Positions 1 to 64,000 of a stretch of 64,000 nt of DNA are shown here, in pieces. The notes beneath the pieces were generated by a model. That model searched no databases. It was not told the DNA's origin and saw nothing but the letters and a program-made list of their open reading frames with translations. The stretch is from IMG/VR virus record IMGVR_UViG_3300041411_000129, positions 186,001-250,000 of that record, one strand, 5' to 3'. Positions within the stretch are counted from its first letter, which is position 1. Each line of letters starts with the position of its first letter. Both the position numbers and the translations under genes were made by a program.

Positions 1-1
1 T

Positions 2-196
2 GAAGCTGAACACAAACGTGGCTGCGAACTCAATGGCACTGCGTTCGATCAACGCATGATCCATGAATACGTTCACGTCCCGATCATCGGTCACCGCAAG
101 CACGCTGCTGCGCTGCTCGCAAGCCTGAGCGGTAAGACCAAGATCTTCACCGACTCTCCGCTCGAGCAAACTGAATACAAGCAAGGCGATAAGTAA
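2..196 (+). CDS. 3' end of hypothetical protein (truncated by window)
   Basis: Open frame from window start to TAA at 194-196, followed by a terminator hairpin. Confidence 0.6.
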   Translation, partial: EAEHKRGCELNGTAFDQRMIHEYVHVPIIGHRKHAAALLASLSGKTKIFTDSPLEQTEYKQGDK

Positions 197-213
197 AGTT
201 ATCGCAACACAGT

Positions 214-235
214 GCGCCGGGGCTTTCCCCGGCGT
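214..235 (+). terminator. Intrinsic terminator-like hairpin
   Basis: GCGCCGGGG-CTTT-CCCCGGCGT. Confidence 0.6.
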
Positions 236-292
236 AACTATCAACCTTTTTTGCTAACCTTATAGAACCAATTTCTTATCAGGAGTGTCATC

Positions 293-502
293 ATGTTGCG
301 AGCGTTTCTTTTCTTGGCTATCGGTGTTATTGCAGGCGCAGCTACACAAGTGGTAATCCACAAACACCCCGTTCAACTTAACGGCGCCGCTAAAGCAATG
401 GCCGACTGCGTTGAGAAGGATAGCATCGGTGTAATCAGTCCTGCCGAACTCAACAACGTTTATAAGCTGTGCTGGAATCACGCGACTTTAACTAAGCGAT
501 AA
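293..502 (+). CDS. Small hypothetical protein with signal/TM N-terminus
   Basis: AGGAG SD; hydrophobic N-terminus. Confidence 0.7.
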   Translation: MLRAFLFLAIGVIAGAATQVVIHKHPVQLNGAAKAMADCVEKDSIGVISPAELNNVYKLCWNHATLTKR

Positions 503-512
503 GGATACTTCA

Positions 513-1124
513 ATGCGTTACGGACAAGAGCCACAAGTACTTGGGGAATTCCCTATCGATCTGGTTAAGGCTAAGGTCGAGATGTGTTTCGTGCAGTATC
601 TCCCTATCTTCATCCCAGGTATGCGGAGTATTGAAATCCCCGTTAACCTGGACTGGATTCGCCCACTGGTCAGACAGATCGAATGGGACGCCGCCACTGA
701 ACATGTTTACGTATCGGTGAAGCACCTATTCGTTACTCCAGACAACATGGGTAATCGCCCTGGCTGGCATTCGGATGGCTTCGGTACAGATGACCTCAAT
801 TATATCTGGACTGACCACTTCCCAACCGAGTTCTCTATTCAGGACTTCGAGTTGAGTGAAGATCACCATCTGTCGTTGATCGAACTTGAACAGCAGGTTA
901 AGCCTGAGAGCATCCGCACTTACGGCGAGAACAAACTGGTACGACTGGATAAATACAACATCCATCGTCCGCCAGTGCAGGACAAATCTGGATTCCGTAC
1001 TTTCGTGAAGATCTCGGTCTCCAAAGAACGGTACAACCTGCAAGGCAACGCGCACAATCACCTGATTGATTACGATTGGGAAATGAAACCTCGTGACGCT
1101 GTGCGCAATCCTACTTCGGCATGA
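513..1124 (+). CDS. Putative 2OG-Fe(II) dioxygenase-like protein
   Basis: GWHSDG (HxD) plus distal H (IHRPP) and R (RTFVKIS), as in the DSBH facial triad. Confidence 0.55.
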   Translation: MRYGQEPQVLGEFPIDLVKAKVEMCFVQYLPIFIPGMRSIEIPVNLDWIRPLVRQIEWDAATEHVYVSVKHLFVTPDNMGNRPGWHSDGFGTDDLNYIWTDHFPTEFSIQDFELSEDHHLSLIELEQQVKPESIRTYGENKLVRLDKYNIHRPPVQDKSGFRTFVKISVSKERYNLQGNAHNHLIDYDWEMKPRDAVRNPTSA

Positions 1125-1357
1125 GTAAGACAGCTCAACGAAATCGCCAGCTTTACGCCTACGGATACAGAGTCGGACTCGGTAAAGAGAAGTTCGATTG
1201 GACTAGACGTGCGCGTAAGGTGGGGTGGGAAGCATTCGATCGCGGCAAGGCTGCTGGTAAAGCAGAGAAGCTTCGACGCCAACAGCTTAATGCTAATCCA
1301 TGGCTTGACTTCAAACGGTGGGTTAAACGCGTCTTCCGTAACTTGATAAAACGATAA
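1121..1357 (+). CDS. Basic hypothetical protein
   Basis: ATGA overlap with upstream gene. Confidence 0.65.
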   Translation: MSKTAQRNRQLYAYGYRVGLGKEKFDWTRRARKVGWEAFDRGKAAGKAEKLRRQQLNANPWLDFKRWVKRVFRNLIKR

Positions 1358-1405
1358 CAGCATACAGCCGGGGCAATCCCCGGCTTTGTGTCAGGAGAGT
1401 TCGCA

Positions 1406-1516
1406 ATGACTAAACTGCAAATGGTTCTGGCTGTTCCAGTAGGTATCGCTGTACTGATGGGTATCGGTCATGCTGCTATCTGGATTCATGAAATGATTCG
1501 GGCAGGTTGGCTATGA
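1406..1516 (+). CDS. 36-aa membrane peptide
   Basis: AGGAG SD; MTKLQMVLAVPVGIAVLMGIGHAAIW; not in ORF track (under 60 aa). Confidence 0.55.
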   Translation: MTKLQMVLAVPVGIAVLMGIGHAAIWIHEMIRAGWL

Positions 1517-1788
1517 CAGCTGCTACAGAAATCTGGACTAAACCAGAGGACCTAACGGATGCACACAAGGCGCTTAGAGCAGTCATGCGCTGGCGGTGTC
1601 TTGAAGTGCTTCCGGATGGGTGTATGAAAGCTGTCGATGAGATCACCGGCGTTCTGTCCAACTTCACCCCTGCTGTTATTACTCTGCAAGGGTTGGAGAT
1701 TGGCGATGCTATTGAAGTACGGGAAGGAGCTACCCGTAATCTCGATGTGGTTATTCTTTACAAAAGCGGAGTGAAGTATGAGTCTTGA
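1513..1788 (+). CDS. Hypothetical protein
   Basis: ATGA-coupled ORF. Confidence 0.7.
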   Translation: MTAATEIWTKPEDLTDAHKALRAVMRWRCLEVLPDGCMKAVDEITGVLSNFTPAVITLQGLEIGDAIEVREGATRNLDVVILYKSGVKYES

Positions 1789-2047
1789 CCTAGCGATCTA
1801 TGACGGCAACGATCTGGAACAAGCCTGTATCATCAACTTCACGAACGATGGTTTCCAGGAATTAGTTACTCTCGGTCTTGGGCAGGTTCCTCACTGTACC
1901 GCTAATGATGGCAACCGCGTCATCGACCTCCAGATCTTCCGCCCTAAGGTCGTGAGTATTCTGGAGCAACGTAAGATCCCGAACAATCAAACCCGTGAAA
2001 TGCTCCGGGCTATCGAGCAGTATCGATATCTGGCTATTAACCCGTAG
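1778..2047 (+). CDS. Hypothetical protein
   Basis: GGAG SD; overlaps upstream stop. Confidence 0.7.
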   Translation: MSLDLAIYDGNDLEQACIINFTNDGFQELVTLGLGQVPHCTANDGNRVIDLQIFRPKVVSILEQRKIPNNQTREMLRAIEQYRYLAINP

Positions 2048-2056
2048 GAGGCTGTA

Positions 2057-2854
2057 ATGCCGATTCCAAGAAAGTACGTAATCATCTTCGGTGACGTGGA
2101 TGAGTACATCAAGCACATCAATCGGCCAGTCGACGAGCATGTCGTACTTACCCCACTCATCGACATCGTGCGCAAGAAATATCCACAGATCGTCGAGCGT
2201 TCTGTGGATCTCCTCGACTTCTTTAAGGATATCGAGGAGCCGGTGAGCATCACTCTTCTCGAGTTCTTCAAGGACCGAGCGGAATTGGTCAAGTCTTTGG
2301 AAACTCGTGATGACGAGATGTTCGAAGATGAGGAGGAGTGGGAGAACCATTGGTTCGTTTACTCCGTCGCCAAAGAGTTCATGGTCCTCAACTACGACGT
2401 CGGTTCCATGAATGAAGCGTCGTGCTGTAAGGCTAGCAACTTCCCTGAGAAGTGGGAGAAGGTAGCTGTTCCATTGTTGATGAAGGATGGTTCGATAGCT
2501 GAACTGTCTGAGGGCTTCGCCAACATCTTGGATATGCGTGCCTTCAGTTACAACATGTACCGTGAAGTGGCGAAGCTTGCCGGCGATGAGGGTCGGGTAA
2601 AACTCCCTTACCACTCGATCTTCGAAACCGAAAGCATGAACAACGAGGCTCTCCATAACGATCCCGACGTTAAGTTCTCTATTTACGTCAACCCTAATTG
2701 GGTAGACCCGGTAGAGAAGCTTCGTGAAGAGCGTGAGAAGGAAGAACTCAAACCCGTAGAGCTCAGCGTCGATCGCGTCGATCAGTACCTCGAAGAGCTT
2801 AGCGATGCCTTGCGTGGCATGGACCCAAAGACCACCACGATCACTAAGTTCTAA
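2057..2854 (+). CDS. Acidic hypothetical protein
   Basis: AGGAGG SD; 265 aa; phage-like codon bias. Confidence 0.85.
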   Translation: MPIPRKYVIIFGDVDEYIKHINRPVDEHVVLTPLIDIVRKKYPQIVERSVDLLDFFKDIEEPVSITLLEFFKDRAELVKSLETRDDEMFEDEEEWENHWFVYSVAKEFMVLNYDVGSMNEASCCKASNFPEKWEKVAVPLLMKDGSIAELSEGFANILDMRAFSYNMYREVAKLAGDEGRVKLPYHSIFETESMNNEALHNDPDVKFSIYVNPNWVDPVEKLREEREKEELKPVELSVDRVDQYLEELSDALRGMDPKTTTITKF

Positions 2855-2865
2855 GTAAAAGAAAC

Positions 2866-2880
2866 ATAGACACACATTAC
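2866..2880 (+). promoter_or_regulatory. Putative phage-RNAP promoter, CACACATTAC subtype
   Basis: Intergenic motif also at 9576, 19856, 24192, 25967, 35141, 57622. Confidence 0.55.
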
Positions 2881-2908
2881 AAAAGAGACCAAGCACTTAA
2901 CGCTGTTC

Positions 2909-3349
2909 ATGGGGAAATCCATCATGAGTACATTGATGCCGGAGCGTTTCTACACGCACCGAACTCTTGGCAAGATGTCGCTGTTCATCATGACCAAGTA
3001 TGACGGGAAGAACGCAGATAAGATCGAAGCTATGCTTACGAATCTGTGCCCTCAGTACTCGGGTAATATCAAGAGCGGTTATAACCTGCCTGATCGCCGG
3101 CTGTTCTTGCATACTGGTGATTACCTGACCTTCTCGTACGCGACTGGGTTTCAGGTATTCAGCGAGAAAGAGATCGAACGCAACTTCAACAAAGAACCGA
3201 TCCTCACTCGCCGTGCAACCTACTGGCTGGCTGGCTTCGTAGTCGTACTTGCTATCGCCGCCGCAGTTGTCTGGCAGATGTACGATTACGGTATTGGTTG
3301 CCCAACTCCTGCTGAGGTTAACCAGCAGGTAGGGACTATCTTCAAATGA
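2909..3349 (+). CDS. Hypothetical protein with C-terminal TM helix
   Basis: WLAGFVVVLAIAAAVVW. Confidence 0.75.
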   Translation: MGKSIMSTLMPERFYTHRTLGKMSLFIMTKYDGKNADKIEAMLTNLCPQYSGNIKSGYNLPDRRLFLHTGDYLTFSYATGFQVFSEKEIERNFNKEPILTRRATYWLAGFVVVLAIAAAVVWQMYDYGIGCPTPAEVNQQVGTIFK

Positions 3350-3423
3350 TCGCAATCTTCTAAACACAGCGCTCATCAGCGGAAACGTTGATGGGCGTTC
3401 TTTACTGCCATACGGGAGGATTT

Positions 3424-3789
3424 ATGCCTTACGACATAGTCAAGCAAAACTTGACGAGGTTAGGCACGTTGACCGGAGGTAAGTTAGGCGCCATCGACGT
3501 TATACGCGAATTGAAACAAGGTGGTTTGAGCATCTGGCTTTCTGACGATGCGCTTAACTACACGCGGCATTCGCTGCACGAATATAAGTACGCTGAACAA
3601 GTAACTGACGATCGGATCATTCTGTCCTGGCTGGACCTTCCGCCGTACCAGATTGGCATTCGCAGTCATTTCTATCTACATTCGGCGGCTGGCTTTTTGA
3701 TGTCCGCAATGAGCGATTGGCCTATGGGCTTTCGTGCTTTAATGATTCGCAAAGCTGAACAAGCACTCCAACTTTACGACAACAACTGA
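3424..3789 (+). CDS. Hypothetical protein
   Basis: GGGAGGA SD before ATG 3424. Confidence 0.7.
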   Translation: MPYDIVKQNLTRLGTLTGGKLGAIDVIRELKQGGLSIWLSDDALNYTRHSLHEYKYAEQVTDDRIILSWLDLPPYQIGIRSHFYLHSAAGFLMSAMSDWPMGFRALMIRKAEQALQLYDNN

Positions 3790-3807
3790 TTATTAAGGAA
3801 ATACCGC

Positions 3808-4902
3808 ATGGCTCGTAAAACTGTTCCGACCACATCTCAGGATAACACCAGTTTGAACCTCACCCTTGACCCAAACGATAAGCAGCCGGTCAAGACTGTC
3901 AAGGCCATCGCCAAAGCAGCGACTAAACCAGCAGCGAAGAAGCCTGGACCTAAACCCGGCGCTAAAGCCGCGGCTGCTAAAGCGGCTGTCAAGCCGGTTG
4001 TCGAGAAAGCAACCCGTAACATCGGTGAAGCGGAGGTTGGTCTGAAAACTAGCCTCGATGATCTGCCGAAAGGTTTGACCGACATCCTGCCGGATGCGAT
4101 GTTGGAAATCCTCGATACCACCAAGGGCGATGCCAAGGTCGTCAACTTCGGTGTAGGCACTCTGCCGAATGATCTCGGCTTCGTCCGCGTTTACGCTGAA
4201 GATAAACTGGTGACGATTACCGATCCAGAACATCTACCGCGTGGTTGGGTCACTCTGGAATCGAACAAGACCCTCGGGTCGAAAGTGTTCTACATCCACA
4301 CGACGAAACTGCCAGGTCACCCGCAAGAAGGCGAATACACCACTGCCCTGCGCAATGCGTACGACGTGGCGATCAGCGAAGCTCTGCGCGATGCTGGCTA
4401 CAGTGATTTCATCCCAGCCGCTGTTGCAACTATCGGCGTGGTTGAAGAGTTCAATCCAATGCTGGTAAATATGGAATCTATCCATAGTCGTCTGCGCCGC
4501 CAGCGTCGTCCTGATCAGCAGTACCTCACCCGCCCTATCGGCGAACACTACAACCGCAACACCATGTCGGTATTGACCCGCAATGGTGAAACCGACTACA
4601 TGTTCGTTCTCGATAACCTGATGGAAGTCAACACTTCCCGCGCCGCAGTCAATCAGGCAATCGAACGGGGTCATCAACTGGTGATCGTAACTATCGGCGA
4701 GCGTAGCTTCACTGCCGCTGTGACTTTGGAAAGCTATCCAATCTCACTCAACACGTTGAACCAAACACTGCTGCTCGAATACCTCAACGATGCGGTACGT
4801 GCATTGTTGGTAACGGCATGGTTTGACAAGATGATCACCGATGTGGTTGTCACCGAGTTCAATACCAAGTTCGCCTACGTCACAACCGCACCAGCCGCTT
4901 AA
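3808..4902 (+). CDS. Hypothetical protein with Lys/Ala/Pro-rich N-terminal tail
   Basis: KAATKPAAKKPGPKPGAKAAAAKAAVKP; AAGGA SD. Confidence 0.85.
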   Translation: MARKTVPTTSQDNTSLNLTLDPNDKQPVKTVKAIAKAATKPAAKKPGPKPGAKAAAAKAAVKPVVEKATRNIGEAEVGLKTSLDDLPKGLTDILPDAMLEILDTTKGDAKVVNFGVGTLPNDLGFVRVYAEDKLVTITDPEHLPRGWVTLESNKTLGSKVFYIHTTKLPGHPQEGEYTTALRNAYDVAISEALRDAGYSDFIPAAVATIGVVEEFNPMLVNMESIHSRLRRQRRPDQQYLTRPIGEHYNRNTMSVLTRNGETDYMFVLDNLMEVNTSRAAVNQAIERGHQLVIVTIGERSFTAAVTLESYPISLNTLNQTLLLEYLNDAVRALLVTAWFDKMITDVVVTEFNTKFAYVTTAPAA

Positions 4903-4993
4903 CCGGTATACCCCACGCCAGCAGTTAGGGCGTGGGGCTACATCTACATTTTAATTTTTGTTTGTAGTAACTTTTATTAAGGGGAACTTAACA

Positions 4994-5794
4994 ATGACTC
5001 AGGCTCCACGTCATAGACCGCAGTACATCTTCAGAGTCGTCCACAAGGCCAGTGGGTACTATTTCATGCAGATTGGTTCCATCCAGTCAGTCAACATGGA
5101 CTCTATCGTCAAGCGTGTGCATGACGCGGCTGCGTTGGGACCTAAACGTACTATCGTCAATTACCCGTTGAAAGACTTCGGTGATCGCTGGGCTCCACTG
5201 AGTGTAGGGGACTGGGAAGTCTTCGGTGGGGATATCGCTTATCAGAACTTCGATTCCGCTCTGGAAGCTGCGCGACTTTACGTGACTGAATCTGATACAG
5301 GTAAGTTCCTGCTGAGCAGCAACGTTTTCGAACGCCACGAATGGCCAGCTTACAAACCTGCTAAAGAACGAGTAGTCAGTCGTCATGCTGCTCAGGCTAT
5401 CGCGCATACGGCGTCCACTCCACTGGCTGCCCTGACGTGGTTTGGCGATATCAAACGTTCTTACATTGAAAGTGGGATCGTGACTTGTACGAAAGGTGTG
5501 GATGGCAGCCTGGTAGTCTGGACGATGGGTACATCGCTTACAATGCTAACCCCTGACATCGAAGAGCAGTCCAAGAAATGTGCGGCTGCTGGAAAGATCG
5601 TGATGATTTCGGTATATCTCGATCTGGTGTTCAAGGATACTAGGCGTTTCCATTCAGGTAACGTGATAAAGCCAGTGAAGTTTGCACACTTTGCTCCATC
5701 GATTACGATGGCTATGGCTGAGTTACGCGATCTGGTCAGAGATATCCAACTGACACATACTGGCGACACTGATTATCCAGAATACAAGCATTAA
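4994..5794 (+). CDS. Hypothetical protein
   Basis: AAGGGGAA SD before ATG 4994. Confidence 0.8.
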   Translation: MTQAPRHRPQYIFRVVHKASGYYFMQIGSIQSVNMDSIVKRVHDAAALGPKRTIVNYPLKDFGDRWAPLSVGDWEVFGGDIAYQNFDSALEAARLYVTESDTGKFLLSSNVFERHEWPAYKPAKERVVSRHAAQAIAHTASTPLAALTWFGDIKRSYIESGIVTCTKGVDGSLVVWTMGTSLTMLTPDIEEQSKKCAAAGKIVMISVYLDLVFKDTRRFHSGNVIKPVKFAHFAPSITMAMAELRDLVRDIQLTHTGDTDYPEYKH

Positions 5795-5805
5795 GGTTAA
5801 GCGTC

Positions 5806-6087
5806 ATGGTGAGTAGTTCACTGTTGTTGTTCCGCGCACGTCACTACATGAAGATGCATGGCTTTCACGCTACATCGGTTGACCTCCATTCTACCATCGC
5901 CAGTAATGGCAGAAGGCAGCGGGAGGTCAGTCTGTATACTTCGGAGTTCAGACACTTGGCTTCGGAGAACTTCCAGCTGCGTAATTACGCAGAGGCACTG
6001 GATGGGTTGGTGAAACTTGGCTACACAATCAAACCCTGCCTAGAGCGGGGATTAATAGCAATAAACGCACAGGGGATAGTACAATGA
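5806..6087 (+). CDS. Hypothetical protein
   Basis: Operonic ORF. Confidence 0.65.
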   Translation: MVSSSLLLFRARHYMKMHGFHATSVDLHSTIASNGRRQREVSLYTSEFRHLASENFQLRNYAEALDGLVKLGYTIKPCLERGLIAINAQGIVQ

Positions 6088-6530
6088 GTAAGGTAAGTTT
6101 TCTTCCTCAGCAAGTCGCATCTGGAATGTCTGTTCCGGTAAACATGATCTCACTCAATAGTCCGAACGACTTCACTCGTTTCGCTGTTGAGCATAAGCGT
6201 CTGCTGACGCTGAGCTTCTATCCGAACGACTATCAGGACATGGGTGATAAAGGCCCGACTGAGGAAACCGCCAAAGCAATCGTCGACTTCATCGACAGCT
6301 GTAATGGCGAAGACATCGTGGTTCACTGTGGTGAAGGTCGTATCCGCTCTGCGGCTGTGGCTGAGTTCATCCAGCGTGATTTCGATTACGACATCGACTA
6401 CGATGCTCCTGGTTCTCTCGGCAGCACTGGCGGAATGTCCAAGCATCTGTATCGATTGCTGCGCCGTTACTACGATCCTATCAAGAAGGAACGTAAAGCT
6501 GCTGAACTGGCAAAGGAAGCTGTGGAATGA
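6084..6530 (+). CDS. Cys-dependent (PTP/dual-specificity) phosphatase family protein
   Basis: VVHCGEGRIRS matches the HCxxGxxRS signature. Confidence 0.8.
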   Translation: MSKVSFLPQQVASGMSVPVNMISLNSPNDFTRFAVEHKRLLTLSFYPNDYQDMGDKGPTEETAKAIVDFIDSCNGEDIVVHCGEGRIRSAAVAEFIQRDFDYDIDYDAPGSLGSTGGMSKHLYRLLRRYYDPIKKERKAAELAKEAVE

Positions 6531-6751
6531 TCATGTACTGGGCTACAGCTGCCATCATGGGCGTTCTCTCGGCGCTCATCTACTGGATTCTACATTGGCA
6601 CTTCCATCGCGATAAGCTGGGTAACTGGCGCACGTACATGGGGTTCAAGGGTTGGCTGCGTTGGGGCTGGAGAGCTCGCTGGAACATGGTGGTTCTGTTC
6701 CTCGCCATCATGGTGATGAACTGGGTAACGATGCCGAAAGATTTGATCTGA
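6527..6751 (+). CDS. Two-TM membrane protein
   Basis: Two hydrophobic segments. Confidence 0.7.
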   Translation: MIMYWATAAIMGVLSALIYWILHWHFHRDKLGNWRTYMGFKGWLRWGWRARWNMVVLFLAIMVMNWVTMPKDLI

Positions 6752-6819
6752 CGGCATAAATAGCGGGGGAGTAATCCCTCGCTTTATTTTTTGTTAGTGT
6801 GGTTATCGCAGTAAACTTT

Positions 6820-6836
6820 ATTACAGTCACACATAG
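6820..6836 (+). promoter_or_regulatory. Putative promoter, ATTACAGTCACACATAG subtype
   Basis: 17/17 identical to 47604-47620; variants at 58055-58071 and 46881-46896; directly downstream of a terminator. Confidence 0.6.
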
Positions 6837-6863
6837 TTAGGATACACAAACACTATCATCAAC

Positions 6864-6876
6864 GACCGTGGAGGTC
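6864..6876 (+). promoter_or_regulatory. SD-caging hairpin (copy 1 of 9)
   Basis: GACC-GTGGA-GGTC ending 4 nt before ATG 6881. Confidence 0.75.
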
Positions 6877-6880
6877 TGTA

Positions 6881-7261
6881 ATGAGCATTGAATCTGCATT
6901 CAAAATTGGCCTCGGTGTAATCGGCCTTGGCATCGCTGCCGTAGGTTGTTATAAATCGTACCAATCGTATCAGGAACAAAAGGATAAAACTGATCGCTCG
7001 ATCCGTGAGTCCGAAGAGAAGATCAAAGCCGCGCAAGCTAAAACTGAACGTGCTCGTAAAGACGCTCAAGAAAGCATGCGTAAAACAGATGCATGGCGTA
7101 AGGCTGATCAAGCACGTCACGAAGAAGTGATGGCTGGCTATCGCAAAGACCAAGAAGAACTGGATCGCTACAATGCGTACTATAGCGAACTGCTTGCCGA
7201 TCTGGAAGCTGGTCGCATTACTCCAGATGAACTCGTTAAGAAAATCAAAGCTTATAAATAA
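6881..7261 (+). CDS. N-terminally anchored coiled-coil protein
   Basis: TM helix then K/E/R-rich helix; similar layout at 24672 and 47873. Confidence 0.85.
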   Translation: MSIESAFKIGLGVIGLGIAAVGCYKSYQSYQEQKDKTDRSIRESEEKIKAAQAKTERARKDAQESMRKTDAWRKADQARHEEVMAGYRKDQEELDRYNAYYSELLADLEAGRITPDELVKKIKAYK

Positions 7262-7266
7262 TAATC

Positions 7267-7279
7267 GCCCGAGGAGGGC
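7267..7279 (+). promoter_or_regulatory. SD-caging hairpin (copy 2)
   Basis: GCCC-GAGGA-GGGC before GTG 7289. Confidence 0.7.
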
Positions 7280-7288
7280 ATTGCGTCC

Positions 7289-7972
7289 GTGAAAAAGAAC
7301 GAACTGAAGAAACTATATAACGATTACTTGGTGCGTGAGCATTTGCAAGCACAAGATGCCGTTGTGGGTTTTGGTGGGGCTTTGGTAATGATGGGTCTTC
7401 GTAAGGAGACCAGTGACATGGACCTGGATGTATCGCCGTACTTCTTCGAGATCAATCGTCGTCGGGGTTATCCGATGCACGATGCTCTCGTTGGTAAATG
7501 TATCGACGTTAATGATCGGATCTCGCTTCATGCTGGGTTGCCGATGAAGACAGTGGAGATCGAAGGGGTGTGGTGTTACGCTCCTGAGATCCTACTGATG
7601 CAGAAGCGTCGTATGCTTCGGTACAAAGGTCGTAAGCCTGAGAAGATTCCTCAGGACCTGCTGGACATCGAAGCTCTGGAGAAATATCTGAAGATCGATC
7701 TTCCAGTAGGTGGGCGTCCTTATCCGGGTAGCACTAACGATCTGCTGATGGGGATGGAGTTGACTCCTGAAGAAGAACTCTTCTACGAGCGCCTGCTTCG
7801 CCATCACTGGGCATTCCGGACTGGTCCGAAGTATCAGCACGACTTGAAGGTTGACCGGTTGCTTTCGGTTGATGCGGCAAAGATGAAGGGTAACTACCTC
7901 ATCCTGCTGAATCGCTATCGCTACCGTCATCGCAAAGAACAAGCAAAGCTACAGCTGCAACAATCCGCTTGA
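7289..7972 (+). CDS. Pol-beta-fold nucleotidyltransferase-like protein
   Basis: GFGGALV..G..KETSDMDLDV (hG[GS]..DxD) and distal K..QDLLDI. Confidence 0.6.
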   Translation: MKKNELKKLYNDYLVREHLQAQDAVVGFGGALVMMGLRKETSDMDLDVSPYFFEINRRRGYPMHDALVGKCIDVNDRISLHAGLPMKTVEIEGVWCYAPEILLMQKRRMLRYKGRKPEKIPQDLLDIEALEKYLKIDLPVGGRPYPGSTNDLLMGMELTPEEELFYERLLRHHWAFRTGPKYQHDLKVDRLLSVDAAKMKGNYLILLNRYRYRHRKEQAKLQLQQSA

Positions 7973-8037
7973 GTTATTGGGGAGCTTCGGCTCCCCTTTG
8001 ACTTACCTTTTATTTTGTCCAAAGAAGAAGCCAACGT

Positions 8038-8589
8038 ATGTCTAAGAAAGCAAAGATTGCCATGATTCTGGCCTCCACGATCAATGGTGAGATCGGCTAC
8101 AAGAACACCATCCCGTGGAAGCTCAAAGGCGATCTGCCGCGCTTCAAGGATCTAACCAACGGTAACGTCCTGATCATGGGTCGTAGTAGTTACGAATCGC
8201 TTCCAGGTCCTCTTAAGGGCAGGATCGTTATCGTCCTCACTCGTGATCCAGCCTTCGCATCTGAAGTACACGATCCAGAGAACAACGTCTACAGCGCCAG
8301 CAGCCTCCCTGAGGCTATCGAGAACGCACGTACGTTCAAGACCCAGGTCATCTTCCTTGCAGGTGGCGCTTCGATCTACGAAGAAGGCATGGGCATCGCA
8401 GACGTTGTTTATCTGACGCTTGTCCACAAGCACGCTCCAAAGTACGACACTCGCGTTAAGAACATGCGCTTCCCTGACGACGCGTGGACACAGATCGACT
8501 ACAGACATGTATTCGAACCGGACGCAGAGTTCCCTGAATTCAGCAACCCTTCCCACACCTACCACACTTTCGAACGTATCGAGAAATAA
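8038..8589 (+). CDS. folA: Dihydrofolate reductase
   Basis: IG..NTIPWKLKGDLPRFKDLT, LIMGRSSYESL, LAGGASIYEE. Confidence 0.95.
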   Translation: MSKKAKIAMILASTINGEIGYKNTIPWKLKGDLPRFKDLTNGNVLIMGRSSYESLPGPLKGRIVIVLTRDPAFASEVHDPENNVYSASSLPEAIENARTFKTQVIFLAGGASIYEEGMGIADVVYLTLVHKHAPKYDTRVKNMRFPDDAWTQIDYRHVFEPDAEFPEFSNPSHTYHTFERIEK

Positions 8590-8598
8590 GGATATCCC

Positions 8599-9513
8599 AT
8601 GCTCAGCATTCCTAGTTACCTGATTGACACCTGCTTTGCCTTTACTGATAAAGGCTGGTATCCACTCCACATGCTGGCAATGGAAACCAGCCCTAACCGC
8701 ATCAACGTGATCGTTACAGTTGCTAACGTCAAGATGATGCCTCATCACTTCCCGTTCGATGTGATGAAGTCACAAGAGCTGAAGAAGCGCACTCTGTGGG
8801 AGCGCGTTAAGCAGTTCTTCCTGAAGTTGATCGGTAAGACTGATATCGAATCCCGTCCAGTCGATCCGGCCAAACCTGAGTTCACTGTCGAGTTCATGCC
8901 GCTCGAAGATCTGCTGGACGATCTGGCCAACAGTAAGGCTCGCGCCGTTGAGATCGCCAGCTACGCCGACGTCTCCAGCCAACTCTGGATGGGTAGTCCG
9001 TTTGAAGACGATCCTCGGTTTGCTCAGATGTACGAAGGCTTCCACAATCAACTGATGGCGGCAGCTGCTTTGGGCGTCAACTGGGTCGTGGTTGAAAGCG
9101 AGTACATCAACCAAGCATTCTACCATCGCGACAACTTCCGTAAGCATGTCGAGGCTGTGGTTCGTTCCCGCTACGCCTTCTTCTGCAAGTCGGTCTGCTT
9201 TGACCTGAACCATGCGATCAGTTACCTGCCAGCAAACATGCAGGAACACGCTCGACTGGTATTGGGGTACGAGCCAATCTCTCCAGCGGCTGAAGCTGGT
9301 CTGCTGGCGTATTGCAGTCGTGTGACTGAGAACGGTCCGAAGGATCAACACATCCACACTGAGGGCGTCACTGAGTCGTTCTGGAAGATGCTGAAAGAAT
9401 ATCAGGAACTCCTGAAGCCTGAAGTTACTACAGCGAAAACAATCGTCCAGAACCATTCCGGTAAGGGCGACAATATCGTAAAGCTCGATAATACGTACAA
9501 GGTCAGGAAGTAA
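8599..9513 (+). CDS. Hypothetical protein
   Basis: 304-aa ORF with AAGGA SD. Confidence 0.85.
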   Translation: MLSIPSYLIDTCFAFTDKGWYPLHMLAMETSPNRINVIVTVANVKMMPHHFPFDVMKSQELKKRTLWERVKQFFLKLIGKTDIESRPVDPAKPEFTVEFMPLEDLLDDLANSKARAVEIASYADVSSQLWMGSPFEDDPRFAQMYEGFHNQLMAAAALGVNWVVVESEYINQAFYHRDNFRKHVEAVVRSRYAFFCKSVCFDLNHAISYLPANMQEHARLVLGYEPISPAAEAGLLAYCSRVTENGPKDQHIHTEGVTESFWKMLKEYQELLKPEVTTAKTIVQNHSGKGDNIVKLDNTYKVRK

Positions 9514-9625
9514 CTATCGGCATACAGAGGCGGGAATTCCCGCCTCTTATGTCATGCGCTATAAATAAATTCAGTAACACATTACACACTTGAATCCACA
9601 ACGACATTAGGAGTCTTCAGCAATA

Positions 9626-9733
9626 ATGGATAAGCTACAAAGCTTTGCAAAGGTTGCAGTTACTGTAATAAGCTTGGCCGTCGCATTAGTGGTGGTTAAG
9701 GTTGTAATTGAAATAGCCCGCCGCGGCGTTTAA
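9626..9733 (+). CDS. 35-aa membrane peptide
   Basis: AGGAG SD; MDKLQSFAKVAVTVISLAVALVVVKVVIEIARRGV. Confidence 0.5.
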   Translation: MDKLQSFAKVAVTVISLAVALVVVKVVIEIARRGV

Positions 9734-9755
9734 TATCGCAGATAGGAGTTACCAC

Positions 9756-10304
9756 ATGCTAAGCAAATCCCTTTACAACGAGGCTTGGGAACGAGTCTGT
9801 CGTGAGCAAGTTGATTTAGTTCCAACCGCTTTCTGTAATTACAAAGTCAGTATTGACGATGCGATGACCATCGCCAAAGCTACCACCCATGCCGACGGCA
9901 AGCAGTTCATTGGTCGACGCTTGGCTGGCGAGTGGGAAGAAGGCCGCTACATCCTGTTCCAAGGTAAGTACGGCACCATCGTGGTCTGCTGGAAGACTAC
10001 CGATGACACTGGAGTCTGGTTGGTCAAGTCTCCGGAATACGAATTCGCCGGGTATGCTGACTATAATCAGCACGTCCGTGAACTTGAAGCTATGATCGTC
10101 GAAGCTGTTGCATTCGGGTTCAAGCTTGAAGGGGTAACGTTCTGGTACGACAGCACTTACCGCAAGATCACCAAACGGGAAACTCCGAGCAACTTCGATT
10201 CGCTGCGCGTTATGCAGCGGTTGATGGCTACGATCAAACCCGGCCTTGATGTACTCAAACGTCTACACACACCTTTCGCTGAATCAGTAGGAGAAGCTGC
10301 ATGA
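9756..10304 (+). CDS. Hypothetical protein
   Basis: AGGAG SD. Confidence 0.8.
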   Translation: MLSKSLYNEAWERVCREQVDLVPTAFCNYKVSIDDAMTIAKATTHADGKQFIGRRLAGEWEEGRYILFQGKYGTIVVCWKTTDDTGVWLVKSPEYEFAGYADYNQHVRELEAMIVEAVAFGFKLEGVTFWYDSTYRKITKRETPSNFDSLRVMQRLMATIKPGLDVLKRLHTPFAESVGEAA

Positions 10305-10672
10305 GCATCGTAGAACAAAACCAACAAGCACTAGGCGTCCTGAAGAAGTTGATGGCCGAGAACCCAACGCCAACTCACCAGTACAAACCGGTAATCGAAG
10401 GCGCGATCTACGAAACCACCAAGAACCGTATCACCACCAAGGTATACGTGGACCGGGTGAAGAAGGATCAGGTTATCCTCAAGCGCGATAAAGACGCCAA
10501 GGACAGCTCGACCATCTCTCGTGCCAAGTTCCAGGCGTTCTACCATCTGGATCAGTTGCCAGAAGGTTGGGTGCCGTCGGCCGATATCTGCGCTGCGATG
10601 GAAGGCATCATGAAGTTCGCCACCACTCTGGCGGAAATCAAGAAGCGCGTGTCGGAGTCGTCTAATGTCTAA
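10301..10672 (+). CDS. Hypothetical protein
   Basis: Coupled ORF. Confidence 0.8.
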   Translation: MSIVEQNQQALGVLKKLMAENPTPTHQYKPVIEGAIYETTKNRITTKVYVDRVKKDQVILKRDKDAKDSSTISRAKFQAFYHLDQLPEGWVPSADICAAMEGIMKFATTLAEIKKRVSESSNV

Positions 10673-11168
10673 GCTTATCACCAGCCCTCTTACCACCGGC
10701 GTGGATGATCTGGTACTGCCGTGGGAGACAGCAGTACCGTTATTCCGGATGCATCTGGCTAGCCTAATGCTCAAGCGTGGGATGAGTGTGGTTGAGCTTA
10801 CTGAGAAGCTCAGTGACTTTAAAGACACCACCCTCCTTGAGGAGCTCTTTAAAGAACTGTTCGCCGATGACGCGCCTAAAATAGCAATCTCTATTGCAGA
10901 TAGGCGTTACGAAGCGACTATGTCGTTGAGCATAGCCTGTAACGAAGGTGTCATCCTCAACACAGACCTCACGCCGCGGACTCCAGTCGTTAACGTGGCT
11001 GAGCTTACGATCGATGAAGTTGTGGTCGCTATCGCCGAAGCTTATCCAGATTACACTGTTTGGTGTGACGGAGATGAGCGCGTCTATGTCGACGAAGGTG
11101 ATGATGACCCGAACCTAATGAGCGTTAAAGACGCTTATCAGAAATACATCGTCGAAACCGGTAAGTAA
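10665..11168 (+). CDS. Hypothetical protein (possible HTH-like segment)
   Basis: LMLKRGMSVVELTEKL. Confidence 0.75.
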   Translation: MSKLITSPLTTGVDDLVLPWETAVPLFRMHLASLMLKRGMSVVELTEKLSDFKDTTLLEELFKELFADDAPKIAISIADRRYEATMSLSIACNEGVILNTDLTPRTPVVNVAELTIDEVVVAIAEAYPDYTVWCDGDERVYVDEGDDDPNLMSVKDAYQKYIVETGK

Positions 11169-11231
11169 TAGCGGGGGAACTTCGGTTCCCCTGTTACTAA
11201 TTCTTTCTTCTTTTTTGTTGAGGTAGTTTTT

Positions 11232-11690
11232 ATGGAATTCGACTATAAGCCGGGTAAGTACACGATCACCAAATGCGTCGCTTCTCACTGCGACACCATT
11301 GTGTTCGTCGATCTCGATAACGGCCAGACATTGTCACTCGGCGGTAAGGGTGTTGTGCCGGTTGTTGGTGACTACGTCATGTGTCATCAACTCCCCGATG
11401 GGTTGAAGATGCACATCGAGCCACCGGCTGAGCCACACCTCCGTGTAAAGGACATGCTCGAGGAATGGAACCTAATAGGTGTCCAACGATTACGCCGGCT
11501 CAGTTACGAGCTGGATGGCTTCAATCATTTAGATGACTTGGAGCAGGTGAAGATCTTCACGGGCTTACAAAATGCAACAGCCGTAGGTATGTTCATCGAA
11601 CAATGCAAGTTCAAGAACGCCTACAAGCACGAGAGGAAATTCACTCGGGCAATCAGAGAAGTTGCTCGCGATCTTCACCTACTAGACTAA
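11232..11690 (+). CDS. Hypothetical protein
   Basis: GAGG SD; follows a terminator. Confidence 0.8.
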   Translation: MEFDYKPGKYTITKCVASHCDTIVFVDLDNGQTLSLGGKGVVPVVGDYVMCHQLPDGLKMHIEPPAEPHLRVKDMLEEWNLIGVQRLRRLSYELDGFNHLDDLEQVKIFTGLQNATAVGMFIEQCKFKNAYKHERKFTRAIREVARDLHLLD

Positions 11691-11725
11691 CATCCGTAAA
11701 AAGTTACGGAAGTAGTAAATAAGAT

Positions 11726-11799
11726 GTTCGAACAGCGCCGCGCGTAGCCGCCTCTTCGTAGTGCAGCCGCCCATTGGGCATTTCGCGGCCTGTTCGAAC
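11726..11799 (+). ncRNA. Structured hairpin leader 5' of tRNA-Asn
   Basis: GTTCGAACAG/CTGTTCGAAC (10 bp) plus GCCGCG/CGCGGC. Confidence 0.45.
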
Positions 11800-11804
11800 T
11801 CTGT

Positions 11805-11881
11805 TCCGCGATAGCTCAGTTTGGTAGAGCAAACGGCTGTTAACCGTTGGGTCCCTGGTTCGAGTCCAGGTCGTGGAGCCA
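11805..11881 (+). tRNA. tRNA-Asn(GUU)
   Basis: Canonical cloverleaf, loop CTGTTAA, G73, encoded CCA. Confidence 0.95.
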
Positions 11882-11896
11882 ATTTCTTGTTGTAAT

Positions 11897-11974
11897 GGTG
11901 GGCTTAGCTCAGTTGGTTAGAGCAGCGGCGGGCTTTGCTGTGTGTCCTAGGTTCGAATCCTAGAGTCCACCCCA
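11897..11974 (+). ncRNA. tRNA-His-like RNA (G-1:C73) with non-canonical anticodon loop GGGCTTT
   Basis: Intact acceptor GTGGGCT/AGTCCAC, D and T arms, CCA; no Y32/U33/R37. Confidence 0.8.
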
Positions 11975-11981
11975 TATTCTC

Positions 11982-12070
11982 GAGACTGTAGCACAGTGTT
12001 AGTGCGATCAGCAGGCGTGGTAATTCTCGTCGGCTGGAATGCGTGGGTTCGATTCCCAACGGTCTCACCC
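11982..12070 (+). ncRNA. tRNA-like RNA with expanded anticodon arm
   Basis: GAGACTG/CGGTCTC acceptor, GCAC/GTGC D stem, TTCGATT T loop, 20-nt insert in anticodon arm, ends ACCC. Confidence 0.7.
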
Positions 12071-12106
12071 CATTTCTTTGCAGGGATGCGTAATCGAGTA
12101 TTAAGC

Positions 12107-12781
12107 ATGTCTGTTGATATCAGTAACTATCTGATCGCTACACCACTTCCAGTATCTGAAACCAATCCAGTCGCCTTAGAGCTGCTTGGATCTCTGGCAT
12201 TGATTCAATGTCCTGAGGTTGTTTCTCAGCTGGAAGATGGGTCTGTTCAATTCACCGCACCTACTAAAGGTGCGTCCAGTAAGAGTACTCACCGTACTCG
12301 CACTGAATGGAAAGAACCTGAGTACTGGGCGTTGTCTAGTGCAGCTAAGCACTGGAGTCGCCAGACGATGACTGTTACTAAAGTCAACTCTGCTCAGAAG
12401 GTGGTGGTTGCACAGATTCACGTCAAGGATGCTACAACGCCTCCTTTGAAAGTGTTCTGGAACAAAGGTAAGTTGACGATGGGTTTCCGCGGTAGTTTCG
12501 CCGATCCTACAATCGTTAACTATACCCTCCATACCGACGTACCCTTGGGCGTTCCGTTCAAGATCAGTATCGGTGTGACAGCCAGCGGTTCGGTGTCTGT
12601 CAACGCATCATGTCAAGGGGTTCCTTCCCTAAAGAACGCGTTGAAGTTGAGCAGCACTTGGTTTGACCGCGTACTTCAGTTCCATGGCGGCGTCTACAAC
12701 CAAGTCGACTACACCGATCTTACCTCTGACGAGGATGGTTCGATCTGCATTATCAGTGAGTTGTCTACAACTCACGAATGA
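12107..12781 (+). CDS. Polysaccharide lyase family 7 (alginate lyase-like)
   Basis: RTRTEWKE, QIH and QFHGGVYNQ match the three conserved PL7 strands; upstream part of the ORF-track call overlaps a tRNA-like RNA, so start set at ATG 12107. Confidence 0.85.
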   Translation: MSVDISNYLIATPLPVSETNPVALELLGSLALIQCPEVVSQLEDGSVQFTAPTKGASSKSTHRTRTEWKEPEYWALSSAAKHWSRQTMTVTKVNSAQKVVVAQIHVKDATTPPLKVFWNKGKLTMGFRGSFADPTIVNYTLHTDVPLGVPFKISIGVTASGSVSVNASCQGVPSLKNALKLSSTWFDRVLQFHGGVYNQVDYTDLTSDEDGSICIISELSTTHE

Positions 12782-12787
12782 TTCAAT

Positions 12788-12939
12788 GACTTCTATAGCT
12801 CAGTTGGTAGAGCGTCGTCACTCTCTTTAGGTCGCGGGTTCGAGTCCCGTATCCCCAGCAACGGGGATTAGCTCAGTCGGTAGAGCAGAAGAAAATTACG
12901 AGACGAAGGTCGTAGGTTCAATCCCTGCTAGAAGTCCCA
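12788..12939 (+). ncRNA. Nested double tRNA: outer cloverleaf containing a circularly permuted complete tRNA
   Basis: Acceptor ACTTCTA pairs with TAGAAGT at the end of the second unit; ATCCCC/GGGGAT hairpin; swapped anticodon stems TCGTC/GACGA and GAAGA/TCTTT. Confidence 0.85.
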
Positions 12940-12944
12940 ATTAA

Positions 12945-13020
12945 TGATGCAAGCCTGCGCCCGACACTAAGAGCCCGACGATAGTCATATAGCTCACTAC
13001 GTTGGCCGCAGGCGGCATCA
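12945..13020 (+). ncRNA. Rod-like spacer RNA A
   Basis: TGATGC/GCATCA, GCCTGCG/CGCAGGC, CCGAC/GTTGG, GAGC/GCTC, GAC-GATA-GTC. Confidence 0.6.
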
Positions 13021-13028
13021 CCCTACAC

Positions 13029-13105
13029 GCGTTCATAGTTCAGCTGGTTAGAATACTCGCCTGTCACGCGAGAGGTCGGGGGTTCGAGTCCCCCTGGACG
13101 CGCCA
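13029..13105 (+). tRNA. tRNA-Asp(GUC)
   Basis: Canonical cloverleaf, loop CTGTCAC, G73, CCA. Confidence 0.95.
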
Positions 13106-13121
13106 TATTCAAATGCTTCAT

Positions 13122-13248
13122 GATTCGCATAGCTCAGTGGTAGAGCGCCCCCACAACGGTTCGACTCCGTACGCATCCATCCTTCGGTTTGGGTGTGACC
13201 TGGATAACATGGGGGAGGTCGATGGTTCAAGTCCATCTGTGAATCCCA
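13122..13248 (+). ncRNA. tRNA-like RNA (G-1:C73, CCA) with permuted T-arm/acceptor module in the anticodon loop
   Basis: ATTCGCA/TGTGAAT; CCCCC/GGGGG; inner ACGG-TTCGACT-CCGT plus CGCATCC/GGGTGTG. Confidence 0.8.
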
Positions 13249-13254
13249 ATTCAA

Positions 13255-13322
13255 TGATCCTTGCAGCGGCTGCGCCTGAGTAAATGCTGTCTTAACTTGA
13301 CGTTACGGCGTCAAGAGGATCA
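13255..13322 (+). ncRNA. Spacer RNA B
   Basis: TGATCC/GGATCA closing helix; TTGACG/CGTCAA hairpin. Confidence 0.5.
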
Positions 13323-13332
13323 CCCGTTACAC

Positions 13333-13418
13333 GGAGAGGTTCCCGAGCGGTCAAAGGGATCAGACTGTAAATCTGACGCCTAACAGCTTCGAAGGTTCGA
13401 ATCCTTCTCTCTCCACCA
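13333..13418 (+). tRNA. tRNA-Tyr(GUA)
   Basis: Type II cloverleaf, loop CTGTAAA, A73, CCA. Confidence 0.95.
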
Positions 13419-13439
13419 TTTACCGCTTTACCGGTTTAT

Positions 13440-13572
13440 CCCTTGGTCAGCCGAAAGGGGCTGGGCGGCTATCTGTTCGATACGGTACGTGAGCGCTTTA
13501 GGCAGCTGGCCATAGGCCGCTCACGTTCGTCGTTCAGAAGCGTCGAGAGTTCAACTCTCTCACTCGGGGCCA
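13440..13572 (+). ncRNA. Third nested tRNA-like RNA
   Basis: Outer T arm GAGAG-TTCAACT-CTCTC, ACTCGGG-G-CCA end, TGGGCGG/TCGTTCA stem; inner TTCGATA loop plus CGTGAGC/GCTCACG helix. Confidence 0.65.
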
Positions 13573-13576
13573 TACA

Positions 13577-13714
13577 TGACTCCCTGTGGGACATAGGGGC
13601 TATAGCTTCGTTCGTGTTAGTTGTGTGTAGCGGTCTGCTCTGCGGAGCGCGGCCCAACATGGGAACGAGGGTTTCTGATTATCGCCGGGTGTTCGGTAAT
13701 CAGAGATGGAGTCA
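13577..13714 (+). ncRNA. Multibranched spacer RNA C
   Basis: TGACTCC/GGAGTCA closing helix; CTTCGTTC/GAACGAGG; TCTGATTATCG/CGGTAATCAGA. Confidence 0.6.
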
Positions 13715-13722
13715 ACATACAT

Positions 13723-13834
13723 GGCAAGATGATCTCTGCGAAGATGATCGGAGTACACTCTAGAAGAGTGACTTAACTAGTGCAGTTAAGGACCTAACCG
13801 TTACTGAGGTTCGATTCCTCGTCTTGTCTCACCA
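13723..13834 (+). ncRNA. Atypical type-II (Leu-like) tRNA-like RNA
   Basis: GGCAAGA/TCTTGTC acceptor, TAG in central hairpin, 7-bp variable arm, canonical T arm, TC-ACCA end. Confidence 0.55.
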
Positions 13835-13836
13835 AA

Positions 13837-13867
13837 CATAAAGCCCGGCATTCCGCCGGGCTTTATG
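13837..13867 (+). terminator. Terminator ending the RNA cluster
   Basis: CATAAAGCCCGGC/GCCGGGCTTTATG, 13-bp stem. Confidence 0.8.
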
Positions 13868-13892
13868 CTGTCACTAACTAAACTGAAGAGAA

Positions 13893-14414
13893 ATGCAAAT
13901 GACCACTACCTCACGACCAGCCTACGACTTTAAGGCAATGGTGCAGAGTTTGATCGAACCGTTTACCACTAATGCTGAGTGGTTTGAAGAATGCCGGCTG
14001 ATGATCGGTTGTGATGACGGCCATTACTTGAAGGAATTCAAGACCGTCGGTATCGCAGGTCCTCGGCAATGTGGTAAGACGAAGATGCTAATGGAGCTCT
14101 TCAGTGTAACACCTGATAGTCTTTACGTGGTTCCTAATCTGCCACTGAAGAACGCATTAATTGGCTGGGCTACTAATCCAGTTAGTGAGCGTGGTTATGG
14201 ATTGACGATCCCTGTTGATCGAGTCGTTACCTCGTATGACATTAAACAAGCTATCAACGCCGTCAAGCACGGCGGTGAGGATACCTTGCCCAAGGCTAGC
14301 ACTATCTTCGTTGATAGTCCTTACGGTGTCTTTAGCGAGCTCAGAAAGGCCAAGTTTTATAACTGGCTCGCTGAACGCGGTGGCCACAAACAAATCATCA
14401 TCACAATTGAATAA
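13893..14414 (+). CDS. P-loop NTPase-like protein
   Basis: GIAGPRQCGKT Walker A. Confidence 0.7.
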   Translation: MQMTTTSRPAYDFKAMVQSLIEPFTTNAEWFEECRLMIGCDDGHYLKEFKTVGIAGPRQCGKTKMLMELFSVTPDSLYVVPNLPLKNALIGWATNPVSERGYGLTIPVDRVVTSYDIKQAINAVKHGGEDTLPKASTIFVDSPYGVFSELRKAKFYNWLAERGGHKQIIITIE

Positions 14415-14618
14415 GTGAGTAGCAGCATGTCCCATCGTGAAATCGATGCAGAAGTCGAAGAGTTGTTGAAGTCGGTTACTAACACCGGTATCAAACAACT
14501 CAAGTGCTGCAATGCCACTAACCAGAAAGCTCTCAATGAGCTGGTTAATGACATCAACGCCGCCTTCACTAAGGCTGCGCGCGCCTCTACTAAAACCCCC
14601 GGTAGCACCGTCCTTTAA
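14415..14618 (+). CDS. Hypothetical protein
   Basis: Short ORF; start uncertain. Confidence 0.5.
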   Translation: MSSSMSHREIDAEVEELLKSVTNTGIKQLKCCNATNQKALNELVNDINAAFTKAARASTKTPGSTVL

Positions 14619-14634
14619 GATCTAGGAGTTTCAC

Positions 14635-15045
14635 ATGTCTGAAGTAACTGAAGTAAAGCCAGTTGTACAAATGGCAAACCAACAACGCCTTCTGGAAATG
14701 ATGGGTGAGTTCCACACCCGTGATGAGATCGACGTTCCAGCGTTCTTCGAACGTGTGCGGGAGTGGGTGGCTATCCCTGAAGACGACCGCTATTCGATCG
14801 AGCTGATCGGTCTGAACATCGTCTGGTTTGCTGCGGTGATCGATAAGATCTACCCGAGCGTGGTCGACGAATACGGCGACGACATCAAGAAGTTCGAAGC
14901 GTTCATTACCGAGCGTCTTGGCAAACACGCCAAGTACGTACGTTCCGGCGTCCTGTACCAGAACTCCCTCAAGAACTGGCTGTGTAAGTTCAACTGGGAA
15001 ACTGCGCTCAAGATCCCACTGTCCTTCACTCTGCGTGATCGGTAA
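14635..15045 (+). CDS. Hypothetical protein
   Basis: AGGAG SD. Confidence 0.8.
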   Translation: MSEVTEVKPVVQMANQQRLLEMMGEFHTRDEIDVPAFFERVREWVAIPEDDRYSIELIGLNIVWFAAVIDKIYPSVVDEYGDDIKKFEAFITERLGKHAKYVRSGVLYQNSLKNWLCKFNWETALKIPLSFTLRDR

Positions 15046-15055
15046 GGGGGGGGGG
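15046..15055 (+). repeat. G10 homopolymer at RBS position
   Basis: TAA-G10-TGTA-ATG. Confidence 0.85.
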
Positions 15056-15059
15056 TGTA

Positions 15060-15419
15060 ATGTTCGTACCTTTCAAAGTCCCTGACCTTGAAGGCGCTAC
15101 AGAGGCCACACCAGCTCGAGTATGGGTTGGTCTGGTCGATGTAGTGAAGACCTTCAAATGGGCGCTTGTAGGAGCTGCCAAGCAGAAGCAGCTCAGCTTT
15201 AAGCAAGCCACCGAACTGCTCAACGATCCTACTACGCCAGAAGACTGGCAGGTGGTTCGTGAATTAATCCAGATTATGTTTTCTAAACATCCGGAGGGGT
15301 ACATTCTTAAGCGATCCGTCGGCCTTGGTACTAAAGAGACGTTGAACGTCAGACTCAATCGAGTCGGTAAGTGCAAGGTTAAGCTCAACATCTATTCGGT
15401 TAGGTTAGGGCGCTACTAA
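15060..15419 (+). CDS. Hypothetical protein
   Basis: Operonic ORF. Confidence 0.75.
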   Translation: MFVPFKVPDLEGATEATPARVWVGLVDVVKTFKWALVGAAKQKQLSFKQATELLNDPTTPEDWQVVRELIQIMFSKHPEGYILKRSVGLGTKETLNVRLNRVGKCKVKLNIYSVRLGRY

Positions 15420-15428
15420 GGAGCGGTT

Positions 15429-15665
15429 ATGTTAGGTACAGGAATTATCGGAAGAAGAACGTATTCGTGGCCGGAGTATTATCATCACGAGTATGACCGC
15501 TACGGTACACGACGGAGCGCGATGTATTACTTCCCCCTCAAGGATGAGCAATCCCCGCTTCGGCTGAGTTGGAAAGAGGAAGCGAAACGTCCTTGGCTGA
15601 AGCCTAAACCGAAAGCTAAAGAGATCTCTTCTAATCTCTACAAGCTTCTCGCCCGTTCTAATTAA
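15429..15665 (+). CDS. Hypothetical protein
   Basis: AAGGAG SD. Confidence 0.65.
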   Translation: MLGTGIIGRRTYSWPEYYHHEYDRYGTRRSAMYYFPLKDEQSPLRLSWKEEAKRPWLKPKPKAKEISSNLYKLLARSN

Positions 15666-15679
15666 TCGGAGTGATCGAA

Positions 15680-15895
15680 ATGCATGAACCAAGCAAAACA
15701 CCTATCGCCGATTTGGGCGATGACTTCGAACCGGAGTCGCAAGAGGACTTCGCGGAACGTCAACTGACTGGCGAGTTTGATGGCAAGTCGGAAGATGAAA
15801 TCCGCGACATCTATGTCCGTGAAGAAGCGGACGACAATCACGAGCATGAGCAACGACTCATTGATGAGGAGGAAGCTGCGGATGACGATGACTAA
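15680..15895 (+). CDS. Highly acidic small protein
   Basis: D/E-rich throughout. Confidence 0.7.
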   Translation: MHEPSKTPIADLGDDFEPESQEDFAERQLTGEFDGKSEDEIRDIYVREEADDNHEHEQRLIDEEEAADDDD

Positions 15896-16172
15896 TATCG
15901 ATCTCAAGGCTCACGTCCAAAGAACAATGGATGCTGCCTTACAGTACTTCGTAGGGACTAAGAAGCTTTCGTTCAAGGAGTTTGATTCAGACTTAGGACC
16001 TTTCCTTGAGGCCCACCTGAAACAACTTCCGCGTTATGAGCGACTGAGCTATAAGCTCCATTCGTTCCCTGATGGTGATCACTTTGACATCGGTATCGTA
16101 TTCGATGGCGGCTTTGTAGCCGCGCAGCTGTTCGAGGTTGATCCGATCAAATCATCGACAACCTTTCATTAA
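15888..16172 (+). CDS. Hypothetical protein
   Basis: ATG 15888 after GAGGAGG-containing region. Confidence 0.7.
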   Translation: MTNIDLKAHVQRTMDAALQYFVGTKKLSFKEFDSDLGPFLEAHLKQLPRYERLSYKLHSFPDGDHFDIGIVFDGGFVAAQLFEVDPIKSSTTFH

Positions 16173-16175
16173 CGA

Positions 16176-16208
16176 CATAGATCCCCGGCCAAGTGCCGGG
16201 GATCTATG
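16176..16208. terminator. Bidirectional terminator
   Basis: CATAGATCCCCGGC/GCCGGGGATCTATG between convergent genes. Confidence 0.8.
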
Positions 16209-16221
16209 CTCTTTCTTTTTT

Positions 16222-16452
16222 TTACTTCTTGAAGAGTGCATCATGGCGGGCCTGTAGATCGTTGAGGGCTAAACCACTACCGCACTGACCACAGTTACCA
16301 CGACAGGTATTACAAACAACTTCACCATCTACCGTAATGAAGTCCTGATACTTCATGTCGTTGTGGTATTGAAGCTTAGCCGTAGCCACCTCCGCTGTAT
16401 CACTTGGCGGGAAGAGTGACTTAGCCCACAGTTTGATTTTGTATGGAATCAT
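16222..16452 (-). CDS. Small Cys-cluster protein
   Basis: CNTCRGNCGQC. Confidence 0.65.
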   Translation of the reverse strand: MIPYKIKLWAKSLFPPSDTAEVATAKLQYHNDMKYQDFITVDGEVVCNTCRGNCGQCGSGLALNDLQARHDALFKK

Positions 16453-16652
16453 TTCAAGCACCGTTTGCACAGACAAACATCGCCAGCATCAGCAGCTTCT
16501 GGTTTCGACTCTCGTGTCACGGTCATGCACCAGCAAGTACTAGCAGACTTACCATCTGTCATAGCGCAGTATGCGGGTGCTTTGCACTCAGGGCAGGTGT
16601 GAGTGTTGGTTTGAGCTTTAAGTTGATCCAGAAGCTCCATGTGGACGCTCAT
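16449..16652 (-). CDS. Cysteine-rich CWC-family protein
   Basis: CPECKAPAYC...TCWCM...CLCKRC. Confidence 0.75.
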   Translation of the reverse strand: MSVHMELLDQLKAQTNTHTCPECKAPAYCAMTDGKSASTCWCMTVTRESKPEAADAGDVCLCKRCLK

Positions 16653-16707
16653 GCAGTATTTCTCTGTATAGGGAGTGAAAGGGAGACCCGAAGGTCTCCC
16701 AGTTAGA

Positions 16708-18951
16708 TCACTTGAAGATAACTTCGCAGGTATCGCCGTTGCAGGCGATGGCACCCATGGTGTCAACTTCGGTGTACGTTTGCTTCTTCAGCTCATCGGA
16801 GAAGTCGATAGGCTTCAGTGCGCGGGTGATGTTCTCCCACTTGTGAAGGTTATAGACATCCTTCAGGCAGAAGGTCATCAGCTCGATGTTGCCACCGAAG
16901 TAGTTGTTGGCAAACTTCTTGGCACGACGAACCCAGTCACGAGGCAGCAGGTGTTCGGAATTGTCGTCTTCGAAGGTCATGCCGAAACCTTGAGCAGTGT
17001 CGCACGCAGCCCAGAGGTTGTTGGCGAAAGCCTTCATGCCGTCAACGATCAGACCCGATGCAAACATTGCACCTTCGCCGTACTTGGTCATGATTTCCTG
17101 AGCAGTCAGGACTTCAGTGAACGGAGCCTGAGCGTAAGCCTTGTCACCGGCGCCTGCCATCAGACTGATACCAGCGAAGTACTGACGGTTGTCGAAGATG
17201 TACTGCTCGACCTCGGCCCATTCTTCGTCAGTGTTGCCGACAGAGATGGTATTCGAGATATTGTGGCGGATGCGTTTGTCGACCGACAGCGAATCGTCGC
17301 TACCGTGTTCGATCCAGTGTTGTTGCGCCAGCTTCACGTATTCCAGCTGTTTGACGCCCAGCAGGTCTTTCTTGAAGATAGCGGTTTCACTGGCCACGAT
17401 AGGGAACGATACAACCAGAGACTTGCCGGTTGGGTCCCAAACGGACTTGTCAACCATTTTCGGGTTATGTTCCAGGAACAGCGGCATTACGGTTTCCTGG
17501 TCAGTCATCTGCACGTTGCGGAAGTAGCGTGCGGAGTGAGCGCCGTGGATACCGGAGTCAGTGCCCAGCAGAACAGATGCGTTGCCAGAAGGCTTGGTAG
17601 TAGTCGCACGAGGAGCCGGGTTGATCCCGATCATCTTGGCGATCTTCTTGTTCCAAACCAGAACCAGCTCAGCGCCGGCCTTCATGTTCGCTTTGTCGAA
17701 CAGAACGTCAGGGCTGGTCATCCAGCCAGTGATGGAGCAGCCCAGGAGGGCTTCACGTTCGGTGATCTCACGGGTAGCATCACCGAGGTAGGTGAAGTTC
17801 GTGTAGCCGGCTTGCAGGGTGCCCAGGATGGCGCTGGCCTTGCACATGCGGAACAGGTTTTCTACCGTGGTGATCTGTGCGCCGTTGCCTTCAGTCAGGT
17901 TGCAGAACTGGAAGCCAGAACGACCATCTTTGGTGTAAGCACGCAGACCGATTTCAACGCAAGGGTTGAAGCCTTGTTCGGTGTCTTCAGCGAAGATGAA
18001 ACCAGGCTCGCCGAACTGACGTACCGACTTCATGATCGCAGCCCATTCATCACGGGTCAGATCTTTACGGATCAGCAGAGCGGAGTTGTTCGAACGACCA
18101 CGTTGCGGGTTGGCGTCGAACCAGTTACCGGTCTTGGCAGTCATCATCTCGATGTCATCTTTCGAGAAGATGCAGATGGTGGCAGCGCGACGGATACCGC
18201 CGGACAGAACAGCGTCAGCCATGTGCATGACGAAGTCATACGCGTGGATCGGCTTGAGGTTCAGTTCAAGATCAGGGTGAGCGATACCGTCCAGCAATTC
18301 ACGGCATTTCTCGATGGAGCGTTGCAGGCCGTCTGGACCTGGGGCTTTGAAGCCGCCGGAGATCAGGGCGCCGCGTGGGCGGATCTGCGAGTAGTCGAAG
18401 TGGACTTGCTTGCCCTGGTATTCAGGGAAGGTGCCACCATCGATGAAGTACGAAGACAGCAGCACGCCGAATGCGTCAGCCCAGCCTTCGATCGAATCAG
18501 GAATCTGGAAGACCTTGGCTTCGTCGCCAGAAGGTGCGGTGATCTTCGGCAACTTGGCGATGTGGTGCTTCTGTACAGAGAAGCCTACGCCGCAACCGGC
18601 CAGCAGCAGGTACATGGCGTGTTGGAAGAACTCAGCACGGTCGCAGTAACTGAACGAGCAGTTGTACATGCGAGCTTCGTGTTGGAAGATCTGTGGACCA
18701 CCGAATTGCAGAGCGCGCTGTGCGCCCAGTACTGCCTTGTCCTTGTAAGCCTGTTCAGCGAATGCAATCGCTTCTTCCAGCTCAGGAGTCATCTTGTCCG
18801 CGTATTTCTCGCGGTGCATGTTCATCACACGCTCTACAGCTTCTTCCCAGGTTTCATACCGCCCGTGCTGCTCAGACCAGCGCGAATACCCCATTACGAA
18901 CTTGGAGTCCGACAGCATGGCTTTGGCGATTGGTTGGAAATTGAAATCCAT
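16708..18951 (-). CDS. nrdJ: Class II (adenosylcobalamin-dependent) ribonucleotide reductase, monomeric RTPR type
   Basis: GCGVGFSV, VLSGGIRRAATI, FNPCVEI, FCNLTE, TTKPSGNAS, C-terminal CxxxxC; no nrdB nearby. Confidence 0.88.
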   Translation of the reverse strand: MDFNFQPIAKAMLSDSKFVMGYSRWSEQHGRYETWEEAVERVMNMHREKYADKMTPELEEAIAFAEQAYKDKAVLGAQRALQFGGPQIFQHEARMYNCSFSYCDRAEFFQHAMYLLLAGCGVGFSVQKHHIAKLPKITAPSGDEAKVFQIPDSIEGWADAFGVLLSSYFIDGGTFPEYQGKQVHFDYSQIRPRGALISGGFKAPGPDGLQRSIEKCRELLDGIAHPDLELNLKPIHAYDFVMHMADAVLSGGIRRAATICIFSKDDIEMMTAKTGNWFDANPQRGRSNNSALLIRKDLTRDEWAAIMKSVRQFGEPGFIFAEDTEQGFNPCVEIGLRAYTKDGRSGFQFCNLTEGNGAQITTVENLFRMCKASAILGTLQAGYTNFTYLGDATREITEREALLGCSITGWMTSPDVLFDKANMKAGAELVLVWNKKIAKMIGINPAPRATTTKPSGNASVLLGTDSGIHGAHSARYFRNVQMTDQETVMPLFLEHNPKMVDKSVWDPTGKSLVVSFPIVASETAIFKKDLLGVKQLEYVKLAQQHWIEHGSDDSLSVDKRIRHNISNTISVGNTDEEWAEVEQYIFDNRQYFAGISLMAGAGDKAYAQAPFTEVLTAQEIMTKYGEGAMFASGLIVDGMKAFANNLWAACDTAQGFGMTFEDDNSEHLLPRDWVRRAKKFANNYFGGNIELMTFCLKDVYNLHKWENITRALKPIDFSDELKKQTYTEVDTMGAIACNGDTCEVIFK

Positions 18952-19173
18952 TGTTTAGCTCCGATGCTCAATATGATGACGTGTAGTTAAGGTGAGTTGA
19001 TCCCTAATAGGACCTGTTCTTCGGGTTTATTTTTACGGGTGTTTTTCTTGTTGGCCTATACTATCTTTGACTCGATTTTATACGTTAAAAAGTTACCACG
19101 ATGGATGATTGTTATAGGCCTAAATTCCAATGGCTCTTTATTTCTTTTAATAGATCAGGGAGTATACAGATCC

Positions 19174-19848
19174 ATGAATACCGTAGAGAAACTATTACTC
19201 AAAGCACTGAACGACATCTCAGACTTCGAAGCCAGTACAGGTAACGGAATACCTTTCATCAAGAATATCATCGATAAAGTCACCATCGACTATCATAACG
19301 CTGTAATGGGGCGTAAAGACCCAATTCAATGGAACCCAGCAGAACCCCCTCAGGACGCACGTAACTGCAAGGATCATCCAGCAGTACGTAACACTGACTA
19401 CATGGAAGTTCATCACCTGACGGGTACGTCAGGTTGTTCTCCAAAGTATCCTCACTGGACGTGGCCGGTGCTTGGCGTTATTGAAAGCGGATCAAGCAAA
19501 CAACTGGTAGTTCCTGGCGATTGGATCTTCGAGCCAATAGAAGGTCAGTACGTCATAATCAGCGCGATTCAGTACAGCGCTATCTTCGGCGAACAACCTT
19601 CCCGGCTTCTGAACTGTACAGAACTTCATTGCGCCGCCACATGGCTGCGACACAAACACAATCTCGATAACGATAAGTACAGGTCGCAATTCGCTGAACT
19701 TGTCGAAGAGGTTGGTCTAAAGGGTGGCGATGAGCTCACTCCGAAACAACTGGAGTCCATTCTGATGAGGGGCTTCGCGGTTGATCGCGCTGACCTTATA
19801 GAGGCGTACGACGCTTACCTGAATTGGCCTGAACAGCAACGTAAATAA
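19174..19848 (+). CDS. Hypothetical protein
   Basis: AGGGAG SD before ATG 19174. Confidence 0.75.
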   Translation: MNTVEKLLLKALNDISDFEASTGNGIPFIKNIIDKVTIDYHNAVMGRKDPIQWNPAEPPQDARNCKDHPAVRNTDYMEVHHLTGTSGCSPKYPHWTWPVLGVIESGSSKQLVVPGDWIFEPIEGQYVIISAIQYSAIFGEQPSRLLNCTELHCAATWLRHKHNLDNDKYRSQFAELVEEVGLKGGDELTPKQLESILMRGFAVDRADLIEAYDAYLNWPEQQRK

Positions 19849-19909
19849 ACACAGACCTACATTACTAAATAGAGCAACATCCCTAAACCCCGTAACAAGG
19901 AAGCGTCAC

Positions 19910-20239
19910 ATGTCTAAATCGACAGTAGTTCCAGCAGAAGTATTGGCCAATCTGCAAACCGAAGAAGGTAAAGCAGGTGGTTTCTACGTCATCGCCCACC
20001 AAGGCGAAGATGTGATGACCGTGATCGTGAAAGACAACGTGCTGGTTCAGATTCCTCTCCACACTGGCGAAGAAGTTCAAGGTAATGGTTCCAACGCCTC
20101 TACCCCAACACCTCACCCGATCGGCACCAAAGTCTGGTTCAGCGCCGAAGGTAAACTGCTGGATGTTCAGATCCCTAGGTTCGCTCAGCCGAAAGCTTCG
20201 AAAGCCCAAGGCTGCGACACCCCGCGTAAGCAGGCCTAA
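19910..20239 (+). CDS. Hypothetical protein
   Basis: AAGGAAG SD; flanked by promoter motif and terminator. Confidence 0.8.
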   Translation: MSKSTVVPAEVLANLQTEEGKAGGFYVIAHQGEDVMTVIVKDNVLVQIPLHTGEEVQGNGSNASTPTPHPIGTKVWFSAEGKLLDVQIPRFAQPKASKAQGCDTPRKQA

Positions 20240-20307
20240 GCAATAGTACATGGCAGGGGTCATTCCCTGCCATGTATGCCCTTTATTTTTGACATGAGGA
20301 GGATGTG

Positions 20308-20835
20308 ATGTCCGTAGTAATTTATTCAGATGGTGTCTTAGGCGCCGATCGTCGGTGTGTTATCGCTGGCGGTAGTTGGAACGTTTCTCAGCAACCAATG
20401 CAGAAAGTACACACTCATAGCTCGAAGACTTTCGCTATGGCCTCCGCTGGCCACATCCCTGGTCCTCGTGGCATGAAGATCATCATGGATACGATCCATG
20501 GGATGCTGCTTCGGTTCTTCTTGGAGGAATCCCAAGAGTCGATGGAGATGACGCCAGATATCAAGGCCAAACTCTTCTCGGAAACCCGCACCAGTATCTT
20601 CGTCATGACGAAGACTGATGTCTGGCTCTTCCACAGAGATCAGCCGACGTGGATTGAGATCACTCACCACAATTACTACTCAGGTAATGGTTCTCCTGCG
20701 GCGGCTGTATGTATCGCTGCTGGCCTGACCGTCATCCAAGCGCTTAACGAAATCCCTTACGTCTCTGCTGAAGTTGGGGATGGATACGATACCGTTAAAG
20801 CAACCGCCCTCAAACTGATGCAAGTGGAGAAGTAA
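20308..20835 (+). CDS. Putative Ntn-hydrolase/HslV-like protein
   Basis: N-terminus (M)SVVIYSDGVLGADRR; late GNGS..A motif. Confidence 0.45.
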   Translation: MSVVIYSDGVLGADRRCVIAGGSWNVSQQPMQKVHTHSSKTFAMASAGHIPGPRGMKIIMDTIHGMLLRFFLEESQESMEMTPDIKAKLFSETRTSIFVMTKTDVWLFHRDQPTWIEITHHNYYSGNGSPAAAVCIAAGLTVIQALNEIPYVSAEVGDGYDTVKATALKLMQVEK

Positions 20836-20836
20836 C

Positions 20837-21409
20837 GTGGCTAACGTCTGCGCTATCTACAATGATGAGTTGTACGTTGCCACAACTCTCAAGAAACCAA
20901 ACGGCCTTCTTGCCACCTTCCCGCTTGAAAGTCTGTACTGCCGCTACGGCATGATCCTACCTACCGAGTATCTGTCGCTGAACTTGATCGACGTTCTCAA
21001 CGGTACGACTAGTCATCACTTCAGCGGTGACGTTGCCATCCTCGGCTGCCTGCTCACGCATGAAGGTGTTGTCTACGAGTACTACCTCGGTAACCTCACC
21101 CACAATGACGTCGGTGATAGCAGTATCAGGATGCGCCGTATTCCGACTGGTGAGGGTGTTCGCTTCGTTAAGTCCAACGGTGCGCGTACGGAAGAGCAAG
21201 TGCAGATGTTGATGCGCCTACTCGACATCGGCAAGATCAAGTCAATGCTCCATGGCTTTGAAATCCTCCACAAGGCTTCTCCAGGCCATTCACCTGAAAT
21301 GAATAAGCTGAACGTCAAGGCCGTTATGGCGGAGCTGGTCGCAAAAGGCTTCACTGATCCGATCCCATCCACTATTGTCTTCCACGACATCATGACTCCA
21401 AAGGAATAA
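20837..21409 (+). CDS. Hypothetical protein, possible paralog of the preceding gene
   Basis: Similar N-terminal beta-strand pattern. Confidence 0.65.
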   Translation: MANVCAIYNDELYVATTLKKPNGLLATFPLESLYCRYGMILPTEYLSLNLIDVLNGTTSHHFSGDVAILGCLLTHEGVVYEYYLGNLTHNDVGDSSIRMRRIPTGEGVRFVKSNGARTEEQVQMLMRLLDIGKIKSMLHGFEILHKASPGHSPEMNKLNVKAVMAELVAKGFTDPIPSTIVFHDIMTPKE

Positions 21410-21412
21410 AGC

Positions 21413-22261
21413 ATGCTCTGCTGCTACCACGCCCACTGTGTTGATGGTTTGGTAAGTGCTTGGGTAGTATCCAAGTTCGCTACCAAAGAAAAGATCGAAG
21501 ACATTCGTTACGTGCCATGCGTTTATAACGATGGCGTTGTTCCTGAAGTGATCAAGGGCGAGACTGTCCTGATCGTTGACTTCTCTTTCGATCCTGAAGT
21601 TCTGGTCGAGATGTGTAAGGTTGCCAGGGCTGTGGTTCTGATTGACCATCACGAATCGGCCATCCGGAAGATCTGGGCGTACTTCGACAATCATCCGATC
21701 CCACGTAATCTGGATTTGCGGCTGAACGAGAAACTGTCTGGCGCAGGTGGTACATGGAACTTCCTATTCCCAAGCGCTGCGATGCCGGTCATGGTGGCTG
21801 TTGCTCAGGACTACGATCTGTGGTTGTTCAACTACCCACATACCCGCGCAGTCATGGCCGGTATCAAGGGTAAACCTCAGACCTTCGAAACACTGGATTG
21901 GGTAAGTCACAATCTGGACGACTGTATCGCTCTGGGTCAACCTCTCGTAGATAAAGAAGACGAGATGATTGCGACCCACGTCCGTGATGCGGTCATGGTG
22001 GAGTTCGAGGGTTACACCGTCCCTATGGCCAACGTACCTCGCTACATCCACAGCCTGGCTGGTCACGAGTTGGCTAAGAACAATCCATTCTGCATCACGT
22101 ACTTCGATAACGGTACTGTACGTGAGTTCAGTCTGCGCTCCAATCGCGAAACCGGCCTGATCGTCAATACCCTCGCCGAGAAGTACGGTGGCGGTGGACA
22201 CCCCCACGCTGCTGGCTTCCGTGTACCTCTCCCTAACCCGCTTGAAGGAATTAAAGCATGA
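21413..22261 (+). CDS. DHH/DHHA1 phosphoesterase (NrnA/NrnB-like)
   Basis: YHAHCVDG, IVDFS, IDHH, GGGHPHAAGF. Confidence 0.9.
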   Translation: MLCCYHAHCVDGLVSAWVVSKFATKEKIEDIRYVPCVYNDGVVPEVIKGETVLIVDFSFDPEVLVEMCKVARAVVLIDHHESAIRKIWAYFDNHPIPRNLDLRLNEKLSGAGGTWNFLFPSAAMPVMVAVAQDYDLWLFNYPHTRAVMAGIKGKPQTFETLDWVSHNLDDCIALGQPLVDKEDEMIATHVRDAVMVEFEGYTVPMANVPRYIHSLAGHELAKNNPFCITYFDNGTVREFSLRSNRETGLIVNTLAEKYGGGGHPHAAGFRVPLPNPLEGIKA

Positions 22262-22908
22262 GTGAAGTTACAACCTCCCTGCCAACGAAACTTCCTCGCA
22301 TCGACCTCACTTGCGAGAATAATGAAGACATCCAGTTCGTCGGTAAGATTGCGCGGCATAAAGACGGGTACATCACCCAGACGATGGAAGAACTGATCAG
22401 GGATGTTTACTACGACGTCTATCCGCAGAGTGGTCAGCCGGCAATTCTCGGCGTAATCAGCGTCAGCAGTGACTACATCGATCTCCCAGAAGATCCAATG
22501 ATCGAAGTAGTCATCGAAACCCTGCGTGGTACTGCGCTGGACTACGCGGTTGCTGAAGCGTTGGAATGGATAGCTCCTCGTGCAGAAGGCGGTAAACTCA
22601 CCTTCACCAGCGGTGCGGTGTACGAGGACAAGTCCTACGGTGAGAAGTTTGCCCCATCCTGCTCCGATTCCATCACATCGTACTTCATCAACAAGCATCA
22701 GTTGAGCGTAACGTGGGTGCCTATCGATCGTGGGAATGAGGCTGGTAAAAAGGTTCCTCTCATTGGTGTGCGGGAGCAGTCCACACACCACGGCGCTACC
22801 GGCGATACGTTACCGGAAGCTGTAGCGCGTTACATAGTGAAGTCAGCTACTCCACGTCCATACGTGTCCATCCCGTACTCTCTACTCGGCCACATCGACG
22901 CTGAGTAA
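22258..22908 (+). CDS. NinX/DUF2591-like protein
   Basis: LRGTALDYAVA...FAPS...GDTLPEAVARYIV...VSIP. Confidence 0.6.
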   Translation: MSEVTTSLPTKLPRIDLTCENNEDIQFVGKIARHKDGYITQTMEELIRDVYYDVYPQSGQPAILGVISVSSDYIDLPEDPMIEVVIETLRGTALDYAVAEALEWIAPRAEGGKLTFTSGAVYEDKSYGEKFAPSCSDSITSYFINKHQLSVTWVPIDRGNEAGKKVPLIGVREQSTHHGATGDTLPEAVARYIVKSATPRPYVSIPYSLLGHIDAE

Positions 22909-22973
22909 GTAATAACCCAGGACAGTTATCATGTGCTAACTGTCCTGATTGTCCTCAACATGGGAAAGTAAAT

Positions 22974-24137
22974 ATGTCTTTGGTAATTGCTGACGAAGGT
23001 CCGTTCATCAAGGTTGATCACATCAACTTCAAGAATCGCATCGAGAAGATTCCTGGTGGCGTTTACAAGGTTGGTGTCGTTGACGAAGAGCCGGTCCTGG
23101 TAAAGGATCGCGAGAAGTTCGATCTTCCGAAACGCATCTACGGTAAACACGAAGCTTACAAGAACGCTGTAGTTCGTAAGTTCCGTGAAACCAAAGGTAC
23201 GCTCGGCGTACTGATGGACGGCCTGAAGGGTACTGGTAAGTCGTTGCTGGCTGAAGGTATCTGCAACAAGCTGATCGAAACCGACATGCCGATCCTGCTG
23301 GTATCGGACTCCGTCTCGCCGTCGTTGCTCAAGCACTTCATCGAAGCGATGGGTCCATGCGCGATCTACTTCGACGAGTTCGGCAAGTTCTACAAGGAAG
23401 AAGCTCGTGACAAGATGCTCACGCTCTTTTCCGACTCCAGCCTGAAGCAAGTCATGTTCATCGTGACATCGAACCACACCGGCGAACTGACGGACGCCAT
23501 GGTTCACCGTCCTGGCCGTTTCTTCTACAAGTTCAACTACAAAGGCTTGGAAGAAGAAGAGATCCTCGAGATCATCGAAGACAACAAGATCGAACCCGCG
23601 GTCTTGGCGTACATGCTCGACTACTGCAAGTATCACCAGTGCAGCTTCGACGTGGTGCGTGTCTTGATCGGTTGCGCATTCAACATGCCGACTGTCGAGA
23701 AATACATCGAGGAACTGAAGATCCACAACGTTCCTAACCAGGTATACACGCAGTACCGTGTATCTGAAGTGATGTACAAGGGTGATAAGTTCGAAGGCGA
23801 CATCACTGTCTCCGAAGAGAACGGTATCCTGAAGATCGCTCTGCGTGACAAACTCACGACGGACGTGATCGAAGAATGCACCTTCGAATGGACCAAGGCT
23901 GATAAGGTTCCACTCGGCAAGGGCGGTACTGAATATCGCATCAAGCTGTCCGACACATTGACCGTCAAGATTGATCGTACTGTATCGAGTTGGAAAGCCA
24001 ATGGCGTCGTACTGGATCTGCCGATGAGCTTCGAGAAAGGTGCTGGTCGCGGTTTAAAGCGCCAACGCCGCCGTGGCTTCGGCGAAGGCGATTACCCCCA
24101 GGGTCATCCTCTTCACGATGGTGACGATGACTGCTAA
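22974..24137 (+). CDS. AAA+ ATPase
   Basis: GLKGTGKS, IYFDEFGK, IVTSN, HRPGRF. Confidence 0.9.
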   Translation: MSLVIADEGPFIKVDHINFKNRIEKIPGGVYKVGVVDEEPVLVKDREKFDLPKRIYGKHEAYKNAVVRKFRETKGTLGVLMDGLKGTGKSLLAEGICNKLIETDMPILLVSDSVSPSLLKHFIEAMGPCAIYFDEFGKFYKEEARDKMLTLFSDSSLKQVMFIVTSNHTGELTDAMVHRPGRFFYKFNYKGLEEEEILEIIEDNKIEPAVLAYMLDYCKYHQCSFDVVRVLIGCAFNMPTVEKYIEELKIHNVPNQVYTQYRVSEVMYKGDKFEGDITVSEENGILKIALRDKLTTDVIEECTFEWTKADKVPLGKGGTEYRIKLSDTLTVKIDRTVSSWKANGVVLDLPMSFEKGAGRGLKRQRRRGFGEGDYPQGHPLHDGDDDC

Positions 24138-24240
24138 GTAATAGCCGGGACTTCGGTCCCGGCTATATGCCGCATTGCAATTAATTAAAGCCACACATTG
24201 TAAACTCGCTATACTCCCATCCACCAACGAGGGTCGTAAA

Positions 24241-24648
24241 ATGAGCGGCTCGAGAAACACCAGTATACTGGATAAGGCAGAAGATGCAGTAGTCTATCTT
24301 TACAAGTTGTTCAATTACGCAACCCACCCTCGACGTAAAGTAGTTGTAGTTGTAGAGCAACCTCGGGCGAAACCTGAAGTACGCCCAACGCCACCACCAG
24401 ACGTGGAGCAATCTGAAAATGAACGCAATGGTTCGGATAGTGGCACGCGCCATGAACGCCGAAGGGAGGACATACGACGCCGAAGGGAGAAAAATATCCA
24501 AGAGCATCGTGCGCACATACGCGCACTTCGCGAAGAAAGGGAAGACCTTCTTAAATACGGCGTTGAAATTGACCGCCTTCTGCACGACCAAGAAACAGAA
24601 CTAAAACAAGAGGGTCACGATGTTAACAATCTTGACCTTAAAGATTAA
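24241..24648 (+). CDS. Charged coiled-coil protein
   Basis: R/E-rich C-terminal helix. Confidence 0.7.
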   Translation: MSGSRNTSILDKAEDAVVYLYKLFNYATHPRRKVVVVVEQPRAKPEVRPTPPPDVEQSENERNGSDSGTRHERRREDIRRRREKNIQEHRAHIRALREEREDLLKYGVEIDRLLHDQETELKQEGHDVNNLDLKD

Positions 24649-24671
24649 CCGACGAAGTAAGGGGTAGTTAC

Positions 24672-24998
24672 ATGTCGATCGCAAGCGTCATTACCAAGGT
24701 TGGAGCAATCGCCACTGTAGGAGCTGGTGGCTATTGGCTGTATAAGAAACTTCGTGCGGCTTCATCCGAGATCTCGGCGGAAGAGCGTCTGCGTGAGCTC
24801 AACGAAGAGCTTAACAAAAGCTGGAAGATTTTGAGCAGCTGTGCCAAAGCCGCCTCGAAGGAGTCGGTAAAGGGAGATTGGCTGACGGAATACGACCACC
24901 TTCGCGACCGCATGACCGGCCCACGGGATAACTATCAAGTAGTTGCCCAGCTCCTCAACGACATCAATCTACTCGTAGAGCGTGTCGTTAGCCTGTAA
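24672..24998 (+). CDS. N-terminally anchored coiled-coil protein
   Basis: VGAIATVGAGGYWLYKK TM, then helix. Confidence 0.75.
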   Translation: MSIASVITKVGAIATVGAGGYWLYKKLRAASSEISAEERLRELNEELNKSWKILSSCAKAASKESVKGDWLTEYDHLRDRMTGPRDNYQVVAQLLNDINLLVERVVSL

Positions 24999-25049
24999 AC
25001 AAACATAACGGCGGGGTTTCTCCCCGCCCACTTCTAAGTAAGGATACAC

Positions 25050-25415
25050 ATGAAATACCTAACAGCACTCGCGCTCGTTCTCTTCGCATCCGCAGCAACC
25101 GCAACTGAAAACCCATTCTCCAACGGTGATGAAACCTCCCAACACGAAATCACCGAGAACACCTGCAAAATGCTGGAAGCGATTGGTCGATCTGCTGTTG
25201 ATGCTAAATCCAAAGGGGTTATCGAATCAACGGTAATCGCCGGGCTCATCAAACCAAGACACATGGAGTCCCCGGCATTCCGGGCTATGTTCCCGGAGAT
25301 CATTACGATGGTCCACGAGATCTACGAAATGGATGGTGACGCTAACCCTATCTCAGATGTTCACTTTGCGGACTGTGAGAAAAGTGTTGGCCGATTTCTT
25401 ATTTACTACAACTGA
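25050..25415 (+). CDS. Secreted hypothetical protein
   Basis: Signal peptide MKYLTALALVLFASAATA. Confidence 0.8.
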   Translation: MKYLTALALVLFASAATATENPFSNGDETSQHEITENTCKMLEAIGRSAVDAKSKGVIESTVIAGLIKPRHMESPAFRAMFPEIITMVHEIYEMDGDANPISDVHFADCEKSVGRFLIYYN

Positions 25416-25427
25416 AGGAATACAGTA

Positions 25428-25877
25428 ATGCTCAAAGGTCCTATCGTACAGAAAGAAGTACTTGCCGGTAGCACGGCGTTGAAAGTCTGCTCCAGCGTCG
25501 CTAAGTCTGGTGCTTTGGCCCAGTCCATCTGCGCACTGGATAACTCCAAGATCGGGACGAAGTTCTCTTTCGTCTATGATAAGCCGTTCAAGAAAGGCGA
25601 GACAGGTATCATCATCGCCACAAGTCGTGGATGGATCGCACTCTCAATGCAGCAGGAGATCCTCGGCATTTCCACTAACTGGTCAGGTACAGACCTCTTC
25701 TTGAATGAAGAGTTCACCGATCAGTTCAAAGATGTCATCATGGTCGGCCTCCCATCAATCACAATGGCTAAGCTCATGGACTTGTCCACCGAAGATGCCC
25801 CTAAGGCTATCCGGATCTGGAAGTCCATCGCAATCGCCGTTCACGAAGGCATCACAGCCTTTACGGAAATCGAATGA
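25428..25877 (+). CDS. Hypothetical protein
   Basis: AAGGA SD. Confidence 0.8.
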   Translation: MLKGPIVQKEVLAGSTALKVCSSVAKSGALAQSICALDNSKIGTKFSFVYDKPFKKGETGIIIATSRGWIALSMQQEILGISTNWSGTDLFLNEEFTDQFKDVIMVGLPSITMAKLMDLSTEDAPKAIRIWKSIAIAVHEGITAFTEIE

Positions 25878-26016
25878 TTTATAATACGCTACGGAGGGTA
25901 ACACCTCCGTAGCCCTCATTCTTTTTTTTTGGTTAAAAAGATACAGGCAGTATAAATATTTTAGGCAACACATTACAGACTTGATACACATCCCTTAATC
26001 AATTGGAGTTACATCG

Positions 26017-26322
26017 ATGTCCAAGCCTGAAGTTACTAACGTCTACGAGATCAACAGCATCGAAGAACTGGCTGGTCTGATCACCAAGGTTAATACCGTG
26101 GTACAAGACAAGGGCGGCGTTATCGAAACCACCATCACTATCGGTGGTGAAGAGTTCATGGCCCGTTCCGAGAACTACCAGAAGACCGGCGAAACCGGCG
26201 AAGTTCTTGCACGTATCTGCGAGAACATGAAAGACGCACTGACCGCTGCCCTTGACGCTATCGTCAAAGACGGCGAAGTGTACATCGAAGGCGTGCAGTT
26301 GGTCTTCGTCGGGGAGATGTAA
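26017..26322 (+). CDS. Hypothetical protein
   Basis: GGAG SD; downstream of promoter motif. Confidence 0.8.
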   Translation: MSKPEVTNVYEINSIEELAGLITKVNTVVQDKGGVIETTITIGGEEFMARSENYQKTGETGEVLARICENMKDALTAALDAIVKDGEVYIEGVQLVFVGEM

Positions 26323-26325
26323 GTA

Positions 26326-26505
26326 ATGGGGGAGTTGATAGCCTTTGGTATTATCACCTACCTCCTAGCTCTGGTTCAAGGATTCCTGATTGATCTGCGA
26401 CCTGTTCGCCGCACCTATTACGAGCCCAAGAATCGGAGACCCCTCCCAACCAAAGTTCCGACTGCTCCGCCTCCGATACCGAGGAGATGTAAATGTGCTG
26501 GTTAA
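26326..26505 (+). CDS. 59-aa membrane protein with Pro-rich tail
   Basis: TM N-terminus; not in ORF track. Confidence 0.5.
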   Translation: MGELIAFGIITYLLALVQGFLIDLRPVRRTYYEPKNRRPLPTKVPTAPPPIPRRCKCAG

Positions 26506-26603
26506 CCCCAGAACTTGTAACGGCGTTCAAACCAATTGCCTGGGCGTTCGCACTATCCATCGTCGGTTTCGGCGTGGCTAAGTACGGACACCACTGGCTG
26601 TAA
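26493..26603 (+). CDS. 36-aa membrane peptide
   Basis: GAGGAG SD; IAWAFALSIVGFGVAKY. Confidence 0.5.
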   Translation: MCWLTPELVTAFKPIAWAFALSIVGFGVAKYGHHWL

Positions 26604-26640
26604 ACAATAAACCCCGCAACATCCATTAGTGAGTGTAATA

Positions 26641-27531
26641 ATGAAAAAGATGATTCTCGCTGGTCTGGCCATGATGGCCGTTTCGTTCGGTGCAATGGCC
26701 GATGTTAAGCAATTGAACTTCTGCACTGGTGCCGAGGGTGGTTTCTACGACTCCTTCGGTCACCAGCTTGGTGGCGACATCAAGAAGCAATCCAAAGGCC
26801 TGGCCACCGTCGACTACCTGACCACTGAAGGTTCGGTATCCTCGGCAAGTATGCTGAAGTCCGGCGAATGCAATATCGCCCTGCTGCAAGCAGACGCGGT
26901 GATCTCCCGTCCGATGCCTTCGGACATCGCCCTGTCTGACGCGCACTCCGAAGCGATCTTCTGGTTGCACGGCAAAACCGGGGTCAAAGACTTCGACGAC
27001 ATGAGCGATGACGAGAACAAGAACTACGGTGTTGCCATCGTATCTGGTTCTGGTGCTGAAGTGACCCTGCGTAACTTCGGTAACGTCGACAAGAAGTTCA
27101 AGAACCTTAACATCATCACTTTCGATGATTGGTTCTCCGCCGCCAAAGCTACAGCTGAAGGCAAGATCCGCCGTGCTGGTAATGACATCATTATCGCTGG
27201 CATGATCTACGTCGGCCGTATGGGTAACATCTCTTCTGAAATCACCGGTGACTTCAAGGACGACCTGACCATCGGCGAAATCGACGTCAGCTCTTTCAGC
27301 GACGTGAAGGATGGGAACAATAACCCACTCTACACCAAGTGCAAAGTCGAGAAGACTAACGGCATCAAGACTGATACCTGGGGTGATCCTGTAACTTACT
27401 GCGTCCGCGCGCAAGTGGTTTACAACAACGAGATCTTCACCGACATGCCTGTCAAAGATGCGCGCGAACTGCGTAAGTCGATGGACAAAGCAATCGTGCA
27501 GAACATCCGTCAGCAACAAGCTGCTAAGTAA
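26641..27531 (+). CDS. TAXI-family TRAP solute-binding protein
   Basis: Signal peptide; TGAEGGFYDSFG; TEGSVSSASMLKSGECNIALLQAD. Confidence 0.75.
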   Translation: MKKMILAGLAMMAVSFGAMADVKQLNFCTGAEGGFYDSFGHQLGGDIKKQSKGLATVDYLTTEGSVSSASMLKSGECNIALLQADAVISRPMPSDIALSDAHSEAIFWLHGKTGVKDFDDMSDDENKNYGVAIVSGSGAEVTLRNFGNVDKKFKNLNIITFDDWFSAAKATAEGKIRRAGNDIIIAGMIYVGRMGNISSEITGDFKDDLTIGEIDVSSFSDVKDGNNNPLYTKCKVEKTNGIKTDTWGDPVTYCVRAQVVYNNEIFTDMPVKDARELRKSMDKAIVQNIRQQQAAK

Positions 27532-27608
27532 CACGCGGCCAGCGGGGAAGGGAAACCTCCCCGCTTTTACTTACACTTTATTTTTTCTGTATAGACCAGG
27601 AGTTGTAA

Positions 27609-29252
27609 ATGGAATCTGTATCTAAAGCGGTCGTGGATAAATCCGGCGCTACTTTCTCTGAATTGAATGCCGTCGTCCAGGCTACTTTCAACAAGAACAT
27701 GGCGGCTCACGGCCCTAAGTTGTTCGTCGTTTCTATCCCTAACCCGGAAGAGCTGGCCAAGCCAATGTTCGCTCAGTACCTCGCGGGTTTCCCGGAAGAA
27801 GGTCGTCAACATCACAACTGCCGTTGCTGCTCGCAGTTCATCCATCGCTTCGGTGATCTGGCATTCGTCAGCTCCACCGGTGAGTTGGTATCGGCATTGT
27901 GGGATGCCGCTGCTGTACCTGATGAGTTCAAGGACTCCGTCGCACGCATGCAGCAAGCTGTAGAGCGTAGCGTGGAAATCCTCCACCCGTTCACCGAAGT
28001 CCCAGGCAACATTCTGGGTATCGCTGAAACCAACGGTTGGAACCACTTCCAGATCAAGCACCCAGATCTGAAAGAAGTCGAAAAAGACAAGTACGGCGAA
28101 CTGCGTGGTCAGGGTATCGAGAAGCACGAACAACTGACCAAGGTCCTCGACACGTACCCGGCCGTTGTTATCCGCGATGCAGCTCACCTGCTGCAAGGCG
28201 ATATCCTCAACATGGCGCACAAGTACCGTCACGTTGCTGAGCGTCTGCTGTCCTTCGCAACCATGCTCGAGAACATCAAGAACCTCAAGCACCGCTCCAA
28301 CCTGATCTGGCGCGAATCGGCCAGCGTCGGTGAAACGCAGACTCACACCTGCGGTAACGTGTTGGGTCGTCTGATGGACGATATCGCTAAAGGTTACAGC
28401 ACCGCCAGCGTTATCCGCAATTCCAACGAAATGACTCGGAAGGAAGTGTACCAGCGTGTAGTGGCGGCGCCTACCCAAGGCAACGTGCAAGTGGCTATCA
28501 AGATCATGACCGAGTTGGGTATGACCGAAGATGACCTGATGCGTCGTGCGGCCCGTCTGGAAGAGATCGAAACCTTCTGGAAGCCAACCGAAGCCAAGGA
28601 GCCTGAAGCCAAACCTGCTAGCATGTTCGCTGACCTTGTAACCAAGGAAGCCGAAGCCAAGCCTCAGGACAAGCCTCTGATCGCCCCTGAAGTGAAAGTG
28701 ACTCTGCGTACCTTCATGGAAGAAGTGATCAACAAGGGCAAAGCCCTGTCGATGCAGATGTACATCTCGGCAGCTCCACTCGCCGACATCAACTTCACCG
28801 CTCCAGTGAAAGAAGATGCTGGTCGTCTGTTCTGGTTCGACAACCACGAAGATCGTCGTGTACGTATCTCCTGGTTCACCAAGGACAAGCCACTCGCTCC
28901 ACGCGACCTGGGTCTGAACATTGGTAGCTGGGTGAATATCACGGCTCTGGCCGACGTTCCTCCGATGTGGTTCAGCGCTTCTAACCCGCGCTCGCAAGAG
29001 TTCTCGGTCTGTGCAGCGATTCTCGAAGGCGCACAGATGAAGCTGGACTGCACTATGTGTCTGTTCCCTGAACTGTTGCACCCTGAGCTGGCTGAAATCT
29101 CCCGTGTCATCGAAACGTTCTCCAAGAACCGCAAGTTGATCGACAGCGATAAAGGCACTACCACCGGTACGCCGTTGGGTCGTGGTTCACACCTGATCCG
29201 TGTAACTACGGCGCTGGGTATCAGCACCTACCGTGTTGAAGGCTTGAAGTAA
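27609..29252 (+). CDS. Large hypothetical protein with HNCxCC motif
   Basis: 547 aa; QHHNCRCCSQF. Confidence 0.85.
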   Translation: MESVSKAVVDKSGATFSELNAVVQATFNKNMAAHGPKLFVVSIPNPEELAKPMFAQYLAGFPEEGRQHHNCRCCSQFIHRFGDLAFVSSTGELVSALWDAAAVPDEFKDSVARMQQAVERSVEILHPFTEVPGNILGIAETNGWNHFQIKHPDLKEVEKDKYGELRGQGIEKHEQLTKVLDTYPAVVIRDAAHLLQGDILNMAHKYRHVAERLLSFATMLENIKNLKHRSNLIWRESASVGETQTHTCGNVLGRLMDDIAKGYSTASVIRNSNEMTRKEVYQRVVAAPTQGNVQVAIKIMTELGMTEDDLMRRAARLEEIETFWKPTEAKEPEAKPASMFADLVTKEAEAKPQDKPLIAPEVKVTLRTFMEEVINKGKALSMQMYISAAPLADINFTAPVKEDAGRLFWFDNHEDRRVRISWFTKDKPLAPRDLGLNIGSWVNITALADVPPMWFSASNPRSQEFSVCAAILEGAQMKLDCTMCLFPELLHPELAEISRVIETFSKNRKLIDSDKGTTTGTPLGRGSHLIRVTTALGISTYRVEGLK

Positions 29253-29339
29253 CACTGCGGCACATAGGGCGGGGAGAAATCCCCGCCTTTATGCTGTACA
29301 TTTATATTCTCTACCCTCATTTATTAGAAGGACTTTATA

Positions 29340-29861
29340 ATGATCCAGATATTGCAGATTCGTAAGAAAGACGGCGAGACTTTCAGCGATCTTCGCGAAG
29401 AGTCTCAGATGAAAGCTCTCAAGCTGTTGCTCGAATGTGAGTTCGGTTTCGGCTGCACCGTTGTAAGTATCGGCGATACGGACGTCTCCGTACAGACGGA
29501 ATTGATGGGTTGCGTGGATACCACAGCTCTGACTGGCCCTAAAGAGGAGATGGCGCTGATCGTTAAAGCGACTGCCTACTACTCCCACATTAAGGATCAG
29601 ATGTTCCTGCCAGAATACCGTAAGGACTTGGCTAAACACGTTCTGGAAATGACCGACGGTAATCCGCGGATTATCGCATTGGGTGCCGGGATGTTCGTAG
29701 GTGTCTCGTTCTTACGTGGTACGCTGATTGCGATGTTGTGCGAAGACGATGTTCAGTACTTGCCCCGAATGCAGAAGCTAGACCAGCCTACGTTAATGGC
29801 AATGTTCGAGCTGAAGTTCGGTGACAAGATTCCGATGAATGAGATACTCGAGCTTGTATAA
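29340..29861 (+). CDS. Hypothetical protein
   Basis: AAGGA SD. Confidence 0.8.
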   Translation: MIQILQIRKKDGETFSDLREESQMKALKLLLECEFGFGCTVVSIGDTDVSVQTELMGCVDTTALTGPKEEMALIVKATAYYSHIKDQMFLPEYRKDLAKHVLEMTDGNPRIIALGAGMFVGVSFLRGTLIAMLCEDDVQYLPRMQKLDQPTLMAMFELKFGDKIPMNEILELV

Positions 29862-30212
29862 ATGCATAAACCAGACCCAATCTCAGGGGACTATACGGCG
29901 CAGTGTCATTTCGCAATACTCGAGAACATCAATCTGACTGTACCGTGGTACTTGGCAGTCTCGATAGGGTATTACGAGTACGACACGTCGCTCATCACTG
30001 ATGCGCTGTACGACCAGATGTCCATCATGATGAAGACGTTCTGGGGTGATATAAAACACAGGCATAAACACCTGATAGATTACGATGCATTGAAGGCAGG
30101 TACGGCTTACTACTTAAAGGAAACCGACATGCCGACAATCGTACAAGTAACAACAATTCAAATGGTCCGCGCGTATGACGCCGCATTACAATCGAGGTTG
30201 AGAGGGAAATGA
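29862..30212 (+). CDS. Hypothetical protein
   Basis: Abuts upstream stop. Confidence 0.7.
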   Translation: MHKPDPISGDYTAQCHFAILENINLTVPWYLAVSIGYYEYDTSLITDALYDQMSIMMKTFWGDIKHRHKHLIDYDALKAGTAYYLKETDMPTIVQVTTIQMVRAYDAALQSRLRGK

Positions 30213-30358
30213 ACCTTACACCGCTTATCAAACGTCTCTTCCTGACACTGATCTTTCTCATCGCGCTTGTCGGTGTGGTTGAGATCAGTAAAGGTCCATC
30301 CGCATCAACTCTCGGCACTGCGATCGAGAACCAGGTGAAGCAACTCACCAAGGAATAA
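30209..30358 (+). CDS. 49-aa membrane protein
   Basis: LFLTLIFLIALVGVV. Confidence 0.55.
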   Translation: MNLTPLIKRLFLTLIFLIALVGVVEISKGPSASTLGTAIENQVKQLTKE

Positions 30359-30361
30359 CTC

Positions 30362-30694
30362 ATGCGTCCGAATACCGGAACGTCCGACTACCTCAAGGGG
30401 ATGAATGTCACTACAGCTGTTGATGACATCCTCGGGGAATCAGTCCTCAGGACGTACGGTCTTGTGAAGCGAAACTTCCCCGAGATCTGCGTCCCTAAAT
30501 ATTACTCAGACGCGATCTGCCATGCGACCATGACTCTGGTCGTACGTGAGTGGCGGAGCAAAGGTAGGGTCTTCTACGGAGACCACGATTACGTCTTAGG
30601 TCCTAACGCCATCATCAACATCCACACCGAAGTATTGGAAGTTGGTGGGGAAACTATAATCAGAGCAAGACAAACCCCAAGGAGTAAATCATGA
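30362..30694 (+). CDS. Hypothetical protein
   Basis: AAGGA SD. Confidence 0.7.
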   Translation: MRPNTGTSDYLKGMNVTTAVDDILGESVLRTYGLVKRNFPEICVPKYYSDAICHATMTLVVREWRSKGRVFYGDHDYVLGPNAIINIHTEVLEVGGETIIRARQTPRSKS

Positions 30695-30906
30695 AGAAAG
30701 ATAACTTGCTGGAAGCTGTAGCGATCGCCAAGATGAATAGCACCATCAACATCGGTCGTGGTCTGTCGATCTTCAGTATGTTCCGTAACTCTGACGGTCG
30801 TATGGGACTAGGTCTACATCCCACCCGTAACGATATCGACCGTCATGGGAAACCGGTTAAGAAAAAGAAAGGTAACATGAAGCAAGACAAGAACGTCTAC
30901 AAGTAA
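30691..30906 (+). CDS. Basic hypothetical protein
   Basis: AAGGAG SD. Confidence 0.7.
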   Translation: MKKDNLLEAVAIAKMNSTINIGRGLSIFSMFRNSDGRMGLGLHPTRNDIDRHGKPVKKKKGNMKQDKNVYK

Positions 30907-30954
30907 CAATTTCTCGTACCGAACAGATACTACTTTATTCTTCAGGAGTTTCAC

Positions 30955-31536
30955 ATGAACCGCTTACAGAAACCACAAACCAAACTCGATCCAGTTACAG
31001 TTATCTCTCGCAATCTGGTAGATCTGGAACCTGGTATCCCTAACTTCAGCGGCGATGGTTACGCTCAGTCTGCGTTATCTCATGGCTGGCACGTCATGTT
31101 CAAATCGGCTGAAGGTACTGATCTACTTGATCACATGTTCTTGGTCAACCAGTTTACTGGACAGCAAATCCAACTCAAGCTGTTTAAAGAACGTTCCGAG
31201 TTCCGCTCACTCATCGAAGTGAACGATGAACTGGACATGATGGATGAGATCGGTTACTTCTTCCATCCTCGTCACGATTCGGCGATTACCATTTACTGGC
31301 AGTCGATCGATAAGGTCGGTATCAATCCAGACCACGTTGACGTGCAATACGTTCTGTACGCAGCTCATGAAGGTTCTGTCTTCATCCGCATGGCTGACCT
31401 ACTGTCCCCGCTGCTCGACAAGATGTGGCATGATGAAGGTATCGCGTTCGACGCTCCTCCGGTTGAATGGCGTCACCGTCAGTGGAATGATTACGAACAA
31501 GGTTTCCACGCTCAAGCGCCGAAGGGAGCTGAATGA
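30955..31536 (+). CDS. Hypothetical protein
   Basis: AGGAG SD. Confidence 0.8.
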   Translation: MNRLQKPQTKLDPVTVISRNLVDLEPGIPNFSGDGYAQSALSHGWHVMFKSAEGTDLLDHMFLVNQFTGQQIQLKLFKERSEFRSLIEVNDELDMMDEIGYFFHPRHDSAITIYWQSIDKVGINPDHVDVQYVLYAAHEGSVFIRMADLLSPLLDKMWHDEGIAFDAPPVEWRHRQWNDYEQGFHAQAPKGAE

Positions 31537-32072
31537 TGTCGGTCATGCACGGAGACTCCCCAGATCTTGACATGCAAGTAATAGTCCACCCAGAACGCGA
31601 CGCTGGCGCTGATGCGGCTGATCGTATTCGTACGGTCGGTGCTGCTATCGCTCACAACGCCAAGGTTGCTCTCAAGCGCCTGATCATTACCTGTATCGTT
31701 CTCTTCATCGCAGCTGTTGCTGGCGCGGTATGGTACGGCTATGAAACCCGTGTACTCGGCACTACCACCGATACCCGCACATGCGAGTTTGAAATCGGTA
31801 AGACCAAGATCACGGCAGTTCGCAGCTACACCTATCCGTACCAAGAGTATTACGGATTCCACATCCGCGATAACAGCAAGATCTACGAGAAGACCGTAAT
31901 GGCTCTCGACGGTACACAGCTGACAATCCTCGGTAATGATGCCGGCGCTCTCTGGAGTCAATTCGTTGACGCTGGTGATCGTGGGCAGTTCATTATGAAG
32001 CCTTCCGATGAATACACCTTCATCGTGGGTAAGCAGGCCGGTAAGGTCAACTACAAAACCTTTTGCAAGTAG
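31533..32072 (+). CDS. Single-TM periplasmic-domain protein
   Basis: LIITCIVLFIAAVAGAVWYG. Confidence 0.8.
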   Translation: MMSVMHGDSPDLDMQVIVHPERDAGADAADRIRTVGAAIAHNAKVALKRLIITCIVLFIAAVAGAVWYGYETRVLGTTTDTRTCEFEIGKTKITAVRSYTYPYQEYYGFHIRDNSKIYEKTVMALDGTQLTILGNDAGALWSQFVDAGDRGQFIMKPSDEYTFIVGKQAGKVNYKTFCK

Positions 32073-32081
32073 GAGCCTGTA

Positions 32082-32504
32082 ATGGGTAGCTACCTTTACG
32101 CAACCGTAATCCGTAAACTGGAAAGTGGTGATTACGATCACGACAACCACAGTTGGGATACTGTCCTGACTAAACCCAACGCGGTCAAGCGTCATTTGCT
32201 TTGCGGTGATGGGCGTTACTACAACTTCCCTGAGATCAAGCCCCGCAATGGCGTTCACGAGTCGCTGAGTCTCGATGAGCATACCGGCGGTGCAATGGGG
32301 TGGGATCATTGTCGTTACGTCTGGTACACACCTCAAGAGCTTCTGGCGTTTGACTGGGATCAGGTGATTACCGAATCCCCGCATGACATCGAAGTCATCG
32401 GTAAGACGTATCGCCAATGCGTTCCTGCTGAGTGGTTTGAATACATTCAGGCTCGTGCAAACGAATCGGCCGTGGTGGCTATTCAGTTCTCCGTCGATAA
32501 TTGA
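32082..32504 (+). CDS. Hypothetical protein
   Basis: AGGAG SD. Confidence 0.8.
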   Translation: MGSYLYATVIRKLESGDYDHDNHSWDTVLTKPNAVKRHLLCGDGRYYNFPEIKPRNGVHESLSLDEHTGGAMGWDHCRYVWYTPQELLAFDWDQVITESPHDIEVIGKTYRQCVPAEWFEYIQARANESAVVAIQFSVDN

Positions 32505-32511
32505 GGTTCTT

Positions 32512-32982
32512 GTGGAATACGGTAAAGACGAAGCACTGAAGATCTTGGACACCCTGCTTGAAGATGAACGTATCACTCCTGAGGTGTATGACTTCATTGT
32601 CACCTCAGATCTTCTTCAGAAGCCCGATGCGCTTGGTTGTGTCCGGCCCGTCACCATCGATGGTGAACCTCGTGAAGAGTTCTACCTTTATACCAAGGAT
32701 GAGCACTGTATACCGCAGTCGATCAGGTCTGCACTTAACCGCCGTAGATTCATTGCTCGCGGTAAAAGAGCTATAGTGAAGTTCGTTGGTCAACTACTGA
32801 TCGATCGACGGATTAGTCTCGCGCAGTACGACGGGCTTCTGGCTGCTAAGACCATTAATGAGCCGACGGTTTTCGCTAACATCCTTGTAGTGAATGATCA
32901 TGAAGAAGTGGTCATAATGGCAGACGTTGGTGATGCATTATTCACCGTTCTCAAACCACCTATCCCAGTTAAGGAGTCCTGA
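32512..32982 (+). CDS. Hypothetical protein
   Basis: GAGG SD before GTG 32512. Confidence 0.7.
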   Translation: MEYGKDEALKILDTLLEDERITPEVYDFIVTSDLLQKPDALGCVRPVTIDGEPREEFYLYTKDEHCIPQSIRSALNRRRFIARGKRAIVKFVGQLLIDRRISLAQYDGLLAAKTINEPTVFANILVVNDHEEVVIMADVGDALFTVLKPPIPVKES

Positions 32983-33500
32983 TGGATCTCTTCGTAACCC
33001 TCTCCGGCATGATGACTACAAGTCTGAAAGCCCGCTTCAAAGAACTGGTCGATACCAAGAAGATCGATCTCTCGAACTTCGCCAGTGAAGATAAGTACCA
33101 CATCGCTGCTCGTCAATGCATGGGTGCTTTGAGCAACTCCCTCACCAACGTCGACAAGTCCCACCTCACCTATCTGGACATCTCGGTGTTCAGCTTCCTG
33201 TTGTTCAGTCTCGAATCCGAAACACCGGCCGAAGTAATCGAAACCGGTCTGGGTCTGACGCAGGGTGATGAGTCCACCGAAGCTGCTGCGCCTGCATCCA
33301 ATCCTTTGGGTGGCGGTCAGACTGTCTGTGGTGCATGGGGCGGTACTCCTGTGTCGCTGGCAGATGCTGACCAAGCCCTTCGTGGTGATCAAGCTCATAC
33401 GCCCGATCGCTTCGATGGTCATCGGCAAGAAGATATCGGCATGTACACGGCCGAAGGTATCAAGCCGGTTAAACCAGCTGACCAATTCGATCAGGAGTAA
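32982..33500 (+). CDS. Hypothetical protein
   Basis: TGATG coupling. Confidence 0.8.
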   Translation: MDLFVTLSGMMTTSLKARFKELVDTKKIDLSNFASEDKYHIAARQCMGALSNSLTNVDKSHLTYLDISVFSFLLFSLESETPAEVIETGLGLTQGDESTEAAAPASNPLGGGQTVCGAWGGTPVSLADADQALRGDQAHTPDRFDGHRQEDIGMYTAEGIKPVKPADQFDQE

Positions 33501-33503
33501 TCC

Positions 33504-33824
33504 ATGCAGGTAGTTCGCAACTATGTTCAAAAAGCAGTTCCGGTTGAGATCCTACAGTATGACGGGAAGAACTACTCTGAGCTCCTCGTCTTCTGTAACC
33601 CAGACCCACTTACCGCTAATGCCGTTTACATGCCGGGCCTCAATCAGGTGCGTCTCAGCATGCGTGTGCGGAAAGTGCCAAAGGTACGGGCTGGCATTTC
33701 GATCCCCAATCCTATCGAAGCGCTTGTAAACATCGGCGACGTCATCGTCAAGTATCCTGATGGTACTTTGAAGTTGATGTCCGTTGAAGAAATTCAAACC
33801 GAGTTCGAACAAGTCAAGGAGTAA
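33504..33824 (+). CDS. Hypothetical protein
   Basis: AGGAG SD. Confidence 0.8.
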   Translation: MQVVRNYVQKAVPVEILQYDGKNYSELLVFCNPDPLTANAVYMPGLNQVRLSMRVRKVPKVRAGISIPNPIEALVNIGDVIVKYPDGTLKLMSVEEIQTEFEQVKE

Positions 33825-33828
33825 TCCC

Positions 33829-33924
33829 ATGCTCAGTTTCATTGGTGGTTTGGTTGTGTTCATTCTTGCTGTCCGTGGCATCGTCGGTTTCGTCGAAGAC
33901 TTCAAGAAAGCAGGTAAGTCGTAA
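33829..33924 (+). CDS. 31-aa membrane peptide
   Basis: AAGGAG SD; followed by terminator. Confidence 0.55.
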   Translation: MLSFIGGLVVFILAVRGIVGFVEDFKKAGKS

Positions 33925-33986
33925 GTAAACGATTGGGGGAGCTTCGGCTCCCCTAGTCTCACTCTTTTTTTTGAGATTAAAACGCC

Positions 33987-35080
<1,094 letters not shown>

Positions 35081-35182
35081 ACAGCATACGGGCCGGGGTA
35101 ATTCCCCGGCTTGTGTCCACTTAACTTAAATTTACACAGCCACACATTACGCTATTAGAGTAACCACATCAGAAGGAGTAAC

Positions 35183-35902
35183 GTGATGGGTTTAGTTCAT
35201 CGTTTCGAAAGGAACGAGAAAGGGCGTGACATCGCAGTTGCTGACGTGCATGGACACTTCAAGAAACTTCAGAAAGCATTAGACGCTATTGGCTTTGATC
35301 CTAAAGTTGATCGTCTGTTCATCGCTGGAGATTTGGTGGATCGTGGTCCTGACTGTCTCGATGCGTTGGATTGGTTAAAGCGAGCTCATTGTGTACGTGG
35401 TAACCACGATAACTACGTGGTCCAGTACATCAAGGGCGATTCCGGTAAATGGATTTCTGAAGGCGGCGTTTGGTTCGAACCGTTATCAGAACAACAGAAG
35501 CGACTCTGGCTCTGGCACTTCTACAGGTTGCCGCTGGCAATCGAAGTGAAGACAAGTCGTGGAACAGTTGGGATCATTCATGCCGACTGCGTAATGCCAC
35601 ACTGGCCTGATCTGATGGCTGAGTTGGATGGCTATCAGGATCTCGATTGTAAGCGTAAGAAACTTATTCGTAACTGCTGCATGTGGTCAAGGGGTCGATT
35701 TGAACTTAACGATACTACTTGGGTCACTGGCATCCGGGCTGTAGTGGTTGGACATAACCCAACTAACCTACCGGTAGTTCTTGGAAACGTACACCACATC
35801 GATACGACTGCTGGATATCCGCAGGCTCGTTTCACTTTCATTGATCTGGAAACACTGCAAACATTTACAGCTCCGTTTAATTACGGTTGGATGATGCAGT
35901 AA
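35183..35902 (+). CDS. Ser/Thr protein phosphatase, lambda NinI/PphA-like metallophosphoesterase
   Basis: DVHG, GDLVDRG, RGNHD, VVGH, IDT. Confidence 0.9.
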   Translation: MMGLVHRFERNEKGRDIAVADVHGHFKKLQKALDAIGFDPKVDRLFIAGDLVDRGPDCLDALDWLKRAHCVRGNHDNYVVQYIKGDSGKWISEGGVWFEPLSEQQKRLWLWHFYRLPLAIEVKTSRGTVGIIHADCVMPHWPDLMAELDGYQDLDCKRKKLIRNCCMWSRGRFELNDTTWVTGIRAVVVGHNPTNLPVVLGNVHHIDTTAGYPQARFTFIDLETLQTFTAPFNYGWMMQ

Positions 35903-35913
35903 GGGGATGTTTG

Positions 35914-36174
35914 ATGCGCACTAAGATTGCGTGGCCGGAAACCTATCGTGAGATCCCAGGTATGATGGGGTTTCCAACCGAGTATGTAGATTATACCGCT
36001 GGCTTCTATGAGCAGCGCGTTGTCCCACTCGTGACGGCGGCGATCACCACGCTCGAGAATCAGATCGACGTGTTGAAGCAACAGAACGAAGCGCTTAAGC
36101 AAACGATTGCCGCGAGCAAACCTAAAGTCAAGTACTGCCACGAAACAGGTAACTGGATCGTGATCAAGGAATAA
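35914..36174 (+). CDS. Hypothetical protein
   Basis: AAGGGG SD. Confidence 0.7.
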   Translation: MRTKIAWPETYREIPGMMGFPTEYVDYTAGFYEQRVVPLVTAAITTLENQIDVLKQQNEALKQTIAASKPKVKYCHETGNWIVIKE

Positions 36175-36178
36175 CGAA

Positions 36179-36391
36179 ATGAAGTTAATCGGATTAGATG
36201 TTGAAGACTTTGACGATGTGGATATGGATCGGGTAACTATCTCTACATCGACCGTACCAATGGCTTCACTCCTGGCTAATATGGCTGATGCTAATTGGTT
36301 CATTGAAGTGCAGCCAATCCAGCAGAACGAGAAGTGGATAACCACATTCAAACGCGGTAATTCCGATAACGGCACAATCTTTCCTAAATGA
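36179..36391 (+). CDS. Hypothetical protein
   Basis: AAGGA SD. Confidence 0.7.
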   Translation: MKLIGLDVEDFDDVDMDRVTISTSTVPMASLLANMADANWFIEVQPIQQNEKWITTFKRGNSDNGTIFPK

Positions 36392-36401
36392 GGAGTTCGT
36401 C

Positions 36402-36635
36402 ATGACTTACTTGATTTATGGTTCGATGGTGCTATTGGTCTACCTAGCCATCAGTGCCACGCTGTACTTCCACATGAGGAAGTTAAGGAAGACCCGCAAC
36501 ATTCCACCACAAACCGTTTACGAATGGAATCGCATGTCGGTCATCTGGCCAGGCTATATTGCTTTCATTATTTTCGGTATTGTGTACGGCTGCGTTGCAG
36601 CCATCATTTCTTTTGCTAGGGACAAGTTTCGATGA
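36402..36635 (+). CDS. Two-TM membrane protein
   Basis: GAGGAG SD; two hydrophobic helices. Confidence 0.75.
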   Translation: MTYLIYGSMVLLVYLAISATLYFHMRKLRKTRNIPPQTVYEWNRMSVIWPGYIAFIIFGIVYGCVAAIISFARDKFR

Positions 36636-37432
36636 CACCACGTACCAAACACGCTCTCAGACAAGCTGCGATCTGCATCCCTATAGCGCTCGCGGCTGGC
36701 TGGGGTATCGCCGGCACCATCATACCCCTCATGTTAGATCACTTCTGGACTGGGGCTATGTACGTGATGCTCACGGCCATCTGCTTCGATACATTCCTCA
36801 AGATGGTCTATCCGAAGTTCGCATGGACTAGACCTTACGAGCCACCGGCCTTCGATTTCAACGATCCTAAACGATGTAACTTTACTGGCATCCAGCAAAT
36901 ATCCAGGGCTCATCGACAGGGGGCTTCTTCCGAACACCTCTTTCCGACTATAGTTGTCGGTTATGAAGAGGTCGTTAATCAATCAGCACCAATCCCTAGA
37001 CTCTGGCCGTCCGAAGAAGAGTTGATGAAGTTCTGTGGTGATGATCCAGATCTTCGCGCTAAGTATTACAAGGCATGGCGGGAAGCTAATCTCAAATCAT
37101 GGAACCTGCACAACGACAGAGACTGGATGGTGCGGCACCTAGACTACGCCGCTAATTACGAAGAACAGGAACGCATGCGCAAACTGTTCTTAGGTGTGTG
37201 GGAGCCTAAACATCCACTCTATCGTTACGCCAGTGTCGAGTATCTGGAAAGAGTATTCGAGCAGATCGAACTGATCGGCTACGCCGACGTAGTCTTCAAA
37301 GAACTAGAACAACAGCCCGTTCCGATCGATCCAGATCTGCTGTACGACATTCTGCGTGAATTCATCATCATGGTTAAGGTCAACCCGAATGAGAAAGCGA
37401 TATTTAAGCCCTTCCCGGAAACACACGCCTGA
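36632..37432 (+). CDS. Membrane-anchored hypothetical protein
   Basis: Two N-terminal TM helices. Confidence 0.8.
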   Translation: MTPRTKHALRQAAICIPIALAAGWGIAGTIIPLMLDHFWTGAMYVMLTAICFDTFLKMVYPKFAWTRPYEPPAFDFNDPKRCNFTGIQQISRAHRQGASSEHLFPTIVVGYEEVVNQSAPIPRLWPSEEELMKFCGDDPDLRAKYYKAWREANLKSWNLHNDRDWMVRHLDYAANYEEQERMRKLFLGVWEPKHPLYRYASVEYLERVFEQIELIGYADVVFKELEQQPVPIDPDLLYDILREFIIMVKVNPNEKAIFKPFPETHA

Positions 37433-37622
37433 AGAGAAGCGGCTTATCATTAAGTTGTTTGCTGTAGAGCGTGCAAAGAAGAGTATCGATGTACCCGTAG
37501 TCGAGTTCAACGTAATCCCGTTCTCGTCTGAACCTCGTCTCGATCAGTTACTTGAAAATCTCAGGCGGTCTGTCGTATTGACGATGGGTATGCCTCCACA
37601 TTTAGTAAGGAGTTGGGGATGA
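37389..37622 (+). CDS. Hypothetical protein
   Basis: Fills gap; start uncertain. Confidence 0.45.
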   Translation: MRKRYLSPSRKHTPEEKRLIIKLFAVERAKKSIDVPVVEFNVIPFSSEPRLDQLLENLRRSVVLTMGMPPHLVRSWG

Positions 37623-37894
37623 CTAAAGATGGCGTACGTGAGGTTGTCTTTCATGAACTGGATGAAGAGTTGACGCTTTATCCAACCTTGATCCCGGTCT
37701 GCAAGAAAGAGTTCGAATCCTTCCTTGCTGAGGCACGTATCCCGATTCGTAACCCGCAGGTTCGGATTCGTCTGCCAGAACAACCGTGTGGTCATCAAAT
37801 GAGCTGGGCTGTTGAACTCGAAGTCTTGGGTGATATATTTATCTTCAAGGCTCGTAGAGTTCCATTCAGCGCTGATAAGTTAAGAGGTGAGTAA
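37619..37894 (+). CDS. Hypothetical protein
   Basis: AAGGAG SD. Confidence 0.7.
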   Translation: MTKDGVREVVFHELDEELTLYPTLIPVCKKEFESFLAEARIPIRNPQVRIRLPEQPCGHQMSWAVELEVLGDIFIFKARRVPFSADKLRGE

Positions 37895-38691
37895 TGCAAG
37901 ACCAAGGTTTTAAATGGATTATCGTTTCTGACGTAGCTGAGCTGACTGCGTTTAACAACATCCTCGGCCTCGGCCATCCCCTGTCGCTTGATGATCTGTT
38001 CCAGAAGATCAGCGATGAGGTTGACACTGAGTTCCAAGCCCACTGGGAAGAGAATGCTGCGCGTGGTCTGATCGAAGACGACATGCCGCATAAGGGCGCG
38101 ATGGAGAAGGCTAAACGCCGATCGGCTCTGGTTCAGGAGTTGGCCTTGTCCAGTAATGGCGAGGCTACCTACTACACCCTGATTCCACCGAAGGCTGTGG
38201 TCGAACTAAAGGCAGCGTTGCGTAGCCTGTTGCTTACCCAGACAAGTAAGCTGAAAGCCGTCCAGTCTGCTGGCTATAACGCCAAGGCTCCTGAAGCTAC
38301 ATGGTTCCTTGCCCGCGGTGTCGCCGTTATCATCGAAGGTGATGTAGACATCCTTCGTAAGGCTGAAGGTGTATGGGGACATCTACCTAGGGCTTTCCAG
38401 TTGATGGAACCTAAGGAGTTGGATGACTCCCGCGCCTACGCGTGCCAGTCGGTCGGTCCTACTGGTTTCACTACGTGGATCTCTCAAGACATCGACAGTA
38501 TCCATCTGGTCGTAGAAGAGGGTCCAACCGTTAAGCTGGTTTCCTACAGTCCTACCAATGCTTTCAGTGAAGAAGCTGTGTTGGGTGAAGTTCAGCGGTT
38601 GTACGAAGGTCGTCCTGTCGAGCTGCATGAAGCTTTCGAAGACATTCAGTTCGATGCGTCCAAGTACGACCCAGTCAAGGAAATAGTGTAG
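37894..38691 (+). CDS. Hypothetical protein
   Basis: GAGGTG SD; TAATG coupling. Confidence 0.8.
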   Translation: MQDQGFKWIIVSDVAELTAFNNILGLGHPLSLDDLFQKISDEVDTEFQAHWEENAARGLIEDDMPHKGAMEKAKRRSALVQELALSSNGEATYYTLIPPKAVVELKAALRSLLLTQTSKLKAVQSAGYNAKAPEATWFLARGVAVIIEGDVDILRKAEGVWGHLPRAFQLMEPKELDDSRAYACQSVGPTGFTTWISQDIDSIHLVVEEGPTVKLVSYSPTNAFSEEAVLGEVQRLYEGRPVELHEAFEDIQFDASKYDPVKEIV

Positions 38692-38753
38692 ATTACGTAA
38701 ATAGTTACTGGCATAGTGCTATCTTATGTGAACATTCGCACTAAGGACTTCGA

Positions 38754-39056
38754 TTGGACATTCGTGCCCGACTCGCGGTGGCTCTTTGCGTGGTTCTTGC
38801 TTCGGTAGATACGATGGCAGCGCCTCTCGAGATTCGGGTGCCGCAACCTAAGTACTACTGTTCCTCAGATGAACAACTTACTAAGATGCAAGTCTTCTTG
38901 CAGGCGAAGGAGTTGGAACTCGAGGAGCGCAGATACGACCCGTTCTTAAGTACCACGTTCTTCTGGGGAACGAAAGGGCTGAGCGGGACGTATAAAGAAC
39001 TATACCTCGGCAACCCTGGCGACAACATACTCACCCCACGCCGTTGGAGCATGTAA
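38754..39056 (+). CDS. Possible secreted hypothetical protein
   Basis: TAAGGA SD, TTG start, signal-like N-terminus. Confidence 0.55.
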   Translation: MDIRARLAVALCVVLASVDTMAAPLEIRVPQPKYYCSSDEQLTKMQVFLQAKELELEERRYDPFLSTTFFWGTKGLSGTYKELYLGNPGDNILTPRRWSM

Positions 39057-39099
39057 GGTGATGATAGTGACTCCCTGACGCCTTTGGGTCATACAGAAA

Positions 39100-39314
39100 C
39101 CACCCCACTGATAAGCGTAGATAGTCAACAACCGATTCGGGATAACCGGTCAAAGAGGCTCCTGTGTGGAGCAAATGCCAACCCTGTCCCCGTGCGCATA
39201 CACGGACGCCAGATGGTAGATGTATCCGCCACCCCGCGCATCGAGGGCGTCGCTGTTCCAACTCCCCGGAGCGGGGCTAGGTTGAGTTCAGGATCGTCGG
39301 TAGAGTAGGGGTGG
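39100..39314 (+). ncRNA. Candidate structured ncRNA (about 215 nt)
   Basis: CCACCCC/GGGGTGG closing helix and at least 5 internal stems; T-rich 3' flank. Confidence 0.5.
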
Positions 39315-39361
39315 CCATTTCTTTTCTTTATGCCGCAAACATTTATTAAGGTGCCATCATC

Positions 39362-39874
39362 ATGACTACACCACGCTTAGGTGATCCAATCATCTCGACC
39401 GATAAAGATGGTAAAGAACGCCGCTCGTACGTTACGGTTAACCCTGATCGCCGCACAGCTCCGCATCGCCGTATGAAGAAAGACATCGCCGAGCAAGCCA
39501 AACTCAGGGAAGAACGGGAAGCCCAGGAGTGTTTGGATGAACCAATCCCAGTGTTCGATGGTACAGCAATAGCCGAGGCTTACGCCACCGCTGCGGAGCA
39601 TCTCGGCATTAGCCTCATGGGGACAAACATTCGTGTTCTCGATATGTTGGAATCGTATCAGCTCAATGTCGAGCGTAGTCACGATGGACTTCTCAAGATT
39701 CCGTATTCCAAGGATATCGATGAGTTCCTCCAGAACAGTGACTTCAAGACGTACATCGGTAAGCTGTATAACCACCCAATCGACTATGTCGGCAACGTCG
39801 GCATTGCGCTAATGGAAGCACTACCTAACTCCGGGTTCACTGGATCTGCAACACTAACTTTCGTAGCAATATAA
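39362..39874 (+). CDS. Hypothetical protein
   Basis: AAGGTG SD. Confidence 0.8.
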   Translation: MTTPRLGDPIISTDKDGKERRSYVTVNPDRRTAPHRRMKKDIAEQAKLREEREAQECLDEPIPVFDGTAIAEAYATAAEHLGISLMGTNIRVLDMLESYQLNVERSHDGLLKIPYSKDIDEFLQNSDFKTYIGKLYNHPIDYVGNVGIALMEALPNSGFTGSATLTFVAI

Positions 39875-39886
39875 GGAAACAACGGA

Positions 39887-40648
39887 ATGAATCTGGTAAT
39901 TGAAGATGTAGTAAAGAGCCATGCTATTAAGAAAATGAATAGCTCTCTTGAACTCGCCAAGATGTGGCTGCACATCACCGGAACCAACCCAGGTGGTGAA
40001 AACCCTTACCACAACAACACCCACATGAAGCGCATGGCCGGTATCGCAGGCTTCCTATTGGAGAGTGATCCTTTCTACGCTACTCTGACTCCAGATCAGA
40101 AACGTATCGAAAGTACACTCCTACTCATCGCCTGTCTCTGGCATGACTACGGTCATAGCGCCGGGAAGAAGCCTGATCTCGAGAACATTCAGTTCGCGAC
40201 AGAAGCATTCATGAACTGGTTCAATGGCGCGTGGCCTGAAATGATCATGTACCTTGAAGGGAAAGATCACGCAACCCTCAATAAGGACGATGAAGAAGGT
40301 GCTGTTAAACTGGCGGCTAAGCACGCCAAGGTCATCTCAGAACTCCTCAAGGTCACCGAATTTCCATTCGTCCATCAACCAAGAACTGTCCTCGAGAAAT
40401 GCATCCGCGACGCTGATCTCCTGTATACGTTCGACGTTAACACTGGTCAGATCGTTCATGGTCTTTACCTGGAACTGAAGAGTTCCGGTAAGTTCCCTTT
40501 CTCGTTCATGAGCTTCATGCATCGCCAGTCGGAGTTCCTCGATAGCTGCGAACACTTCACAGACCTTGGCAAACAGATCCACGCGACAATGAAAGACGAC
40601 GTTCTAGCTCGTCAATTCGCTTGGGCTGAATCCCAAGGCTTCGCGTAA
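39887..40648 (+). CDS. HD-domain phosphohydrolase
   Basis: NPYHNNTH, LWHDYGH, IRDADL. Confidence 0.85.
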   Translation: MNLVIEDVVKSHAIKKMNSSLELAKMWLHITGTNPGGENPYHNNTHMKRMAGIAGFLLESDPFYATLTPDQKRIESTLLLIACLWHDYGHSAGKKPDLENIQFATEAFMNWFNGAWPEMIMYLEGKDHATLNKDDEEGAVKLAAKHAKVISELLKVTEFPFVHQPRTVLEKCIRDADLLYTFDVNTGQIVHGLYLELKSSGKFPFSFMSFMHRQSEFLDSCEHFTDLGKQIHATMKDDVLARQFAWAESQGFA

Positions 40649-40710
40649 TAACAAACCAACAATGGAGAGGGTATATACCCTCTCCCACTTATGCCCCTAG
40701 GAGTATCACC

Positions 40711-40986
40711 ATGTCCATTAAGATTAATGAAGTATCCTTCACCGCAGCTGTAGGCGCCGAAGGTCACATCAACGTAACTCAAACTGTCCTCACCCTCATC
40801 CCAAGTCTGAAGGCCGAACAAATCTCCATCGACAAGCGCGTCTATGAAGACAACGACGGTATCATTTACGATGAAGAAGAGGGCATGAATAAGAAGATCA
40901 ATGGCGACATTGTTCTTGATTACAAGGCCTACGGTAACAAAGAACAACAGCAACTCGAAATCACCGCAATCATCACCCACCGATAA
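40711..40986 (+). CDS. Hypothetical protein
   Basis: AGGAG SD. Confidence 0.75.
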   Translation: MSIKINEVSFTAAVGAEGHINVTQTVLTLIPSLKAEQISIDKRVYEDNDGIIYDEEEGMNKKINGDIVLDYKAYGNKEQQQLEITAIITHR

Positions 40987-40996
40987 GGAAGTCGCC

Positions 40997-41392
40997 ATGT
41001 CTGAAGAAGTTAAAGAATACCCAAAGGCTCAAGTACTGGTCAACCAACGTCTGGTGCTGCCGGATGCATTCATTAATCCTGAAGTTCATCTATACCTGCC
41101 AACCGACGCCATCGGCAACATGACCTGTCCTCTCAAGGCCGTTCGTATCGAATGCTGGAAGCGATCTACGGGCGATGTCAAACGCAGCGTACTGGCGGAC
41201 ATCTTCAGTAGCAATCGCTCCGGCCTGGCGTTCAGCCTCCTGAAGCATCAATCAGAGCTGGAGTTCGGCATGCTGACCATGAGTGTGGCCTTCGGTAGCC
41301 TGAAGGTTCTGAACGACTGGTTGTTCACGCTGGAACGTTTCCCAGCAGGCGACCTGAATCGCTTCGACGCCTACTACACTCCAGGCAAGTAA
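40997..41392 (+). CDS. Hypothetical protein
   Basis: AAGGAAG SD before ATG 40997. Confidence 0.75.
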   Translation: MSEEVKEYPKAQVLVNQRLVLPDAFINPEVHLYLPTDAIGNMTCPLKAVRIECWKRSTGDVKRSVLADIFSSNRSGLAFSLLKHQSELEFGMLTMSVAFGSLKVLNDWLFTLERFPAGDLNRFDAYYTPGK

Positions 41393-41439
41393 TTGACACG
41401 GGGGACTGATACTCCCCCGACTTTATTAAGGAATAGATC

Positions 41440-42429
41440 GTGGCTAATAAACGTCCTCTCGTTTTATTTTCTGGTGGTTTGGATTCAACCTTCAACATGC
41501 TTCTCCACACGCTTGAAGGTGAGTCGGTTGATTACGTTTATATCGACGGGGGTCAAGGTAAAGGTAAGGTCAAGGCAGAGGAAGCGACTATCGATCGTAT
41601 TCTGACCGCACTACATGAACATGCTCGACGTAAGGAGAAAGACGTACGACATCGGTTCAGCACGCACCCTCTGTCGGAGGTTAACTTCTGCAATACTCCT
41701 AGCGCTGGCTGGCGTCAACCTATCCCATGGTTGGTATCGGCGTTAGAAGTAGTAGATCCAGAGAAACACTCGGCTGTTGAAGTCTCCTACGTTCAGGGTG
41801 ATGAAATCATCAGCCGACTCCCTGAACTACAAACGGCGTGGGCTGCGATGTGGGCAGTCACTAAAGTCGGTGAGTTGGTTCCACTGAAGTTTCCGCTCAA
41901 GGATGTCAGTAAGCAGGGTATCCTCTGTCAGATGCCTGAAGATTTGTACAAGCTGACGTGGGTTTGTGAAACACCGATCCTGCAAACGTTCGCTTGGCCA
42001 AAGAGTTGTATCGAATACGGCCGTAGTCATAATGCTCGCTGCCGCGCATGTGAAACTCGTCTCGTTGAGCTGTATCGTTTCGAACTCCGTAACGGTAAGA
42101 CTCTCGAACAATACCACACTGAATGCGCTGAGAAGATTGCTCGTGAAGAGCAGGAAGAGAAAGACCGTGTTCGTCGCCGTGAAGAACGTATCGCTGAAGA
42201 TATGGCCGATGGGTATAAGTCAGCGCTACCTGCTGGTGATGAACTCTCATCTACCTTCGATCGACTACCTAATCGCGGTGACTGGAAAGAACCAGATCTC
42301 ATTAAAGAACCGGATGTCTTTGCTGGTACAGACACGTCTACTATTGACGACATGATGCGCTTTGCCCATAACCCGATGATTCTCGGCAACGTAGAAGCCG
42401 TTCAAGAAGTAGAAATGCAGGAAGCTTAA
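41440..42429 (+). CDS. QueC-like PP-loop ATPase
   Basis: LVLFSGGLDST; TWVCE...C...CRAC metal cluster. Confidence 0.75.
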   Translation: MANKRPLVLFSGGLDSTFNMLLHTLEGESVDYVYIDGGQGKGKVKAEEATIDRILTALHEHARRKEKDVRHRFSTHPLSEVNFCNTPSAGWRQPIPWLVSALEVVDPEKHSAVEVSYVQGDEIISRLPELQTAWAAMWAVTKVGELVPLKFPLKDVSKQGILCQMPEDLYKLTWVCETPILQTFAWPKSCIEYGRSHNARCRACETRLVELYRFELRNGKTLEQYHTECAEKIAREEQEEKDRVRRREERIAEDMADGYKSALPAGDELSSTFDRLPNRGDWKEPDLIKEPDVFAGTDTSTIDDMMRFAHNPMILGNVEAVQEVEMQEA

Positions 42430-42526
42430 CGACATAAGGGCCGGGGATCTTCCCCGGCCTGTGTTTGTATCTTGTTACATTTGGGACACTAAGTATGTCC
42501 ACATATTCCCTTTTAGGTCGTTCATT

Positions 42527-43351
42527 ATGTCCGTATTTTCTGATGGCGAGCTGATGGCTCGCAGTATCAAACCAACGTACTTCAAGATCTGCCCAGACGC
42601 AGCTCCAGTACCTGTAATCCCCGGTGTCACCCACAACAGCGCCGAGATGCTCCAGTTGTTGAATCTTAAGGACATCTATCCCGAGATGGTCGTCGAAGCA
42701 ACTGACGAGATGCTCGAGGAGATGAAATGGAAGCCTCTCATCACGCCGTTTGTAGCTGACTCCGTCAAGTACATGTCGACGTCGGCGCCGAAGGAAACAG
42801 CCAAGCCTCAGGGCACCAACTACGAAATGCCCGGCGGTTATATCGCATGGGACCAACGTATCCCAAGCTACGGCGTTTCCAGCTACGGCTATGACATTCG
42901 TCTGGCTGAGAAAGACATCAAGATCTTCAGTAACATCAATTCTCCGATCATTGATCCGATGGATGTGTCTGAAGATTGTTACGTGCAGGCTGAGATCCGC
43001 ACCTGCCCGAAGACTGGTCTGCGTTACTACATGCAGCCGCCTAACAGTCTGGCCCTCGCCCACACTGCTGAGATCTTCAATATCAGCCGTGACATGCTGG
43101 TAGGTTGCTTCGGTAAGTCCACCTACGCCCGTGTAGGTCTGGTTCCAATGATCACGATCCTCGAACCTGAGTGGTCTGGTCAACTGGTACTGGAACTGGC
43201 TAACCAAACCAACTCCCCGGTCAAGGTCTACATCGACTGCGGTATCGCTCAGCTCGTGTTCTGGAAAGCTTCCGAAGTCTGCCGCGTAAGCTACGCAGAT
43301 CGTGGTGGTAAGTACATGCATCAGCGTGGAACTGTTGGCGCGATCATTTAA
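42527..43351 (+). CDS. dcd: dCTP deaminase (with N-terminal insertion)
   Basis: SYGVSSYGYDIRL, GKSTYARVG, ILEPEWSGQLVLE, YADRGGKYMHQRG. Confidence 0.92.
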   Translation: MSVFSDGELMARSIKPTYFKICPDAAPVPVIPGVTHNSAEMLQLLNLKDIYPEMVVEATDEMLEEMKWKPLITPFVADSVKYMSTSAPKETAKPQGTNYEMPGGYIAWDQRIPSYGVSSYGYDIRLAEKDIKIFSNINSPIIDPMDVSEDCYVQAEIRTCPKTGLRYYMQPPNSLALAHTAEIFNISRDMLVGCFGKSTYARVGLVPMITILEPEWSGQLVLELANQTNSPVKVYIDCGIAQLVFWKASEVCRVSYADRGGKYMHQRGTVGAII

Positions 43352-43380
43352 GGCAACCGTAGTTTTAAAAGGAATATGGA

Positions 43381-44712
43381 ATGTTCGAACTATTACTAGG
43401 ACTAATCAAAACCAACCCACAAGTAGCTGGCGCCCTGACGTTAGTCATCGGTGGATCGGTGTCTTATTTCGTACGTGACATTCCTCTGAAACTGTGGGTA
43501 TTCCTCAAGGCTCAGGCTATAGTTGAAGCTGAGTTGGATAACACGTCTGAGTGGAATGGTAAAGATCCTATCTTCATGAGATTCATGAATTGGTATCCTA
43601 ATCATTCCATTCAATGGATGTCACGGAGCTATAAGTACAATTCAGAAGGGAAGATGGTTGCCGGTAAAGGTAATCAGTACTTCATGTTCAAAGGTAGATT
43701 GTTCTGGTTCTTCATTACAGACCTTTCTTCCGATGGAGTCCATTTCCGCAAACAGGTCATTAACATTCGGTGCTTGTCTAGAAGTAAAGCATTGATGAAC
43801 GACATGTTGGACACTGCAACGTTTGTAGAGGCAGGTGCAGCGAAAGCAGCTATCCAAGTCTTCTCATTGCGGGTGACTCAATATGAACAAACGTGGGTTA
43901 GTGTTGGTTCATATCCGATCTTGAAGAATATGGTTCCTTTGGTAAACGCTGATACGTTTGGCGTTATCTCCGAATGCCTTAAACGGTTTGCGGGGACGAA
44001 GGAATGGTTCGATGAGAATCACATCACTTACAAACGAACGTTCCTGTTCTCAGGTCCGCCGGGTACTGGTAAATCTACATTGGCGATGCAGATCGCCATG
44101 ATGACTGGTCGAGATGTTTACTTAGTTGATTTGCAGAACATCCGCGGATCTGACTTCACCAACATCGTTGGGTCTATCCCTTCAGGGTCAGTGATGTTGT
44201 TGGAGGATGTACATGGATGCGATGAGCTCCTGAAGCGCGAACCGCTTGAAGACGGTAATCGGTACGTGAGTTCCCAAGGTCCGGATTTGTCTCAGGTGTT
44301 GAACGTCCTCTGCGGTATCATTCCGTTAGCAGACATCATCACCATCATGACGACCAACTATAAAGAACGATTGGAGCCTGCTCTTTACCGCCCAGGGCGG
44401 GTTGATGTGGATGTCGAGGTTGGGTATCTGAATAACGAAGCTATCCTTGCTTGGGTGTATCGCACCTACGGTCCCGAGGTTAGCTCTCATTACGTCGACC
44501 TGAACTTCCCTCACACTCTCACTGTTGGTGAAGTGTATCGGCTGTACGAACTACACAGAGACGATCATCGTTCTGTGATAAACGGGATGTTGCGTTATGG
44601 GTATAAGGAACTGGGCTATGCAACTTCAGCAGATAGCAGTGAAGGTACGCGGTCTTCTCAAGTTGCCACCACCAGATCAGTCAAACACCTTGGAGAGTTT
44701 GCCAGTAATTGA
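43381..44712 (+). CDS. BCS1-like AAA+ ATPase with N-terminal TM
   Basis: GPPGTGKS, MLLEDVH, MTTN, YRPGRVD. Confidence 0.85.
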   Translation: MFELLLGLIKTNPQVAGALTLVIGGSVSYFVRDIPLKLWVFLKAQAIVEAELDNTSEWNGKDPIFMRFMNWYPNHSIQWMSRSYKYNSEGKMVAGKGNQYFMFKGRLFWFFITDLSSDGVHFRKQVINIRCLSRSKALMNDMLDTATFVEAGAAKAAIQVFSLRVTQYEQTWVSVGSYPILKNMVPLVNADTFGVISECLKRFAGTKEWFDENHITYKRTFLFSGPPGTGKSTLAMQIAMMTGRDVYLVDLQNIRGSDFTNIVGSIPSGSVMLLEDVHGCDELLKREPLEDGNRYVSSQGPDLSQVLNVLCGIIPLADIITIMTTNYKERLEPALYRPGRVDVDVEVGYLNNEAILAWVYRTYGPEVSSHYVDLNFPHTLTVGEVYRLYELHRDDHRSVINGMLRYGYKELGYATSADSSEGTRSSQVATTRSVKHLGEFASN

Positions 44713-45259
44713 AGACAAACTCATTCCACGGCCACCAATTCTTCTACGACTGGAAGATTGTGAGACTGAGAGGGAAACCATCCCACAGTTTTTGGGGTAT
44801 GGGTGGTCCTTCGGTAGTGAGCATTATCTAACCGCATCTATCCACAATTCGGTTCATGCGGCTACTAGAGGTGACCATCCGTTTAATGTCAAGACATCTG
44901 AGATCGAGATCGAGACACTCAGCGAACTCCACGATAGCCTGACTATAAATGTCAAAGCATCTCAGATAGTGAGTAGTGAGTACTACGAGTTCGCAGGTCC
45001 TCTGTTTGCCGCTATGTTCTGTCCTAGCGGTTACACGATCTACGGTGGGTCTATGCTCAACGAGATGGTTGGTGGTCCTTCTGAGGTCTTCCTGAGACTT
45101 ATCCAAAAGATAGCCTTACGCCTCAACTGTAGGATCAACACTATTGAGACAGCGAAGGATGGAGCAACTCTGGTGTTGTTCACCCCATGGGATGCTAACC
45201 AAACCTTCTTTGACCTCATAACCAAAGTGGACGATAGAACTGCTGATGCTGGTGAATAG
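44597..45259 (+). CDS. Hypothetical protein (start probably near 44700)
   Basis: Overlaps upstream gene by 116 nt; start uncertain. Confidence 0.6.
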   Translation: MGIRNWAMQLQQIAVKVRGLLKLPPPDQSNTLESLPVIEDKLIPRPPILLRLEDCETERETIPQFLGYGWSFGSEHYLTASIHNSVHAATRGDHPFNVKTSEIEIETLSELHDSLTINVKASQIVSSEYYEFAGPLFAAMFCPSGYTIYGGSMLNEMVGGPSEVFLRLIQKIALRLNCRINTIETAKDGATLVLFTPWDANQTFFDLITKVDDRTADAGE

Positions 45260-45314
45260 AAATAATCAGAGGCGAGTCTAACAATCGCCGATTGTCGTAA
45301 TTAGGAGTATCACG

Positions 45315-45992
45315 ATGAATAAGAAGCCGGCTGCTAAAAGCAAGAATCTGTCTCTGGGGATTCCCGCTGTTTCCAATGGGGATGGGACGGACATTACAAG
45401 CATTAACGCGACGGTGTTTCACATCCTGCGCAAGAAGAAGACCGCCGATGTTAGCACCTACGGGTTGCCAAACATGAACGACGATGTCTTCAGCCGCAAG
45501 ATTCGTCTGGTCAAGCTTCCGAAGAAAGATGCCCTCGGTCCAATCGAAGACATCCCGGATCTGGAAGATGTGCATCACACTGACCTGCCATGGATCGGTC
45601 AAGCCACCTTCGGTACGGCCAGTCGTCAGTTCCGCTCCAAGAACATCCTGGCATGCGCTGTGGAGGTCGTTCGTGAGATCGACGGCTATCTGTACCGTCT
45701 GTCTGTAGCGATCGATGAGCCGAGCGGTGAACCGCTTCCGCCGACTCTGGTGTATCTAAACAAAGCTACGCCACTGGAACGCGAACACACCCTCGTGGTC
45801 AATCGCGAGGTCACTGAAGCGGAGCGTGAGTTCTACATGGCCGATGCTCCACCTGTTCCAATGGGTCTGCTGAAAGAACTGTCGGCTCTTGGCTACGGCT
45901 GCACCGGCACCACCTTCAAGCTCCTCAATGACGCTCGTATGGGGACATCGATCCACTGCGAACTGTACGGGAAAATCCTATTGGCGTCTTAA
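45315..45992 (+). CDS. Hypothetical protein
   Basis: AGGAG SD. Confidence 0.8.
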   Translation: MNKKPAAKSKNLSLGIPAVSNGDGTDITSINATVFHILRKKKTADVSTYGLPNMNDDVFSRKIRLVKLPKKDALGPIEDIPDLEDVHHTDLPWIGQATFGTASRQFRSKNILACAVEVVREIDGYLYRLSVAIDEPSGEPLPPTLVYLNKATPLEREHTLVVNREVTEAEREFYMADAPPVPMGLLKELSALGYGCTGTTFKLLNDARMGTSIHCELYGKILLAS

Positions 45993-46003
45993 GGGGGGGG
46001 GGG
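45993..46003 (+). repeat. G11 homopolymer at RBS of spanin gene
   Basis: TAA-G11-TAAC-ATG. Confidence 0.85.
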
Positions 46004-46007
46004 TAAC

Positions 46008-46511
46008 ATGTTCGGACTGGATATTAAAGGGTTAGCGAAGACTTACATGCCGTTGATTATCGGTTTGATTGGTCTCGCGCTCTTCATGATGATTCGATCA
46101 GCCTTTATAGGGTACGTTGATAATGAAAAGGCACTCACTGAAGCACAAGCTGCAACAGCGAATGTACTTACAATCAACGCTAGCCTTAATACTGAGATCA
46201 CGCGACTTACGCAAGATGTCAAAGATCGCGCTGATACGAATCAGAACATCAGCCAAGGCCAAGCAGCCTTAGGTGGGGATCTTGATGGACTCAAGTACGA
46301 ACTCGACATTGCAACAGCCGCCCGCGACGAAAGTTACATCGAGTATCAGTCGCAGTGCAAAGCCAAAGTTCCTACTTCGGTTCCGGCACGTAATACCGTT
46401 GCAAATGTCGGGCTACATCAAGACGTGGAAGCGGTAGAGCTGACAATAGCATGGAAGGCTTACTGCAAAGTAACGCCCGATGCTACCCAGTGTCTGGAGA
46501 AAGATAAATGA
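46008..46511 (+). CDS. Inner-membrane spanin (Rz-like)
   Basis: N-terminal TM, coiled coil, C-terminal CKVTPDATQC; followed by a lipoprotein gene. Confidence 0.75.
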   Translation: MFGLDIKGLAKTYMPLIIGLIGLALFMMIRSAFIGYVDNEKALTEAQAATANVLTINASLNTEITRLTQDVKDRADTNQNISQGQAALGGDLDGLKYELDIATAARDESYIEYQSQCKAKVPTSVPARNTVANVGLHQDVEAVELTIAWKAYCKVTPDATQCLEKDK

Positions 46512-46831
46512 TTCGATCACTCATCCTACTCATCGCAGTGCTTGGACTTTCAGGCTGCGGACATCAACAGATTGTGGAGAAGACAGTCACCAAATACGTT
46601 GCACTCGATGAAGGTTGGTTTGCGCCATGTCCAATGGTAGAGCCGCCTAAGATGTTGGATTACAATGCGGTCACTGATCGCAAGAAAGCTGACATGTGGG
46701 CAAGAAAGTATCTGGATCAAGCAGGCGTCAATGGCGACTGTAACATCCGGTTAAAAGAAGCCCTCGAGTACCAACGCAAGAAAGCTGCCGAAACTACGAC
46801 AGTGACATGTGTGGATGGGGTTTGCAAATAA
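46508..46831 (+). CDS. Outer-membrane spanin lipoprotein (Rz1-like)
   Basis: Lipobox LSGC; CP..PP motif. Confidence 0.8.
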   Translation: MIRSLILLIAVLGLSGCGHQQIVEKTVTKYVALDEGWFAPCPMVEPPKMLDYNAVTDRKKADMWARKYLDQAGVNGDCNIRLKEALEYQRKKAAETTTVTCVDGVCK

Positions 46832-46936
46832 CATACAGGCCGGGGAAATCCCCGGCCTTATGTCTGCGTACTCAACTTTTTTATGGTCATACATTGTCGG
46901 GGTACATAAACGCTACGAAAGCAAGGGAGGTTCATC

Positions 46937-47158
46937 ATGCTTAACGAATACGCTACAAATGGCGTTAGTCGTGGTGAACTGCTTAACAGGCACTCCCACG
47001 CTACCGTCATGTTTAAACGCGCTATGCGTCTGCACGGCGTTAACTCTAACGAGGCAAAGCACTGGGATGGTCTCTTGAACGAACTGGAGAAGTATCTCCA
47101 CTCTAAAGGAATCATCCGCATTGACCACAAAAGCTTTTTGATCACCGAGGATAACTAA
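46937..47158 (+). CDS. Hypothetical protein, paralog of 47671
   Basis: FKRAMRLHGVNSNEAKHW vs FERAMRTHGINSEQANHW. Confidence 0.8.
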   Translation: MLNEYATNGVSRGELLNRHSHATVMFKRAMRLHGVNSNEAKHWDGLLNELEKYLHSKGIIRIDHKSFLITEDN

Positions 47159-47233
47159 ACAGTTGTCTTCTGGTACAGAACTGCTACAATGGACTCGTTC
47201 CAAAGTAGTAGTGCAACACCCCGTGTAACTAAC

Positions 47234-47246
47234 GACCGTGGAGGTC
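47234..47246 (+). promoter_or_regulatory. SD-caging hairpin (copy 3)
   Basis: GACC-GTGGA-GGTC before ATG 47250. Confidence 0.75.
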
Positions 47247-47249
47247 AAG

Positions 47250-47543
47250 ATGTCGTATGGAGACAAGTTCAGCTACGACGAAGAATTCGTCGCTCTTTCA
47301 TCTGGCTTAGGTCAGGCGGTACAGGAGCTTCGAGATCGTCGAAACGAACTGAACGAGAGCTATCGGTTGTTAGGAGCGGAGCGCATGACAATGCGCTTGC
47401 AAGGCTTAAGTACTACGGACATTGATGTTAAGATGTCTGAAGTGATGCAGGCAATCCGTGAGATTGGAGCTAAAATTGATTCCACTCAGTCCGCCCACTT
47501 AAGTTACTTGCGAAACTGTCAGGTTGGTTATACTGACAGGTAG
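47250..47543 (+). CDS. Coiled-coil hypothetical protein
   Basis: Heptad-rich. Confidence 0.75.
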   Translation: MSYGDKFSYDEEFVALSSGLGQAVQELRDRRNELNESYRLLGAERMTMRLQGLSTTDIDVKMSEVMQAIREIGAKIDSTQSAHLSYLRNCQVGYTDR

Positions 47544-47603
47544 CTGTAGGAGACGGGGGTAACACCCCGTCTTTTTTTTGTCTGAATAATCGTAATGAAA
47601 AAG

Positions 47604-47620
47604 ATTACAGTCACACATAG
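47604..47620 (+). promoter_or_regulatory. Putative promoter ATTACAGTCACACATAG
   Basis: Identical to 6820-6836. Confidence 0.6.
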
Positions 47621-47670
47621 TCGACGTAGTGAAGCACTTCATTTACCCGACTCTGTAAAGGACTATCGCC

Positions 47671-47856
47671 ATGCTTACATTCTTGAGCAATCTGTTTGAC
47701 GGCAACACCAACGAAACTCGTGAACGCGCTTTGAAAGAACTGCGTATTGCGAAGAACTGCTTTGAACGAGCGATGCGCACTCACGGCATCAACTCGGAAC
47801 AAGCAAACCACTGGTCGGCGAAAGCTGACGAAGCCGAGAAAGCCCTGGGTCTGTAA
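47671..47856 (+). CDS. Hypothetical protein, paralog of 46937
   Basis: Shared RAMRxHGxNS motif. Confidence 0.8.
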   Translation: MLTFLSNLFDGNTNETRERALKELRIAKNCFERAMRTHGINSEQANHWSAKADEAEKALGL

Positions 47857-47872
47857 CCCAGAAGGATGCAAC

Positions 47873-48046
47873 ATGATGAACTTTAAACTGATCGTTACGA
47901 CAGTCTCATTAATAGCCGCTGGTACAGCGGCTAGCTATGCTGCGTACCGAGTAGTGAAGAAGTCCCGTGAAGAAGGTATTCCAGTCTTCACGGTTATCGT
48001 CCAGGCTTATAACACCACCGTTGATGAAATCCGCAATAAGCTGTAA
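47873..48046 (+). CDS. Small TM-anchored protein
   Basis: LIVTTVSLIAAGTAASYAAYRVVKK. Confidence 0.7.
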   Translation: MMNFKLIVTTVSLIAAGTAASYAAYRVVKKSREEGIPVFTVIVQAYNTTVDEIRNKL

Positions 48047-48056
48047 TCATCCAACC

Positions 48057-48069
48057 GACTGAGGAAGTC
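48057..48069 (+). promoter_or_regulatory. SD-caging hairpin (copy 4)
   Basis: GACT-GAGGA-AGTC (compensatory T-A pair) before ATG 48074. Confidence 0.7.
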
Positions 48070-48073
48070 CGCT

Positions 48074-48328
48074 ATGCAAGTACAAGCCTACAAAGAAGCA
48101 ATGCTTAAATTGGCCGCCCGTTACAAGGAGCTGAAGAAGCGCCTCAACGTGATGGGTACAGAACCATGGAACTGGCCGATCGCCGCACATCCGCTGTTTG
48201 TCGCCTACACCACGAAGGTTCTGGATACTGACCCTACTCCGGAAAATCTGGAAGAAGTAATCTCCGGGATCAATCGACTGATCCTGGCTATCGACGGTGA
48301 AATCTCAGTAACCGCATTCCCTGTATAA
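48074..48328 (+). CDS. Hypothetical protein
   Basis: Operonic ORF. Confidence 0.75.
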   Translation: MQVQAYKEAMLKLAARYKELKKRLNVMGTEPWNWPIAAHPLFVAYTTKVLDTDPTPENLEEVISGINRLILAIDGEISVTAFPV

Positions 48329-48343
48329 CACTTTCTTATTATC

Positions 48344-48356
48344 GTCCGAGGAGGAC
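48344..48356 (+). promoter_or_regulatory. SD-caging hairpin (copy 5)
   Basis: GTCC-GAGGA-GGAC before ATG 48361. Confidence 0.75.
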
Positions 48357-48360
48357 TAAC

Positions 48361-48933
48361 ATGCAAAAGCGCAACTTTATCACTAACACCGTTATCAACA
48401 CTAGCCGTCTGGTAGCCGTCTATGACGATCAGATGGGGATGGTCGGCTACACGAATGACCGCCCAATCGGCGATGCATTCGTGTTCATCAAGGAACATGG
48501 TTACTTCGTCAGGATCGGTTTCTTCAACATGGATTACGAGGACTACGTCAACGCAGCTCTGTATCTGGAGCTTCCCGTAATTACTAACTTCACGTACAAC
48601 GAGTATGTGGAGAAACTGAATTACGAACGTGCTGTGTATGGCGCACTTAGCGGCGCAATCACTGAAACCATTCTGGCTCAGTTGATAGAAGGTCTTGCCC
48701 GAATGGATGAAACCTTCCCAGGTCCAACGCTGACGTCGTTCGAAAACTACGACGAGGTAGTTAACAATATCAACTGCCTCAAACGAGTGATAGTCCAGCA
48801 CGGAGGCAAGCCTTTCAATGTAGGCACTGCATTCGAGAAAGATCCAGAAGATTACAGCCGGCCATTACATCATGCGCTGAAAGTGATCGTCGAGGAAAAT
48901 ACCCGTCGAGTACGTGGCAATCGCCACTACTAA
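48361..48933 (+). CDS. Hypothetical protein
   Basis: 190-aa ORF. Confidence 0.8.
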   Translation: MQKRNFITNTVINTSRLVAVYDDQMGMVGYTNDRPIGDAFVFIKEHGYFVRIGFFNMDYEDYVNAALYLELPVITNFTYNEYVEKLNYERAVYGALSGAITETILAQLIEGLARMDETFPGPTLTSFENYDEVVNNINCLKRVIVQHGGKPFNVGTAFEKDPEDYSRPLHHALKVIVEENTRRVRGNRHY

Positions 48934-48994
48934 CCCGCAACAAGAGAGCAGCTAATCCCTGCTCTCTTTTTTTTACCCTAAAAGGAATACCCCG

Positions 48995-49651
48995 ATGTTC
49001 GAACAAACCGAATCACGTCAACTGACTGAAGCTCAGAAGAAAGACATCAAACAGAAGTACGAGCAAGGTCTGAATCAGGACAAGGTCAAGAGCGCACTGC
49101 ACTCGGTCGACATGTCTCTGGGCATCTTCGGCGGCGGTAGCAAGATCTCTCTGATGGAGCGTCCAATCAGCCGCTTCGTTTTCCACACGATCTTCTCCAA
49201 CCCGAAGGTCGAATCATTCTTCCGTCGCTGCCACGAGGCTGAGACGTACATCACCTCTGACGAGTTCGCCGAGTTCGAGAAGATCTGCCAAGAGATCACC
49301 GTCAAGATCTCCAAGACCTCCATCGAACAGATCTTCCTGTCGGCCGCCAAGCTGCCGCACACCAACGTTGATCTGTGGGTGATCGAAGCTGACTGGCGTG
49401 ATCTGACTGCCCGCATCACCTGGACTCCTGAAATGGAAGCCGCGGTTGAGCAACAGATGGCCGGCATCTTTAACCACCTCGAGCGTCTGCGCGCACTGTC
49501 CACCCGTGACGTTCAGTACTACACCCTGGGCGACATCCTGACCGGCGAAGCCGCCTCTGAAGCCCGTGCTAACGAAGCGCTGATGGAAGCATCGTGCGCT
49601 CTGCTGCGCCAGCACCTGCTGTCCATGCCTGTGCAACAGCACGTCGGCTAA
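48995..49651 (+). CDS. Hypothetical protein
   Basis: AAGGA SD; strongly C/G-ending codons. Confidence 0.85.
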   Translation: MFEQTESRQLTEAQKKDIKQKYEQGLNQDKVKSALHSVDMSLGIFGGGSKISLMERPISRFVFHTIFSNPKVESFFRRCHEAETYITSDEFAEFEKICQEITVKISKTSIEQIFLSAAKLPHTNVDLWVIEADWRDLTARITWTPEMEAAVEQQMAGIFNHLERLRALSTRDVQYYTLGDILTGEAASEARANEALMEASCALLRQHLLSMPVQQHVG

Positions 49652-49734
49652 TCGATAGACGCTCCTTCGGGAGCGTCGTTCTATTTCTTTTTTTTATCTG
49701 AATTCGATGCTATGCCCACACTGAGGATAGCATC

Positions 49735-50175
49735 ATGGCATCGAAGACATTTGGTAATTTGGACACGCGTGAATTAGCACGTCGGGACTATCTCTTATTA
49801 GGGAACTTCTGGCGTCAGGACAAAGAGCTGGGTCTCATTGTTGCGAAGAAAGGTTTCCGAACCAACTACGCGAGCATTGACGTCTTGCTGAAAACTGGCT
49901 TGATCTTCTTCTACGCCTTCTTGGCGAGTTACGGGGATCAGTCAGCTACCATCCACGACTGGTTGTACAGCGGTTATGGCATCGAGCGTGCAGACGGTAG
50001 TATCTATTACCCTACACGTAAAGAATGCGATGAAGCGTTCCACAGAGCCTTGTTGGATGAGGGTGTGGGACCTATCAGAGCGATGATGTTCTACATCGGT
50101 GTACGTCTTGGTGGTGCTGCGCATTACTCGAAGGTTCCGGTTAAGTTTGTGCCTCAGGCGGTGCTTGAGGCGTAG
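49735..50175 (+). CDS. DUF1353-family protein
   Basis: GFRTNYASI, ATIHDWLYS, RKECDEAF, YIGVRLGG. Confidence 0.75.
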   Translation: MASKTFGNLDTRELARRDYLLLGNFWRQDKELGLIVAKKGFRTNYASIDVLLKTGLIFFYAFLASYGDQSATIHDWLYSGYGIERADGSIYYPTRKECDEAFHRALLDEGVGPIRAMMFYIGVRLGGAAHYSKVPVKFVPQAVLEA

Positions 50176-50196
50176 TAGATTAATAGAAGGGCGACC

Positions 50197-50487
50197 ATGG
50201 AACGATTTCATCGTAAGAAAGAAGCTGCTGCGAAAGGATTCTTCTTCCTAGATCATGAATGTACCGGTAAGCTATACACCGGTAAGTCCACGAACATCTT
50301 GAAAGAAGTATTGGCCATCAGAGCGGCCTTGAGAGTCGGGAACTGTACTTGCAAGAAGCTCCAGAAGCTCTTCAATTCAGATCCCGAGTTTGATGTGCGG
50401 TTTATAATCACGAAGGCAATACCCGACGCTGCGCTACTCGAGAAAGAGTTCCGTAAAGGTAAGCCCAAACATCTATTGATCAACTGA
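50197..50487 (+). CDS. Degenerate GIY-YIG-like protein
   Basis: FFFLDHECTGKLYTGKS; H-less variant; distal E. Confidence 0.45.
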   Translation: MERFHRKKEAAAKGFFFLDHECTGKLYTGKSTNILKEVLAIRAALRVGNCTCKKLQKLFNSDPEFDVRFIITKAIPDAALLEKEFRKGKPKHLLIN

Positions 50488-50496
50488 GGTAAAGTC

Positions 50497-50970
50497 ATGA
50501 AAGCTCTATGGAATATCATTAAACCCATCATAATGCCGTGGAATCTTCCATGGCTGCTGGTGACTATCCTCCTCGGGTACGCTACGTGTCACTATTACAT
50601 CGAGTATAGCACGTACCGCCAGAAGGAAATCCGTAAGGTTGTTCTTCTCGATACGTGGAGTGAAATGCATGGATCGAAGCACAGCATCCATGAAGAGTTC
50701 ATGGGTTACTTCCGTGACGATCTTAGCGGCACTGGGTTTGAGTATCCGGTGAGTGGTGGCCTACACGAGTCCTTCTCTAAGACCTTGAAAGCAATGCCGC
50801 TCGATGTCAGGCTGTCGCCGCGAGATGTGGGGAATGAAGGTCAGAAAGACTGGATGATGTTTGCATTCCTCCTCTATGGAATTGGGTTCCTCGTATCGAT
50901 AGTTGTCAGGATCGGTGTGTGGGGTGATTCCATTAAACAGAAGTCTTACGAGAAACACTCGAAGAAATAA
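50497..50970 (+). CDS. Two-TM membrane protein
   Basis: N- and C-terminal TM helices. Confidence 0.75.
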   Translation: MKALWNIIKPIIMPWNLPWLLVTILLGYATCHYYIEYSTYRQKEIRKVVLLDTWSEMHGSKHSIHEEFMGYFRDDLSGTGFEYPVSGGLHESFSKTLKAMPLDVRLSPRDVGNEGQKDWMMFAFLLYGIGFLVSIVVRIGVWGDSIKQKSYEKHSKK

Positions 50971-50976
50971 GCGCAG

Positions 50977-51007
50977 CATAAAGCCCGGCACAATGCCGGG
51001 CTTTATG
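50977..51007. terminator. Bidirectional terminator
   Basis: CATAAAGCCCGGCA/TGCCGGGCTTTATG, 14 bp. Confidence 0.85.
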
Positions 51008-51014
51008 TCGTTCG

Positions 51015-54000
51015 TCACTTGATGCTACGTTCCATCCACGTCAGCAGAGCGATGATTGTGTCCTTAGCAATCACGTCTGGATGAGGTAGACCTTCCACGA
51101 AGACTTGACTAACACCCTGGTGATACCACTTATCGTAGAAATCCATGTACAGGGGATTGTCGTAATCGTAGATAGCGTCACTGAACTCAGACCCATCCGA
51201 ATGATCCAGCCAAGTGAACCAGTAGTCCTTCTCATACATCGGAAGGAGCTGCTCGATCAACTTAACTGCCTGTAGAATCTCAGCTTGTGTCAACGCCTTG
51301 ATCGTTTCAGGAGCCTTCACTGGAGTTTCGCGACTGTCAATCCAAATGTCGAATTCACGTTTCTCTACCTTAGTAGTGAATGCCGTGTGTCCGCCGATAG
51401 AATGAGTAGGTTTCAGATCAACGATAGGGGTTGGGATTTTCTTGAAGTCGGCGATAGCCTTCTCCCCCAACTCCTTAACCTTATCCGCATCATCCGCCTT
51501 GATCGCCGCGATAATCTTCGGTACTACACCTTTGTAGATCGATTGAACTGCGTCGTTCATGGCTTTCAATTGACCATGGAACTTATCACACAACCGACTG
51601 GCGTCACCTACAGCGCTACTGACCGCAGGAATGGAGTCCAAGAACTTACCGTTCAGCGAGAGTGCCTGAGCGATACCACCACTCGATACCGTGCTATTGA
51701 AAGTCTGCTCCGACAACCATTTGCTATTGCCGAAGTATTCTTTCAGGTATCTGTCAATACCTGTCGCATCGAGCATGTTGTGTTTTTCTTTAATGACGGC
51801 CTTGTTCCTGGCTTCATCCATCTTCTTCTTTGGATCGCCGACGATCAGATTTTTAATGCTCTTCATCATGTCGGAGAAACCTTCAAAGGAAGGCGGAATG
51901 ACTTTAATCTGCACAGAGTAGCCGTGCAGTGCCTGCCTGACGTCAACAGGTACGCAACGAACGATGTTCTTGCTGACTTCGCCTTGAGTCTTGTACTCAC
52001 CAGACAATCCATTGACTGGGTTGTAGTTTGCCATCCAACCATCTTTGACGTCCGGTTTGATCGTGTACAGGAATACCTGCAACGCATGAACGTCAGTAAT
52101 AGTCAGAGGTTCGTTCGACTCGATCTCGATACGACGGCCAGTGAACTTGTAACGGTTGAGTTTGAACTTCTTCTCGATAGCCGAGGAGATACCCAACATC
52201 ACCGCCGTGTCCTTGTCGTCAGCAGCGTACAGCCATTCATTAGTCTCGCACTTATCCCAACGCACGATCTCACCACTACGTTGGAAGCCAGGCAGAAGCT
52301 CGCCTTGCTTGAACGCAGAGCCGTGGTAGAGGTATTGCGGCAGATCTACTTCAGGTTCTTCCTGTACAGCGTACGGCGCAATGGTGTCGCCAACTTCACG
52401 GGAATAAGCAGCCGATTCCGAGTTCCAGCCTTCACCACCGCCACGATGCATGTCGCCTTGGAAGACGCCCAGCAGATCAGCAACGAACGACCCTAAGTCA
52501 GCCATGAAGTCGAACACTTCCAGAGACAGAGTCTCGGTGTCCACGTTCTTGATGCCGAGGATAGATGCGGTCATTTCAGCCGACCACGTCAGGATGTCGT
52601 TACTGCGGGTGGAGATGTTTGGAGCATCGCCAGTATCCAGCAAGAAGTCGAAGACGAATACTTCACTGTCTTGACCCAACCGGGCAGCACGAGCGATTGT
52701 CTGTGTGCGGATCGCATCACGGAACGGTTGGTTGAGCATCAGGATGGTGTTTGCAACGGTCAGTGGTACGGCCGTAGACAAACTCTGGAATGTAGCGACC
52801 AGAGGATTGAGGTCCTCATCCTTGTAGTACTTGGCCACGATGGTTGGTAAGTCCTTATTGGTCTCACCGTACACCTTCGCTGGAGTATACCCATCGTGGT
52901 ACAGTTTGTCGGCAGCAGCTTCCAGCACTTCAACGTAACTGGTGAAGATCAGCGTCTTCTTCTTAGCCGCATCGATGTACTTCTCGAGATCGATGTGCGC
53001 CAGCATATCCAGGTGGCATGCACTGCGGGCCTTACCAAGCACCCCGCCGAGCGCCTCACCCATGATTTTCAACTTGACATATTTAACTACACTGCGGGCG
53101 CCTTTGAACTCAGCTTTCAGAGAACCATTCAGCCTTGGCATGATGGTCTTCAGCTCGTACCGATTACAGAGCTGAGCCTCAGCCTTCATGGTCATCGGAT
53201 CAAATCCGCCAGATACAGTTGCGAAAGCAGATCGATAAGCGTTGAACTCACGACGATCAAGATCAGTACGAAGAGTCTTCTCAAATTCATTGAGACCTTC
53301 CTTGTACTTATCTTCGTAGAACTTCCGGTTCTTCTCGTAGTAGTCCTTGCGTTCATCAATGAACTTACGCATCCGAGCGCCGATGGCTTCCAACGTATAG
53401 TCGTTACCATTAGGCATCTTCACCATGACCTGTTCCACAGTCACCACTGTGTCTACCACGTCCTGTTTAGGAACGTGATACTTCAGGTGACCGATGCGGT
53501 TACGGAGAATGTCGTTTGCGCGTTTAGCGTCCTTGCCGTAGATCTTACGGAAGGCTTCTTCGCAGTTATCATCAAAGTACGGATCGACACACTTAAGGAA
53601 AGGAATACATTCCGATCCCATCGCTTGGATTGGTGTACCGGACATCCATAGGCAGTAAGCGATAGTCGGCATCTTACACATCTCGACCAATAGCTGGGTG
53701 CGGTCAGCGGCAAGACGGTTGAAGTTGTGCGACTCATCGACGATGATCATGGCGTCTTTGAATTCGCGAGGGTTGGCTTTAACGAAGTCGAAGATCGTTT
53801 GGATCGATTCGTAGTGGCAAACGTAGAAGTGCTCGTCCAGCGTCGGGAGACGACCTTCAGTACTCACCCAGTAACGACGCTTGGTCATCATGATGTCTTG
53901 GATGGTATCCTTCCAAACACGCTCTGCGGCGTTCTTAGGAGTGAAGACGATAACCTTAGGCGCATGTAGTGCCTCGCTCAACACGAGAGCTGTAACAGTC

Positions 54001-54470
54001 TTACCGGTGCCTGCGCCAGCATCGAGCAGATAACCTTTAAGCTTGTAAGCAGGGACCATCCGACCGTACAGTTGAGCGAACTCACGCTGGAAAGGCTTCA
54101 GTGGGAATGGAACCTGATTGTCCACTACAGACATGTCAGTGATCGACTTGACATCACGGTCTACGTCACCGAGCCAAGTCTTCTCACGTAGCTCCTCGAT
54201 GACCTTAGCCAGTACACGCTTCGGCGTACGGGTCTGCTTGTCATCGTACAGCGTTTGACACATGTAAAGGAAGTCGAATCCGAAGAAGTGACGCATCTTG
54301 AATTCGCTACTTCGAACATTCTGGAACATGTACTTGTAGAGAGCGTTGGTTCCCCAGAGACGATACACGTCCTTGAAGAACAGCATCGTACTGATACCTT
54401 CCACTACAATGAAATCACGGGTAGTGGTTACGTCCACTAATCCAAGACGCCGCCTTAATCCTGCTAACAT
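51015..54470 (-). CDS. SNF2/SF2 helicase with about 500-aa C-terminal extension
   Basis: DAGAGTGKT, IVDESHN, MSGTP, QTIARAARLGQ. Confidence 0.88.
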   Translation of the reverse strand: MLAGLRRRLGLVDVTTTRDFIVVEGISTMLFFKDVYRLWGTNALYKYMFQNVRSSEFKMRHFFGFDFLYMCQTLYDDKQTRTPKRVLAKVIEELREKTWLGDVDRDVKSITDMSVVDNQVPFPLKPFQREFAQLYGRMVPAYKLKGYLLDAGAGTGKTVTALVLSEALHAPKVIVFTPKNAAERVWKDTIQDIMMTKRRYWVSTEGRLPTLDEHFYVCHYESIQTIFDFVKANPREFKDAMIIVDESHNFNRLAADRTQLLVEMCKMPTIAYCLWMSGTPIQAMGSECIPFLKCVDPYFDDNCEEAFRKIYGKDAKRANDILRNRIGHLKYHVPKQDVVDTVVTVEQVMVKMPNGNDYTLEAIGARMRKFIDERKDYYEKNRKFYEDKYKEGLNEFEKTLRTDLDRREFNAYRSAFATVSGGFDPMTMKAEAQLCNRYELKTIMPRLNGSLKAEFKGARSVVKYVKLKIMGEALGGVLGKARSACHLDMLAHIDLEKYIDAAKKKTLIFTSYVEVLEAAADKLYHDGYTPAKVYGETNKDLPTIVAKYYKDEDLNPLVATFQSLSTAVPLTVANTILMLNQPFRDAIRTQTIARAARLGQDSEVFVFDFLLDTGDAPNISTRSNDILTWSAEMTASILGIKNVDTETLSLEVFDFMADLGSFVADLLGVFQGDMHRGGGEGWNSESAAYSREVGDTIAPYAVQEEPEVDLPQYLYHGSAFKQGELLPGFQRSGEIVRWDKCETNEWLYAADDKDTAVMLGISSAIEKKFKLNRYKFTGRRIEIESNEPLTITDVHALQVFLYTIKPDVKDGWMANYNPVNGLSGEYKTQGEVSKNIVRCVPVDVRQALHGYSVQIKVIPPSFEGFSDMMKSIKNLIVGDPKKKMDEARNKAVIKEKHNMLDATGIDRYLKEYFGNSKWLSEQTFNSTVSSGGIAQALSLNGKFLDSIPAVSSAVGDASRLCDKFHGQLKAMNDAVQSIYKGVVPKIIAAIKADDADKVKELGEKAIADFKKIPTPIVDLKPTHSIGGHTAFTTKVEKREFDIWIDSRETPVKAPETIKALTQAEILQAVKLIEQLLPMYEKDYWFTWLDHSDGSEFSDAIYDYDNPLYMDFYDKWYHQGVSQVFVEGLPHPDVIAKDTIIALLTWMERSIK

Positions 54471-54575
54471 GGTAATCCCCGTTGTTTCGAAGTAGTGGAG
54501 GTAAATGACATAAAATGTGTCTCTACCTATTCGAGTGATTTACAAGCATACATCATTGAACTAGATAACCCCAAT

Positions 54576-54590
54576 CGACCGAGGAGGTCG
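54576..54590 (+). promoter_or_regulatory. SD-caging hairpin (copy 6)
   Basis: CGACC-GAGGA-GGTCG before ATG 54593. Confidence 0.75.
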
Positions 54591-54592
54591 CG

Positions 54593-55138
54593 ATGTCTGA
54601 GTTAAAAGATCCGTACGTTTTGTTTGAAGCACTGGTAGCAATTTCTAAGGGCTGTACCAACGTAACTCAAGCCAAGAACATCGCAGCACAAGCACTTAAA
54701 GACTATAGCGCTGGTGATGTTCGCCTAGCCGTAAAGTCTGGCGTCGATAAGGTTACTGGCGCTGTCTTCCAGAAGGTCACTCCGGGGATGTATACGAAAC
54801 CCGGTAGCAATCTCACTAGTTACGTTCTGGACATTCCTTATAACGAAGAGTGCGAATATCGCTGCGTGTATGTCAGTTACCGCAACGGTGATTCCACTCG
54901 ATTCATTCTTGAGACTCCTAAAGGCGTTGATACTAACGTCCTCAAGAACGATCTCAAAGATGCTGGTCTCGGCTGGTATCTACGCAATAATCCTGATTTC
55001 AAATACTGGATTCTCGAGGATGTCGCTCGGACCGCAATTGAAGCGGGTTTCAAACCAACCACTCCGGTAATCACTATCCGGGAGTGGAACCATAACAAAC
55101 GTTTCCGTCATGGCTACATTGTAGTGGCCAAACACTAA
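54593..55138 (+). CDS. Hypothetical protein
   Basis: 181-aa ORF. Confidence 0.8.
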   Translation: MSELKDPYVLFEALVAISKGCTNVTQAKNIAAQALKDYSAGDVRLAVKSGVDKVTGAVFQKVTPGMYTKPGSNLTSYVLDIPYNEECEYRCVYVSYRNGDSTRFILETPKGVDTNVLKNDLKDAGLGWYLRNNPDFKYWILEDVARTAIEAGFKPTTPVITIREWNHNKRFRHGYIVVAKH

Positions 55139-55152
55139 TGAGGAACCCATCG

Positions 55153-56481
55153 ATGTCTAGCACTACCTCTATTGCGTTCTCCACAGTTAACCGTTATTCA
55201 CCTCAAGCGGCGTACCCTGTCAGTAACCCAATCAACCTGATGGTGGATAAGACCACCGCTGATAACTGGCCCGAACGTTCCAACTACCGAAAGGATACTG
55301 CTCATGACCGTATCTTCGATGCGGCGCAAGAGAATCGGTTACAGTTCGTTATCACCCACACCGTGAGTCAGACTGCATCCTCGACTGTCGTTCACCACAT
55401 GTTCGGTTATGCCGACCATGATGGTAATCCTGAACTCATGTCCGACGACATACAGCTCTTCTTCAGCCGTGCGATCACAATCCGCTCGGCACAGGTGCGT
55501 GACATCACTGGTATTCGTACCATCTCCAACGTGGTAGAAGACGTGCTGTTAACGCAGGGGTGGATGGAGGGTGCGCGCGTACAACGTCCTGGAGATATCT
55601 TCCAGAATCTTAGTGCCGAGTCAACCTTCAGCGCTTTCTTCACGCCTGGCATGGTGTGCGTTAATCTATCCGGGGCTTTCAAGAAGAACCAAGTGAAGAT
55701 GATGCACACGAGTAACGAGAGTCCTACTCGTTACATCAAGACCGTCTCCGATGCGTTACACGGCGCCATCAAAGACTGCATTGCTGATCCGATAGAGATG
55801 AAAGACGACTATCTGTTCAGTGCTGCGCAGGATCGGACGAGCGAACCCGTACTCACTCACCACTGGTTCTTCCATCAGCTAGCGCTTGAAACCGAATATG
55901 ATCTCGCCGGTTATGTAACTCTCGGTGACTTCAAGCGGATCTTCGAACCTGAGAATGTATCGTTCACGCTTAATGAATCGGCTGATCGTACAGACCTCAC
56001 TCCGTGGACTGGCTCGGTGGAATCTTATCTGGCCAACCTTCTGATCAACTCTGTCAATGCGAGCATGACTGACTACGGCTACATGTCTGTCAGACTCGAC
56101 GGCATCATCGGTAAGGGTAATGTTCACATTACCCAGCACGCTGTCGGGATGCTTGATCGGAATACGTTCGACGATCTCATCCCTGAGTTCGACATCAAGC
56201 GACCGGCGTTTGCTGATGTCGTGAAGAAAGATCTGAAGATGTTCGTGTGGAATAACGATAGTCCGCCGATCCAGTTCAGCATCGTGGTCGATATCGCTGG
56301 CGTGGCTTCAGTCCACCTGAAAGTGGGCGATGAATCACCTCAGAGGTTTGAACGTCCGATGTACATGGTCGGTATGTTGTCTGGTCAATGGGTGGTGACT
56401 GAAAGTACTATCGATAACAATCGTGCGTACTTCAAGGATGCCATCAGCGTTCTTACCAGTCGCGCTGTCGTTCAACAGTAA
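55153..56481 (+). CDS. Large hypothetical protein
   Basis: GAGGA SD before ATG 55153. Confidence 0.8.
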   Translation: MSSTTSIAFSTVNRYSPQAAYPVSNPINLMVDKTTADNWPERSNYRKDTAHDRIFDAAQENRLQFVITHTVSQTASSTVVHHMFGYADHDGNPELMSDDIQLFFSRAITIRSAQVRDITGIRTISNVVEDVLLTQGWMEGARVQRPGDIFQNLSAESTFSAFFTPGMVCVNLSGAFKKNQVKMMHTSNESPTRYIKTVSDALHGAIKDCIADPIEMKDDYLFSAAQDRTSEPVLTHHWFFHQLALETEYDLAGYVTLGDFKRIFEPENVSFTLNESADRTDLTPWTGSVESYLANLLINSVNASMTDYGYMSVRLDGIIGKGNVHITQHAVGMLDRNTFDDLIPEFDIKRPAFADVVKKDLKMFVWNNDSPPIQFSIVVDIAGVASVHLKVGDESPQRFERPMYMVGMLSGQWVVTESTIDNNRAYFKDAISVLTSRAVVQQ

Positions 56482-56531
56482 GCGGCATAAGCACCCACTC
56501 CTTCGGGAGTGGGTGTGGTCGCTTCTTTTTT

Positions 56532-56849
56532 TTAGAGTTCGGACTCAGGGATGTCAACCATCGACACTGTTTGTCCAGCCAGCTCGTGCGTGCAGTCGCT
56601 GAGGAATTCCCACTGCCCGTTACGAATGAAGCTGTGGCAAACAACCGCTTCAGTGCAGAACTTATTGAATTGAACCATGATGCTTGGCGAATACGTCGGC
56701 ATGTTGACGTTACCATCCCACTGCCACTGCTGATTACTATCACTCGGTTTATCTACTGCGATGTGGTGCATCCACTTACAGCCTGGGCAATAAAGTCCAT
56801 GCATGAAGCCTGCGAAGAGTTCGATCTTAGGTGAGAGTAATTCGCTCAT
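56532..56849 (-). CDS. DUF6527-like Cys/His protein
   Basis: CPGC..H...W.WDG....PTYSPSI...CHSFIRNG..EFLSDCTH.LAGQTV. Confidence 0.7.
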   Translation of the reverse strand: MSELLSPKIELFAGFMHGLYCPGCKWMHHIAVDKPSDSNQQWQWDGNVNMPTYSPSIMVQFNKFCTEAVVCHSFIRNGQWEFLSDCTHELAGQTVSMVDIPESEL

Positions 56850-56885
56850 GATTTGTATGTCCTATAGAACCATTGGGGAACTAAC

Positions 56886-57317
56886 ATGTCTGGGCTTTCT
56901 TACGATCTGGAGCGGCTATTAAAGCTAGCGCTACGAGATCCATTTCTTGGTCACGCAGCCTTACAGTCGAACATGGAGAACATCACTCCTATCGTCTATA
57001 AAGGACACACCGTTGGCTTCGCAGTTCCGTTCCGTGAAAAGGATGGCTACTGGCGAACTGGTTCTATCTTCATCGAACCTGCATTCCGTCGTAAAGGAAT
57101 CGCACACGCTTGGATCGAGGAGTTCATGGAAGGTAAGGCTGGGCGTGCATGGATTGATCCACGTAACGCTTCGAGCATCGCAGCTTACACTGCGGCAGGC
57201 TTTACCAAGTCAGGAAGACGTGTCAAATCAGATAAGACTGGTAACTGGTTTGATGAGTATCTGACAGAAGAAGCAGGTATGGAGAGCAAGCTACCTACGA
57301 CGCTGCTGGCTTGGTGA
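56886..57317 (+). CDS. GNAT-family N-acetyltransferase
   Basis: IFIEPAFRRKGIA; NASSIAAYTAAGF. Confidence 0.85.
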   Translation: MSGLSYDLERLLKLALRDPFLGHAALQSNMENITPIVYKGHTVGFAVPFREKDGYWRTGSIFIEPAFRRKGIAHAWIEEFMEGKAGRAWIDPRNASSIAAYTAAGFTKSGRRVKSDKTGNWFDEYLTEEAGMESKLPTTLLAW

Positions 57318-57328
57318 TCACTATTATA

Positions 57329-57599
57329 TATGTACTAGGCTGCTTCGGGCTGATGAAGCCAAGTATCATGCTAGGTGGGCTCACACGCTCCTCCACCTAG
57401 CCACTGAGGTCGGGACGCTCTCCTCGACCTAGGCGTTGATGTTCGCGGGTTCGTCAACGTCTTGTTAGGTACTCAGTACTTAGCCGTTTGAGAATGGTAA
57501 CGTGAGAGCGCGCCTTTCTCAAACGGATAGCTACTGCGCCCCTGTGTGTTATCGGTATTCTCCCCACCTACTGGAGCAATCTGGTAGGTGGGGTTTATG
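57329..57599 (+). ncRNA. Candidate TATG-initiated sRNA with anti-SD loops
   Basis: Five stems plus GCAA-capped terminator; no credible ORF. Confidence 0.6.
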
Positions 57600-57665
57600 C
57601 TGCGTGTTAAGAAACCGCAGCCACACATTACCATTTCGTATAACATCAATCAATGGAGTAACACC

Positions 57666-58055
57666 ATGGCAGAACGTCTCGTAGCAATTGTCCACATGCA
57701 CCAAACCGATTCAGACAAACACATGTTCGACTATAACGGTCGGATGATCCATATTTGCCCACGACCTTACAAAGAGGACTGTGTCCCAGTCGAGGTGGTT
57801 TACGTAAACCTGATTGGAGATCTGGTGATCGAGCGTGGTGATGTCTACATGCACGTCCTGAAACACGGTGATCAGGCCGGCTACTCTAAGGCTATGGCGG
57901 GTCCTTTCCGGATTGGATTCGAAGACCTTAAGAAGCGGTTCTATTTCCACTACCTCAAGAAAGAAGGCATCCATAAATGGCGGTGTCCTACAGACGACAT
58001 CGAACTGGCTTGGGAGCATGCTCAACCAATGCCGTATAAATCACAGTCAAAATAA
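57666..58055 (+). CDS. Hypothetical protein
   Basis: GGAG SD before ATG 57666. Confidence 0.75.
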   Translation: MAERLVAIVHMHQTDSDKHMFDYNGRMIHICPRPYKEDCVPVEVVYVNLIGDLVIERGDVYMHVLKHGDQAGYSKAMAGPFRIGFEDLKKRFYFHYLKKEGIHKWRCPTDDIELAWEHAQPMPYKSQSK

Positions 58056-58116
58056 TTACAGTCATACATTGCGTCAGTACATACACACAACGATATCCAT
58101 TCCGGATACGTTAAAC

Positions 58117-58129
58117 GACCGTGGAGGTC
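58117..58129 (+). promoter_or_regulatory. SD-caging hairpin (copy 7)
   Basis: GACC-GTGGA-GGTC before ATG 58133. Confidence 0.75.
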
Positions 58130-58132
58130 AAC

Positions 58133-58525
58133 ATGTCTGCAATCACTCTCGCTACTATCGAAGCCACCCTGCGCGCAGTACTGACTGCTCCTGAAGGCGA
58201 TCAAGTAATCACCTTCTCTCAAGGTGCTATCGACCAGATGAATGAAATAACTGACATCATCATCACCGCCACAGGCTACGATGAATCCAAGGTGTCTGAA
58301 GACGATCTGATTCTAGCCGCTTCTTTCGCCAGCTATTTCACCAAAGCCGCAGTTAGTGGTGTGGTTGTAGATGGGGTTATTCAGCCAGCCAAGGAAGAAG
58401 AATACCGTGCTGAGCTGGTGAAGGTAAAAGAAGTCTACAGTCAAGGCGCTGGCATGTGCGGCGTAGCTTTACCTGTAGTTCTTCTTTGCAAGCTATTCAA
58501 CGAACTGCCTAGCTTCACCCGTTAA
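58133..58525 (+). CDS. Hypothetical protein, tandem paralog 1
   Basis: ITLATIEATLRAVLTAPEG. Confidence 0.8.
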   Translation: MSAITLATIEATLRAVLTAPEGDQVITFSQGAIDQMNEITDIIITATGYDESKVSEDDLILAASFASYFTKAAVSGVVVDGVIQPAKEEEYRAELVKVKEVYSQGAGMCGVALPVVLLCKLFNELPSFTR

Positions 58526-58535
58526 TCAACCCAAC

Positions 58536-58548
58536 GTCCGTGGAGGAC
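58536..58548 (+). promoter_or_regulatory. SD-caging hairpin (copy 8)
   Basis: GTCC-GTGGA-GGAC before ATG 58555. Confidence 0.75.
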
Positions 58549-58554
58549 CGCAAT

Positions 58555-58947
58555 ATGACTACCGATAACATTACAGTTGAATCCATTGAAGCTCTGCTGC
58601 GCGATGTAATCACTGCGCCTACTGGCGCGCATCTGATCATCATTCCTGAGTCTTCCCTGAAACAACTTCAGGCAGTGAGCGATGCTTTCGTTGAAGCTTC
58701 CAACCTCGATGTTAACAACGTTGGCAAGGACGCTTTACTGGCTGCGAAGTTCGCGGCTGAGATGTACAGCAAAGACCACATCACCGGTGAGATCGTTGCC
58801 GGTGAATTGATCGCTTACGATCAGGAAGCATTGGACAAGAACCTCAAGTCCATTCGTGAACACCCAGACTTCGTCAATGAAGGCTTGGCGCTTACGATCT
58901 ACCTGATCAACAAGATCTTCGCTGAAGTTAAACAATTCCGTCGTTAA
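58555..58947 (+). CDS. Hypothetical protein, tandem paralog 2
   Basis: ITVESIEALLRDVITAPTG. Confidence 0.8.
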   Translation: MTTDNITVESIEALLRDVITAPTGAHLIIIPESSLKQLQAVSDAFVEASNLDVNNVGKDALLAAKFAAEMYSKDHITGEIVAGELIAYDQEALDKNLKSIREHPDFVNEGLALTIYLINKIFAEVKQFRR

Positions 58948-58957
58948 GGAGATTGCG

Positions 58958-59281
58958 ATGCTTGAATGGCTCCATGCACACGGCATAACGATCGTCTGCG
59001 TGCTTAACATCATCGCAGCCTCATCCATAATCTACGGAGTACTTGCCCGAAACTATTGGGCCAATGAAGAATCCCACGAGTACTGGGAAAGGGCTATCAA
59101 GAAGAAGTGTATTCAGATTGATAAGCTCTGTCAAAAGAAGGGGTACAAACTACGTCCAGCTGATGCAGCATTATTAGTCTGGGCTGCTGGACATTCCACT
59201 GTAAGGGAGTATACTCGTAAACAGCTGGAGCCGTATTACATTCAGCTGAATGACGTGCTACAACAGATCGAGAAACACTAG
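58958..59281 (+). CDS. TM-anchored hypothetical protein
   Basis: AAGGAG SD; N-terminal TM. Confidence 0.75.
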   Translation: MLEWLHAHGITIVCVLNIIAASSIIYGVLARNYWANEESHEYWERAIKKKCIQIDKLCQKKGYKLRPADAALLVWAAGHSTVREYTRKQLEPYYIQLNDVLQQIEKH

Positions 59282-59291
59282 ACTACCTATC

Positions 59292-59304
59292 GCCCGAGGA
59301 GGGC
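59292..59304 (+). promoter_or_regulatory. SD-caging hairpin (copy 9)
   Basis: GCCC-GAGGA-GGGC before ATG 59311. Confidence 0.75.
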
Positions 59305-59310
59305 AAATTT

Positions 59311-59757
59311 ATGTTCTGCGCAACCCGTAATGAAGTAGCTGTGACCAAGAAACGCTTCGTCAATCTGACTGAAGATGATTTCAACGTTGGCATGTACACC
59401 ATCGCGACTAAGCTGAACAAGTTCGCCGACTTCGCGATGTTCCAATCTTCGCATGACGAAGATGGCTTGCGGATGACTTTCTTTGTAGAGAATGCCAAAG
59501 GCGAAGAGATCGTTAAAGGGATCTACCGCAAATGGGCTCAGCTGTTGGCTAACACCATGAAGACTGGTGCAGCTAAACGTAAGATGTACGACACGACTCA
59601 GATCGCCGTACGTCAAATACGTCACCCGTATGCGGAAGGTCGAGACATCCCAGTGTGGGTTTGGGAGATCTCTACCAAATACGAACTTCGCACCAACACC
59701 GATGCAGTCTACGATTTACTGAAGACCGCTATCGAATACGTTGAGAAGCATCACTAA
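59311..59757 (+). CDS. Hypothetical protein
   Basis: 148-aa ORF. Confidence 0.8.
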   Translation: MFCATRNEVAVTKKRFVNLTEDDFNVGMYTIATKLNKFADFAMFQSSHDEDGLRMTFFVENAKGEEIVKGIYRKWAQLLANTMKTGAAKRKMYDTTQIAVRQIRHPYAEGRDIPVWVWEISTKYELRTNTDAVYDLLKTAIEYVEKHH

Positions 59758-59812
59758 TCGATTACCGGCGGGGTTTCTCCCCGCCAACACTTTCTTATTT
59801 AGGAGCTACACC

Positions 59813-60514
59813 ATGAACAATATTCAAGATGCTGGTGTTGTACTGGCTGCATTGGCTGAAGCCGGTGGCCGTTATGTTGACGATCACATTGATCGTGAAG
59901 CTACCGTAAAGCACGCTGCAATCTTCCAGCGTGCTAACTCTCGTGACGTATGCGTACCAATCCTCAGCGGGCAGTACTTCTGCCTCAACGGCATGTACAT
60001 CGGCGAAGATTCGAAAGTCCACCTGTCCAAGGAATCTGTTGGCGGCGTGGTTGACGGTCGAACGCTTGGTGTGAAAGAATCGATCGAATACTTCAACAAA
60101 GTTTATCAGCCTTCTCGGTTGATCGACCTGACTGAATTCGAAGCGCGTCCTGCGGCCGCTACCCGATCTGTCTTCAAGAAGCACGAAAGCTTCTACGCTT
60201 ACAACGTCGTCGACACTCACGACGCAGCAGGTACGATCTTCTACCGCAACACTTATTACAACACCATTCGTGAGAAGGATTGTGTTGACTGGCAGATCGC
60301 TCGTGCGGTGCAGCTGAGTCCAACTGACGTGTACGTACGTGAGTACACTGCGGATGGTGCGATCAGTCACTACATCCACATGCCGGTAATGGAGAAGTTG
60401 ATTGAGCACCGCGACTTCTGCAAGAACGCTGGTATTCCGTACGGCGAGATCCACAACGTAGACGCCATCAAAGCAGCTATCGTTGAGTTCTACCAGATCC
60501 GCGCTGGCAAGTAA
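59813..60514 (+). CDS. Hypothetical protein
   Basis: AGGAG SD before ATG 59813. Confidence 0.8.
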   Translation: MNNIQDAGVVLAALAEAGGRYVDDHIDREATVKHAAIFQRANSRDVCVPILSGQYFCLNGMYIGEDSKVHLSKESVGGVVDGRTLGVKESIEYFNKVYQPSRLIDLTEFEARPAAATRSVFKKHESFYAYNVVDTHDAAGTIFYRNTYYNTIREKDCVDWQIARAVQLSPTDVYVREYTADGAISHYIHMPVMEKLIEHRDFCKNAGIPYGEIHNVDAIKAAIVEFYQIRAGK

Positions 60515-60587
60515 GAGGGTGGGGACTTCGGTCCCCATTCTTTTTTTTTGTCGTGATCCGTAATTAATTACTGTGGCGATGTGATAC

Positions 60588-60906
60588 TATGTAGAAACGC
60601 CCTCATTGATTAGTCAATGCACAGTTGATACACCTAGCTCTTTTACAACTTATTAGTCTCCCTCAAGATAGTAAGGACGAACTCATACGTCCAGCTCCCT
60701 CTGATAGACACAAGCATCGCTGGTATAAAGCCCAGCACACCCCTAGCGGTCTTACAGAGTCTGACCGCGTTCCCTTAGAGTTTGGAATAGAACCAGTACA
60801 GTACGGGTCCAATCGCCGCGATTGCTTTAGTACTCGAACAAACGTGCCGGGCCTTTCGGAGCATCCCGTAAGAAATATAAAGCCCGGCCTCGCGCCGGGC
60901 TTTATG
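60588..60906 (+). ncRNA. Candidate TATG-initiated multi-hairpin ncRNA
   Basis: Series of short stems between two terminators; no credible ORF. Confidence 0.4.
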
Positions 60907-60989
60907 CCGCATGTGTAATAAAAGAAAACAGAGTCTTATATTGTACACTTGAATCTATACCGCCCCTAATACCCGCACGGAGCATTAAC

Positions 60990-61787
60990 ATGTCTGCCTA
61001 CCTGTCTCAACAAGATAAAGCTAAAGTCAACATTCTGGAAGGCTACGCTCCTCGCAAGCTTACCAACGTTGAAGTGATCATCAACGAGATTCGTCTATTC
61101 GATTGGACGTATCCTGATAGCGACTGCCCAAAGACCTATAAGGCCGGCGCTGAGCGTAAAGAAGTTCTGCGTAGCGCTATCTCCTACACTCTGGGTGATA
61201 ATCCGTCTCTCGCCACTCTGGCTCGTGCAGCGTTGGAAGGTCAGCAAGCTCGTAACGATCTGTTCGACAAATACCCGTATGTCAAACACTTCGACCTGAT
61301 GAACGCCAAGAGTCATAAAGGTCTACTTGGGTGCCATCTGGCTGGTCACGACACGTATCGAGTCATGGCTTGCATCGACTTCCTTAAAGACCTCTACGAC
61401 ATCGTTGTAGCCCTTCCAGCGAACAAGAGCAACGTGTTCATCTCCACGAATAGAACGCCGATGTACCGTGACCTGAGAGCCATTGCTGTCAACTCCAAGG
61501 TTCCAGCATTGTTCGGTATGGCGATCCCGGCTGCACTTCAGCAACGCGTCTACGACGTCCTGCGTGTAAACACGTATACGCTCGACATCATCCAACAGTT
61601 CGGTCTGCACGGCATTGACCAGATGATGGATTACTACAAGAACCACCCGTCCTCCAAAGAAGCTTTCCGCGTCTTCAATATGTTTGAAGTTGTGGACTGT
61701 CCTTACGTGCGGGATGCGAAGTATCTTCAGGTAATCATGAACGATCGGTACTACTCGTTCTACGTCAAGCGTAATCAGTTCGTGTAA
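60990..61787 (+). CDS. Hypothetical protein
   Basis: GGAG SD. Confidence 0.85.
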   Translation: MSAYLSQQDKAKVNILEGYAPRKLTNVEVIINEIRLFDWTYPDSDCPKTYKAGAERKEVLRSAISYTLGDNPSLATLARAALEGQQARNDLFDKYPYVKHFDLMNAKSHKGLLGCHLAGHDTYRVMACIDFLKDLYDIVVALPANKSNVFISTNRTPMYRDLRAIAVNSKVPALFGMAIPAALQQRVYDVLRVNTYTLDIIQQFGLHGIDQMMDYYKNHPSSKEAFRVFNMFEVVDCPYVRDAKYLQVIMNDRYYSFYVKRNQFV

Positions 61788-61842
61788 CTAGGTGGGAGGC
61801 TTCGGCCTCCCGTCTCCACTTCTTTTTTTTTGAGTAATTTCC

Positions 61843-62214
61843 ATGGATGCGTCTACGACGATTGATGATTTTCTATTAAGAGAAGTCCGACACACTATCC
61901 CCGCTGCACTACTAGGTGTGCTTGGCGATCGAGCTGAACTCATCCGTCTTATTCAGGAACATCTGACTACTGCCAAAGGTACGCTTGGCGATGAGATACG
62001 TCCTTCGATATGGAGGACTGTTAGTCGATACGTCGTCAGTAAAATCAAATTCAACATCTTCGAACTATATCCGAAGCGAGAGAATGACATAACCCTCGAA
62101 CCACGATTACTTGAGTTCTGTTCTGAGTACGATGAAGCCGACGAAAGGGCGGAACTCGTATTGCTTGAAATCAAAGACATTTGTCGTAAGTACGGTTCAA
62201 TTCGGAGATCTTGA
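61843..62214 (+). CDS. Hypothetical protein
   Basis: 123-aa ORF. Confidence 0.65.
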   Translation: MDASTTIDDFLLREVRHTIPAALLGVLGDRAELIRLIQEHLTTAKGTLGDEIRPSIWRTVSRYVVSKIKFNIFELYPKRENDITLEPRLLEFCSEYDEADERAELVLLEIKDICRKYGSIRRS

Positions 62215-62215
62215 A

Positions 62216-62995
62216 ATGATTCAAGTCATGGTTAGCGGTAAAGTTGGCGTTGGCAAGAGCCATGTGTTAGCGGTCATTGAGCGAGCCTTGAATGAGGCTT
62301 ACGGAGAGACCATCCAGATCGTTTGCGAAGATACTGAGGAAGAGCGCCGGTCTATCGGCGAAGACATCCGTGAGTGGCAACAGCCGACGGTTGAGAAGAT
62401 CGTACTGACTCCGTATACGGCTTGGCATCGGGAAGAGATCGTGGATGCCGGTGATGAGCCTGTTCGTGATTACTTCACTGAGTGGACAAGAGGTCGTGAA
62501 GAATCTCCCTTCAAGGCTGGCGCCCTGGCTAGCTTCATCGAAGATAAATATCCTCCGTTCAAACCCCGCTACGAAACATTGAATGGACGGGTAATCAGGA
62601 TTGATGAAGCTCACCCAACTGCTGCTAAAGCGGCGGTTGCTAAATTGGTTGAATCTGCTAACGTACTGCACATCGAAATGTTTATGCCTGGTGATAACCA
62701 TCAGATGATCGGAATGGGTTACCTGAACGATGGCAAGATTGCCGCGCAGTATGCAAACCTTATCAAAGGTATTGTCTTCGATATGGCGTTTGTAGAGCCG
62801 TACTTCGGAGATCAGGAAAAGGTTACTACGTTCCGCAATGTAGAGGTGCAGTCAGCCATGTCCCAAAATAAGGATGGTGCGACTTCAGCATCCATCGGCT
62901 TTAAGGTCGGTAAGATGAATGTCGTCTTGCGGAATAAGCACGATCCTAATCCATTGCAGTTCGGTATTCCTCTTGGAGTTACTGAGGAAGGCTAA
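62216..62995 (+). CDS. Protein with N-terminal P-loop
   Basis: VSGKVGVGKSH. Confidence 0.7.
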   Translation: MIQVMVSGKVGVGKSHVLAVIERALNEAYGETIQIVCEDTEEERRSIGEDIREWQQPTVEKIVLTPYTAWHREEIVDAGDEPVRDYFTEWTRGREESPFKAGALASFIEDKYPPFKPRYETLNGRVIRIDEAHPTAAKAAVAKLVESANVLHIEMFMPGDNHQMIGMGYLNDGKIAAQYANLIKGIVFDMAFVEPYFGDQEKVTTFRNVEVQSAMSQNKDGATSASIGFKVGKMNVVLRNKHDPNPLQFGIPLGVTEEG

Positions 62996-63025
62996 TCCGT
63001 AATTACTTACGGGTGATGGAATCAG

Positions 63026-63218
63026 TATGTGAGAACACCCTTCGGTCATTAAAGTCCTAAGCTTGGTCGCCCAATGTCCTGCGTGGTCGCTGGGTGTTCT
63101 CACTACATTCAATGAGACGTCTTGTACGGTTGCGGTATTTCCTGTGCTTAAACTCTCATTCGCTCGTTGGATGCCTTGCACTCCGTCGGTGGCTTCGGTC
63201 ATCGACGGGGTTATTTTT
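63026..63218 (+). ncRNA. Candidate TATG-initiated structured ncRNA
   Basis: 12-bp GTGAGAACACCC/GGGTGTTCTCAC, 7-bp AATGAGA/TCTCATT, UUCG-capped terminator. Confidence 0.55.
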
Positions 63219-63287
63219 CGTTTTATGTCGTTTGTTGGGGATCGTATGTAGTGAATTGGTTCGCTACGTTTAGCAGGGAACTTCGCC

Positions 63288-63812
63288 ATGAAAGTGAATA
63301 TCGCTATTTCTCCGTTGGCCAACATCTTGGCGGCCATCAACGCGGCTAACACCGCTTCCTCTACCAACATCACCGAAGCCCAGATTACTGCTGCTGCTCC
63401 GGTTGTTGCTGCTGGTACTGGCGGGCGCAATACCACCGTCGAACTGACTGGCGTTGACGGTCAAGGTATCGAAGGTTCTCGTACCTTCGCTTACACCCGT
63501 CAATCTCTGGCTACTGGTGCAGTGGCTTCCACCGCTCCAGCCAGCGTCACCGTTCTGGAAGCAGATGACCAGGCGGCATCTGTCACCAAGGTTGCCACTG
63601 CTCTCGGCCTGCTGGCCAGTGAATTCGATGCCAGTGCTTACACCGCTCCTGTGGATCAAGGCACTCCTGGCACCGTGACCATCACCGCCAAAGCTACCAG
63701 CCTGCTGTACGTTGGCGAACGCGTCGTTCCTCTGAACTTCGCTGACGAAGACGTAGCGTTCGCTACCGTAGCGCCGATCACTGACCTGGATGCTTTCGAA
63801 GCTGAAGCGTAA
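63288..63812 (+). CDS. Probable virion structural protein (Ala/Thr-rich beta domain)
   Basis: Composition; TATG upstream; tandem paralog follows. Confidence 0.6.
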   Translation: MKVNIAISPLANILAAINAANTASSTNITEAQITAAAPVVAAGTGGRNTTVELTGVDGQGIEGSRTFAYTRQSLATGAVASTAPASVTVLEADDQAASVTKVATALGLLASEFDASAYTAPVDQGTPGTVTITAKATSLLYVGERVVPLNFADEDVAFATVAPITDLDAFEAEA

Positions 63813-63822
63813 GTGATGTAAA

Positions 63823-63852
63823 CATAACGCCCGGCTTCGGCCGGGCTTTATG
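63823..63852 (+). terminator. Terminator
   Basis: GCCCGGC-TTCG-GCCGGGC-TTTATG. Confidence 0.8.
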
Positions 63853-63896
63853 CTATGCGAGGGGTGTTTATACTCTTTATTGCTGGAGGAGTCTGT

Positions 63897-64000
63897 ATGC
63901 AAATCAATCTGGGTCTTAGCCCACTATCTAACGTATTGGGTTTGATCAACGCAAAGAATGGATCGAGTATCGTCGAGACACAAGTGACTGTCGATGCGGT
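63897..64000 (+). CDS. 5' end of paralog of 63288 (truncated by window)
   Basis: MQINLGLSPLSNVLGLINAKN vs MKVNIAISPLANILAAINAAN. Confidence 0.75.
   Translation, partial: MQINLGLSPLSNVLGLINAKNGSSIVETQVTVDA

Follow-up and report, generated by a model that had tools for sequence, protein, structure and literature searches.

The window analyzed here, a 64,000-nucleotide stretch of virus record IMGVR_UViG_3300041411_000129, contains an open reading frame on the minus strand at 51015..54470, stop codon included, that encodes a predicted precursor of 1151 aa (130.8 kDa). An earlier note, made from the sequence alone, described this protein as an SNF2 helicase followed by an S-L-E tripeptide, an ADP-ribosyltransferase (ART)-like domain, an S-F-E tripeptide, and a head-protein-like domain, with the tripeptides proposed as cut sites. 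When the motifs were placed by script on the 1151-aa ORF, all of them were found at the claimed coordinates: S-L-E at aa 649-651, YLYHGS at aa 713-718 (52334-52317), WLYAADDKDTA at aa 746-756, and S-F-E at aa 861-863, with the helix downstream at aa 864-878. The helicase domains recognized by Pfam (ResIII, SNF2-rel_dom, and Helicase_C) are confined to aa 143-599, so S-L-E does come after motif VI, as the note had stated.

The same uninterrupted 1151-aa frame is present in a second contig (L006), and comparison of the two copies gave dN/dS values of 0.04 for the helicase, 0.08 for the ART domain, 0.20 for the C-terminal domain, and 0.20 for the linker that follows the helicase. Purifying selection acts on all modules, and the ORF is genuine. 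The three-module architecture was found in nine more 90%-identity clusters (39-88% identity), on contigs of up to 254 kb. A megablast search of the gene against cultured phages gave no match.

Module 1 (aa 1-651; 52518..54470, minus strand; 74.7 kDa) is an SF2/SNF2-like helicase by its Pfam matches (PF04851, 2.5e-10; PF00271, 4.4e-6; PF00176, 1.4e-5) and by its match to phrog_62 (E 8e-89). By tblastn, this module is 36-45% identical to chimallivirus helicases, with matches in 208 phage records, all of them jumbo phiKZ-like phages. When phiKZ gp203 was searched against the virus's own genome, the single match was the 1151-aa ORF (33% identity over 657 aa, E 1.6e-114). On these sequence comparisons, module 1 is the orthologue of the virion helicase known as phiKZ gp203 and RAY gp131. 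In the literature, phiKZ gp203 is reported to be packaged in the head, proteolytically processed, DNA-associated, and non-essential; gp131 of Erwinia phage RAY is virion-associated and localizes with capsids. The proteins called gp203 in the SPN3US and Goslar papers are unrelated tail proteins and differ from phiKZ gp203.

The helicase ends at the first predicted prohead-protease site, S649-L-E651 (joint 1; 52518..52526, minus strand), which was assigned from motif conservation. All 15 of 15 fused relatives carry L-[S/T/A/Q]-L-E at the helicase end, and the equivalent position in cultured orthologues reads S-L-E in phiKZ gp203, S-F-E in PhiPA3, G-L-E in RAY, A-M-E in Goslar, and T-V-E in Eowyn. 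The window gene shares with phiKZ gp203 and RAY gp131 an orthologous helicase core (33-45% identity), a position on the opposite strand to its neighbors, and an S/G/A/T-hydrophobic-E motif immediately after the core. The difference lies beyond this motif: the cultured gp203-type orthologues stop 24-55 residues past it, the intervening stretch being a short acidic tail whose C terminus is aromatic, whereas the window ORF continues for 500 residues with two extra modules.

Between joint 1 and the second module lies a propeptide-like spacer (aa 652-709; 52344..52517, minus strand) whose length and sequence are hypervariable among fused relatives and which is flanked by two conserved [SA]-x-E motifs. 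A second candidate site within this linker, S690-R-E692 (52395-52403, minus strand), fits the same [SA]-x-E motif, and residues 690-704 of the structural model have a pLDDT below 50.

Module 2 (aa 710-860; 51891..52343, minus strand) belongs to the phrog_13483 family, which includes phiKZ gp282. As had been suggested for this middle domain, its predicted model has an ART fold with a split beta-sheet NAD+-binding core and a conserved H-Y-E-like triad, and its structural matches include KptA/Tpt1 and PARP1. The candidate triad consists of H716 (52323-52325), Y748 (52227-52229), and E825 (51996-51998), all on the minus strand; in the model, H716 is on the first beta-strand, Y748 on the second, and E825 on a late one, and all three are invariant in every homologue examined. 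The alignment with PARP1 pairs model residues 22-162 with 857-1011, and the triad was placed by strand order and these end-points; the end-points would put H716, Y748, and E825 near the catalytic His, Tyr, and Glu of PARP1. The KptA/Tpt1 match is restricted to the NAD+ lobe (chain residues 86-180), and the separate RNA-binding lobe was not detected. Pfam returned no curated ART family at E values up to 1 for the ART domain or nine homologues, and a profile search of PDB sequences with the ART domain retrieved no ART, giving only chance matches to L18 and cystatin.

The phiKZ gp282 family is about 40% identical to the window ART domain and shares its invariant LYHGS, WLY, and E-x-K/T motifs. 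Based on the predicted model, this family is assigned an ART fold that was previously unrecognized; a literature search for gp282 or PHIKZ282 found no mention of it. The gp282 homologues of phiKZ, 201phi2-1, and their relatives are small, stand-alone, leaderless proteins encoded at a distance from the helicase gene. Whereas phiKZ gp282 has no structural annotation, its homologue in the window sits between two head-protein modules.

Module 3 (aa 864-1151; 51018..51881, minus strand; 32.4 kDa) is a phiKZ gp303/phiKZ_IP internal head protein domain, which opens with an amphipathic helix (aa 865-876). Exhaustive phmmer was used for this C-terminal domain because a word search and an ESM feature search were both empty, and it yielded 54 representatives. 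The resulting profile, A2, matched gp303 in the phiKZ genome (E 5.8e-22), together with a second partial repeat (6e-7). PF12699 is matched by 6 of 42 members of the family, and the window's own domain falls below PF12699 detection in Pfam. The AF2 model of the domain has a pLDDT of 92.5, and the top hit in the ESM Atlas is a cluster of viral phiKZ_IP proteins (TM 0.52/0.54). The head-protein-like character proposed for this region is therefore borne out by profile, by Pfam matches of family members, and by predicted structure.

Module 3 is preceded by joint 2, S861-F-E863 (51882..51890, minus strand), which is also predicted from motif conservation to be a prohead-protease site. In 39 of 40 family representatives, S/A/T/G-x-E and then G, S, A, or K stand ahead of the head-protein domain; the P3 residue is Ser (34), Ala (2), Thr (2), or Gly (1), which agrees with the published preference of the protease. 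Joint 2 is [ST]-x-E in 10 of 10 fused relatives, and the window site, S-F-E, is followed by G. At the equivalent position phiKZ gp303 has S-N-E followed by G; gp303 and the PF12699 proteins share with the window protein both the domain family and the S-x-E-G motif ahead of it, and phiKZ gp303 is reported to be a processed head protein. Unlike gp303 and phiKZ_IP, the head-protein domain in the window lacks a separate propeptide at its N terminus, where the ART module stands instead.

Both proposed cut sites proved to be conserved family signatures that coincide with points of gene fission, since in relatives the modules are encoded by distinct neighboring genes, divided exactly at the joints. 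The helicase genes of contigs L007 and L019 terminate exactly at joint 1. The gene order is helicase, homing endonuclease, and separate ART in L007; helicase, homing endonuclease, and fused ART-head-protein in L019; and helicase, one gene, and fused ART-head-protein in L018. Phage DT01 encodes the helicase and the head-protein domain as separate genes. Fused forms comprise helicase-ART, helicase-ART-head-protein, and ART-head-protein-head-protein, and the helicase-ART proteins finish 2-6 residues ahead of joint 2. Two-domain ART-head-protein proteins occur in at least four 50%-identity clusters (P0012, P0013, P0015, and P0016), and in P0012 the S-x-E-G motif is repeated between two tandem head-protein domains. 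Stand-alone ART proteins begin with a leader of 10-14 residues that closes with L-S/A-L/M-E, and a stand-alone head-protein gene (P0014) has just a 21-residue leader before the joint-2 motif. In another relative, P0069, the chain continues into a further C-terminal domain that matches PF18760 below threshold (E 0.1).

In giant phages, prohead proteases cleave C-terminal to the Glu of S/A/G-x-E or A-x-E motifs, with T-F-E as a further site. The virus's own genome encodes a homologue of gp175, the prohead protease of phiKZ (C1:85043-85597, 31% identity, E 5.5e-20), next to a gp176 homologue; a search of this genome with the Pfam Peptidase_S77 model (T4 gp21) detected no protease. General enrichment of the motif was considered and rejected, as the whole protein contains 16 [SAG]-x-E sites when 13.4 are expected from composition. 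The case for cleavage therefore rests on position: it is at the two specific joint sites that conservation across relatives goes beyond chance. This conservation could instead reflect a structural role, such as capping the helix that follows.

Taken together, these results make it likely that the product of this gene is a common precursor from which a phiKZ-like (chimallivirus-type) jumbo phage obtains three proteins that are packaged in the head and delivered to the host, namely a DNA-associated SNF2-like helicase, an H-Y-E-type ART-fold enzyme, and an internal head protein. Since the joints carry the conserved motif of the head protease, the protein is probably cut into three inside the capsid. 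The precursor would be incorporated into the prohead, where the gp175-like protease would cut after E651, probably E692, and E863. Cleavage would release pieces of 74.7, 19-24, and 32.4 kDa, corresponding to mature helicase (aa 1-651), ART (aa ~693-863), and head protein (aa 864-1151), and the variable spacer would be discarded. The pieces would exit the capsid together with the DNA, and the ART domain may then use NAD+ in modifying a host target or a nucleic acid at the onset of infection, as T4 Alt does. Counting against this reading are phiKZ gp282, which is leaderless and carries no structural annotation, and the lack of any match between the ART domain and Pfam ART families or sequences of solved structures.

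Three other explanations were weighed against this one. The protein might be packaged uncut or partly cut as a multidomain ("polyvalent") protein, for example one cleaved after E651 alone, with the head-protein domain serving as a packaging or targeting handle for the ART. Injected multidomain proteins of the polyvalent class are already known, and the recurrence of the ART-head-protein pair as a fused two-domain protein, in the clusters named above, means that joint 2 could in principle stay uncut. However, the S-x-E-G signature is kept in 39 of the 40 representatives, including stand-alone genes with short leaders, it appears again between the tandem domains of P0012, and the helicase-ART proteins end just short of joint 2; we regard an uncut product as improbable. 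A stronger competitor, though still rather unlikely in our judgment, is that the middle domain, although ART-folded, does something other than ADP-ribosylate proteins: it could act on nucleic acid ends (as do KptA/Tpt1, DarT, and Scabin), be an NADase, or have an inert structural role in the head. The invariance of H, Y, and E in every homologue examined argues against an inert domain. A KptA/Tpt1-like activity is disfavored by a match that spans the NAD+ lobe only, without detection of the RNA-binding lobe; Tpt1 is not known to have a Glu at the third position, and the Arg-His-Arg-Arg tetrad that it uses for catalysis lies in or beside the N-terminal RNA lobe.

The remaining explanation, that the long ORF is a functionless accident of assembly or gene fusion with motifs present by chance, might be entertained for a metagenomic virus record and a common tripeptide. 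It is effectively refuted by the recurrence of the frame in an independent contig, where dN/dS lies at 0.04-0.20 for every module, by the nine further clusters that share the architecture, and by the positional invariance of the motifs, and we consider it extremely improbable.

The proposed precursor resembles known packaged effectors, and we read it as a variant of the theme represented by T4 Alt and the polyvalent proteins. T4 Alt is an ART that travels in the capsid, loses its targeting peptide when the prohead protease cleaves after Glu, and enters the host along with the DNA; the same capsid carriage, cleavage after Glu, and injection are predicted for the window protein by comparison with its relatives. 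T4 Alt is a single module with an N-terminal targeting sequence of 10-20 residues, whereas the window ART would be one of three modules of a precursor. The two also differ in their active sites, as T4 Alt belongs to the R-S-E clade and the triad in the window is H-Y-E-like. Polyvalent proteins, found in phages and conjugative elements, combine unrelated activities in one virion-delivered polypeptide for which processing into units has been proposed (Iyer et al. 2017, PMC5512222). The window protein likewise has several unrelated domains in one phage polypeptide, and its delivery is predicted. Processing of polyvalent proteins was credited to a metallopeptidase domain in the same chain, in a paper that does not mention phiKZ-like phages (PMC5512222), whereas for the window protein the capsid maturation protease would do the cutting in trans; Pfam found in it no peptidase domain and no match to PF18760 (ART-PolyVal).

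A broader proposal, which we offer tentatively, is that phrog_13483 constitutes an unrecognized H-Y-E-type ART family of nucleus-forming jumbo phages that one clade packages in a trans-cleaved precursor with the virion helicase. As a precursor module loaded in the capsid, the ART would accompany the genome into the cell and act ahead of any phage gene expression; its targets might be nucleic-acid ends, as for KptA, or a host protein of defense or transcription.

For some minutes, until the protective shell is made, nucleus-forming jumbo phages have to shield their DNA and express it at the same time, and the co-injected proteins are therefore central to this stage of infection. To our knowledge, the function of few co-injected jumbo-phage proteins has been established. 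The locus described here gives an enzyme fold, predicted to be that of an ART, to a conserved uncharacterized family that includes phiKZ gp282, and the gene fusion ties this putative enzyme to two processed head proteins, gp203 and gp303. The Ser-x-Glu joints suggest a simple, testable grammar for assembling and swapping packaged cargo, which could predict further packaged effectors and, in the manner of the T4 capsid-targeting sequence, could serve to load foreign proteins into jumbo-phage heads.

The source record is a complete virus of 253,921 bp with terminal repeats, of which the window is a part, and window 51015-54470 (-) is a single ORF of 1151 residues. The motifs from which the earlier note had read a three-module protein were placed in this minus-strand ORF by script, and all lie where that note had put them: S-L-E at residues 649-651, YLYHGS at 713-718, the WLYAADD stretch at 746-756, S-F-E at 861-863, and a helix-forming stretch at 864-878. 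Because the protein contains 16 S/A/G-x-E motifs and 13.4 are expected from its composition, the motif alone has no weight, and the case rests on the location and conservation of two sites, S649-L-E651 (joint 1) and S861-F-E863 (joint 2). When the gene is compared with that of a second contig carrying the same 1151-aa frame (L006), dN/dS is 0.04 in the helicase, 0.08 in the ADP-ribosyltransferase (ART)-fold module, and 0.20 in the head-protein domain, showing that purifying selection acts on all modules of the fused gene.

The helicase module (residues 1-651) contains ResIII/SNF2 and Helicase_C domains (Pfam); phrog_62, a family of phage helicases, is matched at 8e-89. Its relatives, found by tblastn in 208 cultured-phage records, all come from phiKZ-like jumbo phages (36-45% identity), and the annotation of PhiPA3 gp233 names it as the counterpart of phiKZ gp203. 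When the window's own genome was searched with phiKZ gp203, the sole match was the 1151-aa ORF (33% identity, E 1.6e-114). The literature describes gp203 as a dispensable helicase that undergoes proteolytic processing, goes into the head, and co-pellets with packaged DNA; its orthologue RAY gp131 was detected in virions by mass spectrometry and co-localises with capsids.

The middle module (residues about 710-860) had no Pfam match but matched phrog_13483 (2e-40), a family without assigned function. A tblastn search placed relatives in 65 phage records, nearly all from Pseudomonas phiKZ-like phages, where the homologue (phiKZ gp282) is small and encoded on its own; the window's genome has one copy. 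An AlphaFold model built from ten homologues (alignments for folding drew on metagenomic homologues) was confident, with a pLDDT of 85.9 and a pTM of 0.78. No Foldseek match of this model to the PDB fell below 1e-3, and the list of PDB matches consisted almost entirely of ADP-ribosyltransferases; a viral structure library returned DarT, Arr, an ART-PolyVal-like protein, and viral Tpt1. Three residues are invariant in all homologues examined: His716 (LYHGS) on the first strand, Tyr748 (WLY) on the second, and Glu825 (E-Y/F-K-T-Q) on a late strand. Based on the Foldseek list, the viral structure library, and these invariant residues, the ART fold that the earlier note proposed for the middle domain is established. 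The PARP1 alignment pairs residues 22-162 of the model with 857-1011 of PARP1, end-points that would set His716, Tyr748, and Glu825 near the PARP1 catalytic His, Tyr, and Glu. An H-Y-E assignment is likely for these three residues, which form a candidate triad.

The closest structure to the ART module is the NAD+ lobe of KptA, an RNA/DNA-end-modifying enzyme, and the partner helicase binds DNA, which together make a nucleic acid a possible substrate of the putative ART. In phiKZ, an in-frame ATG lies 18 codons upstream of the annotated start of gp282 (AAL83183.2). The annotated start leaves out the segment (L003:2992-3046, phiKZ AF399011.1 about 256554-256608) that encodes the conserved LYHGS strand with the putative catalytic His, and the deposited sequence therefore probably lacks its true N-terminus.

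Residues 864-1151 had a weak PHROG match to 'virion structural protein', one cultured-phage relative, and no hits in a word search, and an exhaustive search retrieved 54 representative proteins. The profile of 42 of these matches the phiKZ 'structural head protein' gp303 (E 5.8e-22), and 6 of the 42 members match PF12699 (phiKZ internal head proteins), results that bear out the earlier claim of a head-protein-like C-terminal domain. The model of this module is very confident (pLDDT 92.5); it had no convincing match among solved structures, and its best ESM Atlas cluster match is viral and carries PF12699 (TM 0.52/0.54 over 204 residues). Published work names gp303 alongside gp203 as a processed, packaged, dispensable head protein.

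At the joint-1 position, phiKZ gp203 and phage DT01 have S-L-E, PhiPA3 S-F-E, RAY G-L-E, Goslar A-M-E, and Eowyn T-V-E, and L-[S/T/A/Q]-L-E is present in all 15 fused metagenomic proteins. The linker that follows in these 15 is hypervariable in length and sequence, and most have a second [SA]-x-E 15-25 residues ahead of the ART domain (S-R-E, residues 690-692, in the window's protein). Stand-alone ART proteins have N-terminal leaders of 10-14 residues ending in L-S/A-L/M-E, resembling the short peptides that target T4 internal proteins to the capsid and are cut off after Glu. At joint 2, [S/T]-x-E precedes the head-protein domain in 10/10 fused proteins that carry it. When the wider family is considered, S/A/T/G-x-E (S in 34, A in 2, T in 2, G in 1) followed by G/S/A/K occurs in 39 of 40 representatives, the fortieth starts at this point, and phiKZ gp303 has S-N-E and then G. 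This is the published residue preference of the phiKZ-type prohead protease, and the window's genome has a gene homologous to that for the phiKZ protease, gp175, adjoining a gp176 homologue.

Relatives carry the modules as separate genes, broken exactly at joints 1 or 2. In one relative (L007), a 652-residue helicase ends at the joint-1 position; next come an opposite-strand gene for a GIY-YIG homing endonuclease and a gene for a 209-residue ART that begins with an S-L-E leader. This order recurs in a second relative (L019), where the last gene encodes an ART-head-protein fusion. These I-TevI-like endonuclease genes (L007:5192-5935 (-), L019:4186-4986 (-)) lie exactly between the helicase and ART genes, where the window's ORF is continuous, and their flanks are alike over ∼10 codons (helicase end ...T-L-D, ART start ...S-L-E), which suggests either that insertion of the endonuclease split the gene or that its loss fused the two parts. 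A small endonuclease-like ORF (window 50197-50487 (+), phrog_13862, 1.4e-9) lies about 500 bp downstream of the fused gene. A third relative (L018) has helicase, intervening, ART-head-protein, and further phiKZ_IP genes, and pPa_SNUABM_DT01 has a helicase and then a separate head-protein gene whose product has a 26-residue leader ending in S-L-E. Helicase-ART fused proteins end 2-6 residues ahead of joint 2, and the full three-module form comprises ten 90%-identity clusters. In another architecture, an ART precedes two head-protein domains: P0012 (814 aa) has a leader, an ART domain, and tandem head-protein copies, each following A/S-M-E and the same amphipathic helix, which shows that joint and domain can be copied together as one cassette.

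Two other relatives differ in their modules. P0039 (370 aa) opens with the C-terminal ∼45 residues of a helicase like that of DT01, S-L-E among them, and continues directly as a head-protein domain. It probably represents one more architecture, a helicase-head-protein fusion that has no ART module and is truncated at the 5' end. P0069 (1284 aa), a fused relative, has a fourth module of ∼130 residues (1150-1284) past the head-protein domain, joined via S-S-E/S-H-E; with an LYHGT motif of its own and a Pfam ART-PolyVal match below threshold (E 0.1), this module may be another ART, unrelated to the first.

Helicase orthologues of cultured phages (L001, L009, L010, L011, L012) have an acidic tail that ends 24-55 residues past the conserved cut motif in Pro/Arg...aromatic residues (...PRAMNF, ...PRSTEW, ...PAFLEW, ...PAYMRF), an ending that the fused 1151-aa protein lacks. 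Similar C-termini (...NYLRW, ...SYLAW, ...RYLF) occur in phiKZ gp282 (L003:2992-3507) and some stand-alone ARTs (P0003, P0007). This ending may be a tag common to the helicases and stand-alone ARTs, perhaps a removable capsid-targeting peptide. In all cultured phages examined (L012:28215-32768 (-), L008-L011), one or two same-strand genes (145-649 aa) follow the helicase gene, and the group sits among opposite-strand neighbours; the phiKZ genes downstream of gp203 (gp202 and gp201) are both annotated as structural. Packaged cargo that varies between phages may generally be encoded in this slot.

The analysis shows which modules the protein has, the motifs with their conservation, and that a gene for the protease is present. 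In the best-supported reading, we infer that the 1151-aa precursor would be incorporated into the head and cleaved, that its pieces would exit with the DNA, and that the ART would use NAD+ to modify a target. The main rival to complete separation is partial processing, in which the ART and head-protein domains remain joined, as the recurrent ART-head-protein fusion permits.

A head-packaged, processed helicase (phiKZ gp203), processed internal head proteins (gp303/phiKZ_IP), and an ART that is packaged and injected (T4 Alt) were already known. The concept of 'polyvalent' proteins, multidomain chains that enter with the phage DNA and whose domains include both ART and SNF2 types, was known as well (PMC5512222). 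We found no ART-fold assignment for gp282/phrog_13483 in the literature, and assigning this fold to the family appears to be new, as does the physical fusion of an ART between two processed head proteins. The predicted joints would serve the capsid maturation protease in trans instead of relying on an in-chain peptidase, an arrangement that also appears to be new.

What the first reader, a model, noticed from the sequence alone, without database searches (positions are those of the whole stretch)
57329..57599. Candidate late sRNA exposing anti-SD sequences complementary to both hairpin classes
A non-coding 270-nt unit begins at a TATG (the G at 57332 starts the first helix) and ends in a terminator. 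Stems: GCTAGGTGG/CCACCTAGC (57370-401), AGGTCG/CGACCT (57407-30), AGGCGTTGA/TCAACGTCT (57431-62) and CCGTTTGAGAA/TTCTCAAACGG (57484-526). Two loops both end in CTCCT. CCTCCAC (57390-96) is the reverse complement of GTGGAGG, and CTCCTCG (57420-26) of CGAGGAG, matching the two loop classes of the SD hairpins. A 7-bp loop-loop pair, CGCTCTC (57416-22) with GAGAGCG (57504-10), could mask one site. Inference: an antisense shut-off of the early regulon, or, if transcribed from the minus strand, an RsmY/Z-like GGA sponge.
Basis: partly seen in the sequence, partly recalled or inferred. Interest (0 to 1): 0.75.

Follow-up and report, generated by a model that had tools for sequence, protein, structure and literature searches.

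The report
New structured RNA gene in jumbo phages
The 270-base stretch is a real, previously uncatalogued non-coding RNA gene of an uncultured clade of phiKZ-like giant phages that folds into seven helices locked by a loop-loop contact, but comparison with relatives does not support the proposed role of pairing with ribosome-binding-site hairpins.

Summary

**What it is**
- The region is a stand-alone, plus-strand, roughly 266-nt structured RNA gene.
- It starts at a conserved TTATATG, the phiKZ late-promoter type, with G57332 as the likely +1.
- It ends at a 14-bp terminator followed by the phage's usual TTTATGC tail.

**Evidence that it is real**
- I found 13 further homologs in soil, rhizosphere and other metagenome contigs of related jumbo phages.
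- All ten nested helices carry compensatory changes.
- G·U pairs outnumber A·C by 150 to 17, which fixes the strand.
- In close relatives, 178 nt are identical while the flanks are only 77-88% identical.
It is a genuine tertiary, or possibly intermolecular, kissing contact.

- The relatives keep identical SD hairpins, but their RNAs lack the two anti-SD 7-mers (present in 1 of 12).
- One of those 7-mers is buried in the stem and kissing pair.
- Only a CUCC in the first large loop is conserved.
- The minus-strand RsmY/Z idea is rejected.

**What is still open**
- There is no Rfam match, and 10 cultured phiKZ-like phages gave no match.
- The function is unknown. It most likely acts through its fold, as a protein- or partner-binding RNA.
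- Transcription is inferred, not shown.

The parts
57322..57332 (+). Promoter-like motif TATTATATATG; G57332 is the putative +1 (phiKZ late type, TATG with G as the start).
   Evidence: The core TTATATG (TATTATG in L099) stands at the 5' end of the RNA in 12 of the 13 loci scanned; L094's 5' end was read. In L100 it lies about 30 nt upstream of the model hit. In relatives' 12-15 kb loci it occurs almost nowhere else. The 9-mer TATTATATG with up to one mismatch is depleted in this window: 1 site against 8.2 expected. Only 4 such sites exist in the genome. The phiKZ late consensus comes from PMC4666361. Transcription was not observed.
57333..57365 (+). Helix P1 (H0), with the conserved loop GGGC(U)GA. 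It is absent or replaced in the most distant homologs.
   Evidence: 82-92% of cells paired, with compensatory changes in all 13 pairs.
57370..57401 (+). Helix P2 (H1), 10 bp. Its 12-nt loop (57380-57391) ends in the family-wide motif YRCUCC (CGCUCC at 57386-57391).
   Evidence: 99% of cells paired and 10 of 10 pairs have compensatory changes. Of the 14 aligned RNAs, 13 keep CUC at the loop motif and 11 keep the full CUCC, or CCUCC in L096. CCTCCAC itself is not conserved.
57407..57430 (+). Helix P3 (H2). Its apical loop 57416-57422 (CGCUCUC) is strand a of the kissing pair.
57431..57462 (+). Helix P4 (H3), which abuts P3 with no linker. It has U·U mismatches and an apical loop with conserved YGGGU.
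   Evidence: 98% paired and 12 of 12 pairs compensatory.
57464..57484 (+). Helix P5 (H4), a short hairpin with a conserved 3' AGCC.
   Evidence: 91% paired.
57485..57525 (+). Helix P6 (H5), a long stem. Its apical loop 57504-57510 (GAGAGCG) is strand b of the kissing pair.
   Evidence: Three covarying stem versions exist even among near-identical relatives. 96% paired and 16 of 17 pairs compensatory. The kissing pair is shown.
57526..57553 (+). Helix P7 (H6), with a C-rich loop (CCCC in most homologs).
   Evidence: 89% paired, 8 of 9 pairs compensatory. This is the least well aligned part in distant homologs.
57562..57600 (+). Intrinsic terminator: a 14-bp stem at 57562-75/57580-93, then UUUAUGC. 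The flanking GGUAU (57554-58) pairs with AUGCU (57597-601).
   Evidence: 99% paired and 13 of 14 pairs compensatory. The stem-plus-TTTATGC tail is this phage's standard terminator form, with about 25 copies, many of them palindromic CATAAAG...CTTTATG.
56886..57317 (+). Upstream GNAT-like acetyltransferase ORF, the syntenic neighbour. Its stop codon lies 15 nt before the putative +1.
   Evidence: Pfam GNAT hits. It is orthologous and immediately upstream of the RNA in 10 of 13 loci. No functional link was tested.
57600..57640 (+). 3' boundary, not part of the RNA: a hairpin at 57600-57622 and the motif CAGCCACACATTACC ahead of ORF 57666.
   Evidence: The motif ACAGnCAYACATTAC recurs after terminators and ahead of genes. 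It resembles the phiKZ middle-promoter motif AAanTTACc (PMC4666361). So the downstream ORF has its own promoter-like element.

Best explanation
The region 57332 to about 57598 (+) is the gene of a stand-alone, compactly folded non-coding RNA of about 266 nt. [quoted passage not shown]

**Shown**
- Seven helices plus a terminator, all maintained by compensatory substitutions.
- A covarying 7-bp kissing interaction between the apical loops of P3 and P6.
- Plus-strand polarity.
- Very strong purifying selection on primary sequence.
- A conserved TTATATG at the 5' edge and a phage-type intrinsic terminator at the 3' edge.
- Independence from the downstream gene.

**Inferred**
- It is transcribed from G57332 by the phage non-virion RNA polymerase, by analogy with phiKZ late promoters. 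It may also be read through from the GNAT gene.
- It works through its three-dimensional fold. The conserved unpaired elements would serve as contact sites for a protein or another macromolecule, making it an RNP scaffold or decoy, rather than a linear antisense regulator of the SD hairpins. Those elements are YRCUCC in the P2 loop, GGGC(U)GA in P1, YGGGU in P4 and the C-rich P7 loop.
- Its partner and its effect are unknown.
For: **Structure**
- z = -6.65 against shuffles.
- RNAalifold on 5 sequences: 29 of 97 pairs have double changes.
- On 12 sequences, all 10 helices are 82-99% paired and nearly every pair has compensatory types.

**Kissing pair**
- 92 of 96 cells are paired.
- Up to 4 pair types occur per position.
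- 0 of 5000 partner shuffles reach the observed value.
- Slid registers give 36-60 of 95.
- An unbiased scan finds it as the one long, strongly covarying non-nested stack (7 bp); the only other non-nested stack was a 4-bp one overlapping P3 and P4.
- These loop columns were not fitted to each other by the model.

**Strand**
- 150 G·U against 17 A·C in paired cells.
- A T·G wobble in the L002 stem works only on the plus strand.

**Selection**
- 57312-57489 is invariant in 5 sequences whose flanks are 77-88% identical.

**Family**
- Covariance-model hits with E from 1e-102 down to 7e-10 in 14 loci.
- One copy in the phage's own genome.

**Boundaries**
- TTATATG is conserved and nearly unique.
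- Terminator.
- RNA polymerase beta and beta' fragments are encoded by the phage.
- phiKZ TATG start point (PMC4666361).

**Independence**
- Downstream genes are not homologous across loci.
- In run X7 the downstream gene is replaced while the RNA is kept.
- The downstream ORF has its own promoter-like motif.
Against: - There is no direct evidence of transcription. The two 'RNA?' wastewater runs hold only short, low-depth contigs. One of them is flagged as probably DNA.
- No partner has been identified.
- The protein-RNA prediction was not run by the tool.
- The extended TTATATG motif is almost unique in the genome. It is therefore not demonstrably the general late promoter of this phage.
- The conserved CUCC loop would also fit an RNA-RNA (SD-binding) function.
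- The model-based alignments lean towards the nested structure.
Confidence: 0.55

Rival explanations
1. Trans-acting anti-SD regulator. The conserved CUCC in the P2 loop pairs with GGAG in the loops of the SD hairpins, or in SD sequences generally, and modulates their translation.
For: - CUCC sits in the P2 loop in 11 of 14 family members.
- The SD hairpins are a real, conserved motif class in this phage and its relatives.
- In the window, 7-nt complements to both classes exist.
Against: - The 7-mers are not conserved although the targets are (1 of 12).
- Only 4 nt of complementarity survive.
- CTCCTCG is paired and part of the kissing interaction.
- Chance gives both-class matches in 3% of shuffles.
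- Near-total sequence constraint over 178 nt, together with a tertiary contact, is not what seed-pairing sRNAs usually show.
- L105 and L095 lack CUCC.
Confidence: 0.12
2. The kissing pair is intermolecular. The RNA would form homo-oligomers (dimer, ring or cage) as phi29 pRNA and ROOL/GOLLD do, acting as an RNA-only or RNP assembly.
For: - Covariation cannot tell cis from trans pairing.
- phi29 pRNA's loop-loop pairing was likewise found by covariation (own knowledge).
- ROOL, GOLLD and OLE assemble through kissing loops (bioRxiv 10.1101/2024.12.08.627333).
Against: There is no evidence for oligomers. The two loops lie in one molecule, separated by two helices, which is geometrically compatible with a cis contact. 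There is no homology to those families.
Confidence: 0.1
3. Cis-acting element. Either it is a structured 3' UTR and terminator module stabilising the GNAT mRNA, or it is a leader or riboswitch that attenuates transcription into the downstream gene.
For: - It starts 15 nt after the GNAT stop codon.
- GNAT is orthologous upstream in 10 of 13 loci.
- It ends in a strong terminator ahead of a co-directional ORF.
Against: - The RNA is kept without the GNAT gene in L099, L103 and L100.
- Downstream genes are unrelated between loci and are replaced in X7.
- The downstream ORF has its own promoter-like motif.
- A conserved TTATATG marks the RNA's own 5' end.
- The one alternative pairing I saw, between the P2 5' strand and the terminator 5' strand, is not conserved in L090 or L094.
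Confidence: 0.1
4. Catalytic RNA: a self-cleaving or otherwise catalytic ribozyme of a new class.
For: It has a complex fold with a tertiary contact, near-invariant unpaired nucleotides and about 270 nt. These are features shared by many ribozymes (own knowledge).
Against: It matches no known ribozyme model. There is no flanking-exon or repeat context. It has its own promoter and terminator.
Confidence: 0.07
5. Minus-strand transcript acting as an RsmY/Z-like GGA sponge.
For: The minus strand also folds well (z = -5.63). The complements of the CUCC loops would be GGAG.
Against: - G·U to A·C is 150 to 17, which favours the plus strand.
- The promoter motif and the U-tail terminator are on the plus strand.
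- No Rsm or Csr family match.
Confidence: 0.01

Closest known systems
sRNAs of phiKZ-like phages defined by a TSS followed closely by a terminator (201phi2-1 sRNA005 / phiKZ sRNA upstream of gp182; PMC11512511)
   Same: Short non-coding units in jumbo phages with their own RNA polymerases. Each is bounded by a phage promoter and a nearby terminator and is conserved between related giant phages. Function is unknown.
   Different: Those are 5'-UTR-derived, under 250 nt, and tied to a conserved tail gene. This RNA is intergenic, is not tied to its downstream gene, and has seven helices and a kissing contact. Model R2 finds nothing in phiKZ, 201phi2-1 or PhiPA3.
phi29 pRNA (packaging RNA)
   Same: A phage-encoded structured RNA whose key feature is a covarying loop-loop pairing (own knowledge).
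   Different: pRNA is about 120-174 nt, belongs to small phi29-like phages, and its loops pair between molecules on the packaging motor. There is no sequence or model match here, and nothing links this RNA to packaging.
ROOL / GOLLD / OLE large ornate RNAs
   Same: Phage- or prophage-associated, complex-folded RNAs of unknown function in which kissing loops are central (bioRxiv 10.1101/2024.12.08.627333).
   Different: They are two to three times larger and form large homo-oligomers. The Rfam models for them do not match.
C-rich-loop sRNAs that pair with Shine-Dalgarno sequences (S. aureus RNAIII / Rsa type, UCCC loops)
   Same: A conserved unpaired C/U-rich motif (CUCC) in a hairpin loop, complementary to GGAG (own knowledge for the comparison; for the motif).
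   Different: Extended complementarity to the candidate targets is not conserved. The RNA is far more constrained and tertiary-structured than such sRNAs.
RsmY/RsmZ/CsrB protein sponges
   Same: Multi-hairpin RNA ending in a terminator.
   Different: There are no repeated GGA loops on the transcribed strand. P6 loops of some homologs contain GGA, but that sequence is the kissing strand, and the window's version (GAGAGCG) lacks it. No model match.

Membership tests
Any Rfam 15 family (including RsmY/Z, CsrB, pRNA, ROOL, GOLLD, 6S, tmRNA, riboswitches, ribozymes) | Covariance-model score at or near the family's gathering threshold | tested here: not met
   No gathering-score hit in the region. 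The only hit at E<=10 is snoZ168 at 14.7 bits, E = 5. Four homolog loci show no family hitting the RNA consistently. ARAGORN finds no tRNA or tmRNA there.
RsmY/RsmZ/CsrB-type sponge | Several GGA motifs exposed in hairpin loops of the transcribed strand | tested here: not met
   The plus strand is the RNA strand. Its conserved loops are CUCC, GGGC(U)GA and YGGGU. GGA occurs only in the P6 loop of some homologs, where it pairs with the P3 loop.
Base-pairing anti-SD sRNA | A conserved, unpaired seed complementary to the targets' SD region | tested here: inconclusive
   A 4-nt CUCC is conserved in the P2 loop in 11 of 14 homologs. The 7-nt complements are not conserved, although identical SD hairpins persist in relatives.
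Base-pairing anti-SD sRNA | Demonstrated RNA-RNA duplex or regulatory effect | not testable with these tools
   This needs an EMSA or reporter assay.
phiKZ-type late transcription unit | TATG at the start site with G as +1, recognised by the non-virion RNA polymerase (PMC4666361) | tested here: inconclusive
   TTATATG is conserved at the 5' edge of the RNA in the homologs examined. The phage encodes RNA polymerase beta and beta' fragments. The start site and the temporal class were not observed.
Intrinsic (factor-independent) terminator | G+C-rich stem followed by a U-rich tail | tested here: met
   A 14-bp stem with 8 G-C pairs, then UUUAU. The stem covaries. The same tail follows about 25 other terminator stems in the genome.
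Riboswitch or transcription-attenuating leader | Conserved association with a downstream gene class, and mutually exclusive terminator/antiterminator pairing | tested here: not met
   Downstream genes are unrelated across loci and are replaced in X7. The only alternative pairing seen is not conserved.
Structured RNA with a kissing-loop tertiary contact (general class) | Covarying Watson-Crick complementarity between two hairpin loops | tested here: met
   57416-22 pairs with 57504-10 in 92 of 96 cells. 0 of 5000 shuffles reach this value. An unbiased scan recovers the pairing.

The most novel reading that the evidence does not exclude
The RNA is the core of a new kind of jumbo-phage ribonucleoprotein or RNA-only assembly. 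In this reading the covarying P3-P6 loop pairing joins separate molecules into a ring or cage (pRNA/ROOL-like), or the fold is catalytic. It would then serve a step specific to phages with their own RNA polymerases and a PhuZ-like tubulin, for example handling of transcripts, ribosomes or a host defence factor.
Probability: 0.12. Interest if true: 0.85.

Novelty: new member of a known kind. Interest (0 to 1): 0.6.

Why it matters
Giant phiKZ-like phages run their own transcription, and almost nothing is known about their non-coding RNAs. Only a few 5'-UTR-derived sRNAs have been reported.

This is a stand-alone RNA of about 266 nt with covariation support for every helix and for a long-range loop-loop contact. 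It is under stronger constraint than the surrounding genes and is spread over a whole uncultured clade found in soil, rhizosphere, root and wastewater samples. Such complex-folded RNAs usually turn out to be ribozymes, ligand sensors or RNP cores.

It gives a concrete target that can be synthesised for structure determination and partner search. It also shows that the 'anti-SD' reading, attractive from one sequence alone, does not survive comparison with relatives.

Tried and rejected
**Searches that found no relative or no family**
- blastn of the region and its flanks against 50,697 phage records: no match.
- Four exact 18-mer scans of IMG/VR found only one relative contig.
- L004, and the pair L013/L030, are chance hits in high-GC coding DNA.
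- The downstream protein gave no related loci.
- Model R2 found nothing in LucasX, Eowyn, KpHz_2, pPa_SNUABM_DT01, FLC9, RP31, Goslar, phiKZ, 201phi2-1 or PhiPA3. The tool's first-look filter returned no candidates at all in nine of the ten; in FLC9 its one candidate scored E = 0.7. So this is weak evidence of absence.
- The filters-off cmsearch failed internally.

**Expression**
- Read laying on two 'RNA?' runs gave only short, low-depth contigs of a relative.
- One run was flagged as probably DNA.
- This is no evidence of transcription.

**Partner tests**
- Complex prediction for GNAT plus RNA was not folded by the tool. It is no evidence either way.
- The GNAT protein is generic, with weak RimI-like similarity only.

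**Ideas rejected on the comparative data**
- A second tertiary contact between the P4 loop GGG and the P7 loop CCCC looked plausible by eye. The unbiased scan did not recover it.
- An antiterminator pairing of the P2 5' strand with the terminator 5' strand exists in the window but not in L090 or L094.
- A 15-codon ORF starting at 57353 is not conserved. Substitutions there are compensatory for pairing, not synonymous.
- TATATG is not a widespread promoter motif in this genome. There are 13 copies, several of them terminator tails.

Full report
**Context**

- The window is bases 186001-250000 of a 253,921-bp IMG/VR virus record with direct terminal repeats.
- The record is about 50% G+C and carries five tRNA genes.
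- It encodes fragments of RNA polymerase beta and beta' and a sub-threshold tubulin-like ORF.
- It also encodes an SNF2 helicase that is 36-45% identical to the helicases of cultured phiKZ-like phages such as LucasX, Eowyn, Goslar, Ea35-70 and phiKZ relatives.
- A 447-aa neighbour matches PhiPA3 gp063 at about 22-24% identity.
- It is therefore an uncultured, distant member of the phiKZ-like jumbo phages.
- There is no nucleotide-level relative in the phage collection.

**The observation**

- The 349-nt gap between a GNAT-like ORF (56886-57317) and a 129-aa ORF (57666-58055) folds at -136.9 kcal/mol. That is z = -6.65 against dinucleotide shuffles. The minus strand gives z = -5.63.
- A 14-bp terminator at 57562-57593 is followed by TTTAT.
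- Rfam has no match.
GACC-GTGGA-GGTC or GACC-GAGGA-GGTC sits 3-8 nt before ATG in about 20 genes.
- The 7-nt complements CCTCCAC and CTCCTCG are present. A complement to both hairpin classes in some register arises in 3.1% of shuffles.

**Relatives**

I reached homologs by four routes.

- *Protein patterns.* A GNAT-based search found IMGVR_UViG_3300006051_000001, held as L002, L003 and L064.
- *DNA pattern.* An 18-mer scan of JGI metagenomes added L019, L020 and L088.
- *Exact-protein look-ups.* GNAT and helicase relatives brought L090 and L094 to L105.
- *Public runs.* At least 18 rhizosphere, root and soil DNA runs hold most of the sequence.

A covariance model from five sequences (R1), and a second from twelve (R2), find one full-length hit in each of 14 loci. 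E-values run from 1e-102 to 7e-10, and L103 is found at 4e-23 with R2.

The phage's own genome holds a single copy. L104 and L105 each have a weak second hit (20-31 bits) about 3.5 kb away.

R2 found nothing in ten cultured phiKZ-like genomes. The tool's first-look filter makes that weak evidence of absence.

**It is a structured RNA on the plus strand**

- *Sequence constraint.* In the four closest contigs the flanks are 77-88% identical. Positions 57312-57489 and 57521-57568 are invariant. The differences inside the unit are compensatory:
  - GAGAA/TTCTC becomes GTTCA/TGAGC and then ATTCA/TGAAT in P6.
  - T/A becomes C/G in the terminator.
- *Five sequences.* 29 of 97 predicted pairs show double changes.
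- *Twelve sequences.* All ten helices are 82-99% paired, and almost every pair shows compensatory types. That alignment is model-fitted, so it leans towards the nested structure.
- *Strand.* Paired cells contain 150 G·U/U·G against 17 A·C/C·A. That gives 94% pairing on the plus strand and 82% if read on the minus strand.

**The loop-loop pair is real**

- The P3 loop (57416-22) and the P6 apical loop (57504-10) are complementary in every homolog, through at least 9 different sequence versions. Examples are GUCCUC/GAGGAC, UAUCCUC/GAGGAUA, CAUUCCC/GGGAGUG, GUUCCC/GGGAAC and CCCCGU/ACGGGG.
- 92 of 96 cells are paired. No partner shuffle out of 5000 reaches that number (mean 77.7). Slid registers give 36-60 of 95.
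- An unbiased scan of all column pairs recovers it as the one long, strongly covarying non-nested stack. The only other non-nested stack was 4 bp and overlapped P3 and P4.
- The model treats these loop columns as unpaired or as a local hairpin, so the alignment was not fitted to this interaction.
- Covariation cannot say whether the contact is within one molecule or between molecules.

**Boundaries**

- *5' edge.* The 5' edge carries TTATATG in nearly all homologs, including the most distant ones.
- *Rarity of the motif.*
  - In relatives' 12-15 kb loci the heptamer occurs almost only there.
  - The 9-mer with one mismatch is depleted in this window: 1 site against 8.2 expected.
  - Only 4 such sites exist in the whole genome.
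- *Promoter analogy.* In phiKZ, late promoters are TATG with the G as +1. They are read by the non-virion RNA polymerase (PMC4666361).
- *Best reading.* A start at G57332 is therefore the best reading. 'Late' remains an analogy.
- *3' edge.* The 3' end has the phage's standard terminator form, a G+C stem plus TTTATGC. About 25 copies exist, many of them palindromic CATAAAG...CTTTATG.
- *Downstream ORF.* A motif CAGCCACACATTACC follows, ahead of ORF 57666. It belongs to a recurrent ACAGnCAYACATTAC class. That class resembles the phiKZ middle-promoter motif AAanTTACc.

**What it is not**

- *Not a leader for the next gene.*
  - Downstream genes are unrelated across loci.
  - In run X7 the downstream gene is replaced by 460 other letters while the RNA stays.
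- *Not tied absolutely to the GNAT gene.*
  - The GNAT gene is orthologous and directly upstream in 10 of 13 loci.
  - It is missing in L099, L103 and L100.
- *No conserved ORF*.

**The anti-SD hypothesis**

- Relatives keep the same SD hairpins, but only 1 of 12 homologous RNAs has either 7-mer.
- CCTCCAC straddles the loop and the covarying stem of P2. CTCCTCG is mostly paired in P3 and overlaps the kissing strand.
- What survives is YRCUCC in the P2 loop. Of the 14 aligned RNAs, 11 keep the full CUCC; L105 and L095 have GCUCG and GCUCU instead.
- That motif is compatible with touching GGAG but is too short to argue for it. It could equally be a protein or tertiary contact.
- I rate the antisense model at about 0.12.

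**Most likely mechanism**

- The RNA combines near-total sequence constraint, seven covarying helices with abutting (stackable) junctions, and a long-range kissing contact.
- It also has several invariant unpaired motifs.
- That is the signature of an RNA that works through its fold.
- I therefore favour a trans-acting RNP scaffold or decoy RNA made by the phage's own polymerase.
- An oligomeric assembly, a ribozyme and a cis-acting module are the rivals.
- Transcription, timing, partner and effect are all inferred or unknown.

**Limits**

- There were no usable expression data.
- The protein-RNA prediction was not run.
- The phage is uncultured and its host is unknown.

Noticed in passing
window 58108-58135, 6868, 47238, 54580, 58540, 59295 and elsewhere genome-wide: This is a family of translation-initiation hairpins. 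The form AACGACC-GTGGA-GGTC or GACC-GAGGA-GGTC (also GTCC/GGAC and GCCC/GGGC stems) places GGAGG half in the loop and half in the stem, 3-8 nt before ATG. There are about 20 copies, and they are kept unchanged in distant relatives' loci.
   Followed up: partly
genome-wide; in the window e.g. 13845-13870, 50985-51010, 60877-60907, 63820-63852: These are palindromic bidirectional terminators of the form CATAAAGCCCGGC-N4-GCCGGGCTTTATG(C). There are about 25 copies. The TTTATGC tail is shared by non-palindromic terminators, including the RNA's own.
   Followed up: partly
window 57622-57640, 58058-58075 and others after terminators: A recurrent motif ACAGnCAYACATTAC lies between terminators and gene starts. 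It resembles the phiKZ middle-promoter motif AAanTTACc.
   Followed up: no
window 60751-61050: This is a second conservation peak: 95-97% identity to L019 and L064, against about 80% in the flanks. It lies in the 475-nt gap between ORFs 59741-60514 and 60990-61787, which also holds two terminators. The stretch 60585-60910 folds at z = -2.6. It may be another non-coding element.
   Followed up: partly
L104:1206-1441 (-), L105:744-978 (-): Model R2 gives weak full-length second hits (20.5 and 31.5 bits) in intergenic gaps about 3.5 kb from the main RNA. They are preceded by CTATAAT rather than TTATATG and end in TTTTATGCC. They may be a paralogous RNA in that subclade.
   Followed up: partly
L103:727 (-): A second TTATATG follows a T-run terminator in a 318-nt gene-free gap. 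L099 has a similar gap at 739-1062.
   Followed up: no
window 56532-56849 (-): This ORF belongs to DUF6527 (labelled BubE in the newer Pfam). It is divergent from the GNAT gene and is conserved next to it in most relatives.
   Followed up: no
window 51015-54470 (-) and its relatives P0038, P0040, P0049, P0079, P0095, P0114: The SNF2 helicase varies from about 650 to 1190 aa between relatives. Several versions carry LAGLIDADG or Hom_end (intein / homing-endonuclease) domains. L103 and L105 have GIY-YIG genes beside it.
   Followed up: no
window 11805-13418: A cluster of five tRNA genes (Asn, Ser, Leu, Asp, Tyr).
   Followed up: no
run X16: A sequencing run labelled with a single organism ('organism A') holds a relative of this phage at about 4x depth in short contigs. 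This could be a lead to the host or to a contaminated culture.
   Followed up: no
window 57372-57379 and 57585-57593: The P2 5' strand (UAGGUGGG) repeats the terminator 3' strand, so it could pair with the terminator 5' strand. This holds in the window's own subclade only.
   Followed up: yes
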